This document shows, in pieces, positions 1 to 64,000 of a DNA stretch of 64,000 nt. A program made the translations under genes and the position numbers. Each line of letters begins with the position of its first letter. The first letter of the stretch is position 1. Source of the DNA: Trichosphaerium sp. ATCC 40318 (lineage: Eukaryota > Protista > Tubulinea); NCBI GenBank assembly GCA_038496445.1, contig JALMLS010000328.1, positions 64,071-128,070 of the forward strand, in the 5' to 3' direction. Under the pieces are notes generated by a model. That model did not search any database. It was not told where the DNA came from and was given only the letters and a program-made list of their open reading frames with translations.

Positions 1-107
1 ATGAGGGTTTAATGCAATTGGGTAAGCTTGAGCACATTGAAATATATAATTGTCCTTCAATCACCGATAGATGTTTGAAACACTTGACATCACTCAAACA
101 TCTTTAA
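1..107 (+). CDS. 3' end of an LRR protein (partial, runs off window)
   Basis: Frame from base 3 reads EGLMQLGKLEHIEIYNCPSITDRCLKHLTSLKHL*, matching the C-terminus of the LRR protein at 38102-38862. Confidence 0.75.
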   Translation, partial: EGLMQLGKLEHIEIYNCPSITDRCLKHLTSLKHL

Positions 108-749
108 GTGGTACCCAAATAATTCCACATGCTGCCAAGTCACTAGGCATTCAAATATCAAAAGACTATTTTGTTTAATGACCACATAACCAAGATAAAG
201 CAATAAATAACTTTGAACAAAAGAATAATCTGTAGTACTAGAAAGCATACGTCGGTCTATTTTGTTGGCATTTACTCATATAACACCACAATGTTGAAAT
301 CTGGAATCTGAAATCTTACAAATTGAAATCTATCATTTTTGAGCTATGAGTGAATTGCAGGTACAAAGTTGTGATCTGCATGTAACACAAAACATTTTGT
401 AATCTTAATTTTCATTTGTGTGCCTTTTGTGAGTGTGACCACGTGCAAACAATCTCGCTTCAAGCTATTGCTTTGAAAATAATAGACAGTATTTACCTAG
501 TAGAATCGAATCATGAACAGGTTTTTTCAGTTCTAACTTTACAAATGTCTAACAATCAACGGTAATTCAACCACTGCACCTAACCAAGATTGGATCATCA
601 CTGAGGTTTTGCAAGGATTTGACGCCTTTGGTTCACAACAAGCTCAAAGTAGGATCAATATTGAAACGAATCACTTAGCGACTGGAAACACAACAACTGC
701 ACTACACTTTTAGCTCAGTGGTTCCATGAATGTCGCAACAAGTCAAAAC

Positions 750-755
750 AAAAAA
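750..755 (-). terminator. Candidate Pol III terminator (T6) downstream of the permuted tRNA-Lys
   Basis: First run of >=5 T on the minus strand after the tRNA 5' half, ~92 nt downstream. Confidence 0.4.
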
Positions 756-847
756 GTGGTGATCGCGTCACGTGCTTTAAAGATTTGTGTGGGGTGAAGA
801 GGATTCGTTTTGAATCCGTAATCACCTCCAAATAATCGAAGTATATA

Positions 848-924
848 CGGTTAAAAGCCGGGCGCTCTACCAACTGAGCTACAGCGGAATAACTCCGCTG
901 ATTGGAATCGAACCAATGACCACC
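848..924 (-). tRNA. Circularly permuted tRNA-Lys(UUU): 3' half (924-893, nt 42-73), TTAT linker (892-889), 5' half (888-848, nt 1-41)
   Basis: Reordered halves give TCCGCTG TA GCTC AGTTGGTA GAGC G CCCGG CT TTT AA CCG|GG TGGTC ATTGG TTCGATT CCAAT CAGCGGA G: 73 nt, all four stems Watson-Crick paired, G73 discriminator, intact A and B boxes in reversed order. Confidence 0.85.
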
Positions 925-1648
925 TGAAACGAAGAAAAACACAAAGACTTATGTGCACCACACTTATAAGATATCAACTTGAGCTATTTAAGCTTGCAGT
1001 TGTTTCAAAAAAAAAAATTGTGGGCTACACAATCGTCACAACAACCGACTTAGCACATATCTCGAGCCATTTTTTGGTGTTTGTAAAAAAAGTGTGAATT
1101 CTAAAAAAAGCGTCAACACAAAAACAGTATGTTTTGATGATAAAGATATAATTAACTTTGGTTTGTAGCTGTTAGCCTTCAAAAAATAGCCAAAATATAA
1201 AATTTATTTGGTACTCTTTCAGTGTGCCAACTAATTTTGACAAAGATAATTTTGCCAACACAATTTGTTACAAGAATTTTTTCATAGCAGGTCTTGTAAC
1301 TCAGCCAGGTAACTATAAGGGTGTGCAATAAACTAATTTCAGCTCTCTATCATCCTTGGCTCCTACAAACAACAACACTTGCTTGAGGGAGAACTTATCT
1401 CTGGCTTGACCGTTACACCCTTGTTTTAATAAAAGTCACAGACACAATAAAACTACATCCGAAAAACCAAAAACTTTTCTGAGACATTGTAGCCATTGCA
1501 CAATTGCCTCTAGCCGTTTGTTACGCCTATAGGTTTCTAAGATAACCTCTTTTAGTCTCAAACGTCCGTAAAACCCGGTTTGTACGGCCAACATAAAAGG
1601 CACGTGCCACTACGGAATATATTCTTTATTTAATTTAGTAATATGACA

Positions 1649-4230
1649 TCATTGTAAGTCTAGCGTACAAGTTTGATCTTGAATAGAAGTAATCCCAAAG
1701 TAAAAGTTAACAATATCTGCCTTACAGTAATCAAGTCTATAATTATCTGCGAGTACAACAAGTGACCTAAAAAACAAAGAATTTAGTATTTATAAGAAAT
1801 TGTATCATGACCTTACCCTAAGAAAGGTTTACTTTGTTCATGGAAGTTTGTAAACAAGAAATTGAATACCTTTAAAAAGAATTAACTGCTGATCAACAAA
1901 AAAGAGACAAGTTTGCAGTAAAAAACTAAGCAATCAGCTGCAGATTACCGCTTTGTAAGTATGTTCCAGAAAACAGCTTAAAGTAAAGTAGAAAAATCAA
2001 TTGCTACTTGTGGGGCAGTTGTTTGTGAATTGCACGAGAAGGAGAAATTTTTTTTTGTTACTGACAAAATTCGAACCTCAACAAATAAGTGACCCTTATC
2101 CATTTGTATGAATACTTGACAAATATCAAACAACATGCATATAACAATAGATGTTCTTAGATGTAGGAAATACGATTCTTTGATGTTATAGAATACAACT
2201 TGAGCAAGCTATAAAGACATTAGCCCATCAACAAAAAAAGAAGAAAAAAGTTATCCTCACACCTTTACAGCCTTGTTATACTGTCTTGAAGCAAATAAAA
2301 CCAAAGTATCACAAAATTCAGCTGTTGTAATCCAAATTGAATACAGTTTGTCATTATACTGATGTAGTGCTGTATCACATAACAACTTGACTTTGTCTAT
2401 TCCTACCTTAAACTCTTCATATTGATCTTCTGTCTAGTAGTTGTTAATCAATCTCAGTTTGCTTAGTATCTTAGTAACATGCAATGTAATTGAACATATC
2501 ACGTTGAATACAATTGTTTGTTGAAAGCATTTGCGGTGAAACAACAGAGATGGTGAGCCAAATCTAGGAGTAAAGATAAGAGGGTTTTTTTTGAAGATTT
2601 GGTAGTCAACGCTTTTATTCCTTTCTCAATTGATTACCTTTGATAGTATGCACCATATTGTAATAACAGTAAGATCGTAAGGTATAGATGTAACATTATA
2701 ATTAAGGAAAGATAACGTTGAGTTAAGTTGTGCTATAGCTTTAACTTCAGCAGCTCTAGAAAAAAAAAACTTAATCTGGTGAGTAAAAAATATGTTGTTT
2801 ACCTATCTACAAAGAAATTTATAGTAAAGGATCTTATACGTATGTCTATTAATGATAGATGTCCGAGAGGCTTTAGTGATGTATCATTTTTATGCTGAGG
2901 GTCTTTTCTGAGACTATCAATCAATTCTGTTTAACAACACATGTCAGCCTTTAAAAACAATTGTCCTTTACGTTTGTCTACTTTTTTATGTCATACCTGA
3001 TCCCATATCGAATTTCAATGCTTCAATATAATTTCCCGTCATCAACAGGTAATCTCTTGTTAAAGCATACGCAGCTAAGGAGATATAAATAATGAGTGGA
3101 AGAAGAACAAAACAAAAACTAAGGAAAAAACCAACGTAGCTCTGTACGTACATACATAGCAAGGATGCAATGTAGTATTTCTATCTTTAAGTAATGCTTG
3201 TATTTGTATTCCTTTCTTATACAAGTAATATGACCTAGTATGACAACCAGCCAAAAACGCAGCTACGGTAAGTATACCAAGAATCTCAGCAGCCTCAGGT
3301 GTAATCCAATCATCTATCCTGGGGTTAACAACCAAACAGCTTGCGTGCAGCTTTTTCACGTGCCTGGTTCAAGCACTGAGAATAAGTTGATAATACTTTC
3401 AGTGTTCCATTCATTAACAGGTACGTTCTGAAACAGAAGAAAAAAAGTTAGAAAGAAAGCAACAGATTGCAAACGGCTTTTATCATGTGTACGAAAAGGT
3501 TTTTTGCACTTTTTTCTACTGTTTATAATTTTCCGATACTAAAACGGAAGTGGACTGATCAGGCTCTGTCCTGCAGCTGCAGCTGACTTTTAAAAAAAAA
3601 TTTGTTTTTTTTGGTTTTTCGTTTTTGGCATTCATGCACCCACGTGACGTGCGTATTCGCTAGAAAAGAACAGCACGTGCGACAAGAAGTGATGAGGCGT
3701 ACAAAATGAAGAATGGCGTCTGAATACAGCTTTAGCCATCTTGAGATCTCTGAAGCGCTTCCCAAATATGCGTATATCGCCCACGAAGCATTTTGGGGCG
3801 TCTCAACGTAAGTTAGATAATTTGTCCGTTTTTTGTACTAGTGTTGTACCATACTGTCTAAAACTTGTCGAGGATCATGATGATCATTGTTTGGGTAATA
3901 AGAAGGGGTTTCAGCCTGTTTTTTAATTGCTTCGTATCCTTCTTTCAACCGTTCAATCTCCATACGTTTTTCTTCCAATTGACGCATGAGAGACGTTTTG
4001 TCTGTTACTTTTCGAAAAAAGTCGTTATTATCAACTAATTAGCTTAAATAGTTATACTAACGTGTAGTAGATGTGCTTTTTGGCTGTTCGTGTGGATAAA
4101 CGCACTGAATTTTGCGTTTTGAACATTGTTTGCATGGCATTGCGCCATTGCACTTTGAATGCTTCTCTTTGCAATAAGCACATGCTGTGTTAGCCTTAGT
4201 CTTTTTTCTTTTTACCCCACGGCTTTTCAT
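1649..4230 (-). CDS. Zn(II)2Cys6 (GAL4-type) transcription factor, multi-exon
   Basis: Exon 1 (below the ORF-track cutoff) reads MKSRGVKRKKTKANTACAYCKEKHSKCNGAMPCKQCSKRKIQCVY = CX2CX6CX5CX2CX6C; a coiled-coil exon follows (LMRQLEEKRMEIERLKEGYEAIKKQ); later exons end ...TCTLDLQ*. Internal exons approximate. Confidence 0.8.
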
Positions 4231-4589
4231 AGAGCGAACCGAATACTGTTGCCTTAATTCTGTTGTTTAAGTCACTTTATTTCCCCTGTGTTCTCTGTAG
4301 CTGCTGAGCACGTGGTCTCGTTGAGATTGCATGTTACACGAACTACGTATTGTATGCAGCGAAGGCGACAAGCTGGCAATTATTTGCTAAGCTATCTGAT
4401 TGTATTTACTTTGCAAGTAGACACGTTCGCTGTTCAGAACTTTCTTACTTTTTTATTAGTTTGCGTTGCTAGAAACTGCTCGTTATGAGAAAGACATACA
4501 TCAAGGGCTTACACCGGAGATGCACTATTCGAAATAATGCGAGTATCACTGTGAATCATAGACGAGATTGTGGCTTGATGCAAAAGCTA

Positions 4590-4770
4590 TACAAAGATGA
4601 ATGGTTGAAGATGTTGGCTAGAGTAGATACGGTCATTCACAATGCTATTGTATTACAGATAAGGCGTTAAGGCTTTGGCTGGTGTTCATACAGTTAACTT
4701 ATCAAGTTGCTGTGGTGTAACAGGCGAGGGTATCTTGGCGTTGACTCGCAATGGTGTCATAAGATTACAA
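4590..4770 (+). pseudogene. Decayed AGVHT-type LRR gene fragment
   Basis: Frameshifted repeats ...LKMLARVDTV / ITDK / GVKALAGVHTVNLSSCCGVTGEGILAL. Confidence 0.7.
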
Positions 4771-4832
4771 AGCAACAGAGGCATTAGTTGGTGTACTCTG
4801 GATAATGTTTGTACCCCTTTTATTACTTTGTT

Positions 4833-6544
4833 TTACAGCTGTGATAGCAACATAATTAGTATAATAACTAACTGGACACTACACATTCGGATAGATACCG
4901 AACTGCAAGGAAGTATATCTCCAATAAAGAATAGAGCACGTGTAGAAGACAGTTCTAGAAAACAATAAACAAACATACCCATAACAATTGTAGAATGATA
5001 CATACCTGATTTTAGCGATGAGCAACCAGAAGCGTGCTTGACCAATACATCTGAAACTGAAGATTCATCACACAATGAATAAGAGTTAAACAACTCAAAA
5101 CCATTAACAACAGAATCAAGTGAGACTGTGAGACTACTAAATGAAGTACATCCTTCAACAATTATCGTCGTCTTCTCATCAACTGTGATTACAGCACTAT
5201 CAAATGAGATGTTTCCTAACCCCGTACTATCAGTATAACATACGTTTGGTTAATATTTATATGCTTACCTTGTACTTTGATGGTGATACCACGCAAGTCT
5301 AACTCTCCAGCCAACTCAACATTTTGATTCAAGAACACACAAAACGAATTGTTTGAACATGTCGCACCAAGCGATTCAAGAGCGATTACTTTGTTAGTTG
5401 GCTCTACCAATACTGGCGCTTGCGATGGCACTTGTTCACTTGGTACTTGATCATTACATTTACCGTCTTCTCCTAAACAAATTGAGTCCTTAGAAAGAAA
5501 GTCATTGGAATGCTAGACGAGTTTACCTGCCATGAAGATACCTGATATCTCTTCACTTAGAAGAGGTCTGTTATAAATAGACACCTACACGTTTTTAGCC
5601 AATAAAATCAACATAAACTTGGTGTACTTCGTCAATTGCAAGGTGAAGATCATGTCCAATTTTAAATGGTGTCCCAGTATCGTTCATACAACATGCGTGC
5701 GTTGTAGTTACAGCAATATTCCCATTAAAGTAAAACCTCGCCTTGTTGTCTACTCTATTATCAATGAGAATAAAACTTTGTTTGTTGTAGCGTACGAATA
5801 ATACGTCATGGCCACGTGATGCCATTGTACGTCAAGAGATGGCGTTATATCAGTTTGAGATGTTGGTCCTTGTGTTGTAACAAAACGTGTTGATACACGT
5901 GTACTTGATGATAAGAGTGCTTGTATTCCAGTGCCGTTTATTTTAGTAAATAAGTTTGTATTTCTTGTCTTTTGTGATGAGCCTGACCCAAAACTCAAGA
6001 GTGAAATCAGCTACAAGTCATCAGCTAAGCTAAAAAGTTTGAAAGCACAACTCACCGAAAATATCGCCGTCGCCATGATTTGTAATTATTTCTAAACCTT
6101 CACTTTCAAATGTAACGGCTGCATCGCCTACCTTTCCCTTTAGTAGCCATTAGCTAATATATATACTAATCAGAACAAACAGAAACTAAGCTTTTGGTAC
6201 GGAGTTTTCGGAGCAAACGATTTTGTTATCAGGGTTTTTTTTTGCTATTTAGGTCCACGTGACTTGAAAAGGCTCAAAGGTTGCTTGTGGCAAGAGAATT
6301 AAGCAGTATGAGTTTTTCCGGTAAAATAGAAACGCACCTTTGTTCTGGTTGGCGTGGTTGATGTAAAATATGTAACGGGTGGGTCTGGATAGCTTGCTGA
6401 ACTCAATGCCAAATTGCCTCCATCCTCAAACTTATACAGCCCCATAATACCATCAGGAGTTTCGTAGCAAACACCACAGCAAGTATGAATATTTGCTAGA
6501 AATCCTAATACCAACAACCAGTAATATGAGCCAGTAAAAGACAT
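4833..6544 (-). CDS. Secreted/anchored LamG (concanavalin-like) domain protein, multi-exon, with an apparent frameshift near 5980
   Basis: Signal peptide; motifs GLYKFEDG, DFTLEFWV, WHHVAMTY, FYFNG, IDEVSIYNRPL; hydrophobic C-terminus. Confidence 0.7.
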
Positions 6545-7104
6545 TAATCAATTGAAAACGGATTGCAAGTCAATACATTTCTTTAAAAATGAGCGTTTCC
6601 TGTAGTATGTTCACGTGATCTAGTACTTTGTAACCAACGTATGTTTGAGACTACAGGAGGTTTGCAAATCAATGTTCAATAGCCATCTGGGCACACGTGC
6701 GAAATATTTAGGAACAAATTCCGTAATCAGAATACAAGATTGCCAAACTTTCTGTCAAAAATTCACAATAAATTGCAGTGAAACAGGAGAGGTATTCTTC
6801 TTCCATTTTCGCAAACTAATGTGGTTGATATGATACAAGACTCAACGGGCTCCGCGAGAGTCCGAGATGCAACGCTATATAGCTACCTATAACTTATGTA
6901 AATAATAGATAGACCCAACTTACACATCCACTCCTATTGTTATTACCTCTCCGTTACGTAATGTTGCGTTCCAAACTGTTATCCTTAACAAACAATGTAT
7001 AAACACGCTTCTATTGTCAGTACAGGATTCTCGCTTAACACCAGATAAGTCAGTAACTACATACAAAAGTAAACAGCCACGAGATCATGTATCTGATTAA
7101 AAAA

Positions 7105-7787
7105 ATGACAAACGAGGTGAGCGACGTAGTAATAAAAGTGCTGTTAATAATAAACGATAGATTAACACAAAGAAACCTGACCATTGCTTCCTCTTGTACC
7201 TCCCTGTTGAATTACAGCTTGATATCATAGATTTAGACTTTGAAACGTATCTTAAATGGCCTCTTCTAACAAAACAAATGGCATTAACCACAAGGTTTAA
7301 TGAAGAGCTAGAAAAACATGGCAAATGGAGGAAAGGCCAGTACAATTGTTCTGAAGAATCCAATTTCATCAAAGGTAAACAACATGGAGAATACAAATCA
7401 TGGTATTACAATGGTATTCTAAGTGAAAAGTGTAATTACAATAATGGTAAGATACATGGAGAGTATAAGAAGTGGTATATAGATGGTCAGTTGAAGATAA
7501 AGTGTGTCTACTTTAATGGCAAGTTAGAAGGAGAATACAAGATGTGGCATCAAAGTGGCCTCCTGCTATTTCATGAAAACTATCTAAATGATAAACATCA
7601 CGGAGAGTTTAGCCAGTGGTACAGTAGTGGTCAATTACGTAGACAGTGTAAATACATGAACGGAAAACTAGATGGAGAATTAAAGTTATGGTATAAAAAT
7701 GGTAATATGTTTAAGCAATGTAACTACAAAAATGGTAAACAAATAGGACAGTACAAAAGCTGGCACTACAACGGCCAATTGATGTGA
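7105..7787 (+). CDS. F-box-like + MORN-variant (YwqK-like) repeat protein; one intron 7117-7160
   Basis: MTNE|INTKKPDHCFLLYLPVELQLDII..., then repeats of the GEYKxWYxNGQL..CxYxNGK type. Confidence 0.8.
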
Positions 7788-8068
7788 TTTACAAAAGTTA
7801 AACTGTAAAGATACAATCACTAGAAAGAAATAAAGTCAAGTATGAGGAGTTTAGGTACATTGTAAAAATACCTTTGAATAGGAAACTTGCAGTGGAACTG
7901 CACGATTAAACTCTTTCCCATTTGCGTTTTATTTTAGGTTACAAAGTACAGAGCTATGTAACCAACGTTGGTATTCCCCTCATGTTCAATGGGTTTCAAG
8001 TTCTTTTTGTTTTCGGAATATCAGGCTGAAAGCTGTGCTGTCTACTTTCAAATAAATATACCGCTTCA

Positions 8069-9034
8069 TTAGTTAACAGAAACTATAGTCATTGAAAAAT
8101 CCTTTTGTTGAAGACCTGTTAATGATTTAAATACATCCAAAGTAGTATTAGTGCCTGCAATGTTTATCAGTTTAACACCTACAAGTTTTTCTACACTTGC
8201 ATTAGTCACTTGTCTACAATTTGATAAATCTATCGCATGAACACCAGCTAATGCTTTAACACCTTCATCTGTCAATTTTGAACAACGACTTAAACATATC
8301 ATATGAACTCCAGCTAATGCTTTAACACCTTCATCCGTAATATGCGTGTTAAAAAGATTAATTGTATGAACACCGGCTAACGCTTTAATACCATCATCTG
8401 TAACACGTGTGTTGAAAAGATTAATAGTATGAACACCGGCTAATGCTTTTATACCATTGTCAGTTACTTTGGTACCACAAAGCTTAATCGTATGAACTCC
8501 AGCTAATGCTTTAATACCATCATCTGTAACACGAGTGCTGCAAAGATCAATTGTATGAACACCAACCAATGCTTTAATACCTTCATCTGTAACACATGTG
8601 CAGTACAGATCTATTTTATGAATTCCAGCTAGCTGTTTAAGATGGTCATTTGTAAGAAAACGACAACAACTAAGGCTAACATTGTCAGATATCTCAAAGT
8701 CAGTAAAGTCAGTCTTCTTTGATACATTCTTAAATCTTATACTATGTACTCCTTGCAAGTACTTTAAATGCTTTTGTTTGCATGTAAATACAATTGTTAT
8801 CTTTGCTGTTTTGATTAGATGAGGTGCCTCCTTAAACAGTTTTTTTAGCATCCATTCTTTTCTGATAATAATGTGTCTTCTCCTTGTACCATATTTCAAG
8901 TGTTTTGATGCTATTTGGGCTAATATTGTACATGTGCGTACTATTGAATCCATAGATGTCAAGGAAACGTGTCGGAGTATATGTACGATGACTTCAACCG
9001 GAATATCATCAAAGAAGGCTGTATGTTCGTTCAT
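8069..9034 (-). CDS. Intronless F-box-like + LRR (ALAGVHTI) protein
   Basis: IPVEVIVHIL N-terminus; ~8 repeats of the ALAGVHTINLxxTxVTDDGIK type. Confidence 0.9.
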   Translation of the reverse strand: MNEHTAFFDDIPVEVIVHILRHVSLTSMDSIVRTCTILAQIASKHLKYGTRRRHIIIRKEWMLKKLFKEAPHLIKTAKITIVFTCKQKHLKYLQGVHSIRFKNVSKKTDFTDFEISDNVSLSCCRFLTNDHLKQLAGIHKIDLYCTCVTDEGIKALVGVHTIDLCSTRVTDDGIKALAGVHTIKLCGTKVTDNGIKALAGVHTINLFNTRVTDDGIKALAGVHTINLFNTHITDEGVKALAGVHMICLSRCSKLTDEGVKALAGVHAIDLSNCRQVTNASVEKLVGVKLINIAGTNTTLDVFKSLTGLQQKDFSMTIVSVN

Positions 9035-9633
9035 TTTACTCTAACTTACTTCTTTGTACGTTATTTAGCGTAATTAGGTATACAACTTGCGTCTACTATG
9101 ATACAGCCGACGCGGTTACTGGGTATTGACTAGTGTTGACAATTGTGCGAACTTGGAAGCCAACGAACTTTGGCAGAAAGACCAAGGCCTAAAAGTATTT
9201 TTAGTAAATGGTTGAAAAGGGTTGTAAACAATGACATTAGTGACTGTTCTCCACAGCACGTGTGATATATTCATCATGTTCCAGTTGGCAACAACGATAC
9301 ACTGTCAAAATATAACAAATGAGGGTGTTAAAGTGTTGGGAAAAGGAAAAAAGTAAGAAAGCCAGCTGGTTCATTTTTTAGGAAACGTATCAAATACATT
9401 GATCTAAAAGAATGTCCCTATCATAACATCTATCACAGTTGGTAACTATACTAACTACCAGCTGACTACCTTACCAAAGATTGTCCATATAAGATTACCT
9501 ATATATAGCTGTTACCGTCATCGCATTTAAGCACTAGTAATAGAGTTGCAAAATTCACTTTCGCTTTGAAACATCAAGTAACTTAACCTACTTAATAGAT
9601 AAAACACGTGACAAGTTTTTTGTTACAGCAACA

Positions 9634-10751
9634 ATGCCAAAAGGTTCAAACAAAACACGAGAACAACCAAAGCGACCAGAAACGTTGGTGGCAAAAGTGG
9701 TATTGTTTGGAGAGTCAGGTTAGCCACGCAACAGTTGTAGTTCGATAGTAAACTCATTTGCTAGTGGTTTTTAATTAGTACTAACTCGTCTCACCCTAAG
9801 GTGTTGGAAAGACATCTATATTGAATAGATATATATACAACACGTATGAGAGTCCTGCAAACACAATAGGGGCAGGATTTGTACGTCAGAAGCAACTTCT
9901 CTTATGAAAACTTGCTACAATTTGTTCTTATTTCTTCCTACTTATTCGTTACTCACTCTGTTCAGCTTAGCAATGAAGTGTCAGGAAAGTATACTCAAAC
10001 AATTAAACTGCACTTATGGGAGTAAGTAAAAAGCATCCGATGTTTAATTAATACTGAGATATCTTCTATAGCACAGCTGGCAGGGAACGATACCAACCCT
10101 TAGGAGGTACACAAAATTCTTGTCTCATTTTCTGTAATTTTGTTTCCTAGATTTGTATTACCGTGATGCACATATAGCGCTACTAGTGTTTGATATTAGC
10201 TGTAAAAGGTCGTTCGAATATATCAATTATTATAAAGAGGAACTTTTGAGGAGTCACAAAGACCCAGACAATGTAAGTGTTACAGATCCATGTGAAAAAG
10301 GTCTTCTGAATCACTTTTTGTTCTAAGCTTATATTTGTTGTCATTGGAAACAAAAGCGATCTAGATGATAGAAAAGTATCAAAGCAATCAATAGACGACC
10401 TAGTCGAATATTGGGAATGCCCATATTATGAAGTTAGCGCTAAAACGGTACAATACCCTTTTTTTTTCCAAGGCAACTTTTTGATTCGAATACAAATTCT
10501 CTTTGTGGGCTATATCCACATTGTTCTTTGTTTCTATAACAACAATCTAACTTTATTCACTTCATTATTCGCCATGCTAAGCCATTTTTGATCTACAGGG
10601 GAAGAACATTCATGAAACTTTTGAAGAAATAGCACGTATCCGAGAAAGATCATTTCGAAAACGCCCTAAGTCCATTGCAATCAAGGAACCTAAGCATGTC
10701 AATAGTAGCAGTTTGTTTACATACTTATCATCATTGTTTGGATATCAATAA
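9634..10751 (+). CDS. Atypical Rab-family small GTPase, 7 exons
   Basis: Spliced motifs GESGVGKT, TIGAGF, WDTAGRERY, YYRDA, GNKSDL, EVSAKTG. Confidence 0.9.
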
Positions 10752-10847
10752 ATAAAGTTGTTTGCAAACACGTGTTTTGGTCAAAAACAGTCGTTTATCT
10801 TTTTACCGAAACCGTGGTTCTCTGCGTTGTCAACACAGCGCTTAATT

Positions 10848-11666
10848 ATGGACCATAACACAACAGATCTTATTAAACTGCCAGTGGAAGTAATCGTTCA
10901 TATCCTGAAACAAGGATCTTTTACACTCCGTTCAGCACAAACATGCCAGTTATTGCGAGATATCGTTCACAACCATGTTGGATACGGGCTAATAGAGGTT
11001 AAAAGTGATAGGAAAATACCTCTTCTTTCTGGAAGCCCTTTACTTCAAAATACCTCTATTTCTACTATTTTGATTAAAGAAGATATCAATGACACTCACT
11101 TGCACTTACTGGAGGGTGTACACACTATTGATGTACAACGAACCCAAATTACTGATTACGGTTTGAAGGCTATGGCTGGAGTCCATTCAATTGACTTGTC
11201 ATACTGTAACCTCATAACAGATGATGGCGTCATATCTTTGGCTGGAGTTCATAACATCAACTTGTCATATTGCCGCACAATAACTGGCAAGGGTGTCAAG
11301 GCATTAGCTGGAGTTCATACGATTGCCTTAACAAGTTGTTATCTTGTGTCAGATGAGGGCATTATGGCTTTGGCTGGTGCTCATACCATTAACTTATCCT
11401 ATTGTCCCATAACAGATAAGGTTCTGAAGGCATTGGCTGGTGCCCATACAATTGACTTGTCACGTTGCTATCCTATAACAGATGAGGGTCTGAAGGCTTT
11501 GGCTGGAGTTCATACAATTAACTTGTCATATAGTCGTCATGTTACAGATGAAGGTCTGAAGGCTTTGGTTGGAGTTCATACAATTAATTTGACACGTTGT
11601 GCTAATGTGACAGACGATGGTATTATGTTATTGGCTGATGCACACAGTTATATTGCGATATCGTAA
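10848..11666 (+). CDS. Intronless F-box-like + LRR (ALAGVHTI) protein
   Basis: ATG at 10848, LPVEVIVHIL, ~8 LRRs; a degenerate repeat (KALAGVHTL) continues out of frame after the stop. Confidence 0.9.
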   Translation: MDHNTTDLIKLPVEVIVHILKQGSFTLRSAQTCQLLRDIVHNHVGYGLIEVKSDRKIPLLSGSPLLQNTSISTILIKEDINDTHLHLLEGVHTIDVQRTQITDYGLKAMAGVHSIDLSYCNLITDDGVISLAGVHNINLSYCRTITGKGVKALAGVHTIALTSCYLVSDEGIMALAGAHTINLSYCPITDKVLKALAGAHTIDLSRCYPITDEGLKALAGVHTINLSYSRHVTDEGLKALVGVHTINLTRCANVTDDGIMLLADAHSYIAIS

Positions 11667-12185
11667 TCTATCAGCTAAAGTAATAAAGGCTTTAGCTGGT
11701 GTACATACTTTAAAGTTTACCTGAAGGTTAGAAGTTTGTTAGTGTTCGCACTAGTACTTTAGCAACTACAGCAACTGAAGAACTCAAAGGGTGTCCTGGT
11801 ATTGATTGATGTACGCAAGTAATAGGAACTAGAAACAAAAGAAGTCATTAAAATTTTTAGTTTACATTTAGTTGCATTGAATAAATTGTACAAAACGACT
11901 TTAGCCGAAAACTGTTCAACTTCACCAAAATTAGGAGTGCTTCTTTCTCACCATTATTTGAACCTATGTCGCGTACTAACCACTACGCTATACAAAACGT
12001 ATTAACACACTCACTCTGGAGTATGGTGGAACCTTATACGACACCTACTTAATCTATTGTCCAGGCCTTTTAGTTCTACTAGCTCTCTATATACTTACAG
12101 TGCCTCTACTAAAAAAAGGATTTATCACGTGAGATGCTGACTAAGGTAGCACAAACTGACTTAAATTTCAGTTCCTTCAACAACA

Positions 12186-12890
12186 ATGGCAGCTCCTCCT
12201 TCTACAGAACCTCTGTTTTCTAAGTCTTTTTCTTTACCTGATGGCGTAACGGGTCACCTGACAGTAACAAGCGGGGAAACTACAACAATCGAGCTCGTTT
12301 TGCCTGAGCATACATGGTCCAGCACAAATGAACTCCAAACACTACTTCAGTTCATCACGCGACAATCACTCATTACAGAGCTCGGAAAAGATACGCTTTC
12401 AATCATTAGGGCATCCCCGGTACGCAAACTGTCTTTTTATTGCGTAACAGCTTACATACATTTAGAACGAATATCATTTGACTTGTGATCTTCTTCAAAC
12501 GCCTATTGTGAGGCCGGCTTAACTGCCCGGTGAATGCAGCTTCTCTTCAGCATATCTTTTATTTTACACCTTTAGGTTATCTCTACACTCTCCAGAGCCC
12601 TTTACGCCCATGACGGGCCCAAAGCACTCCTGTGCACACAGTTTAATGCTATAGCTCTGTTTGACATGCTAAAGTACTTTTAGTCACACCGCTGGCCTTT
12701 CTTTTGTATTTCGTTGGTAATCTGATTTAATTCTCTATTCTGCTTTTACACGCTAAAATCAACTACACTAACTCGATTTTACCTTTCTCACTGCTTTTTA
12801 GCAACAAACTAACTTCCTAAAGGAACACCTCACTATTTCTACGTCTACGGCCATTGAACATGCTTGTAACTCAAACATTATTAGCAGGTA
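12186..12890 (+). CDS. Hypothetical multi-exon protein, 3' end unclear or truncated
   Basis: CACGTG at 12126, ATG in caacaATGG context, 78-codon exon ending at a GTACGC donor, in-frame second exon at 12576. Confidence 0.45.
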
Positions 12891-12936
12891 ATGAAACTAG
12901 ATGTCAATGAAGATAGCAAGGTCAGATTTTTGAAAT

Positions 12937-12938
<2 letters not shown>

Positions 12939-12967
<29 letters not shown>
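12939..12967. repeat. T29 homopolymer
   Basis: Read directly from the sequence. Confidence 0.9.
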
Positions 12968-13305
12968 GGTACTTCCTTTTCGTATAATCACGTGCGCAAT
13001 GAATATGTTTCCACAAGTGTAGATAGCTTTGCTATGAGGAACATTTCTTTTTTAGCTGGGACTGGACCATTTCTATATGCACTTGAGCAATACAGTAATT
13101 AAACAGATAGCAACAAATTGTCCATGAAAACGTTAACCTCAGAACCATAATCAAATTGCTGACCATTAATAGAACATATGCATATGCCGGACGACAAGTT
13201 TTATTTTCATCTGTATGATTGGTCCTGTTCCATGACATGATGTCCTCCTGTAACTTTCTGTACACGCATGTCAATCTGTAAGTCGTCTTCCATGTAAACC
13301 CCCCT

Positions 13306-13356
13306 ATATGTAATAAAGTAGGCGCTAGCGCGCTGCCTCTTGTTCTAAAAAAAAAA
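13306..13356 (+). repeat. Dispersed short repeat with A-tail, copy 1
   Basis: ATATGTAATAAAGTAGGCGCTAGCGCGCTGCCTCTTGTTCT(A10); 40/41 identical to the inverted copy at 46176-46216. Confidence 0.85.
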
Positions 13357-13462
13357 CTTCAAACGCCTATTGTGTTCAAAAAATCGATAACGCACAGTCC
13401 ACTGGAAAAAACACTTCTTAAACGAGTGACTGCTCTTGAAGAGAACGCATTCATAAAAGGGA

Positions 13463-13978
13463 TTGCTATTTTTGAGGACAGACTTCCAGCCAACGGTCCA
13501 GGCACGTGATATTTTAGAGTTTCGAAAAAAAAAAAAAAAAGTTAATTCTGAGACAGGAGGTGAGGCAAAAAACCAACAATGGGCGAGAAGACATTTCAAT
13601 ACAGTAGCAATCAACTCTATAGGATGTAGCTTAAATGATAATATTGTGACCTTACAAAAAGGAAGCTACTTGATTCAAGCATCAGCTCCTTGTTACCGTT
13701 GTGATGTCCATGTGGTGAGACTATTCAACCTTGACACTAATAATGTTATTGCTGTTGGTACAAAGGAAATCGCATCCCATGGTCCTCACTTGTGGGTACA
13801 AACAAGATCTTTTCTAAAATGCCATGTAAAGGTTGAAACACCTACAAGAGTTGTTCTACAACATTGGGTGCAAAAAGTTTCGTGTACAGCAGTCAATGCT
13901 TTTGGATACGCCATAGATGAAGATGGTCCAAGTGACTGTCTTGCTGTGTATACAGCAATGCAAATTTGGAAGTTGTAA
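13463..13978 (+). CDS. Intronless beta-sandwich protein resembling phage tail-fibre/virion C-terminal domains; start unclear
   Basis: Pattern GG..W.RR.FNT...TLQKGSYLIQASAP.Y..H..RLFN...GT...QTRS...LQH...FG...VYT..IWKL recognised from memory of marine phage proteins. Confidence 0.6.
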   Translation: MLFLRTDFQPTVQARDILEFRKKKKKVNSETGGEAKNQQWARRHFNTVAINSIGCSLNDNIVTLQKGSYLIQASAPCYRCDVHVVRLFNLDTNNVIAVGTKEIASHGPHLWVQTRSFLKCHVKVETPTRVVLQHWVQKVSCTAVNAFGYAIDEDGPSDCLAVYTAMQIWKL

Positions 13979-14148
13979 GAAATAAACATTGTCATACGTA
14001 TAACTTTGAAGCTTGTGCCACATACTTTCATCTTAGGTGATACCCTCACATGTTTTCGTTCGTTTATTTTATACATAGATTATATCAGTACTTTATGGTT
14101 GATCACCTTTATTGTTTACAAGCTGGCCTTATTCAAACTAGGTCTGAT

Positions 14149-14948
14149 TTACTCTGAGTTTCCTTTCTTAGTTTGTGTTTTACGGTGCTTGTTTACTGCA
14201 GCAATATTTTGTATTAGTCCAAAGTAAACTATTGCATTTTCTGATGTATCACTTCGTGTAGAAAAGTGTAAATACTCTCGCAGATTCTTCCTTAATTCTT
14301 CAATCGGTATGTCATGATATAACATTCTTTCAGCTGCCATTCCTTTGAGTTCATCATCAGAAAGAGGGAAATCTTCTTTATTCGCTGCAGCCATGAAGAG
14401 ATCTTTATACAAGTACTCACATAGAAGTCAGAAAACAATGAATGTAAATAGTAAAAGTACATGGTCAATTTCTTGAACTTCTCTAAAGTTATAACTTAAT
14501 GAATTAACAGCGAACCACTTCAATGGAATAAACAAGTATTGTCTAATAGCATGGTAAATATATAAGGTGTTAAGCAGTAGGTGTTGAGGTGTACCGTAGT
14601 GAATTAGACATCATGTATAACTCTGGTATTGAAAAGTCATACATGGTAAAATGATCAAAAGTCTTTGCGCTCACATTGAATTCTCTGCTTAGTGTATACT
14701 TCCCATGTATTGCCTACAGGTATTACCACGCAAATACAGGCATCATACAAGAGTCATACTTTTTTTAGTGCAGCAAGAAGTTCACCACACTCGTTTTTAT
14801 CAGTGCTATGTTTTGCCACAACTTTTTTTAATGTTGCTAAAATACTTCGTTGCATATTATCACAGAGTTTCTTTTTATGTTTCACATCTCTAATCAAACC
14901 TTCTTCTGTCCATGCTGTATCTTTCCAGAAGAAAGCCCGAATTTCCAA
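14149..14948 (-). CDS. Hypothetical multi-exon protein
   Basis: Co-oriented open exons (14754-14948, 14149-14412) with protein-like composition and GT/AG boundaries. Confidence 0.45.
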
Positions 14949-16135
14949 GTAAATGGAAATAACAATACCATAATTATACGGATTCTAAGGCAAAATTATT
15001 GATAAGCAAAAAAAACTGTTTTTATCACGTGATTTCAATTGTATAATAAAGCTCTATCACTAACCTTGCTATGACAAAAATCGACTAGGTAATAAATTGA
15101 AACTACTTGTACTTAACATAAGTAGCTAGTGATGGCTCTTATCGGCTAATTAATCGGCTACGCCGGAAGGAGCTGTTATAACAAGGAAAAAAAATATCGA
15201 CGATCCGGCTTTTTTAGCTTGCAAACGATTTGCCTTTTTTTTTTAAAGCCGGCAACAGCTAATAACACGCCGATAATATCGTTTTTCGCTATTAGCTTAT
15301 GTGCACTCATTGAACATTCTGAAAACGGTTGCAAAACGGCATATTATCCAAACATGAAGTAACCCTTAGTGCTTTAAAAGCCACGTGCCAAAAGTTGATT
15401 TGAAAAAAAATAAACTGTTTAATGAAAAATAAGCGTACTTGTGCTGTTAAACGGATATCTCTTAAATATTGTTTCTCCTCAAAGGTTCGATTTGCTTGTG
15501 GATGCAGTAAGCAAATCAGATGGTTTAACGTATATTCTTACGTTTTTTATCATTCCAGTGTTTAACAGCACGTCTGGAACCTCTACACGCTACGACGGCT
15601 AAAATTCTCTGAGAACGGCTACCGTATTTTGTTTCATTTTAGTACGCACATCTTGCTATCATTTTGAGTTGAGTTCAGTCTTTAAGACAAGCTGCAATTA
15701 AGCAACCTCGTAATTAAAAAAAAAGGTTCCCGACAAGTCAATCAATAGCTCTACACTATATTATGATTGAATGTAAAATTTGTGGTTGACAGTTTTCACA
15801 AAACGAGAACTAAAAATATTGTGTATGTCAGCCAATTGCCCTGTTTGCTGGTCACTTTGGTGAAGGCCAAATTTAATCACATGCACATCAGCCATTTTTA
15901 GATACCGTCTGTTGCTAGTATATACAATAATACAGAATTTTGTATGGATATCAGTACGTATCATTTACCATGACACCCATTAGCCATACCAGCAACTTTA
16001 AGCAGCGAAGACTTTTTGGGGATGACGCAATAACAATTCCACGCAAATCAAGAGCCTGCATTGTACAGGAGGTAGCAATGGACAGCATATCAAGATGAAG
16101 TCATAACCATAATGCACTACATACTTTTGGGGAAT

Positions 16136-17359
16136 GGGGAAGATAGAAAAGCCACGAAGTCATTACGTCACCATTGACTAAATATAGACAAATGGAAAAC
16201 TCGCAAATTTTCTGTTTTTAACATCAATTCTATTCTCATCAACGTCACCTGCGATAGATTACGAATATACACTCAATATGCTTATACATACCTTCAACAG
16301 TGAAATACAAAGTGCTAGTCCATTAAAGGGTTACAATTCAAACCACTCTCTCCGTATTTCATCAATAGTAAAACAAATAAACCAAGACAATGGTCCTATT
16401 CAAACTCTTGCAATGCCGGATGGTTACATCCTGGTTTCTATTCTTGATGAACAAGAATCTCTTGAATATGCTTTAAATGATGCGGAAGCATTGGGTAATA
16501 CACCATGTTTGCTTGTGGTAGGTTTAAGGATGGGAATGATTGTTGATGGTGAAGAGTATTTAAACCAAGCTGCGAAAACTGCTTCAAGGTTTTTGAATGC
16601 ACCTTATTATGAAACTGATAATATTAATGGTGCCATACGATATTTTAATTCTTTGCCAAAAGAAGGTACAGCCACTACCCCTCGCTAAGTTGACAACATA
16701 TCTTACACTATGTTAAGATGCTCAAACATTTGCAAGCAAATAAACAAATGATGAATCCTTGTAACTGCCGTTTGTGCTTCCCAAACTAATATTGACACTA
16801 TGTTGGAGCGGGTAGGAGTTGTAAGTTTCAATTAGATTCAAAAATAAATCACATTGTTACCATAGCTTCTACTGACATCTTCGGAAAATGCGTTTGTAAT
16901 ACTTCATTTTGTCAATCAGAAATCCAAGTATTGGTCATGTTTGATACTGCCTGGTGAATTATCAAACTGCGATGTATCAGAGGAACAAGGTCTGTCGGAA
17001 ACCAAAAAATGTGACATTTTTATGATTGAAAGAAAGCACAAGTAAAAACTTGGGTTGATTGAATAATAGAACCACAATTATTGCAAAATAATTCTAAATT
17101 GCGTTATATTGTATGCAATGATCATATAAACATATCTCCACAAACCACTTTTTTTTTTGAGCAAGAAATGAGACACTCAAAAGCGAAAACTGTTGTTTAA
17201 GATTTCAAGGAGTTGGAAGTGGTTAACCATCCGGTGGGAGCGCCTGCTGTCAGCCTTGGGAGCTGAAAATAACACCTGGAAGATTATTGTACAAGCCTTT
17301 GATCGTGGCTTGTACTGTTCTTCAATGAACAAATAATCTGTCAGTAAACTTTTTTGTTT
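16136..17359. repeat. 1.2-kb segment duplicated in inverted orientation at 31156-32385
   Basis: Near-identical reverse complement at both ends; middle (~16860-17000 vs ~31550-31660) is replaced or diverged. Confidence 0.92.
16278..16688 (+). CDS. Intronless 136-aa protein, degenerate Ras-like fold; copy A
   Basis: DGYILVS..EQESLE..PCLLVVG..APYYET resembles the Ras beta4-beta6 region; no P-loop. Confidence 0.65.
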   Translation: MLIHTFNSEIQSASPLKGYNSNHSLRISSIVKQINQDNGPIQTLAMPDGYILVSILDEQESLEYALNDAEALGNTPCLLVVGLRMGMIVDGEEYLNQAAKTASRFLNAPYYETDNINGAIRYFNSLPKEGTATTPR

Positions 17360-17652
17360 TTTCCTACGTTGAGTAAACCAGCCTGGATTATCAATCAAAA
17401 AAGAAATCGTAAGTATAGTTTCGCAAAATGCCAGCTCTGTTAGAGCTATTGGATCCAATAGTGGTAGTGCTATTCATTACTCGAGCCTGAAAAACAAAAT
17501 AACTATTGCTACCTCATTGCTTGGAATAATTCGTCTTTGAACAAAAAACAAAGTATGGTTTATGAGATACAGATAATTGATTACACAGGGTTTCTGGGTA
17601 CAACTTGATGGAATTGCATACTGAAAGAGCAAATTTCATTTTCAGTTTTTTT

Positions 17653-19146
17653 TTATTCTTCCGAGTTTTTCACACTGAGCACAAATAGTAGCACTCTTCC
17701 TGCAGATACAGCGAATACTAGAAATGCCATTGCATATAGATAGTCTATCAATACCAAAAATATTAAAATAAACGGAGGCATAACAAGCAAAATAACGGAA
17801 CGAGAAATTGTCGATCTCCGTAAATGTTCTAATTTCAAAATCGTTTCCTTTATGTTTGCGAGGTCGTCTGACATTTTAGCACCCTTTTTAAGACCTCTTA
17901 TAATTCTTGTGACATTGAAAAATGATAACAGTAACTGAGGGATTAAAACAGCAAACCACAAAGTGAGTATACAACCAGTTACAATATCTATAAAAACAAA
18001 TTAATCACAGAAATAGCCAGTAGAACAAAAAAGTCATTGGAACTTCATCTAATAATAGACTATGAACTCATATCTGTAGTATGAAGTAGCCCACACCACT
18101 ATCGATACTGGCGCAAGAAAGATACCAAAAAATAGTCAAACAAGTGAACTACGTACATCGAAAAAGAGAGGGAGAATCAACAATATAAGCTATAGTTGGT
18201 ACAGTCCATCCCATAATGAAAAAAGATGATCCGTGCATAATATACATAATCCTGAGGATGAATATTTCATGGCCAAAGACAGGACCACTTGGAAGCTTCT
18301 TTAACAACCTACAAAAGCAAAAACTGTTAGTACAAAAAAAGAAAGAAAAAAATGAGAAAGAAAAACATACACAATCAAGCGCAGCCCCATGTACGTTGTG
18401 TATACTGCATTAAAGCATGTACCAATACCAAAAAATATAACTAGTGATACTTGGGTTGTCACACGAAATCCAGAGGCTATGAGAATACTTGAAATAGTAT
18501 AAGCTTGACAAAACAAATAAGCCACTATGAGATAAAAAAACAAAAAATTGTATCGAAAGCAACTACCGGAAAGCACCGAAGGTGTACTGCATTCCACATA
18601 ACACGTGTTGTTCCTGTCATCACTTGATATTGAGTGTCATGCGAACAAAAGCGTACTTGTACTGGAGACAATAAAACTTGCTAAAATGGCGTGATTCTGT
18701 TTGATATCCAAGAACGGACGCCAATCAAAAGGAAACAGTTGATAAAGTCTGTAAACCGATACGAAAAACGTGAAGCATCCCAATAGTGCCACAAAGCTGT
18801 ATATTGTTATTACAGCAATTGAGGATGTGAAACAAGCGGTATTATCTCCATTTTCGTCAACAAGATGTAAAAGAACGCCATCACCACTCCAACTATAGAT
18901 TATCAGCTATTTAGAGCGAACCGGAGTGTTTTGCATTATGTTGATCAAGAATGAAGTGAAATCAAAAAAGGAACCAACAGTTGGTCTACAAAACAACTGA
19001 CAAGCATCATGCACCGGCGTAAAATATAGCCTTACACTCCGGAGCCACCTGAAAACGTACCCAGTGCTACAAACGCATGTGTCGTTAATACAACTCCCTT
19101 TACCACCACACTCGAGGTATAAAGGCCAATCCGTCCTACATGGCAT
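17653..19146 (-). CDS. EGF-like N-terminus + multipass (GPCR-like) membrane protein; paralog A
   Basis: ECGGKGSCINDTCVCSTG|WSGDG followed by ~7 hydrophobic segments; paralog at 36137-37548. Confidence 0.75.
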
Positions 19147-19225
19147 AGCAATTATGCACAAGCGGTGTACGCTTGCAAAAATAAATGGGAAATGGTGTCC
19201 TTACAAAATAGAAATCAAAAAGCAG

Positions 19226-19297
19226 TGAGGGCGACGTGACTCGAACACGCAACCTTCTGATCTGGAGTCAGATGCACTACCATTATGCTACGCCCCC
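19226..19297 (-). tRNA. tRNA-Trp(CCA), intronless, normal order
   Basis: GGGGGCG TA GCAT AATGGTA GTGC A TCTGA CT CCA GA TCAGA AGGTT GCGTG TTCGAGT CACGT CGCCCTC A, followed by a T5 terminator. Confidence 0.95.
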
Positions 19298-19396
19298 TGC
19301 TGGATGATTGACAAAGCGAGAAAGGGATTCCCATTATGTAACAAGTAATGAATATTGCAACTAGTTGGTTTTTATATTTATCTGGCAAATTTACGT

Positions 19397-21505
19397 TTAC
19401 ATTAAAACCCAAAATATCATAAGTGCTACGAAAGCTACTAGGATTGTTTTACGTGTAGATGGCGCGGGAGATTCACGTAGCTCTTCCAAGAACATGTCTA
19501 CCATGCTAGGTATTCTATCTTGTACATTTGGAGGTAATCGAGGTGCAAAATTGAGGTAGTTATCTACGCGCGCATTGTACTGTGGTGGGAATGGTGGGTA
19601 CAAGTTGAGAATAGGTGCTAGTGTAGGCGTTTGTTCAAGAGACCTAGAAAAGTTATCAGGTTAAAGTTTGCAGCTCTTTTGAAATACTGAGGCTTGTGGT
19701 TTTAACGCGCACCTCTTGGCCCAATCCCATGGTAATTTACTACTACACCTTGTCAATTGAACACTTGTGAGGTTTGGTAAGTGTCCAAAAGCTAAGTAAC
19801 GTGAGTATAAGGTTTAAAGGAAAAAATAAAAAGTCCACCTTTGCGGAATTTATCTATGCATTGATCTCTCGCTTTTGCATGACCACGCTTCTTTGATATT
19901 GCATTTCCTTTTATAACATCTCGTATTTTATCAATAGTACGAACCCATATTGGTGTGAGACCAGTAATATTTGCGTGAGCAAAGGAAAATGCCAAATCCT
20001 AAAATATTCCAGAAAAAAAATGAGATAAATCACAAAGTGAAGGTTCGGCTATTTTTTGTGTAAAAGTAAACGAACCTCACAATTCATAGTATCGTCAACG
20101 TGAGATAAAACTTCACGAGGAGTAACTTCAAAGTACTTTTTATGGAACTTTTTATGATAAAACGCAGCCTTCGTCAGTACCAAGCGATATCCAATAGAAA
20201 GCGCATGGCTATTATAATTGTCAGTTAAAAATAAAAAAACGAAGAAGAAGGCAACTCTACAAAAAAGAAAGGGGCTCCCTCTTCTGATTTACGTACTGAT
20301 TGGGGTTACCACTATGGTAATCTAAGTTACCTTTTGCGTTCTTACAAGATGTGGCACGAGGAAAGAAACCGACCTAAACCGTCTTAACACCACAACAGCG
20401 AATCAACCAAAACGCCAAGCAAACATAAGCCAAAAACAACTAAAATCGAAAAGCATTAACGAAGTCGCACCATACGATCTTGATGTAGATCCCACGTCTT
20501 GAATGCAAACTCTAGGTCATCACACTTTATAGTAACATCATCATCAATATTGAGAACACCTGAAGTCTTTATTTCGTCTTGAACTTTAAACTGATTGCTG
20601 AGAAGGTTCTTATCGAATTGTACAACACGGACATCCTTGCCGTTAACCTGAAGCACACATTGGTTCAACACAAACCCCAAGCTGCAAATCGCTCTTCGTT
20701 TTGAAAAACTTAAAGGTACCTGTTTCATATCACTTAAGAAATCATATGGCTTGTTTTCTGTGTCGCTCCATACGATAATATAATCTTGGACATTTGGACA
20801 TTTCGTGTAGTGTTGAATTGACTTTTTAAGCAATTTAGGACGTCTGAATGTATTACAAACAATGCTGTGTGCGAGGTCAGTACAGACTGGTAAAAAAAAT
20901 GTAAAGATACATACGTGTAGCGACCATTAATAGAGGTGGAACGAGCTACTGTATGTTTATCGCATGGCAGGCTTTTTACTTTTATCTCATCATTATGCAA
21001 TTGTAGATCACTATGTGCTAAGCATGATAGATCGTGGTGTGCGTCACTGTGCGCGTAGTTATGTTGTTGCCTAACCTAAATACTTTTTCAAAAGCAGCAC
21101 GATACATTTGACAAGAGAGCGAGAGAAAGTTAACAATACAGGTATCTTTTAAAGAATCGTTCAAGATTACTTTACGAGTAAACGTGACTACCACATAAAA
21201 CAAAATCTCGTGCTAATCTTGTAAAATTTTATACAACAAAAGTGGCACGACGCTTGTACTTGAAACGCTCAAAAAAAATAAAAAAACGTGTTTAAAGTTT
21301 TTAATTATTCTTTTGGCTTTTGTTAACATACCTTGCCTTGCAGAGGCGCTATAGCGTTATTAACCAACGGGTTTGGCGCGCTGGTAGATGTTTTTGGTAC
21401 GAACGAGAGCCCAGCCAGAAGAGCAACAACGCCTGTGAGTAGTAGAGCTACTACAAACGCGTTGAAGCTACAAATGACCACATTTGTAACCTTTTCAAAC
21501 CGCAT
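19397..21505 (-). CDS. Glycosyltransferase family 64 (exostosin C-terminal/EXTL2-like), multi-exon
   Basis: N-terminal signal anchor; motifs IIVWS, LNIDDD, FAFKTW, VLTKAAFYHKK, NCE|DL, ARDQCI. Confidence 0.85.
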
Positions 21506-21724
21506 TGCCAGTATTCTGTCGAACTAGAAACTAATTCACATATAAGCAGTGAACACTCATCTCTCAAGGCAGATGGTAAAAGCGACATCGTTTACACTAA
21601 AACACTGAGTCGGAAACAGTACATAGTACCGCTTGCTATTGCAAACAGCAACCCTCAAAAAGTTTTTTGTTACATTTCTTTGTCGAGACTTTGAGTGACT
21701 TCAAAGTAGCCGTTAAACCCACCA

Positions 21725-22583
21725 ATGGACGACTGGATTGAAGAATTTCACTTGGTAAAAGGGCTGTGGAGTAAAGTGACATGTTTAAACCGCAGTTACA
21801 TTGTTTGTTCTGAAAAAAGCGAAGATAACAACTGGCTTGTAAAGTGCGCACTAATTGATGGAACCACCGAGCTTTGGGAGACTGAGCTGAACAAAGAAGC
21901 CGTTACAGAGTTGGTGCGACGCCATTCCGCTAAAAGCAACACGTTGTTCTTATAACTAGTAGAGGAACACTTCAGATATCTCTGAAGATACAAACAAGCA
22001 GTTCTTCGAACGCATCAAGTACGTTAAACCGTTTTCAACGCTACAGCCATATTTCCGTTTCGTAGTACACCGAACTAAGTCTCACGGTAAGGGAAGCACT
22101 GGAGAACGATGATGTCTTCATTTCAACGGACGAATCTGGGAATGCTTGTGTTACAATATGGTGTAAACATGACGGAAGACAAGTCACGTATATAGTTTCA
22201 TTGCCGAGGGTAGATTTTAATGCATCTGAGAGAGTTGTAGACATGCTCTTCTCCTTAGTTGATGCGACACGTAAAACTGCACAACCACTTCCTGCACAAT
22301 CCTTAAAAGGACCGACTTTGTCCATGTATTCTCTAGGATTATCTCAAGGAACAGTACAAGCTCTTCCTCAGCACAGACATGGCCTTGGTACGCACATATT
22401 GACACAATTGATCAGTTTTTATGAGCGCTGTTTAATTTTTCATTATTAGACAAGAAATTGTTTTCTAGTGAGGTTTTAAATGCGAAGAAGCGCAAGGTGG
22501 CAAGACGCAAGGTAGGCCACAGCCTTGTGAATCCAAGAGTGCGCAGACACAAACCAAAACGCGCAAAGATAGGCGCAAAGTGA
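21725..22583 (+). CDS. PAXX: PAXX-like (XRCC4/XLF paralog) NHEJ factor, 4 exons
   Basis: Head domain YIVCSE...DGTTELWETELNKEAVTEL...FERIKEALE; C-terminal RRKVGHSLVNPRVRRHKP resembles the PAXX Ku-binding motif (GESLINP). Confidence 0.7.
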
Positions 22584-23022
22584 TTAACGTTACCTGGTGC
22601 GGAAATCATTCGGCCTAAACAACTGTAAAATAAAGTGTAAAACAAGAAAAACAACCCATTAACTCCCGTTGTGTTTAAATGACGAGTCTCTTATCTACTG
22701 CGGCGTTTTGCGTTGTGGTACATTATTTAGTATTCTGTTCATGCTTGCTTATGCCGTTTTTTTTTGCTCTGAACACACAAATTCATCTATTTGATTGTAC
22801 GGCGCTGTCCGCGTGTGTTTTGAACGTTTAATACAAGCTCGTAAGAAAATAGATGACTTTGTTCAAACACTGGCAGTTACTGTTATGCACTGCAAGGGTA
22901 CCGACTTTTAGCGATTGAGTTGTACCTAGCCAATTTATATCACACTCTCTGGATTGAGCATTTAGCACCAACCAGAAGTTAACCAAAAGGACCACCCCCT
23001 TCAACGTGGAGTAGTCACCTGC

Positions 23023-26000
23023 ATGAATAAAGACGAATCAACGGAAAATATGGAAGCTTCATCAACGAGCCCTACCACTTCCGAGGACCAAGATGGGAGT
23101 AGTATTGCTACCGTACGGTTTGGCTCACAACGCACTCCAAATTATCTTGCGTTTTTAGTGCCACTACTAATTTGACTCGTTTGGCGTGCTCGCACTCAGT
23201 ATTATATTATAGGCACGATTTAAGGCAGTATCTGATCTATTGCAACAATTAGCCACCGAAACCGATACAGACCAAATATTTAAATGCTTAACAGAGCTAC
23301 GTTGCTATTCAAAGGGAGATAGTACGCGAAAATCAAATTGATGGCTTCAGTTGCCTTTTTTTTTTTTCGCTGTTGCCATTGTTGGTAAATTTTGCCCTTC
23401 AAAGAGTGGCCTTTACTCCGCAACGCGTTAAATTAAAATATTTTTGGGTCTAAACCTGGCTTGTTTTTTTTGAAGTTGAATCTTTATGCTTTTTTATCTT
23501 TTATTGCTGGTTCAGTGGCTTATTGGACTAGGCGATTGCAAACTCATTATTGGTGGCTCAATGGCGCACATACTAAGATTACTTGTATTCAACAATAGAG
23601 AGATCAGAAAAGCGGGCGCAAAATTATTGCGTAGCGTCTCTGTCATAGGCACGTATTCACACCGCACTTATTTCTGCCATCAATCGTGTTTGATTTTTTT
23701 TTTACCCATTTTTTTATTTCTTGCCGTACTCGCCGTGATATTGCGCTATGGAACAAACTTCGCGAGAGCACGCTTGTGACATTGTTTAAATCGTCTCGGG
23801 CTTGTTTCAGAGATAATTGTAGATATTTTTTGATACACTCTTTTGTGAAACTTTTCGGCCACTATAACGACTAACGCGTTATATAGATGATAACATCAAC
23901 AGACTTTCCTCCCTCAAAGATATTGTACCCAGATTGCTTCATATGCTTGCTAGAGAGGACGAAGATATTGATACTAGGATAGATGTATGCGCTATAATAT
24001 GGAATCTATCTTCACAAGGTAATAATCGATTTTTTTTGATTGTTCCTTTCCTTTCCCTTGACGTGGCGTCGTTACTTGCCTTTTATAAATACTGTTACTC
24101 TTTGTTTGTCATTTTCCTTTAACTAATATTCTTTTAATTTGCCCATAAAGCCCCGCGTTTTCTCCACTTGTTGTGTACTATTTATTAATTTCTTTTTGTG
24201 TTTAGTGTCAAACAAAGTTAAAATCTTGGATAATACGGGCATTCCGTTGTTTGTAAACTGCTTACAGTCAGACAATGTTAATCTACAGTGGGAAGCTATT
24301 GGTGTCATTAAAAATCTGTCTTGTAGTGGTACGTAATGATAATGTTTATTGAATTCTTTGTGAGCAGGAGAATTATTGTGAACGTCTTTGGGTTTTTTTG
24401 TAAATTTATTTTGATTTCTTTTCGCTTAAATATCTATTTAGAGGATCTACTAGACCGTATAGAAGAAGGTCAAGTTATAGAGGCAATTCTAGAATTACTT
24501 AAAGACGCTGACAAGCTTGATGCAACCCTTGTTATCGCGTTATGCTCTACTTTATGGAATCTTTCAGTTTCTGGTACGTTAACATCATGCCGTTTTTTTT
24601 TCGTCTTTTAAGTGACATTTTCTTGTTTAATGTATTTTAACGCTGTTTTTTTGTAGATATGAATAAAGTCCGTATTGTGAAGAGTGGCGGTTTGACTATT
24701 CTTACAAAACTGATGCATAGTAAGGAGCCAGCTCTACAACGTGAGGTTGTAGGTGTTCTAAAGAATCTTACGTTGCTTGGTAAGTCAAAAACAAAGAAAT
24801 AATGATTGTTCTCGCTTTGTAGTGTATTGTTGGAAGTTTCTAATGTATTTTCACCTTTAGCCGCAAAGGGTCATGACCCAGGATCAGTTTTGATGGAAAG
24901 CGAGTCTGGTGGTGTTCTTATTAACAAACTTATAACCTTACTTGATCCTGAACATGCTCCTGCTACTCGTGCACTGTCAGCCGCTGTATTAGCTAATTTA
25001 GCTAATTCTCCAAACAACAACAAATATTTACGTGCGTTCTTCAAAGATACACGCTGTGTACCCTTTTTTTTGTTCTTTGGTTGGTTTGTTAATCGCTTTT
25101 CTTTAGCTGCAAGTAATTTGGAGCAAGTCAAAAAGAATGGAGATGTAGAACGTGCTAAAGCAGTCTTGCGGAATTCTGTACTTACTACTGATGACAGAAA
25201 TTCTCCTAGAAATAGCCCTGATGCTACTAAACAGTACGTTCTTGGTTTTGTTCTATTTCTTTTATCATTTGTACATTTTGTTGTTGTTACTGATTTTGTT
25301 CTGTAGAGCGCCAAAGAGAGTTATTGATGTCAAGGAGGAATCTGTTGATCACAAAAAGTACAGACATAAATTACTGTTAGGAATGTTCTTTACTCATTTT
25401 TTTTTTTGAATCTCTAGGCGAAGAAAGCCAACCAAAAAATCACATAGCAAGCAGTACGTGATTTAGTGAAAGAAAAAAGTTGTTCTATACAAAATACTCA
25501 TTTATTCTTGTTTAGTGAATCAGAATCATCTGGTTCATCAGAGGATATTGCGGATACCTTGAAACAAAAACTGGGTGATGAAGATAGAATTAATTGGAAA
25601 GATATCACAATAGTGAAGAAAATTGGTTCGTAGTGTTAACAAGCTTTTGAGCTGTTTTTTTTTTGTAAAGAATTGATGCTTTCTCTTTTATTTACACCAT
25701 AATTTTTAGGAAAGGGTCAGTATGGTGAAGTTTGGCTTGCATCTTACCACGAGTTTCCTGTGGCGTGTAAAATTATCAAAAAGGAACTACAAGAGGAAGA
25801 ACTTGTTGAAACACTAGAAGAGCTTTCTTTGATGAAGTAAGACTTTAGCTGCATTTGTTTCTGTTAATTGATTTCTTGTACAGGCGTTTGAAGCATCCAA
25901 ATGTTGTAATGCTTATGGGTGCTTGTCTTGATGAAAAGAACAGACTTTGCATTATTACTGAGCTAGCCACAAGAGGTGATTTGAAAAAGATCTTAACGTA

Positions 26001-27775
26001 TGTCCTTGGATTTGTTGCTTTTTTTTTGTGATCTCCTGCTGATACGTTCTTTTTTTATGATAGTGAAGCTCCACCTCCACTTTATAAGCGTTTGGAAATT
26101 GGAAGAGGTATTGCTTCAGGTCTTGCCTGGCTCCATGCCCATAATATCGTCCATCGTGATCTAAAGGTGAGTTGAATTACGCAGAGTTCATTAGTCTTGA
26201 CAAAACTGTTTCAGATGGCGAATTTGCTAGTATCTGAGGACTGGACGGTTAAAATTTCTGATTTTGGCTTGTCTCTTCGTCTAACACCTGGAGCTGTTGT
26301 AACCGGATTTGGTGGTAATTTAAAATACTCTGCACCTGAAATTTTGAGGTACTTGGCTGGTGATTATTCACTTTCTATGGCGCTTTTTTTTCCCACGCAG
26401 ACAACTGACAGTTCGATTTAGGGCGCGTGAGTCTGATGGTACAATGGTATATCCGTACTCAGAAAAGAGTGATATATACTCGTACTCCCTATTGCTTTGG
26501 GAGTTAGTTGCAGGCACTCCGGTATTCCCTAGAGAGCTCAGGTTCGTTTTTTTTTCTCCTGTTCTAAAATTACCGTTACTAACTTTTTTCGCTTTATAGG
26601 GATCCACCTAATACACCAATACAAGATTGGGTACTTACTGGCCATCGGCCGCCACTACAAAATGATTGGCCAGATTCTTTGAAGGCACTGTTTAAAGCTA
26701 TGGTACATGACAGTCGCTATTTTTTTTGGATTATTCTTTTGAGAGCTAACTGTATTTACTTTCCCAGTGGTCCGATAATATACGAAACCGACCAAAGTTC
26801 AACAATATCCTCAAAGACTATGATACATTAATGATAGATGTGTTATGCACTGACCCATTCGCTAAACGTGTTGCTGAAGCGGTAAGTCTAGTCAATATTA
26901 AAATGACGACCTTATTGTCGCTTGTATTGATGTTGTTTTATAGGTTTGGACAGGAAAGAGGCTTTCTGAGAATGTTCCATTCCACTACTTGTTAGGCATG
27001 ATAAAGGTATGTATTCATCACGAGCTTGTATGCTGTGTGACGTCAAGCGTTGTTTGGCTTGTTTTGTAGACTCACCTTTCGTTGATTGTTTTTTTTAGAC
27101 TTCGGCTGGACCTTTGTGGCATGTTAAAAAGCGAGATGTTAAGTCTCTCAATGCTGTTTTATGTAATACCTTTGATGATACAGTTTCTTTTGAACGGTTC
27201 TGCTATGTTATGGCCTGGTTTGCTCCAGTTAACCCTATAACAGATTTCTTCAAACGCGTAAGCGACTCTTTGTCTACTCTACGTTTAGAAAGTATCTAAC
27301 CTTGTTTAGTTAACGTCTATGGTCGCCAAGGAGTCGTTCCATGGGTTTTATAGTGAGGAAAAGGCAGAAGCAAGAGTAAAGCAGCTGTGGGAGTCAACCA
27401 GTTTCAAGAGGTGCGAGACACTCCACATTTCGCTTTTTCTGATATTTTGTAGAGCAACTTACGTATACCGTTTTGGCACCGAACTTGGTGGTTTCGTACT
27501 TACGTACATCTCACGAAACGGAGATGTTCGTCATATAAGGTACAACTATTTTCCGTCGCTTTGCATTGTTTTTCCACCACGGAGACGCGTACAAGCGGTT
27601 ATCTGACTTTTTTTGTAGATTCGTAAATCATAGAGGCAAATATATTGTAAAGGACTTAGATGCTGCATCAGACCTAGAGTTCGATTCTATAACGTCTTTG
27701 AGCAAATGGTTTAAGAGTAACTTGAAGTTGAAGAGACGACTACCTGATAGTCCTTTCATAAGTCTTACGCACTAA
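23023..27775 (+). CDS. Armadillo-repeat + TKL kinase + SH2 protein (Dictyostelium Shk-like), >20 exons
   Basis: ARM repeats (IWNLS, IKNLS, LWNLS, LKNLT, LANLA); GKGQYGEV, VACK, HRDLKMANLL, DFG, APE; SH2-like FHGF...YVYRFG..GGFVLTY...VRHIR. Confidence 0.9.
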
Positions 27776-28914
27776 ATATATGTGTTTGATTGCAATAAGA
27801 CTGTATACCCACTAAACGAAGAAGAAAGGGAACAAAAAGGGAAGAGAAGAAGCGGGGTGTAAATGTACATGTCCAACCACAAAAAAAAAAGAGGTCACTC
27901 CTTCTTCTTCTCTTCGTAACTTTTTTTCCTTTTTTTTTTTGTTCACATTTTCGAAAAAAAAAAAAGAATGAAAATAACAACAATAACCTGTGCTTGTACA
28001 CAAAATATATGCTTTGGTAATTCTATACAATATTACTTCGTGTTGTATTCCTTGTTTATTGATGTGTGGGTTGATGGTAGTACAAAGTAGAAGAAGTGTA
28101 GGAATGAAGATTGCACAAAAGTTGAAAATCACAGCCTGTTTTGCCTTTTAGAGCATTGCTTAGAAACATGGCCTCAGGAGTGATATTGTGCGGACAAATG
28201 TCCGGTGGCGGTGTTAACTATTGGAATTTTTAGTGGATTCCTTCGTGTGATATGTTCATCTTAGTAAGCATCAACAAAACTTTGCCGTTCTCAAACTGTA
28301 AGGCTAACAAAGCGATACACTTATCAGGCGCTGTGAGCGAGCGGGGAACATATTTCTTAGTCCTTGAAAAGAACAATCTCAAAAAAAAATATCACGTGAC
28401 CAAATTATCAAAAAAAAAATGACGGCTATTTACGTTTTTAGATAAATAGCTTCTTTGTAGTTTACGTCTACTACTACAATATAACCGAATTGAGGTTAGG
28501 CTAATTGGTAATTGAGGTTACAACATTCTAATAATATTACATGACTGTCCTTGTCATCTTCGGACGCAACGATACATCACCCCGCGTTGCTCCTGACGCG
28601 TGTTCCACAACTTCCGCCTTCGAAAATTTTCAGGTTGGTTCACCAACATTTCATTAAATAGCTCCGTCACGCCTCCATGATACCCACGTGATCAATATAA
28701 ACTAAAAACGGCGGGATTATACCTACGGAACTACAACTGCGCAAACTTCTACTGCAATCCTTCATAACACTATTTTCTTATTGCGGTTTATTGATTTACA
28801 CGTTGTTCCACATCACATTAGTATTTCTCTTAACTGCAGAGATCTTTTTTTTGGAGTTTGTGCACAAATTCTTTAAATATCACCGACTCAGCACCTTCTA
28901 GTCACTTTATAATA

Positions 28915-29823
28915 ATGTCGTCTATACAAGCATACACACCTAGATCATTGAAGAGTGCTTTTAGACGCAAAAGAGAAAAACAACCCTCAAACACCAACCA
29001 ATACGAGAAGATGGACCCAACTAAGAGACGATCAAAACCTATAACAGCGCATTATTCTACTGGACTACAATTTTCAAAGCAAGACGAAGAGGCCGAAAAA
29101 CAGCGAACTTTACGGGTTTTAAAAATCCAAAGTTCAGTTAAAAATAAATACGTTATGGACGTAAAATCGCTTAAATCGAAGCTAAATGGATTCAGTATTA
29201 TAAAAAACAGACCTGTAGCATCAATAGAAGAACTTGGACAACGTCAGAAGCTTGATCAACGCGATATAGCTTATATCTGTAAGAGCGTTACAAAAGGTAT
29301 CAAAGCTCTCCGAAATAAGAATATAGTACACCGTAACATAAAAGGAGAATCAATCAAAGTCATGGGAAACGGTAGAGTGAAGATTGGTGACTTCGGAAAG
29401 GCGACTTTCAAGAAAAATCTTGCGCAAGACGGGAAGCGATTTATCGGTACTTTTGGATATGTTGACCCTGCTGGGGAGATTCTATACACTGTAAAGATGG
29501 ATACCTACGCTATAGGAACTCTAGCGATGGAGTTAGCGCTTGGTAGAAGAGAACCTCCTCAGCCGACTTGCGACTCTTTCGCGTATTATCCGGATGACTG
29601 GAACTTAAGCAAGAAGCGAAGAAATGATCTCGTTTTATTACTTAAACAAGATATGAATGTTTTCGGATTTCTTTTGGATTTTGTTGAGTGTTGCTCTCAG
29701 ACTAATGTATCGACGAAGGAGATATTGAAACATCCTTTTATAAAGCTTGCGCATAGATCCAAAAAAGACTTTTTGTGGAACGTCATGGTGAACAGAGACG
29801 ATAAATTTGTTAAACAGAAATAA
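28915..29823 (+). CDS. Intronless STE-like pseudokinase
   Basis: IVHRNIKGESI (HRD->HRN), VKIGDFG, FIGTFGYVDP, ILKHPFI; no recognisable Gly loop or VAIK. Confidence 0.8.
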   Translation: MSSIQAYTPRSLKSAFRRKREKQPSNTNQYEKMDPTKRRSKPITAHYSTGLQFSKQDEEAEKQRTLRVLKIQSSVKNKYVMDVKSLKSKLNGFSIIKNRPVASIEELGQRQKLDQRDIAYICKSVTKGIKALRNKNIVHRNIKGESIKVMGNGRVKIGDFGKATFKKNLAQDGKRFIGTFGYVDPAGEILYTVKMDTYAIGTLAMELALGRREPPQPTCDSFAYYPDDWNLSKKRRNDLVLLLKQDMNVFGFLLDFVECCSQTNVSTKEILKHPFIKLAHRSKKDFLWNVMVNRDDKFVKQK

Positions 29824-30382
29824 GAAAAAAAAGGGAAAAAAATACTTCTTCTTTGTAAATAAAACGTGTATTATATTGTCCACAAGGTCTTGTTTCGTTT
29901 TTTATTTACAAAGCAACATTCAAGTATGTGCGTGTAGTGTTGTTAGAATTTGTGTAGTCGTGTTGTTCAGGCGAACTTCATACTAAAACTCTATTGAAAA
30001 ACATTGCTTTTACTACCAGTACTTTTCCTCATTACAGCAAAAAACCACTAATTATTTGGTACAGCTAAACGTATACCATCATAACTACATTTACTAGCGA
30101 TTAAAAAGTGAAACGCTACTGGGCGAGTAAAAACGCCTCAAAGATTCCCGATTTCCTTTCAAAAATCACCTTTTTCGCCAATATTTGGAACTCAAGGCAA
30201 TGCTGGCCTGTTAAAACTCACCTCCACAACATATTTATAACAGATACAAATGAGAATCATCTTGAAAGTTTGTTTAAGCAATTATATTGCCTATTTAGGA
30301 AAGCTATATCCTTTTTCGGTATTGCTTTCTCCAAAACACCCAAACTCAACAACGTAGCCTGAAAAACAAATACAAAAGTAAT

Positions 30383-30820
30383 ATGAAGCCCATAGTCATA
30401 TTTTCTCTGCTATTACTGTCCACTACGGCTGCATACGGACTAAATCCTGTTCGACGAGCACTACATGGTGCTAAAGCAATGTATGGACTAACAAGACGAA
30501 CAGCTTTGCTACAATTCTATAGACTGCCCTATGATGGTATTAACGCGTACAAAGGGATAGCGTTTTGTCCTCCTGTAAGCTCTTTAACGATGATAGACCC
30601 AAGGACTACATTTGAGTCTCTTCATATAAAGCGCCACACAATACTTAAAGGATTCTATTGTACATACAATGTCTTCCGACGCGGAAAAGTAGAGTACTTT
30701 TACCATTATCTAAGAATCATTCCAAGCCGCGTTAGAAGAGTTAGAACATCTGGTGTTTTGAATGATATTTGCTTCAGTAAAGAAACCTGTCATGTAGAGG
30801 TGTACCAAGTTGATCCATAG
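30383..30820 (+). CDS. Small secreted hypothetical protein
   Basis: 145-aa ORF with signal peptide MKPIVIFSLLLLSTTAAYG; AATAAA follows the stop. Confidence 0.65.
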   Translation: MKPIVIFSLLLLSTTAAYGLNPVRRALHGAKAMYGLTRRTALLQFYRLPYDGINAYKGIAFCPPVSSLTMIDPRTTFESLHIKRHTILKGFYCTYNVFRRGKVEYFYHYLRIIPSRVRRVRTSGVLNDICFSKETCHVEVYQVDP

Positions 30821-31155
30821 AAATAAAAAAATTGTCAATTTGGTATTCAAAGACAAGTTCTTTCGTTGTTTGACATGAAATACTGTTTTGTGTTGCCATG
30901 TCACGCTTACGCGCCCTAAAAACATGCTAAAAGTATTCTTGGATAGCTTGTTAAACTACATTTACAGAAACTCACATAGTGATTGAGTATTCTACTTGAC
31001 TCTGTTTGTTGCTCGAGTTTTTCGTCCAATAGCTTTACTTTGTCTCTACTAATCATCTTTGATTGTATGTTTTTTCGCGGCCACTTCTGAGAAGTATAAA
31101 CCGTCAATATCAGGTCGTATGATTTTGATTTCGTTTTAGATTGATAAGCGGAAAT

Positions 31156-32385
31156 AAACAAAAAAGTTTACTGACAGATTATTTGTTCATTGAAGAACAG
31201 TACAAGCCACGATCAAAGGCTCATACAATAATCTTTCAGGTGTTATTTTCAGCTCCCAAGGCCGACAGCAGGCGCTCCCACCGGATGGTTAACCACTCCC
31301 AACTCCTTGAAATCGTAGACAACAGTTTTCGCTTTTGAGTGTCTCATTTCTTGCTCAAAAAAAAAAGTGGTTTGTGGAGATACGTTTATATGATCATTGC
31401 ATACAATATAACGTGATTTAGAACTGTTTTGCAATAACTGTGGTTCCATTATTCAATCAACCCAAGTTTTCGAAAACTCATCCATTTTTACTGTGCTTTC
31501 TTTCAATCATAAAAATGACACATTTTTTTGTTGGATTTCGGCAGACGTGTTCCTCTTACGATATCGTGTAAAAATGTAATTTTTTTGAATTTCGTTAAAA
31601 TTAAAGTACGCGTATTTAGTAAAGGCAAATACAACCTCAAGCACTTTTAGACTGTATATGATTTATTGCTGAATCTAATTATAACTTACAACTCCTCCTA
31701 CCAGCACCAACACAGTGTCAATATCTGTTTGGGAACAGGGAAGCATAAACGGCAGTTGCAAGGATGCATCATGCGTTTATTTGAATGCAAATGTTTGAGC
31801 ATCTTAACATAAGTGTAAGATATGTTGTCAACTTAGCGAGGGGTAGTGGCTGTACCTTCTTTTGGCAAAGAATTAAAATATCGTATGGCACCATTAATAT
31901 TATCAGTTTCATAATAAGGTGCATTCAAAAACCTTGAAGCAGTTTTCGCAGCTTGGTTTAAATACTCTTCACCATCAACAATCATTCTCATCCTTAAACC
32001 TACCACAAGCAAACATGGTATATTACCCAATGCTTCTGCATCATTTAAAGCATATTCAAGAGATTCTTGTTCATCAAGAATCGAAACCAGGATGTAACCA
32101 TCCGGCATTGCAAGAGTTTGAATAGGACCATTGTTTTCGTTTATTTGTTTTACTATTGATGCAATACGGAGAGAGTGGTTTGAATTGTAACCCTTTAATA
32201 GACTAGCACTTTGTATTATACTATTGAAGGTATGTATAAGCATATTGAGTGTATATTCGTTATCTATCGCAGGTGACGTTGATGAGAATAGAATTGATGT
32301 TAAAAACAGAAAATGTGCGAGTTTTCCATTTGTCTATATTTAGTCAATGGTGACGTAATGACTTCGTGGCTTTTCTATCTTCCCC
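31156..32385. repeat. Inverted duplicate of 16136-17359
   Basis: Reverse-complement match read directly. Confidence 0.92.
31833..32243 (-). CDS. Intronless 136-aa degenerate Ras-like protein; copy B
   Basis: ~7 aa differences from copy A; ORF intact. Confidence 0.65.
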   Translation of the reverse strand: MLIHTFNSIIQSASLLKGYNSNHSLRIASIVKQINENNGPIQTLAMPDGYILVSILDEQESLEYALNDAEALGNIPCLLVVGLRMRMIVDGEEYLNQAAKTASRFLNAPYYETDNINGAIRYFNSLPKEGTATTPR

Positions 32386-33543
32386 TTTCCCTTCCCCAAA
32401 ATAAAATCCTTGAAACCGAATCAGGGGTATTAAGGCAAATCCAGGACTGAAAAAGAAATAATAGGCATTATGTATCTAATAAGAGCACATAGTGATATTC
32501 TGTCGAATTACCATCCATTAATTATGCTAGGTATTTTTCGTCAACCTTTAAATGACTGGCATGGGCTTATGGCTTCCTATGAGTTCTAGGTGTGACAGTT
32601 GTTTATAATTTGTTACAACTTCTAATTTGCATTGCTGTGTACATATTGTCCGTATCATTCAAGTTTGCTACAGGTTTGGCAGAAGTATCAAAGTGTAATA
32701 TCTTGCAAGAACTAACAGAACTGACGCTTTGATAAAACTTGCAGGACCAGTGCAATGTGAATGCATCACATTCTATACTAATGACAACGTAACTTGCTTG
32801 CCTTCTTATACATTAAGACAAGACGAAAAAGCACTGTCAAAGTAACATCATCTAACATGACGAGCACAGTATTTCATGTAGGTGTGCTCCATACAATACT
32901 ACTCACTCAGGAGCCATAAAAACGAGTACACATTGATTATTTACATGGTAACTTACTAGCACCACGCGAATACTGACACATTCAGGCGTTAAGAGGAGTA
33001 TGTAACGTGAGAACGTTAAAACCTCAAAGAAAATTCCAAGCGCTTCCAAAGTATCTTGCGCTGCATGTACGGTATTAACATAGCGTAATAATCCGTTTTA
33101 GAGTATAGGAGACAACAGTTGGACCTCAGAGGTAATCAGAGACGTTAACAGAACTACACTAATGTACAAATAAAATAATGGTTATTAATAAAAACACGTG
33201 GTGTCGCAATAGTATGTATGCGTTGTTGACATGGATTTTGTTTTTTCCAGAACTGACAAGATCCGTCAGATCTTGTAGTTTTTGACATATCTTGCAAGAA
33301 CTAACAGAAGTTGCAAGATCTGTCAGATCTGACTAAACACGAAAACCAAAAGTCACAAAAAGCAAAAAGTTGCAAACTCAATTGTAGCTTATGCTTGTTA
33401 CTATTAGAGGCAAAAATACATAAGCATTGTTTTATTTTACTACTTGACTGCACGAACCAAGACATTCACTGGGAAGTTGACTAGCAGAAATAAATAGGAA
33501 TAAACGAGTTGGGGAGTGAATACTGTATGTTTATTTGGAACTA

Positions 33544-34302
33544 CTACTGCTCTACAGTGTGTTGATGGTAACAGCTACAAAATAAATCACTATCTCCGTA
33601 CAGTCTTAGGTCAGTTAAATACACAATCCGGCATATTGGTCTTGTCTGTAGAAGAGGAAATGTTACAATGCAGCAAATGCAAAATGTTATCGAGTTTGTA
33701 GACGGAGGAGATGTTGATGGCGGAAGTGATGTTGAAGGAGGGAATGGAGGGGTACTGTTTGTTGAAGGAGCTGATGTTGATGGAGATAATGGAGGGATAC
33801 CGTTTGGTATTGGTTGAGATGTAGAAGGAGCTGATGTTGATGGAGGTAATGAAGGGATACCGTTTGTTGTAGGTTGAGATGTTGACGGAGCTGAGGTTGC
33901 TGGAGGTACATTTGTTGTAGGTTGAGATGTTGACGGAGCTGAAGTTGAAGGAGGTAATGAAGGGATACCGTTTGGTGTAGGTTGAGATGTTGACGGAGCT
34001 GATGTTGATGGAGGTAATGAAGGGATACCGTTTGTTGTAGGTTGAGATGTTGACGGAGCTGATGTTGAAGGAGGTAATGAAGGGATACCGTTTGTTGTAG
34101 GTTGAGATGTTGACGGAGCTGATGTTGATGGAGGTAATGAAGGGATACCGTTTGGTGTAGGTTGAGATGTCGACGGTTGAACTGTAGCAGGAGGATCCTG
34201 AGAACTTCTCAATGACCTGCGCTCGCTCACAGAGGCAACAGATAAAACCATTGCAATCATTGATAAAAGCAGAACAGCGGATATCACGTGTTTAAATGCC
34301 AT
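33544..34302 (-). CDS. Secreted mucin-like Pro/Ser/Thr repeat protein
   Basis: Signal peptide MAFKHVISAVLLLSMIAMVLS, then 20-aa repeats; 3' end uncertain. Confidence 0.75.
   Translation of the reverse strand: MAFKHVISAVLLLSMIAMVLSVASVSERRSLRSSQDPPATVQPSTSQPTPNGIPSLPPSTSAPSTSQPTTNGIPSLPPSTSAPSTSQPTTNGIPSLPPSTSAPSTSQPTPNGIPSLPPSTSAPSTSQPTTNVPPATSAPSTSQPTTNGIPSLPPSTSAPSTSQPIPNGIPPLSPSTSAPSTNSTPPFPPSTSLPPSTSPPSTNSITFCICCIVTFPLLQTRPICRIVYLTDLRLYGDSDLFCSCYHQHTVEQ
33740..34180 (-). repeat. Coding minisatellite, 60-bp unit (PSTSQPTxNGIPSLPPSTSA), ~7 copies
   Basis: Read directly from the sequence. Confidence 0.9.
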
Positions 34303-35654
34303 AGATGGTATCAATAGGATAAGGTGTTACTCAACAGGTTTGGATGTTGTAGTTTTAGTACTTACTTTAAGTTTGCTCTCGGACTTTTTCTTGTTGTTAT
34401 AAATCACAAAATTGGCACCATTAACTTTTGCACCATGCAATTTTTGTAACCAAAAAGTACAACTGATTCCAAAGTAATGCTGTGATGATTGTAACAATGT
34501 TAAAAGCTATTTTGATTGGCGTGTCGTTTCGAGAAAAAACAGAATCCCAAACTCTGTGGCACTTTTTACTACAAGCAAGGTAAAGAACTGTTTATTTTGT
34601 TTGTATCAAGTGAATGTAAAATGTTTAACTTGTTGTCTGAGATTGGAGTGTGATTTATGACATAGGTAGTACGTAGGCAACTTTTTTTTTCGGTTCACAT
34701 GTTTTATCATAACAAAACCTCCAAAACTCTCCTACTAATCTGAAAACACTCCAACTTGCTTTGTATACGTCATAATAGGTTTAAGATTGTATTTTTTTAT
34801 TCAACAAACATGCGTATAGGGAATAGTAGTACGCTTTTGTTCGTGACATTTCGTGAAAGCAGTTAAACTTTTTTACCACTAAAAAGGTTTTTTATATGTA
34901 GAATCAAAGTACTGGGTGTGTACGTACTAGGGTTGATATTGGTGAAACCACGTGTCGCACTTTTTTTACCACCTTTTACATTAAATTCTTTCGTCACACT
35001 TTTTTCGTAATGCACATCGCTACAACCATCGTACAAATGTTGGACCCAGCTACTTTCAATAAAAACATGGGATTTAAAACAAGTCACAAAAAAACCAACA
35101 TCAAGGGATTGCCATGTAAAAAACTCATATTGGCAGCTTTAGTTTATCTAGAAATTGAATCTGTTACTACCGTAGTTTGTGTTAGCTCACACGAGATTTT
35201 TATATACTAAACAACTAAAGAGATTCTCGTGTATATGTGTAAGGTGTATTCAATTATAAAAATAACTTCAAGGTTACAACTTTGGTACTTCTGAAAGTCA
35301 TCGAACTGATGCACTGTAGGCCAGCAGATGCTCTTGAACTACATAATCTTTGCTAAGCTATATTTTTATTAATATCTCTACTTTAACATCTACACTAAGA
35401 ACGTCTTTTTGGATGCTACAACCTTCGCTTTCTGTTACACAAAACTTGTTAGTTCTTCCCAGACGCAATGCGATTGGATGAATAGAATAGTTGCAACAAA
35501 TCTAAACCAACCACTCGCCATGTTTAGAAGCGCCATTAAGGGAATATTACTATTGAACGATCCTATAACTAAGTTGCTTTCATTCTGTGGTTATGTTCTT
35601 GGCATGTTGTTTATTTTGTACCTCATTGTTTCTTATTCAAGTTTTTCGTCACAC

Positions 35655-35950
35655 TTCATGTAGCTTTTTTTACTTGTTTGCCACTAGCCCACGTGCTCTT
35701 TGACTTAATGTTTCCATTTTCATGCCACTCTCTGGGTATAACATGTGTTTACCTACCTTACGTTGTCCATTTTCGTACCAAAAGTTGGTTTCGCCATGCC
35801 GTGCATTGTTAAGCCACATGCCTTGTTTTGCAAGCTGCCCGTATTTGTACCACTCGTTTGCTTCTTGTTTAGAATTGCTCCAAGTACTTTGTACCCGTTG
35901 TAGTCCGTTTTTATGCCACTCTTTAATTTCTTTAAGTACTGCTTTGTTGA
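35655..35950 (-). pseudogene. Decayed MORN-variant repeat gene
   Basis: KEWHKNGLQ...EWYKYGQL...HGETNFWYENGQRK, then a frameshift to EWHENGNIKSKSTWASGKQ. Confidence 0.7.
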
Positions 35951-36136
35951 GAAAAGTAAGTTACAGCTAAAATATTATTGTAACCTTTCGCCTACTTTTT
36001 AAAACGTCACTCCCATTAGTAGCGTTCACGTGACTTTCTGTTTTTATGGTTACATAAAGTACTCATACGAGAGGCATTAAAGCTATCCTTGACTACAAGT
36101 GAACTACCAAAGTATAAGTCTAAAAGTAATGTTTAT

Positions 36137-37548
36137 TTATGCTTTTGAGTATGGTATCTTGAATACAAATAATGCTACTCTTCCTGATGGTATAATAAAC
36201 AATAGAAACACCATTGCATATAGATAATCAATAGATACCAAGAATGTTAAGATAAATGGAGAGAAGATAATCAATGAAACACATCTTATAATGACATTTC
36301 TTCTTAAATGTGATAATTTTGTTATACTTTTTTTGCTGTACGATATATCTCCTGTCATTTCAGCTCCTTTGTTAATACCATCTATTATTCTTGTGATATA
36401 TACAAGAGCTAATATTAGCTGAGGTATTAAAGCGAAAAACCATATAAACAACATGTAGCCAATCATAATCCCTGAAACAAAAAATGGTAAGCAAAAAATA
36501 GTGAAGGACTTTGGAGACCTAGGTGACAGGTAGATTATGCTGAGTTTTTTAAAATTCTATTCGTTGTTTATTGCGAAGTAAGATGCTGTCTCAAGAGACT
36601 CTCAAATAGAGTATGGAAAAAGCAAGTGAAAGAGACGTACATCGAAAAAGAGCAGCTTTAACAATATAAGCTGTAGTCGGCACAGCCAATCCCATTGCCA
36701 AAAAGGGTAGGCAATGAGTTCCATAAATGAACTTGAGGATGGATATTTCATGGCCAAAGACAGGACCACTTGGGAGTTTCTTTAACAGCCTAAAATACAA
36801 AACTGTTGGTGCCAAAAAAACCGAAAAAAATGAGAAAAACGTACGTTATCAAGCGTAGCCCCATGTATGTTGTGTATACTGCAGTTGAGCATGATCCAAC
36901 ACCCAAGAGTATAACTAGAGCCAATTGGGTTGTCGCACGAAATCCAGCAGCTATGAGAATACTTGAAATAGTAAACGCTTCAGAACAAAGAACGTCAGAT
37001 AAAGAAAAAAGCATTGCACGTGAAATGTGCCACACAGGTACAATAAGATAAGATACGCACCTACATTTGTGACGATAAAACTTGCTAAAATGGCGTGATT
37101 CTGTTTGATATCCAAGAACGGACGCCAATCAAAAGGAAACAGTTGATAAAGTCTGTAAACCGATACGAAAAACGTGAAGCATCCCAATAGTGCCACAAAG
37201 CTGTATATTGTTATTACAGCAATTGAGGATGTGAAACAAGCGGTATTATCTCCATTTTCGTCAACAAGATGTAAAAGAACGCCATCACCACTCCAACTAT
37301 AAATTATCAGCTATTTAGAGGGACTGACAGCGTTTTGATCCGAATTTAGTGCTTTTACATAAAACAATAATCTAAAATGTACTGTAATTAAAAGGTTTAA
37401 CCCACAATCACGTGTGTTGGCGTAGTATGTATGAGGATTAAATTAAAGTCCAAAAAACGTACCCAGTGCTACAAACGCATGTATCGTTAATACAACTCCC
37501 TTTACCACCACACTCGAGGTATAAAGGCCACTCTGTTATACATGGCAT
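36137..37548 (-). CDS. EGF-like + multipass membrane protein; paralog B
   Basis: Same exon order and motifs as 17653-19146. Confidence 0.75.
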
Positions 37549-38101
37549 GCTAGAAACTGCTTTCGGCGTGCTGAGAAGATGAATAAAGGTCTTTTTTTGG
37601 CGTTTTATCAATTATATTAATTAAGTGCTAAAAAAATCCGTAAAAATCACCAAAGAGTGGCCATTTCCCAATGAAATTGTGCAGGCGGGAGTTTAAGTAT
37701 TTGCAACCCAAATTTGCTATAGCTGGCTAAGAAACTAGATGAAGCAGATGCTCACTGTTTCAAACGTGACATCTAAATAGAAAATCGCAGCCAACAACTG
37801 ACTTACATCCTTACTTCATAGCCGATGAGGTCAACTGTTCAAGAATTTTTGTAGCTGGCTTATCCGGGCCGGACCACGACCAACCCCTTCAAGTTACGGA
37901 GTACTATTTGTTCTTATAGTAGTGATAAGAGAAACCAATGGTATGAGAATGGATACATATTAATAACATATTTATAAGGCATTGTACAAAATATAGTTTT
38001 GATAAGAGTACGAGTGACTGGGATGCACAGGTTACCATTAATCTTCATCTATTTTTCACTTGTCCAATCTGGCAATCTAGTGGCGGCCAAAAAGTCAAGG
38101 T

Positions 38102-38862
38102 TTATGTCAAGTGGTCCAAACAACTATTTGAGATTAAACGACACTTATATATTTCAAGGTGTTCAAGCTTGACCAATGACATAACACCCTCATCTGTTAT
38201 CTTGTCGCTCTTAAAAATAAATAGATGTTTTAGATTTGTCAATGAACTGATACCATCATCTGTTATCAAACTACCATTACCAATACGGATTGAACTTACA
38301 TTGCCAAGCTGTTTAAGCCATACATCTTTTGCATGATGAAGCGAGATTGTGTGTACGTCTTTAAGCGCTTTTATTCCTTCAACAGTAATCTTGTCACACA
38401 TACAAATGTTAATTGTATGTACTCCACTAAGTGCCTTTAAAGAAACATCTGTGATTGGTGTATTTTGCAGATTAATCATGTGAATATTGTGCTTTCCTCC
38501 TTTTACCAATGCTAAGATACCTTCATCATTAATCTTTGCTTGTGATAGATCTATAGTATGAACACCATAAAGACAACCTAAATCATAGCTTGATAGCTTA
38601 ATCCTCGTTAAAAAACTTGTTTTTTTCTACACCTCATTTTTGTGTTTTTAAGCAAAGGACTTCCTTTTAGCGCCCAACAATCTGACCATTTCTTGATAAA
38701 CAAGTAATCAAACCCAACATTATGTCGTATTATGTCATTAAATAGACGAGAGACTGAAGAAGCTGTAATCCGATCTTTTCTGTATAAATAAGAAAGAATA
38801 TGTGTTAACGTCTCTGGTGGCAATAGCTGTATACTACTCTCTTTTCGTAGTTTGTTACCCAT
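38102..38862 (-). CDS. F-box + LRR protein; frame break at ~38604-38632 (29-nt GT-AG intron or homopolymer indel)
   Basis: MGNK...LLPPETLTHILSYL...GSPLLKNT, then LYGVHTIDLS... LRRs in another frame. Confidence 0.7.
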
Positions 38863-38991
38863 TGTAATTTAAATCAAACTCAATAAGCAACTCGCGTTAC
38901 TTGTTTGTCACGTGTTTTTTTTGGATTTGATTTGAAGTTAAGTACGAGAAAAGTAGCCATTTATATCAACTGCCTTGCTGTCCATCATACA

Positions 38992-41498
38992 ATGCGCACA
39001 GCTTGTTTATGTTTTCTGTTGCTGCTGTACTCATCACTCGCTAAAGCAGGTACCCAAGTGTCTTCCTTCGAGTTGTTTTTTAATCTCACTATAGCGCCTA
39101 AACCACACGTGGTTTATTTCCTTGTTGACGATTTGGGATACTACAACACAGAAATAACGAATCCTGAAGTGAAAACACCAACAATTGCCCAGTTGGCTTC
39201 TAGTGGTATTTTCCTTGATCGATTCTACGTCTACAAGGTATGTAAACACAATTAGAGCAACATTCTGTACTCTAGAGCCTTGTATTATCACAGGAATCTT
39301 TTTTTCTTATTTTTTTTTCCAACGATTTGTCACTTTGTGCTACAGTGTTCTTCCGCTCCTTTAAGTTCGCTGTCAGCAATCGTTTGGTGTAGAAACAAGC
39401 CGTCATTTTACATTATTTTAAACGCTGCTAACACTATGGATCTAGTACTGTTCTCCTTCGCGAAGTTCGCTAATGAGGTACTTTTAATATTCCCAGTTCA
39501 GTTTTTAGTGCACTAACAGTATTTAATTCTTTTGTTCAGCGGGCGTTTACCAATTCACGTGAACGAACAGGTTCCTCTGCGATGTATTTTTTTATTTCGA
39601 CTGACACGTGTTTATTAGAACTTGGGTATACCTCACGCAAACGCTGGTGTACCGCCACAAATGACGATATTGCCTGCAAAGTTAAAGAAAGCTGGATACA
39701 GCACATATGCTATTGGAAAGTGGCATTTGGGTGCATCTTCATTTTCAAGGATTCCAATAGAACGAGGGTGAGTTGTTTTAAAAAATATCACGTGTTTTTT
39801 GTATTGCTTATTTAGTTGTTGATAATTACGGGCTACGGGTCTTGTTGCCCATGTGGAACGTGGGTTATTTGTTTCTGTGCTAATATGAATATTGTTTAGT
39901 TTTGATGAGCACTTTGGATTCCTTGGAGGCTCTGAAAATCATTACACTCAAACGAAAAGTATGGGGGATTGTGGACCAAATCCTGATTTGTGGGAGGTTC
40001 TCATTCTTTCCTTCAAACTTCTTATAACAAACGTCTCAATGGCGCTTATCCATCTTCTTAGAATAATCTCCCAGCATTGGGATTGAATAATACAGGATAC
40101 GGTGGGAACAAGTACAGAAAAAAAGTATGCTCGTTAACATTGTATCCAAGAAACCAAGTCATTAATAACTCTACTTTCTAGGCGCTTGAACTAATATCAT
40201 CTCATGATGTGTCAAAACCAATGTTTCTTTACATGGCTTTTCAAACATGCCACAGTACGTTTGTACATAGTGAATCAGTGCATTGACACAGTTGAACAAA
40301 ATGCAAATCAAGTCAATAATTACTTCGTTCTAGTTCCTCTTCAAGTACCCAACAAGTACAAAGAGCTATATCCAGGTTTAGATAACGAGAACCGACAAAA
40401 GTATAATGGAATGTCGAGTTTTGTTGACAACGCTATGGACAAAATCGTAACACTTCTCAAAGAAAAGAATATGTGGAACAATACTTTGATTATTTTTTCA
40501 TCAGAGTACGAGATTTCGTTTCTACACGTGACATTTTGCTGAGTCACGTTTTTTTCTGGTGATTGTTAATGTACCTGTAGTAATGGAGGACCAACTTATA
40601 AAGGTGGCGCAGCAAATAACTATCCTCTCAGAGGAGGAAAACACTCTGACTGGGAGGGCGGTGTTCGTGCTTTAGCATTTGTTTCCGGAGGTTTTATTCC
40701 TTCTGAGACGCAAGGAACAACAGTTGTACGTACAAACACACTTCTACTTAAGCATTTCATTGCTTAATGGTTGTAGAACGGATACATGCATATTTGTGAT
40801 TGGTATACAACGTTATGTAACTTGGCAGGAGCAGATCCTAAAGATGTTGTGCCTGGTCTTCCTGATATTGATAGTGTTGATGTTTGGTCTTTAATAAATG
40901 GTGAAAATACGACATCACCAAGGACTGAGATACCTCTTTCTAGCTTCCCGCGTGAAAACCAACAACCAAAAGCTATTCAATTAATTAAAGGTACAATACA
41001 ATTTCGCTTTTTTCATTATTTTCTTCATTGAATGATAATTAATCACGTGACTGATATTGTTTTTCGAAGGTAACTTTAAGCTCCTTCAAGGCGTACAATG
41101 GGTTTCTGGGTGGACTGGTGTAAGGTATCCTAATGCGACAACAGCTGAAGGACACTATGTTGGTATGCACTTGATAAATGCTCAATCACCTCACCTAATT
41201 TTTTTATAGGTCACAGTATGCTTCACGATTGCAGCTCTGGATGTCTTTTTGATATTATTAATGACCCAACAGAACACCATGACTTGGCTTTAGAACAACC
41301 AAAAATCTTAGAAGAAATGAAGACACGTGCTGCTGAAATATTTACAACTGTGTATAATCCTGATAGAGGTAATGATAATAATAACAAAAGAACAATACTA
41401 ACTTCCATCACAAACTAGGTAACTCATCGCTAAAAGCTTGTGAAGCAATACAAAACAAGTGGTCTGGATTCTGGGGACCTTGGCTTGATGATGAGTAA
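38992..41498 (+). CDS. Arylsulfatase (ARSB/I/J-like), multi-exon
   Basis: Signal peptide; PHVVYFLVDDLG, CSPSRSSLMSGR (CxPxR formylglycine motif), GKWHLG, DNGG, NYPLRGGK, GFWGPW. Confidence 0.93.
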
Positions 41499-41571
41499 CG
41501 TTACTATTGTACTGTGTGGCAAATATAACTCTGTTGAAAAAAGTGAAACTCAGTTTATTTGTTCTTTTTTT

Positions 41572-42729
41572 TTATCTTATTACTTTACATTCGCTACCTA
41601 ATGCCTCAATACCATCTTCTGTTATTGATGCACAAAAACGCAGAACAATAAAGCGTACACCCACCAATGCCTTGATACCCTCATCTGTTATTAATGGGCA
41701 ATAAGATAGGTTGAGCATATGCACACCGGCCAATGCCTTGATGCCTTCATCTGTTAGCAGTTGACAAGAAGGTAAGCTGATAGTGTGCACACCGGCCAAT
41801 GCCTTTACACCGGCATCTGTTATCAAGTTACAACTAGATAGGTTTATGAAATGTACACCATTCAATGCTTTGATACCCTTATCTGTTATTGAGTTACAAT
41901 AAGCTAGGTTTATAGAGTGTACGCCCGCCAATGCCTTGACACCCTCATCTGTAATTGAGCTACAATGTGATAGGTTGATGTTGTGTACGCCCGCCAATGC
42001 CTTGATGCCCTCATCTGTTATTGAATTACAAAAAGATAGGTTAATAGTGTGCACACCGGCCAATGCCTTGACACCCTCATCTGTTATTGATTTACAATTA
42101 GATAGGCCGATATAGTGTACTCCCGCCAATGCCTTGACACCTTCATCTGTTATTGATTTACAATTAGATAGGCTGATATTGTGTACTCCCGCCAACGCCT
42201 TGACACCCTCGCCTGTTAGTGACTGGCAAGAAACCAGGTTGATAGTATGTACACCCTCCAAAGCCTTGACACCCTCATCTGTTAATGTACAATTAGCTAG
42301 GTTGATAGTATGTACACCAGCCAATGCCTTGACACCTTCATCTGTTATTGATTTACAATTAGATAGGCTGATATTGTGTACTCCTGCCAATGCCTTGATA
42401 CCCTCATCTGTTATTGATTGGATGAGTGCGAGATTGATAGTATGCACACCAGCAAGTAACTGCAAATGGCTGTTCTGTGCAGAATGAAATGAATCCAAAG
42501 AGATGGCGGTATTCTTCAGTAAAGGGCTTCCAGAAAGGGTCCTTACTTGAGCTTCAGATGTAACTTTGATTTTATTGTATCCAACGTGGTAGTGGACGAT
42601 ATCTCGTAATAAGCGGCACGTTTGGGCTGAATGGAGCGTAAAAGTGCCTTGTTTGAGAATATGAGCTATAATTTCAACTGGGAGTGCTATGAGCTCAGTT
42701 GTTGTCGTTTTTGTGTCTTTTTTGTTCAT
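41572..42729 (-). CDS. Intronless F-box-like + LRR protein (~12 75-bp repeats)
   Basis: LPVEIIAHIL; repeated ALAGVHxIxLSxCxSITDEGVK. Confidence 0.92.
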   Translation of the reverse strand: MNKKDTKTTTTELIALPVEIIAHILKQGTFTLHSAQTCRLLRDIVHYHVGYNKIKVTSEAQVRTLSGSPLLKNTAISLDSFHSAQNSHLQLLAGVHTINLALIQSITDEGIKALAGVHNISLSNCKSITDEGVKALAGVHTINLANCTLTDEGVKALEGVHTINLVSCQSLTGEGVKALAGVHNISLSNCKSITDEGVKALAGVHYIGLSNCKSITDEGVKALAGVHTINLSFCNSITDEGIKALAGVHNINLSHCSSITDEGVKALAGVHSINLAYCNSITDKGIKALNGVHFINLSSCNLITDAGVKALAGVHTISLPSCQLLTDEGIKALAGVHMLNLSYCPLITDEGIKALVGVRFIVLRFCASITEDGIEALGSECKVIR

Positions 42730-44841
42730 TTCGTGTGAAGTTATTTGTTTTACAGCTATCTTGGTATTGGTTACAATAATGAAAAGCGTGTATTAGTCTT
42801 AGTCAAGCTTGTTCTGCGCAGCTTTGTTTTCAAACTCCGATTGACTGGCTGAGTACGGTGTAAAAATAGCGAGCCTGGTACATATCTGATACTTGTGCTA
42901 AAGGAACGGTCTCGAATTATGGCTTTACGCTTACCAATATGCTGATATTTTTAGATAGTTCTATTTATATTAGAACTACTCTAGTTTAGACAAAGGACTG
43001 GTTTGGCTTGTGTAAAACAACCACCGTACTATCTTGTGGTTGTTGGTATACACTGGAAAGAGGAACCTCAGTTCTTGGCAATAAGATCAAACATCAAAGG
43101 TACATAATCAGCTGGATCAGCATGTGCCAAGTTATGTTGAGTACCAGTCAGAAATGTTTGCAACGTACAAAATTTGGTTTTACTGAAAGCTTAAACTATA
43201 AGTACGTGAGCTTGTTAGGTATACCCTCCAACTTTTAGGTAGTGAATGTAGAAGTGTTGTGCTATCTCAAGTTTTATGTTGTGTCTTAAATGAACCGATA
43301 GAGGACTCCGTTTAAAAAGTAAGCTATGGCTGAACGCTTCAAGGATAAATGATAGACATTGCCTTGTACTTAGGTATACTAACGAGGACTTCACTATCTA
43401 TCAGAGCTGCGAAAGGTCAATCAAACTTAAATTCTATGTCCAAGATAATCTTGAAGCCAGAGGGGGTATTGTTGGTTGTGCCATGTACAATACAAGCGGT
43501 TCTATGAGTTTGAAAGGTGGATAGCTGCACTGGTACTGGCCAGTATACAAAGCGTATTTCCAAGGGCAAGGGAAACAATACGGTGGTACTGTATGTGCTT
43601 TGCGTAGGCAACGTGGAAACGCTTGGAATATTCACGATGCGTGCAAGGATTTGATAGCTATCTCAAAGCCTCTAGCAGAAGAAAAGTGACTCTAACTTGG
43701 TGGATATGTGTTTTCCTAGTTCATGCTTTTCAAAGGTGAGTAGAAGAGTGTGAGGCTTAACGTCCATTGTAGGTTCCTCTAATAGAAAAAACAGAGGTAC
43801 AAAAATAGCTACACGAAACTGCCGAAAGCAGCAGGCCTAGAAGAAGTCAAAGAACAGGCGAATACCTTTAGTTTCATGACACTTCGGAAGAACCATGTAG
43901 AGAATCCACTACATTGTGTACAGCCGCTATAAAATCGAACAGTGGGTTGTAGTTCATACCCTGGTTGCTCATTTCTTTGAGCGTAGTGAGTTCCTCTATG
44001 CTCACAAAATTCAGCATGTGGCGTGCAAGTGCCCCGCCACTGTTTAAGAACGCGATCCAACACTGTAGTATTTGTGCACCTGTAAATGTGAGTGCGTACT
44101 TCTCGCAGTAGTACGCGACAGCATCATCTCTGCCCAGACAGTACGCCAAGAAATACAGCTGACACGCAACACGTGCCAAATATCACGTGAACAAGTTGTT
44201 TCTGTTGTAGCAACTAGCCTCTATCCCTAAAGGAACTGCATATGATTGCAAGGTTTCAGTGCCGAAAAACAGTAGCTCGTTGTATTAAATTGATGTACCT
44301 TGTTAAAGACTGTCCAGGTTTTGTTATTTATTACTTCGTGAGTATTGGTGTTGGATAGCCTCGCTGTTTAGGTGGTAAAGCAAACAATAAATGATGGCGT
44401 ATTTGGAGGACTAACGTGTATGCTCGTAAAGAGTTGTTGTACTAGATGGATGTTAAAAAATAGCTTCACAAATAACGTGCTTTTTCACGTTTCATGTTTC
44501 ACGTTTCTTGCGTTTTTACAGAAAACAAGCACAGCTTGGATTCCTTGACAACTCTATTTGAGTGAGCGTTGTTTCATTTTTTAAAACTCTACTATCTTTA
44601 GTTACCCATCTGTTGTGAACCTTGTTACTTTGTAGGATTTATTACTACCCAACAATTGGATTATTGAACTGACTTTGTTGTAGACAGCTTCTCGTAAAAC
44701 AGTCAAGGCGTGTCAAGGCTTGGCGTCATTCAAAACAAAATACACGAACCACCTGAATTGAGCTTGTACCTATTACCACGAAAAACCATTCATTTCTCAA
44801 TCTTAACTTTTAGGTACACTCCAGCGCTATACGGTATACAA

Positions 44842-45769
44842 ATGGAGTTCATACGAAACTTATTAACAACAAAGAACAGCGAGGAACTAGCGGTGTTTGA
44901 AAACTATGGAAACGAGGTGTGTAATTTGCTTTTCTTGAAGATGTACTAACAACATGTTACAATAGGTAATTACATGTAGATTATTAGACCTTCCTGTTGA
45001 GATACAGCGTATTATTGTTGATTTATCACGTGATGTGTATTTAAAGTGGCCAATTCTATCAAAGTACACAGCAACAACATCAAGGTATGATTACGAGATG
45101 AAAAAACATGGAAAGTGGCAAAAATTTAGAACCAAAGAGCAAAATAGTGGTGAAGGCACTACTTCTTCAAAAATGCAGCTAGTGTGTCAAATGAGTATGT
45201 CACACGGTAAACGACATGGAGATTTTATCACGTGGTATGAAAATGGTCAGGTACATGACCGATATCAGTACATAAATGGCCAACAAGTAGAACACAAAAC
45301 CTGGTTTGAAAACGGTCAACTTGAAAGTCATCAGCACTACATCAATGGAAGCGATGAAGAACAAATAGTTAAAATATGGTATAAAAATGGTCAATTACGA
45401 GAGCAGCATAGTCTTAAAAAAGATAAACTTGAAGGAGACTACAAAGTATGGTACGAAAGTGGTAACCTGGAACGACACTGGCGCTATGTCAATGGAAAAA
45501 TTGATGGAGAGTTAAAAAGTTGGTACGATAAAAATGGCCAGTTATGGGAGCAAACCAGTTATGTTAATGGGAATCGAGAAGGAGAGCGAAGGATGTGGTA
45601 TGTTAATGGCCAACTATTGAAGTACTGTTTTTTTGTCAATGGTAAAATTGAAGGAGAGTACAAGCAATGGTATTTCACTGGCCAACTGGCATGGCATTGC
45701 CATTATATCAATGGTAGACGTGAAGGAGAGTTCAAGTCATGGGATGAAAATGGTAATTTGAATGAATAA
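44842..45769 (+). CDS. F-box-like + MORN-variant repeat protein; intron before the F-box; start uncertain
   Basis: ...ENYGNE|VITCRLLDLPVEIQRIIVDL...YLKWP, then ~8 GEYKxWYxNGQL repeats. Confidence 0.8.
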
Positions 45770-46162
45770 GCCAACTATAGCAATGGACAGCGTATACAAT
45801 CTTGTTCAATGATGTAAACATGCCTGTTTGAAAAGTAAATATGTTAGGTTTTGAATAATAAGTTCTTTTTTTTTCATCTTGAATGTAATGTAATTCGCAC
45901 AAGTGCGCTGTAGTGTTTTTATGACATCAGTGTGCTATTGATAGCCACTAAGACGTTGCCTTTCCTCCCAAACAATCGCGTATTAGTTGTCTAGCTGGCG
46001 CAACGGGTATTCTAATAGCACGTGGTATTGCCAACTTTAACAATGGATGCATCTGAAAACAAAAGACAGCTTTATGTAAAACGCACAGTGTCTATTGACT
46101 AAAATTACACGGTGTCTAAACGATTACTAATGGAAACAGAGACGCCGATATGTAGTGAATTG

Positions 46163-46216
46163 TTTTTTTTTTTTTAGAATAAGAGGCAGCGCGCTAGCGC
46201 CTACTTTATTACATAT
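46163..46216 (-). repeat. Dispersed short repeat with A-tail, copy 2
   Basis: Inverted match to 13306-13356 with an A13 tail. Confidence 0.85.
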
Positions 46217-46373
46217 GGTTTTGTTACAATTCAAGTTGATTACAATGTATTAGAATAAAAAAAAATAAAAAAAAATTATTTTCAATAAGTTTCTTCTCAA
46301 CAGTATACTGATGTAAGACATAAATAGAGTTATTAGTAGCGAGTAATATGATGTAAAGGAAGGAAAGAAGGGG

Positions 46374-46397
46374 TTGGGGGGGAAATTTCCCCCCCAA
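46374..46397. repeat. Perfect 24-bp palindrome TTGGGGGGGAAATTTCCCCCCCAA
   Basis: Read directly from the sequence. Confidence 0.9.
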
Positions 46398-46824
46398 GTA
46401 AAAAGAAAATCACTTTGTGAAACAGAGATGTGCATGGTTAGTTAAAACAATAGATTTCTACGCCTATTCATAGCCACGTGATCTATCGACAAAATTTTCG
46501 TGTGTCATCTGACGTGATGGAGCGTTTATTTATCAACCTATGAAGAAAGAAGCGTGCTCAACTCCTGATAGGAAAACCGACACTCAACGACAGTGGAGAG
46601 AAACGCCATCAATATACTGCAGTTTGTTTGACGAAATCACAAGACAAATACTACAAATTGTTTGTAGGATTTTCGGATGTTACAAATACTTGTAACTCAT
46701 ACTCTCACCACTATGATGACCTCATAGCAATGCTACATTTTGAAAAAATCATAAAACGGCAGCAGTTTTTTTGTAAAAAAAGTACAGAATTCAGTACACA
46801 ACCTCAAACTACTTACACCTCATC

Positions 46825-49433
46825 ATGATGAAGCTCTTCTTTGTTTCAAGTATTCTCATGCTCTTTATACACGTATGTGTAGATCACCAAGGTCTAGGAA
46901 TCATGCGTTAACATTGGTCTAGGTGCAGAATTCAGTATGCCAGCTTAATTATCCAGTTACTGGCATTCAAGTTAACAAAGACTCTCTAAGTGACTATGCT
47001 GATTGGACGCCTTGCGTGAATGTTGCTTGGGGAGCAGAAATAGATTCTGAATTAGCTCAATGCTCAACAGAGGAAGACATAATGACTCTCATGGGGTGTG
47101 TTGGCAGTGATAATAACTTTATCGTCTATGGTACGTGTAAAAGTAAAAGACTTGGAAAAAAAAAAGGAAACAAGCTGCTTGTCATTTTATTCAACCTTGT
47201 GATAACTGAAGCTTGTTTATAACGTCACACTCTCAAACTTACTCTTTTACAAGCAATTGGAAGTACAGAAGTCTTAACACAGGATCTAGCACCACTTCAG
47301 GAGTCAGAAACCCAAACTTTTATAAATGGTGCATATTGGTATCGTGGCGAAAATTCAATTGGGTTCACACCTATAAATACAATTAGACTTATTTCGTGTG
47401 ATGGCAACTTGGACGGACAGTTAAATATGAAATTATGTTTCCATATATTTTTAGGTGGTTGGAGGTACGTTCTTGTTTGTAGTTTGGTTTGAATGCACAT
47501 GCTAATTGTATCAAACAGGTGTGGTACAAGTACTACTATTAACGACTCACAAGGATTCAGAAAGATAATACTTCAAAAATTACCTCTCCCTCCAACAACC
47601 CTATCTCCAACACTACCGCCTACCACATTACCTCCTACAACACTTCCACCGACAACACTCCCACCGACAACTTTACCGCCAACTACACTACCGCCTACTA
47701 CTTTACCTCCTACAACATTACCTCCAACAACATTACCTCCTACAACACTTCCACCGACTACAATGCCTCCAACCACTCTACCACCTACAACATTACCTCC
47801 AACAACACTACCGCCAACTACTTTACCGCCAACAACTTTACCTCCAACAACACTCCCACCAACTTTACCGCCAACCAGTCTACCACCAACCACTTTACCG
47901 CCAACAACTTTACCGCCAACAACACTACCGCCAACTACATTACCTCCAACAACATTACCGCCAACAACACTCCCACCAACCACTTTACCACCTACAACAT
48001 TGCCACCAACAACATTACCTCCAACAACATTACCTCCAACAACATTACCACCAACAACTTTACCACCAACAACATTACCGCCTACAACACTTCCACCAAC
48101 AACATTACCACCAACAACACTACCGCCAACCAGTCTACCACCAACATTACCGCCAACAACTTTACCACCAACAACACTACCGCCAACCAGTCTACCGCCA
48201 ACAACATTGCCTCCAACCACGTTACCTCCAACAACGCTTCCACCAACAACATTACCACCAACAACACTACCGCCAACCAGTCTACCACCAACAACATTGC
48301 CTCCAACAACGTTACCTCCAACAACCTTACCACCAACAACGTTACCTCCAACAACACTACCGCCTACAACGCTCCCACCAACAACACTCCCACCGACAAC
48401 ATTACCACCCACATCGTTACCACCAACAACATTACCTCCCACTACACTATCGCCTACTACTTTGCCACCAACAACCTTACCACCAACCACTCTACCGCCA
48501 ACCAGTCTACCACCAACAACATTACCGCCAACAACTTTACCACCAACAACACTACCGCCAACCAGTCTACCACCAACAACATTGCCTCCAACAACATTAC
48601 CTCCTACAACACTTCCACCAACTACATTGCCGCCTACTACTTTGCCGCCTACAACACTTCCACCAACTACACTCCCACCTACAACGATGTCCCCTACAAC
48701 ACTCCCACCAACCACTCTACCACCTACAACATTACCTCCAACAACACTACCGCCAACTACTTTACCGCCAACAACTTTACCGCCAACAACACTCCCACCA
48801 ACCACTTTACCACCAACCACACTACCTCCTACAACATTACTTCCAACGACACTTCCGCCTACAACGCTGCCTCCAACAACACTTCCACCATCAACACTGC
48901 CACCAACAACACTGCCGCCAACAACGCTCCCACCATCTACACTACCGCCAACGACACTACCACCTACAACTCTCCCTCCAACAACACTTCCACCAATGAC
49001 TCTCCCTCCCACCACATTGCCTCCTACAACGCTTCCACCAACAACATTAGCTCCCACTACACTACCGCCTACTACTTTGCCACCTACAACGCTTCCACCT
49101 ACTACACTACCTCCTACAACATTGCCTCCAACCACACTACCGCCTACAACGCTGCCTCCAACAACACTTCCACCGTCAACAGTTCCGCCTACAACGCTCC
49201 CACCAACTACACTACCGCCAACGACTACAACTCTCCCACCAACAACACTTCCACCAACTACTTTACCACCAACAACCTCACATCCCACTACAATGCCACC
49301 ACCAATGGCATTACCTCCAACTACACAATCACCAACACCTACACCTCCACCAATAGGTGAAGGTCAAATACAGGCACCTGTTTGGCAATATAGAAAAAGA
49401 TGTGTTAGACGACTATCAAAAAATGAACTGTAA
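46825..49433 (+). CDS. Secreted protein: Cys/Trp-containing globular domain + long (TLPPT)n mucin stalk
   Basis: Signal peptide MMKLFFVSSILMLFIH|VQ; exons give NGAYWYRGENSIGFTP...GGWR|CG, then the repeat exon. Confidence 0.8.
47590..49270 (+). repeat. Coding 15-bp tandem repeat (TLPPT), ~110 units
   Basis: Read directly; variation is concentrated at third codon positions of the + frame. Confidence 0.95.
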
Positions 49434-49716
49434 AACCAAATTAAACACTGTACCTTCTGATCCAACCAGACTCCATGAAAATGAATCAATAACCTAGCAT
49501 GAGAAAAGCACATGCTAAAAATTGACTTGCGTCAACACGTGCCATAAGGAGTTTTGAAATACAAAAGCAGTTTTTTGTACCTATTACACTATTTTGGCAT
49601 TATTGTATTTACAAAACTGGTTCAATTCCTTCTAACGTATAATAGACAGTAGCAACATCTCAGAAATAAGTGCACGAGCTTAGGTTATCTGGAAGACTTA
49701 ATAGCTGACTAAGCCT

Positions 49717-50633
49717 TTGTCAAAAGATAACCTTAGCACAAGCAATCACTATGACAGATTCTTCACACGAACGTGCGCAACAAACTACTTTTTAGTTGTT
49801 TTAAAGCGTATTATACCTGCAACTGACTATAAATCGTTCGTAGAGGCTGTTCTACCTCCTGAAGTATTAATGGTTGTCTCTGAACACCTTGGCGTTGCTG
49901 ATTTTCTTTCGTTTTGCTCAATAAGCAAGTTTATAAGGTCTCTATGCCACCAAACGTTCGAAATAGGCAACGAGAGGCTATACAATTTCTTGGTTTACAA
50001 AAAGAAATACTATATAACTCTGAAACGACCTCAAACATGTATGTATAAGCTACCTGTGCGTAGTCCATGGAATAAAAGCGATTCAGACATGATAACTTAC
50101 TGGTACGATAAAAATAAAGCCAAAACACTTTTTGTGTTTTTTTATTGTTTCTTTTTTTAGACTTTTTTCTTTAAGTTGCAACGTACCTGCTTAAGCTAGT
50201 ATTTTGTTAAATAAACTGCTGTAGGTACAAAATAGAAGTCAATCCTTTGACTTTGTTTGTGAATAATGGAAATGGCACATTTTCCCGGACAACAGGACAC
50301 GTGTCACATCATGATAAAGCAGCTGTAAAACAGACACTGGTGCCATATGGCACGTGCTTTGGTTGTGAAGCTATGCAAAGAGATGACGGACGAGGTCTTA
50401 TTGATTTAAGAGATACTCCTTTCACAGTCGTGTCATCATTCACTCATGCTGGATGCTCCTCAAAAGGTTCTGCTGTAGTAAGTAATAACCAGCAAGTTAT
50501 ACGTTTAACTGGTGGCGGTTACTGTGGTTGGATTTCACCTGAAAAAGCCAAAAGCGAAGTTGAATCTTATTCTGGTGGTTGGTTCATTCAATTAGCCACT
50601 TTACCGCCAGAAAAGGGTTGCGGCATATCTTAG
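49717..50633 (+). CDS. F-box + GON-like domain protein; start uncertain
   Basis: LPPEVLMVVSEHL..LSFCSISK (F-box); TYW|YKIEVNPLTL...VPYGTCFGC...GRGLIDLRDTPFTV...QVIRLTGGGYCGWISP (GON-like). Confidence 0.72.
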
Positions 50634-50845
50634 ATGTTGTTTGAAATGCACAATAAATACTTCAAGCCCGTCATCGTGTCCGAGTTCTGCAAGTTAACTA
50701 TTCAACTTGGTTAACAACGACTTGTCTTTATTACTTCTTTAGTGCCACTAGTTCAACTTTGTTGCCAGGTTTATAGTAGCAATGACATTGACTGTTTATC
50801 AACTTGCTGCTATGGTACTTGTTGCAGTCTCCATAGTAAAGCACT

Positions 50846-51628
50846 ATGCAATGTTTCGTCCCAGCTCATGGCGTACTGCACCTTACAGACTTACCAATTG
50901 AAATAATAGCTCATATTCTCAAACAAGGCGCTTTTACACTCCATTCAGCACAAACTTGCCGCTTATTACGAGATATCGTCCACTACAATGTGGGATACGG
51001 GGTAATAAAGGTTAAAAGCAGTGACGAAATATCCGTTCTTTCTGGAAGCCCTTTACTCCGAAGTACCTCTATTTCTACTGCTTTGATATCAGCGTTTATC
51101 AGTGATAGTGATTTGTACTTACTGGAGGGTGTACGTTCTATTGATTTACAAGAAACAGATATTACAGACAATGGCTTGAAGATGTTGGCTGGAGTACATA
51201 CAATAAATTTGTCATGTTGCAGCTATGTAACAGATGAAGGTGTCAAGGCATTGGCTGGTGTACACACAATCGATTTATCGGTCTCTAGGGTAACAGATGA
51301 AGGCGTCCAAGCTTTGGCAGGTGTACACACAATTAACTTAGCAAATACTGTAGTAACAGATGAAAGCATGAAGGCTTTGGCTGGTGTTCATACAATCAAC
51401 TTGTCGTGTTGCTATAACATAACAGATTATGGAGTCAAGCATCTGGCTGGTGTACATACTATTGACTTAGAAAGTACATTGATTACAGATGAAGGTTTGA
51501 AGGAGTTAGTTGGTGTTCATACTATATCTTTAGCAAATACACAAGCAAGTAAAGTTGGTGTCAAGGTATTGATTGGTGTATGTAACGTTGTATGGGATAG
51601 TGATGTTGTTATAATCACAACTTTATGA
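50846..51628 (+). CDS. Intronless F-box-like + LRR protein
   Basis: LPIEIIAHIL; ~7 AGVHTI repeats; N-terminus nearly identical to the 41572-42729 protein. Confidence 0.9.
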   Translation: MQCFVPAHGVLHLTDLPIEIIAHILKQGAFTLHSAQTCRLLRDIVHYNVGYGVIKVKSSDEISVLSGSPLLRSTSISTALISAFISDSDLYLLEGVRSIDLQETDITDNGLKMLAGVHTINLSCCSYVTDEGVKALAGVHTIDLSVSRVTDEGVQALAGVHTINLANTVVTDESMKALAGVHTINLSCCYNITDYGVKHLAGVHTIDLESTLITDEGLKELVGVHTISLANTQASKVGVKVLIGVCNVVWDSDVVIITTL

Positions 51629-52006
51629 AATAGAGATGTCTTGTGTTTTCAGCTGCATTTCAACGCTCATCTCACCCTCTGTATCAAATGTTGCTGCTCA
51701 TAGTAAAAGATAGATTGCACTTAAGTGGTAAGGAGTATTTAGAGTATCATTTAGCGTAGTGAATGTTCATATCCGTCATTCTTTCAGATTAATATATCCA
51801 GAATTCTCCTTGACTAGTACCTGTAAAAACTTGTCCTATAGCCAGCTAAGTTACACTACTTTATTACTGAGTATGATTACCACTATTACGACTTATCTTG
51901 ATCACGCACTACAGATGACTTAAATACTTGTTTATTATTATCAAAACAAATCAATCTTATTTCTTCTTGCATCTCCCTAGTGTACACGTGTCTTTTTTTT
52001 ATTAAT

Positions 52007-54344
52007 TTAAATCAATGAGCGGGTTTTAAATTTGTATGTTTCAAGAACCTGTCGATTTATCTTCTTCTCGCCTACTCTTATGCTTTCCATTTGATTCTGA
52101 GTGATATTCTTTTAATAAATCAACAACACGACAATTCACTTTTGCTAGGTTATGTTTTATCTTTTTGAATTGGTTTATCTCAATATTGATAACACTAATC
52201 TCTAAATAATACACATTAATACATAGTGAGTGGAGTGGTCAGAAAGATAAGCACAAAGTTGTGTATTGGTAAATATTTTTGAATTCAAACAAATATGTCA
52301 TAATTTTAGGCAACTACAAGCACGCACGTGCGAGAATTTTCTTTTTTTAAAGTGTCACGATGTTTGATTATGCTCAACGTTGAAGTAACGTTCATCAAAC
52401 AAAGGTTCAACGGCAAATTTGCGAAAAAGAGTGTTGTAAGTTTTTTTTATCAACGTACTTTTTTTTGTTCCTGATGATTGTGCCAGGCAATAATTAGCTA
52501 TTTGAGCAACGAGATCATTTGAAGTCGTTCCATTAGAATCACATTTGATTTCACCAGCAGCTAGAACTTGTTGATAACAGTGTAATTTACCTAAAAGCCG
52601 AACATCTACAAGAGAATTAATATAAAACAAAAAACCAGATTGTCTTTTTCGGAAAAAAATCAGAATGACAGGCGGCTAAAACTCAATAGAAAGTTCGCTG
52701 GTTTATGTAATACAATAAATTAAGAGTAAAGATTATTAGAATAAGAAAAGAGCGAAAAAAACAAAGCCAAGTGTATTTGACAAAAGAACGAAAAACATTG
52801 AAAGAAAAGTGCTTTTTTTCTGGGTTTGTTTTTGCGTGCCTCTAAAAAACACAAAAGGTGCTGGCTCGTCCTTGACTGACATTCTATATATCCCAATGTC
52901 TGTAACAAACTCTTGTTTTGCTTGAAAATGTATATGCTTTACACGTGATACATCAAGTTTGTGGATTTCCAGAGAGAACATTATTTTCGTTACTTTGTAA
53001 TGACCTTGATATGCTTCATCCTTGATATGATGATGTATATTATCAACACCGCATATAGTATTCTTTAGTACTCTGTACTTATATAACAAATTTCTTAGCT
53101 GAAGCTTACGCTTCTTTATCAGCTCTAGTAATGAGAATAAGATGAGAAAATGGACAAGGACACGCGCTTTCATCAAAAAAGTTCTACAAAAAAAAAATTC
53201 GTTTGGCGTTCACATTGAAGTTGCGGTCTTAGACGCGCCCATATTTTGCATGTTGTGATGTCAATGTTAGGTTCGAGATAAAGTGTTGACAAAGAAAAGG
53301 AAAAAGGAAAGTTGAGATGAGTACCTTGAGCCCATTCTTTGCTTACATAATGTACGGCATACATTTTTAGTGTTTTTGAATCTCCTTTCATTGGCTTTGT
53401 TTTTCTTACACGCTGTACAACTCTTTATAAAATAACAATCATTATCATCAGTATAAACACTTAATTACAAAATCTATTAAATCTATAAAGTTTCTTACCT
53501 TTCACCTTGACGTTGGTACCACTTGTTGATTTTATAAAAATTTCTTGTTGTTGGTATTAATGTTTTTGTACCAGAATGACTTAAAGCCAAAACACGTGTT
53601 TCGAACGTCTCTGAATCAGTAATTACTAAATGGCGTACAAACTTGCCTAATATTATCAGTTATAATACTATTGTGTATTATCACGTGAATTTTATAAAAA
53701 AACACGTGATAACATACCGCTAGTTGGAGTCCAGAGTAAAATAAATTCTTCAACTGACATTTGAGAATTAGTAATTTTGTGTTTAACTTTATCGTTCTTC
53801 TGAGGTGGTACGAATAGGTGTATACACTTTGTGTCTTTGTTTGTTTGTAATGCAAGTATTATTTTATCTCTAGACGTAAGCTCGTAGGAGAGGTGGTGAT
53901 ATATATCTAGATAACTGAAAATAAAGGTAAACAAAAAAAATACTTCCGTTTCAAAAAACCAAAATTCGTTCGTACCCGTTTATTGCGTTCTGTAGAAACC
54001 GAGAGCACTCTTGTCTAGCTTGCTGAGACTGATGAAAATGAAAGCTAACCGCTCTGACTTGATCTAATCTATTAACCTACAAACAAGTCAGTAATCCGAA
54101 AAGACACTAAAAAAAAACCATGTGACTTGAAAACAAAACAAAAAAAAAGCCAAACAGCTGCGCTAAATGTTACAACACATAGTGGTTTTTTTACCTCTTT
54201 TGGTTCGGCATTATCGACTATACAATGCATCTGATGCCTCTTCCAATCAGATAATTGACATTGAGCAGAACAATAGTAAGCCATTTTACATGCTCCACAA
54301 CGTAAATCACCAGGATTGTAACAGAAATGGCATAATGGCAACAT
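52007..54344 (-). CDS. MYND zinc-finger protein, multi-exon
   Basis: CHFC...RCGACKMAYYCSAQCQLSDWKRHQMHC; downstream exons of unknown function; 3' end approximate. Confidence 0.75.
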
Positions 54345-55369
54345 TTCTTTTTCGCCTAGAAATTCTAATGTTAACAGAAATTTATTGTCGATAGCAAACT
54401 TTTTGTAAAAGCGTAATTCAGTTTTTATAAAGGACCGAGGTTTATTGACGTATATAGCGTACTAACCGCAATGGCAATCTCCAAAAGGGAAAAAAAAACG
54501 TGATTTACGAAAAAAATAAAAAAAAAAAGAAACGCCAACGCTTGTGAAAGCGAGGGTTAATGACGTATTGTATTTTGGTAGTAAAAGTGTGAAAATGGGT
54601 GAAATTGAATTAAAATACATGAACCGATAATTAATTGTAAATTTTCTATTCAAAACGTGGGGTATCACGTGTAGATTTAAAAAAAAGCCAAAAAGAATAA
54701 ATCATGTTTCAGTTGGGTTTTTTTTTGACTAGCGTCGCTTTATTTATAATACTAGGTCTTTATGTACCTTCTGCAGCCATATTCTATCCAGGTGTATTAT
54801 AAAAAAAGCCACGTGTTTTACCTAAGAGCGAAAGAAGCAGATTGTGAGCATCAATCAAAAAAAAACTAAATACGACTTTATATGACTAAACGCAGTAATG
54901 CTCGCAATCGAAACAATGTAACAGTACATCCAAGAGACTGTATATACCGTTTTAATTAAGCTTACTTTAGGTAAAAACAGTTCAACATATCACGTGGATT
55001 TGACAAAGGAAGTAGTTGTCGTTAAGCTATGTCGCCTTGTAGATTGCGTGCTTCTTTGGAATAACTACGCACTTAATTGACTATTCTCATAAAATTCTGT
55101 TTGTTCACTGTGGCTTTTATGATGTTATCTTCGTTGCTATTGCATGCCTGCTAGTGTTAGCATAAGTAGGCGTACTGCCCTGAGCGGATTTAGATAAGTA
55201 AGACAGTTATGAGCAAAAAACTTGCTTATTTATTTACAATTACAAAAAGAAGAAAGACAAGTAGTATGAACTTGTCACCTGTTTTTTTTCTATTCAAGGC
55301 TCATCTCCAAACAACAAAAAAAAAGAAATAAAATTCTGATTATTTGAAGAAGTATAAAAGCAATGCTCT

Positions 55370-56925
55370 TTAGAGAGGTCGACCAGGAGAATTAGGGACA
55401 GCTGAGGCGTAGTTCCAGTAAAACGACGACATGACATTTTTCAATTTTTCCTAAAAGTAACAAAAAAAGTTAGAACATGTCACCAATAGTTCACAGTTAT
55501 AAACTCAAAATATGGTGACTTGCGGTTAATTAAAAAAGTACAATTAAGCAGTAGCAATAGAAAACTACAAAGGTTTTGACATGACAAGATCACAAAAATA
55601 AAAATTCTGATGTCAAATAAAGCATGATAGTGCGTTTCACTCAAATTAAGCCAGGTAGCGTCAAAGAAGGTACCCAAGAAATGCGGGGTTTTGAGCTAAA
55701 ACTCAACGCTCAACTTGACTGAAAACAGCCCAAGCTTAAATTGACTGAAAGCGCACAAAATAACATAACTTCATTTTTTTTTCTCTGAGAAATGTTGACA
55801 ACCAGTACAACAGAAATGTAAAGAAAAAAACAGAGACGTACTTTGTCCTCAACAGTTGGTTCAGGTTCAGGTTCTTCTTTTGGCTTCTCAGTCTTTGAAG
55901 AATCATTTTGTTCTGTTTTAGACTTGCCAGCACCTTTAGGTGCTTTTTTTGTTTCTTCTCTTGCACTAGAAGGCGCACGAGGGCTAGGAGAAGGACTAGA
56001 TCTTGGTGTCTTCTCTTTAACAAGTCTAGGACTTGTTGACGGTTCTCTTGAACTCTTAGGTTGCTCTCGAGGTGATGGAGAAGGTGAAGGAGCTGGTTTT
56101 TTCTTTTGTTTTTTATGTTTTTTATGTTTTGGCTTTTCTGTCGGTGCCACAATACGTGGGGTTGTATCTATAGGTTCAACAGGTTCACTATCTTCTGAAG
56201 ATGCCTTTGGAGATGTCAAAGGAGTAGTATCCTCTGAACGTGCAGTAGAAGGCGCACTATCTTCATTTTGCTCCTCTTCATCAACCTTTCGCGCTGGTGG
56301 CTAAAATAAACACGTTAGTTAGTTTAAAGGTATTAAAGCGTACTGCTCGCTTTGGTCTTGGTCCATTAACGCCACCCTGAAGAAAGATTTAGCGAAAAAC
56401 GAAATAAACTCCGACTGTTTTATCGTGTTGAAAGTACTACCAAAACGTTCACTGCATTTGTTTTCGCTGTTACAAAAACTTTTCGGCCGTTTTGATTTAA
56501 AAGGCGTCAGAGTGTTTACCTTTTTTACTCCAGGGTTTGGTCCTCTTGCTGATGTTCTAGAACGCGAAGAGCTTGGGCCCTATTAACAAAGCTTAGACCA
56601 ATAATGTGCTTTGGAGTATTTTTCGTCGTGTATACACCAAACTTGGAATACAGTGACGCCATAACAACAGAAAGCGTGTCAATGATAAAGAGCGAAGTGG
56701 TTTGTTTGTGTCAAACCACGAGAAGCTTAAAAAACTTACTTGTGAACGCGGTGATGGTCCTAATTGCCTACCTATGCGGTTTTAGTACAAATCTTGGAAG
56801 ATAAAACACGTACGCTCTTTTTGAGTTTTGTCGATTTCTTTAAACTTGTTCAAAATTGAAGAGAAGTCCTTTTTGGAAGACTAGGGAGTAGTAAGTACTA
56901 CCACAGAGTACCCTTTACATACCAT
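55370..56925 (-). CDS. Low-complexity Ser/Pro/Lys/Glu-rich protein, multi-exon
   Basis: ATG|intron|SSKKDFSSILNKFKK..., large SPR-rich exon 55842-56301; 3' end uncertain. Confidence 0.6.
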
Positions 56926-57776
56926 TGTTTGGCGCTATGTATTTGTAATGGAATGACGTTGTAACTCGTTAAAACGCTGTCGGAAGGTCAATAAAACGTA
57001 TAGCCAACAATATTGTGCTTTTCACTAAAAAGGAAAACCGCGGGACGTACGTGTAAGACAAACACTTCGATTAGTTGCGTGTATCAACCTATTGACTGTT
57101 TGGCAAGGTTAAGATTGAACAAATGTTGACTTTGTTATGTCGCGATCTTACAAGCATTCAATTAGCACGTAGCATAAAGGACTGCATATTTAATACAAAA
57201 AACAGCGTTGTCTTGTTACAGTACATTTTTTTTTTTCGAAAGTGTTTCTGGGCGGCATCCAATACCCTCCCTGATGCTTTACACTTCCTAGAACGTACAA
57301 GTAGACTATGTGGTGTTCTTTATGACAACGAACTCTCCCTCATACCAAAAAAAAAAACGCATGGAAGCAAACCGCTTGTACAAGCATTGCAAGTACAAAA
57401 AAAACGTAAACCGTGAGGATTTGAGTATTTGCGTGAAGAGTACTAGAATCTACAGAGTTTTTCGTTCACCTATTCAAAAAGGGAATAAACAACTCTGGCG
57501 TAATTACGTTATTAATGGCAAGAACATCAACTACAATATTGCAATGAGTAAACGTCTCATTCATTCACAGGATTGCTATCAACTCTAGACACGTTGTTCG
57601 TAATAACTTTATCAAGTATTTCCGTTACGATTTTTTTTTACCTGTCAAACTCTGATCACGCGATCAAAATTTTGAGTCAAATCTCATTCCGTTGATACTC
57701 CTATTTTAACTGTTCCGTCTCAATTACGGCAATACCTCATCAAGCTACAAAAACGATCGTTGTACTATACTCTCAC

Positions 57777-58169
57777 ATGACACAGTGTAATCGAAAATCA
57801 ATGCTACCACGACAAGTCCGCAGCAACAGTCTCCCTCTATCAGCAACGAAAACAAGACTACAAACTATCCTAGTACCTTCTATAGACTTGGAGAACCTCC
57901 GAAAGCATTGTAGAGAGTGCAATGACTACAGAAACACTTTTTTTTTCTGTTCCTTTAAATGTAGACATAACTACGATGTAAAGAAGAGAAATGCGATGGT
58001 TCCAAAAGAAAGATTATTAACACAAACACATGTACGAAAACACGCCGATGAACGTTGGCTTGGTGTAAAAAAAGAATCAACAGAAAATCAAACAACGAAA
58101 TTGAAAGGTACAATTGTTGTTGGTAAGCGCTTGGAACGACAACTAAGCATGGAAAGGCACTTTGAGTAG
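57777..58169 (+). CDS. Small intronless protein with an FCS-type zinc-finger-like motif
   Basis: CRECNDYRNTFFFCSFKC; AATAAA after the stop. Confidence 0.55.
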   Translation: MTQCNRKSMLPRQVRSNSLPLSATKTRLQTILVPSIDLENLRKHCRECNDYRNTFFFCSFKCRHNYDVKKRNAMVPKERLLTQTHVRKHADERWLGVKKESTENQTTKLKGTIVVGKRLERQLSMERHFE

Positions 58170-58737
58170 TGGTATGTATTTTAGTAGTACAATAAATTGT
58201 AAAATAAGAGTTAGTATGATAAATAATAAATGTATAACACGTTCATAAACAGTATCGAGGTTGAGTTGCAAAAAAAAAACATGTGCTATTTTCTGAAAAA
58301 ACAATTTTCAGCTATTGACAGGCTAATACTAATGCTATACACGCATTCAACTATCGCGATTAATACTGTAGATATCAGAATATAGACCGATTTTATGATG
58401 TGAGGATGTCGTCATCAAAACAAGAACGAAGAAGACTTCGTCTAAATATAGAAAAAAAAAAAACTGCATTTGTAACATTCATGTGACTTTTAATGTCAAA
58501 AATCCATTTCTCCATTATTTCGGCCAAATCCGCACAAAAAACGTTGTGTTTTTTACTGTTATTAATGTACAGGCTAATTATTTACAAGTTTTTTTCCTTT
58601 TTTTTTGTTTTCCTTTCTAGTTTCTTTTTTGACGCTACCAACCATAAAAACTACATTTTTATAGTATGTTGACGGTCATGCCGATACTTTTTCTTTAACC
58701 TTTTTTCTTTTTTTTTTTTTTTTTGGTCATTTTTTTT

Positions 58738-60738
58738 CTATTTTTTAGATTCACTCTTTTTAGACCGTTTCTTGGCCCCTAACTTTTTTAAGAGATGACG
58801 CATCCATCTAGCAACATCCAGATCCTCGGTTTCGTATTTTTTTATAAAGCTACTCTCCTACAAAAGGCATTAAGCCGAAGATAGATTCCTTAAAGAAAAA
58901 GGAGAAGATTATCAAAACTCTTGTAGTAATGTTTGTTTTAACTAATATACTAACGTACCAACAACGTCGCACAATCAGGTCGCTTCTCATCCTCAGCGTT
59001 TAAGCTAAGGTATTAGTTAAACACATTGTACAACAGAATAAAATAAAATACAATAAAATTACAATAAAATAATCAAAGCATCTCCGTCAAAGGTTCAAGT
59101 ATTTAGTGCTTGATAACGTACCACTCAACAAAGAATGCACAAAATTCCTCGGAAAATTTATCCGCTGGTAAAGTTGGTGGTGGTTTGTGTACAATCTGTT
59201 GATAACAAAAAGTTAGAAAAAAATGAACTGCACAAAAAAAAATTTCCGCCGTACTGTTTGCATTGTATCCCATAACGTTGGTTCATTATCCTTCTCATCA
59301 CCCTTTAATATAAAATCAGAATTAAATCTGTAAAGTTCATTTAAACACGTGATTGCTCTTTTCAAAAAAAAGATTGCAATAAGTGAGAAACACACCTCAG
59401 AATTCCTGTATGGGAAATATCCAAGCGCTGCCTCTCCAATTGTAAGTCCGAGACTCCATATGTCAGTTTTTGAACTGTGTTCTTTGCCTTGGATTCTGCT
59501 AGGCTATGCAAAGTAAGAAACCAACATCACAAAGGTTTAGTTGTTGATAGTAGAAAAACCCAAATGATCATAACCTAAGTCTACTTAATCACGCACCGAC
59601 ATGTATCGTATTGTGCCCACAAATGTTCTAGCTACCTCCTAAATTATATGAGACACTTAGAGCATATTTCAGAGTAGTGATGACGCCAAAATTGTTCAAT
59701 GAAATAAAACAGTTTCAGTTCTCAAAAAAAAAAAAAAGTGCGTACGTGAGTATGCGCTAGTTCGCCACTAACACCGAAATCAGTAATCTTCAAAATTCCC
59801 TTAGTGTTTACCAATATATCTCGATATGTTAAGGATCCATTAAAAGTAGCTCAAGGCCACAAAAAAAAAGAAAAGAGAAGAAACAATTTTGCACAAAAAA
59901 AAAGGATACTGCTCGGTTTAATATCCCTGTGAATGATATGCAGCTGTGTGTGAAGATAATGTAACCCTTGTAGAAGCTAATAGACATTAAATCAAGTCCA
60001 AGGCGGGGTTTTTGACAAAACTGCTGTCCGTTGTTTTTTCTAATTTTCTACGATCGGCTGTGCCATCGTAGCTGGTTTTCCCTCGAAATATCTGTATTTT
60101 ACCTGCGACGTGATTTTTGACAATACATTTTCTGGAATGGGCCCATTGCGTTTTACCACGTCCCCCAAGGTACCACAGTCCATATATTCAAGAAGAAATA
60201 ACAGTTTGGCATCATAGTAGAAAGCACCATAAAACTTTACAATATACTTGTGTTTTGAAGCGTGAAGCGTCTATGAGTATGTGAGTAGGGTTTTTTTCAG
60301 GCGTGATAAACCGTACACGAAGTTCGACAAGTTTTTTCCCAAGCGTTTGTTCTAGCATAGGATCTATTGTCATAATCTATTAAGATCACATTAGCTACTT
60401 GGTTATGTTTCGGATGTTCTTGCCTTTACAGCAATGACTTTTTTCGTTTTCGTATGCCTGTATTTTTTAACGACCGCAAAGGTACCTTCTCCAAGATCTT
60501 TATGCATATCTTCTAGGTCTTCGAGTGATTCCACAAACGACGCTTGTTTACCGTTCACGCGGAGCCCTGTTTTACCAATGGACACCATTGTACCATCCTG
60601 GTCATATGTCAAAGAACCATCAGCGCTACTATAGGCCGTTTAGAGAGTGTTGGGCGAGATCACGCACTGGAATTGATCAATGGCAACAGCGGCACTCTCA
60701 GTATCTAAAGACCCTTTAAAGCGAGCGAAACGCTGCAT
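58738..60738 (-). CDS. MAP kinase kinase (STE7 family), multi-exon
   Basis: [70 protein letters not shown]; activation loop T-x5-T. Confidence 0.92.
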
Positions 60739-60841
60739 TTAGCTATCAATTACAAAAGCGTTTGCTTTTGTTTCAGCGAAGTCACACTTTTTCTAACAAT
60801 CAACGCCATTATTAATAATAAAGTGCGACAAGCTTGATACT

Positions 60842-63781
60842 ATGAATTGTCAGTGGTTTTGGTGCGAGTGACAAAATTTTGCATTGTAGAAACTTACAAA
60901 GTACGATCTATAGGCACGGAGATAAAGCGTGGGTGAAGTATGATAAAGTGGTACGCGTTAGAGGAAAACAAGTTCAAGTGTGCTTCTAGAGCCATTATTT
61001 TCGACAGTGGTATCACATAAGTTGGTTGTTGAGCGTCAAATGCACTACAGAAAAAAGCGCCAAAACGGCCGTTTTTTTCAACTTGTTTTCGCTTCCGCTA
61101 GGCTGTGCGCTTCTAATACCCTATATGTAGGTCAACTACCGAATTGAGCAAGCTTACATCGCTAAAAAAAAGAAGTTAAACACAGATAGGTAAAATCGCG
61201 TTTATTCTATGCCAATACTTACAACATGTACCAGTGAGCGCTATGTGGACTTTGTCGAAATGCTACAAAGACGTCAAGGTGCGCTTTTTGCTGTTTTTAA
61301 ATAACTTTTTTGTCTTTTACATTTTTTTAATTTTGTAGCCTTTACAGTCCTTAAATGTAACTCACATAACGTTATAAAATACATAAATATTCTTATATTA
61401 TACTAGATGATCCAATGAAGCGCCGTGGTGTACGACAAAAAACTCTAATTGAATTTCATTTCAAAGTAATAATTTTTCAAAACAGCTTAAACGCGAGGAT
61501 GTCGCTGCTCCTCCTCTCCATTCATGCACTTTTCTTATATATGGAAAAACTGAGCATTCAGATACTATTGTGCAAGACATCACAAATGCTGGCGGTATTG
61601 TAACGCCATTCTTGACCAAGCAGGTGCGAAATCTTTAAGTGACACGTTCATCTCATTTTGCTTTTTGACACTTTCGAAACCATCAAAATTCTTATTGATA
61701 CTTTATGTTAGGTTACATTTGCTGTATGCAGCGCAGAGGAGGTACATTATAGTGTTAAATAACAGTAGTATACACTAAGGACAACTTAACTTTGATTGTT
61801 TCCTGTGATCACTCCAACACCTTTACTAGCCTTTAATGATTCTGTGCATATAGGTGGAGAAGTATTCTTGGCATGTAGAGCGCGCTGAAGCTATGGGTGT
61901 ACAAATAATAGCAGAAGATTGTGTATACGATTTGATCTCTGAGGAAATTCAATTAGAGGAAGCTGATGAGTACTACGTTGTACGTGGTTTTATTATTGAG
62001 TGAAAGAGATATTATTGTATACTATGATATAGTTGCGCCTACCTTTGTTATATTCAACTTATTGAATACCATTAACGCTATATACAAAATGCTAAACTAG
62101 AGGAAAGCAACTCTAAACTGGACGAGCTTAAAAAAGCAAACTTGGCTCTAGAGGAAAGAAATTCCAAACTACTTGCTGAATTGCAAGCTTTGAGAGCAAT
62201 GTGAGCTAATCACTCACCATGAGTTGAAAGTCTGTTTTTGTACTGTCTTGTTCCAAATAAATTCCAACTCTTTGTTACGGCCTTTACGTATTTTTTTGAT
62301 ACAGACAGAAGAAAACGTAGGAATGATTGTTGTTCCGTAGTTTTGGATGACTTTTCTAAAGCTTTTTTTTTTCTTGAACTTTTTTACAGTTTGCATTGTC
62401 AAGGAAGTCCGTAACTGATATTTGATTATGTAGGTACACTGCCTTCTTCTGAACCAAAAGAGCCTTATGATGCTGGTAACCTCGAAGCAGGTAGTATTTG
62501 GGCTGGTATTTACTCAGGAGACAGTGTACAACCGCTTTATATGCGTGTATACCATGTCAGTGCAAATGGAAGATTTTTTGGGGAATTACGATGGCCTACT
62601 GAGAACAGTACGTCTTTTATTTTGCTATACCGTCATAAAGAATTGTATTGTGATCGTGCATTTAAAAACAATCAGCTTACCAAAGTGTTTTGTAGATACT
62701 AAGACAAGATTTGTTGGAGAGTGCCAAGCTAATGATGGTATTCTGTTGGTTGAGTATGAAGTTATTTCTGGTAATAAGTCTATGGAAGGTCTCCCACGGC
62801 GCTATATGGGAAAACTGACTGAGGTATGTTCTGTTAGTATTGTGGAGTCAGTGATGTCGGCAGTTTAAGTGTCACATCATCGTCGTCAGTACAATGTTTT
62901 TTGTTTGATTATCTTTCTGTACAAATTTGTGGAAGAACGTTTTTTTATAAAACCAAGATGTCTTTGTTCAAACTGAAGCAGCTCTATTATACAGCTTTAG
63001 AATTTCTTTGCAAAATCACTGCGGAGATTATTTTGGTGTCACTTTTTTTGTTTGATTTTTGTTTTGTTTTTAACTCAGAGTGTAGGGCAAGAAAATAGCA
63101 GGAAATGTTGACGATGGTAATTTCTCACTTACTTTCAGTAAAAGCGACAAGTCAGGTTCGTACAGTTGTTTTCATTTCTCAAGTTTGTCGCCTATTTTAA
63201 TTTCTTAGAGTTTTTTTCAAAACATTCTAGTTCGTTCCTTGTTGTTACGCTCACAGTAATTTCTATGTTTTTTCTTCACCCAACGATGGTGTATTCTGCT
63301 ACGTCTTCTCTATAGAGAATTTTTTCAGAAAAATAAAGCGTCTCAACACGTGCATACACTTTCTTATTCAGAACCTAATTTTTTTTGTTTTTTTTAGATA
63401 AGAACCTTCCGTTTATTAAAACGAGGTCTCAATGGAAGGGATCATTTCAAAGCAATTATAAATTTGATTGGCTTATTACCAAAAAGACAAAAGCTGGTAA
63501 GATTGAGGGTAACCTATCTTGGACATCTTTGAATGTTAAGACAAAATTCGAAGGTGAGTTACGACTAATTTTTTTCTTATTTTTTTACGATTTTTCTTCC
63601 GTTAGGTATTGCAAAGAATAACAAGGTTGAGTTCAATGAACTGGAGGTAGTTGATGGTGATGAAGATGCTGTTGAACTTGGTGAATATAAAGGAACAATT
63701 ACTAAACCAGATAAAGTTTCTGGTACTGTAAAATCTGAGAATTTCTTAGGACAATTTGAAATTGATATCAAAAAGAAATAA
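60842..63781 (+). CDS. WWE + BRCT + coiled coil + two beta-rich repeats, multi-exon
   Basis: MNCQWFW|HGDKAWVKYDKV|VNYRIEQAY...RYVDFVEMLQRR (WWE); FLIYGK...ITNAGGIV...VTFAVCS...GVQIIAEDCVYD (BRCT). The join to the 62434-63781 exons is inferred. Confidence 0.72.
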
Positions 63782-64000
63782 ATGTCTTTTACTTTACTTT
63801 ACTTTTATTTGTCTGCATTCCTTGAAGCGGCTTGTTCTAAGACAGACATACAATGTTACCCATCAAGAGCTCCCAATGCGAGGAAAGACTTTCAGGAACG
63901 CCAGCTACTTTGCCGGACCGTAACAGTGAGGAAGCGAGCCTCTGCCCTTAGCGTTGATCATGTGGTCAGGCTATAAAAGCCGACCAAGTTCGAAGATGGG

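Follow-up and report, generated by a model that had tools for sequence, protein, structure and literature searches.

The locus lies in a spacer of ~1.5 kb between two expressed, spliced host genes of the window (the 64-kb stretch of DNA that was analysed as a whole), and consists of the two halves of a tRNA-Lys(UUU) gene in permuted order on the minus strand, separated by four nucleotides:

893-924, minus strand: 3′ half of tRNA-Lys(UUU), tRNA positions 42-73, GGTGGTCATTGGTTCGATTCCAATCAGCGGAG (from the sequence read and ARAGORN)
889-892, minus strand: intervening sequence TTAT, by which the acceptor stem becomes a closed hairpin (from the sequence read)
848-888, minus strand: 5′ half of tRNA-Lys(UUU), tRNA positions 1-41, TCCGCTGTAGCTCAGTTGGTAGAGCGCCCGGCTTTTAACCG (from the sequence read and ARAGORN)

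Along the minus strand the order is 3′ half, TTAT and 5′ half, with the 3′ half upstream, exactly as the sequence-only reading had described it (a 32-nt 3′ half, TTAT and a 41-nt 5′ half). The 3′ half comprises the last two bases of the anticodon stem, the variable loop TGGTC, the T arm, in which the B box GGTTCGATTCC lies, the 3′ strand of the acceptor stem and the discriminator base G73. The 5′ half comprises the 5′ strand of the acceptor stem, the D arm with the A box, the 5′ strand of the anticodon stem, the anticodon loop CTTTTAA, and CCG. CCA is not encoded in the unit.

When the 5′ half is rejoined to the 3′ half between positions 41 and 42, ARAGORN recognizes a tRNA-Lys(ttt) of 73 nt in which 21 of 21 stem pairs are Watson-Crick (7 in the acceptor stem, 4 in the D stem, 5 in the anticodon stem and 5 in the T stem), so the earlier statement that the outer ends join without gap or overlap and that the stems are perfect holds. 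The universal bases are all in place in the rejoined tRNA (U8, A14, G15:C48, G18G19, U33, A37, G46, G53:C61 and T54T55C56), and the joint reads ..UUUUAACCG followed by GGUGGUC.., A37 being present in the permuted copy. The junction is fixed at 41/42 because the outer bases (..ttca on one side and tata.. on the other) forbid sliding. The coincidence of both end points is exact, for which the chance would be ~1/73 in the case of two independent truncations. Each half was found once in 64 kb where the number expected by chance is zero, and no further fragments of tRNA-Lys(UUU) were encountered in the window. The permuted feature is real and exact, and an origin by chance is very unlikely. The tRNA body is, as we take it, closely like yeast cytosolic tRNA-Lys(UUU), with U1-A72, G73 and an identical D arm and anticodon arm, and given this likeness it would be of the ordinary eukaryotic cytosolic type.

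In its genomic, permuted form the unit is missed both by ARAGORN, run on the window, and by the Rfam tRNA model at its gathering score, as had been anticipated for standard tRNA scanners. A structural scan for a T arm, an acceptor hairpin and a D arm revealed no credible second permuted tRNA in the window. The only canonical tRNA gene of the window is a tRNA-Trp(CCA) at 19225-19297 (minus strand), which appears to lie in sense orientation within an intron of ~200-230 nt of a minus-strand gene (flanks 19172-19400). Here, a GTAAAC 5′ splice site at 19400 closes the coding exon upstream of the tRNA, the cysteine-rich exon that follows the tRNA begins past ..tattttgtaAG or ..ttttgcaAG (at ~19201 or ~19172), and the tRNA’s own T5 terminator is located inside that intron.

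The surroundings of the permuted unit are those of an ordinary stretch of host genes. RNA-derived contigs from four public runs define spliced minus-strand genes at ~1683-3850 and ~4600-6000, the introns of the neighbouring genes being 41-75 nt in length and of the GT..AG type, and further RNA contigs place another expressed gene that extends into positions 1-211. The flanks of the unit are unique in the window, and the GC content is ~37%; the unit lies outside any mobile element or transposon, and no recombinase or reverse-transcriptase gene adjoins it. For a 75-aa ORF that runs across the locus (715-942) neither a database record nor a homologue was found, and an exact protein look-up of four intronless ORFs gave no record either. 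Several other features of the window can be recorded. A Zn2Cys6-type zinc-cluster motif (CAYCKEKHSKCNGAMPCKQCSKRKIQC) is encoded by the first exon, at 4057-4230 (minus strand), of the gene adjoining the permuted tRNA; the Zn2Cys6 DNA-binding domain is characteristic of fungi and seldom occurs outside them. Taken with the intron lengths of 41-75 nt and the GC content, this gene would suit a host among the early-diverging fungi as well as the amoebozoan suspected earlier. Between 4660 and 4800 the RNA contigs of several runs stop or jump, with many loose ends of the type ..ACAGATGAAGG.., which indicates a large leucine-rich-repeat gene family with repeats that cross-align, and the Pfam domain LRR_6 was present in five of the seven longest ORFs scanned. 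MORN-type repeats (YKSWYYNG.., GEYKKWY..) are encoded by an ORF at 7194-7787 (plus strand), and an ORF of 646 aa at 47493-49433 (plus strand) has a strong match to Extensin_1 (E 3e-40) and is situated in the only strongly negative GC-skew stretch of the window (-0.32 at 48001-52000).

Permuted tRNA genes have been described from Cyanidioschyzon merolae, prasinophyte green algae, the nucleomorph of Bigelowiella natans and Thermofilum pendens (Soma 2007; Maruyama 2010; Chan 2011; review PMC3978253). The literature searched, up to a 2026 review, mentions them only from Cyanidioschyzon, prasinophytes, the Bigelowiella nucleomorph and Thermofilum, with no report of permuted tRNAs in amoebae or fungi. 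The unit resembles these genes in having the 3′ half upstream on the same strand, a short linker (4 nt here), a canonical rejoined tRNA and no CCA, and perhaps also in a TATA-like sequence upstream and a T stretch downstream; C. merolae, too, possesses a permuted tRNA-Lys(UUU). It differs from them in its 41/42 junction, in the absence of a bulge-helix-bulge (BHB) motif, in a structured and partly conserved trailer of ~95 nt, and in its host, which is an intron-rich and apparently non-photosynthetic eukaryote. The published junctions are 15/16, 20/21, 37/38, 50/51 and 59/60, of which 50/51 falls inside a stem, and the published intervening sequences range from 1 to 74 nt (PMC3978253). Since 41/42 is absent from this set it would be a new junction, in keeping with its earlier placement outside the known classes.

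A BHB at the junction, to be recognized by the splicing endonuclease, is a feature of every published permuted tRNA gene (PMC3978253). The 41/42 junction was examined for this motif with the cuts fixed between the leader and G42 and between G41 and the trailer, and no BHB was found there: the central helix H has three of its four pairs (with one U.U), the exon helix h is mostly G.U, and the intron helix h′ has two of eight pairs, which are not contiguous, with relaxed geometries reaching only 3-bp helices. The partial BHB that had been noted before (UAAC/GUUU, 3 of 4 pairs and no outer helix) was thereby reproduced. An Rfam E-value scan of positions 600-1200 detected no ribozyme families in the flanks. 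To our knowledge, cuts placed precisely at 41/42 within a stem are not accounted for by any known nuclease. In sequence the flanks have the appearance of a 3′ splice site (ttcAG/G) and a 5′ splice site (CC/GTATAT) and are like the real introns of the neighbouring genes. Spliceosomal back-splicing was considered as a route to the tRNA and rejected because it would remove both G41 and G42, leaving a 71-nt RNA with a broken anticodon stem.

Candidate expression signals and a trailer can be recognized on either side of the unit, here listed in the order in which they are read:

974-986, minus strand: TAGCTCAAGTTGA, A-box/D-arm-like (13/14, with one gap), 50-62 nt upstream of G42 (P = 0.03)
963-967, minus strand: TATAA, a possible upstream Pol III promoter element, at -43 to -39 from G42
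935-939, minus strand: T5 stretch within the leader, at -15 to -11 from G42
756-847, minus strand: trailer, which holds an interrupted hairpin at 826-793 (GGTGA..GGATTC-AAAAC-GAATCC..TCACC)
745-755, minus strand: TTTTTTGTTTT, a likely Pol III terminator

In the window's canonical tRNA-Trp gene an ATAAT stands at -40 to -36, at about the same distance as the TATAA of the permuted unit. The T5 run would stop a Pol III that had started further upstream, and the leader would therefore be limited to ~10 nt. Runs of five or more T are absent from the unit itself; the first such run past the 5′ half is a T6 at 755-750, 93 nt downstream of G41, and with this likely terminator a primary transcript would measure ~185 nt. 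Folding predicts a pairing between the leader (932-925) and the part of the distal trailer that immediately precedes the U run; the terminal helices so predicted are short, rich in G.U pairs and variable with the construct folded. The precursor structure that keeps the tRNA core lies ~7 kcal/mol above the minimum-energy fold; an energy cost of this kind is not unusual for tRNAs. The trailer weakly resembles the 3′ half (P = 0.16), and the A-box-like stretch is either a relic of an upstream tandem copy or due to chance, so that the evidence for a decayed tandem duplication as the origin of the unit is marginal.

A second copy of the arrangement is represented among transcripts. In RNA-seq run X3 a single contig of 160 nt (depth 3.3) aligns to positions 811-921; the run is taken to be RNA because its other contigs, with a window match of at least 99%, skip introns. 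Compared with the window, this paralogue has nine substitutions, a single-base insertion in the D loop (behind 872) and a linker shortened by two bases (889-890), and the indels sit at places where tRNAs tolerate them. Its order of 3′ half, 2-nt linker, 5′ half and trailer is the same permutation. The paralogue is known through its alignment, in which the substitutions are individually listed for 841-891 only; the sole substitution within this zone is at position 846, in the trailer, and there is none in the 41-nt 5′ half. Were the nine substitutions evenly spread, such a distribution would be expected with P = 0.016 in the case of the 5′ half and with P = 0.034 in that of the listed zone.

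The first 37 nt of the trailer (847-811) align with the paralogous contig, and the loose end of the contig past 811 can be aligned by eye with the trailer of the window (ACGAA..TCTTC..CCACA..TCTT); the homology of the trailers extends over at least 65 nt, but is far more diverged than that of the tRNA part. At the other end the alignment breaks off at 921, three bases into the 3′ half, and the two copies have no leader in common. The paralogue RNA is a linear, unprocessed form of at least 160 nt that includes linker and trailer. These alignments suggest a low-copy transcribed family in which the tRNA part would be constrained (or gene-converted), and it is to a small family that the permuted unit probably belongs. 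Alternatively, the halves could be kept intact through gene conversion from linear tRNA-Lys genes; the argument from conservation is drawn from one contig. For the copy at 848-924 itself no RNA contig was found in the four RNA runs, which is weak evidence because poly(A)-type RNA-seq contigs rarely show tRNAs. Likewise, no back-joined (mature or circular) form occurs among the RNA-seq contigs of the four runs, a type of data that is ill-suited to tRNAs.

The interpretation that we favour, to which a probability of about 0.38 is assigned, is that of a functional permuted tRNA-Lys(UUU) gene which is evolutionarily maintained, belongs to a small family and is matured without a BHB, and which is neither a chance match nor a decaying fragment. 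For such a gene we infer the promoter, the transcript ends, each processing step and use in translation along the following lines. With the TATAA at -43 to -39 directing it, RNA polymerase III would start ~10 nt upstream of G42 and would read through the 3′ half, TTAT, the 5′ half and the structured trailer of ~95 nt before stopping at the T6. The two halves would then fold into a normal tRNA core, in which a GUUAU loop closes the acceptor stem and the RNA’s own 5′ and 3′ ends exit between G41 and G42, on the 3′ side of the anticodon stem. The acceptor loop would be opened by RNase P and tRNase Z and CCA would be added, as in algal permuted tRNAs, and a BHB-independent route would trim the 41/42 ends and ligate them to yield a tRNA that could serve in translation. 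Less probably, the ends at 41/42 would stay unjoined and be held together by pairing of leader and trailer, as in two-piece tmRNA.

Several observations count for a functional gene: the rejoined tRNA is canonical, its ends are exact, it is a single copy in the 64 kb, outside a transposon, and its 5′ half is free of substitutions in the paralogue; furthermore the 4-nt intervening sequence is within the published range, the TATA-like element is spaced as in tRNA-Trp, and a T6 follows downstream. Counting against it are the missing BHB, the want of a known nuclease for the cuts at 41/42, a long structured trailer unlike those of known permuted pre-tRNAs, the T5 run in the leader, a leader that is not shared by the paralogue and, weakly, the result that the four RNA runs gave neither a contig of this copy nor a back-joined form. 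The sequence-only reading had gone on to propose a new class with a new processing route, and this is possible. A wider reading, namely that a heterotrophic, intron-rich eukaryote (amoebozoan or fungus-like) would harbour a permuted tRNA family broken in the anticodon-stem/variable region, with BHB-free maturation by an unknown endonuclease-ligase pair or as two pieces through a leader-trailer stem, is rather doubtful.

A precedent for a route without BHB or ligation is offered by tmRNA, which works as two base-paired pieces without being religated. Two-piece tmRNAs, encoded by permuted genes, occur in alpha-proteobacteria, cyanobacteria and some mitochondria (Rfam cyano_tmRNA; PMC3985003). 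As in permuted tmRNA genes, the T arm and the 3′ strand of the acceptor stem precede the 5′ strand of the acceptor stem in the unit, and a weak Rfam hit of 17.7 bits was obtained. In contrast to tmRNA, which lacks an anticodon arm and possesses a reading frame for a tag, the permuted unit contains a whole tRNA. Split tRNA genes of Nanoarchaeum equitans and Caldivirga maquilingensis are similar in that two halves are united after transcription. In these organisms, however, the halves are separate genes that are joined in trans via long complementary leaders and a BHB, whereas the permuted unit would give one transcript, is permuted and has no BHB.

The competitor that comes nearest to a functional permuted gene, although we hold it to be somewhat improbable, is a non-functional rearranged tRNA copy that is tRNA-like only through its youth or through gene conversion. 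It could have arisen as the inner part of a tandem duplication that lost its outer halves, as a retroposed or recombinase-made copy of a circular or permuted intermediate, or as a low-copy tRNA-derived repeat. The A-box-like relic in the upstream flank (P = 0.03) would suit such a history, as would the order of the B box before the A box, which is the wrong one for an internal Pol III promoter, the missing BHB together with the lack of any known processing route, and the fact that expression of the 848-924 copy was not seen in the four RNA runs. The homology of the paralogue also runs from the first bases of the tRNA into the trailer, as would be expected of a unit copied from a transcript. 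The intactness of all 21 of 21 stem pairs and of all universal bases argues against a dead copy, and so does the avoidance of the 5′ half by the substitutions between the two copies (P = 0.016-0.034). No second copy of either half exists within 63 kb, and the unit is therefore not the middle of interrupted tandem genes; as to mobility, no recombinase or reverse-transcriptase gene is adjacent and the neighbours are spliced host genes. Moreover, at 77 bp a DNA circle is too small for recombination to use it plausibly as a substrate.

The flanks share CTTCG(T/A)TT, which is like a target duplication and has an estimated chance of ~0.1. Because the trailer is common to the paralogue it is not target DNA, and this removes the reading of the repeat as a target duplication.

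Related origins are contradicted as well. The unit as the middle of two tandem tRNA genes interrupted at 41/42 by large insertions is contradicted by the halves being nowhere else in the window and, further, by the adjoining DNA being a spliced Zn2Cys6 gene. A tRNA-derived SINE or retroposed pseudogene is at odds with the single copy in 64 kb, the non-uniform substitutions, the position of CTTCG(T/A)TT within the trailer common to the paralogue, and the missing A tail. A comparison may also be drawn with the circle junction of DIRS-1-type tyrosine-recombinase retrotransposons (Capello 1985, as cited in PMC5006619), in which the end of the unit likewise precedes its start, reflecting a circular intermediate. 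Unlike DIRS-1, the permuted unit has no adjoining element, repeat or recombinase gene, and it consists of a whole tRNA plus 4 nt. The literature searched contains no report of tyrosine-recombinase elements inside eukaryotic tRNA genes.

A further and rather unlikely competitor is a stable non-coding Pol III RNA of ~185 nt with a permuted tRNA-like domain that is never rejoined, which would be a eukaryotic counterpart of bacterial YrlA and might act as a partner of, or decoy for, a tRNA-binding protein (for example a Ro60-like protein, LysRS, a modification enzyme or an anticodon nuclease). YrlA (RF02553; bioRxiv 10.1101/312249) has a T arm, a loop-closed acceptor-like hairpin and a D arm, and its ends leave at the place of the anticodon stem. 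Among the Rfam families it matches the locus best (37.9 bits, E 9e-7, model positions 24-84), because the same order of T arm, closed acceptor hairpin and D arm is spanned by the match. The score is far under the gathering score of 69, however, and neither the Ro60-binding stem nor model positions 1-23 and 85-114 are matched. A mimic that is never rejoined could draw on the absence of a BHB, on the predicted pairing of the leader (932-925) with the distal trailer, which is found in many end-paired Pol III RNAs, on the occurrence in RNA-seq of an unprocessed paralogue RNA, 160 nt or longer, that retains linker and trailer, and on the conservation of the trailer, not the leader, in that paralogue. 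The predicted terminal helices are nevertheless short, G.U-rich and dependent on the construct. In contrast to YrlA, the unit keeps a full anticodon loop and exactly complementary halves of the anticodon stem; a mimic needs neither the exact 5-bp anticodon stem split across its ends nor the intact CUUUUAA loop, and no substitution in the paralogue touches the 5′ half with its anticodon arm. The context also differs, being eukaryotic, with Zn2Cys6 and LRR genes as the neighbours seen, none of them rsr/Ro60.

Metagenome scans bear on the same question, as they show that there are bacterial RNAs in which a T arm, an acceptor hairpin and a D arm follow one another in this order while an anticodon arm is missing. 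A generic pattern (T loop, 16-26 nt, D arm) was encountered in at least 120 stretches of metagenomes, and among the matches listed there were only tandem tRNA arrays and YrlA-like RNAs. In three metagenome contigs, L107 (minus strand, ~1710-1760), L071 (minus strand, ~539-590) and L007 (plus strand, 3415-3466), a T arm, a closed acceptor hairpin of 7 bp and a D arm can be recognized; these three lack an anticodon arm and received no ARAGORN tRNA call, and they are probably bacterial YrlA-like RNAs. The exact pattern of the permuted form had no match in viral and metagenome contigs, and that of the linear junction had none in viral and prokaryotic-genome contigs.

An assembly artefact, such as a mis-joined or collapsed tandem tRNA array, is very improbable even though no independent contig covers this exact copy, in view of an independent RNA-seq assembly that has the order 3′ half, linker, 5′ half and trailer in the paralogue, of flanks that are unique and ordinary intergenic sequence, and of the consideration that a collapse would not yield a junction-exact permutation with unrelated flanks.

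Permuted tRNA genes have so far been confined to a few algae, one nucleomorph and one archaeon, and the BHB ties their maturation to the tRNA-splicing endonuclease (PMC3978253). The present locus illustrates that complete tRNA bodies can escape standard tRNA annotation. If the unit is maintained in an unrelated, non-photosynthetic eukaryote, a break in the anticodon stem without a BHB would imply either an RNA cutting-and-joining route that is as yet unknown or the existence of eukaryotic tRNA mimics of the YrlA type. Should maturation free of a BHB prove to be true, it would constitute a second, independent way of expressing permuted tRNAs, outside the algae and the archaea.
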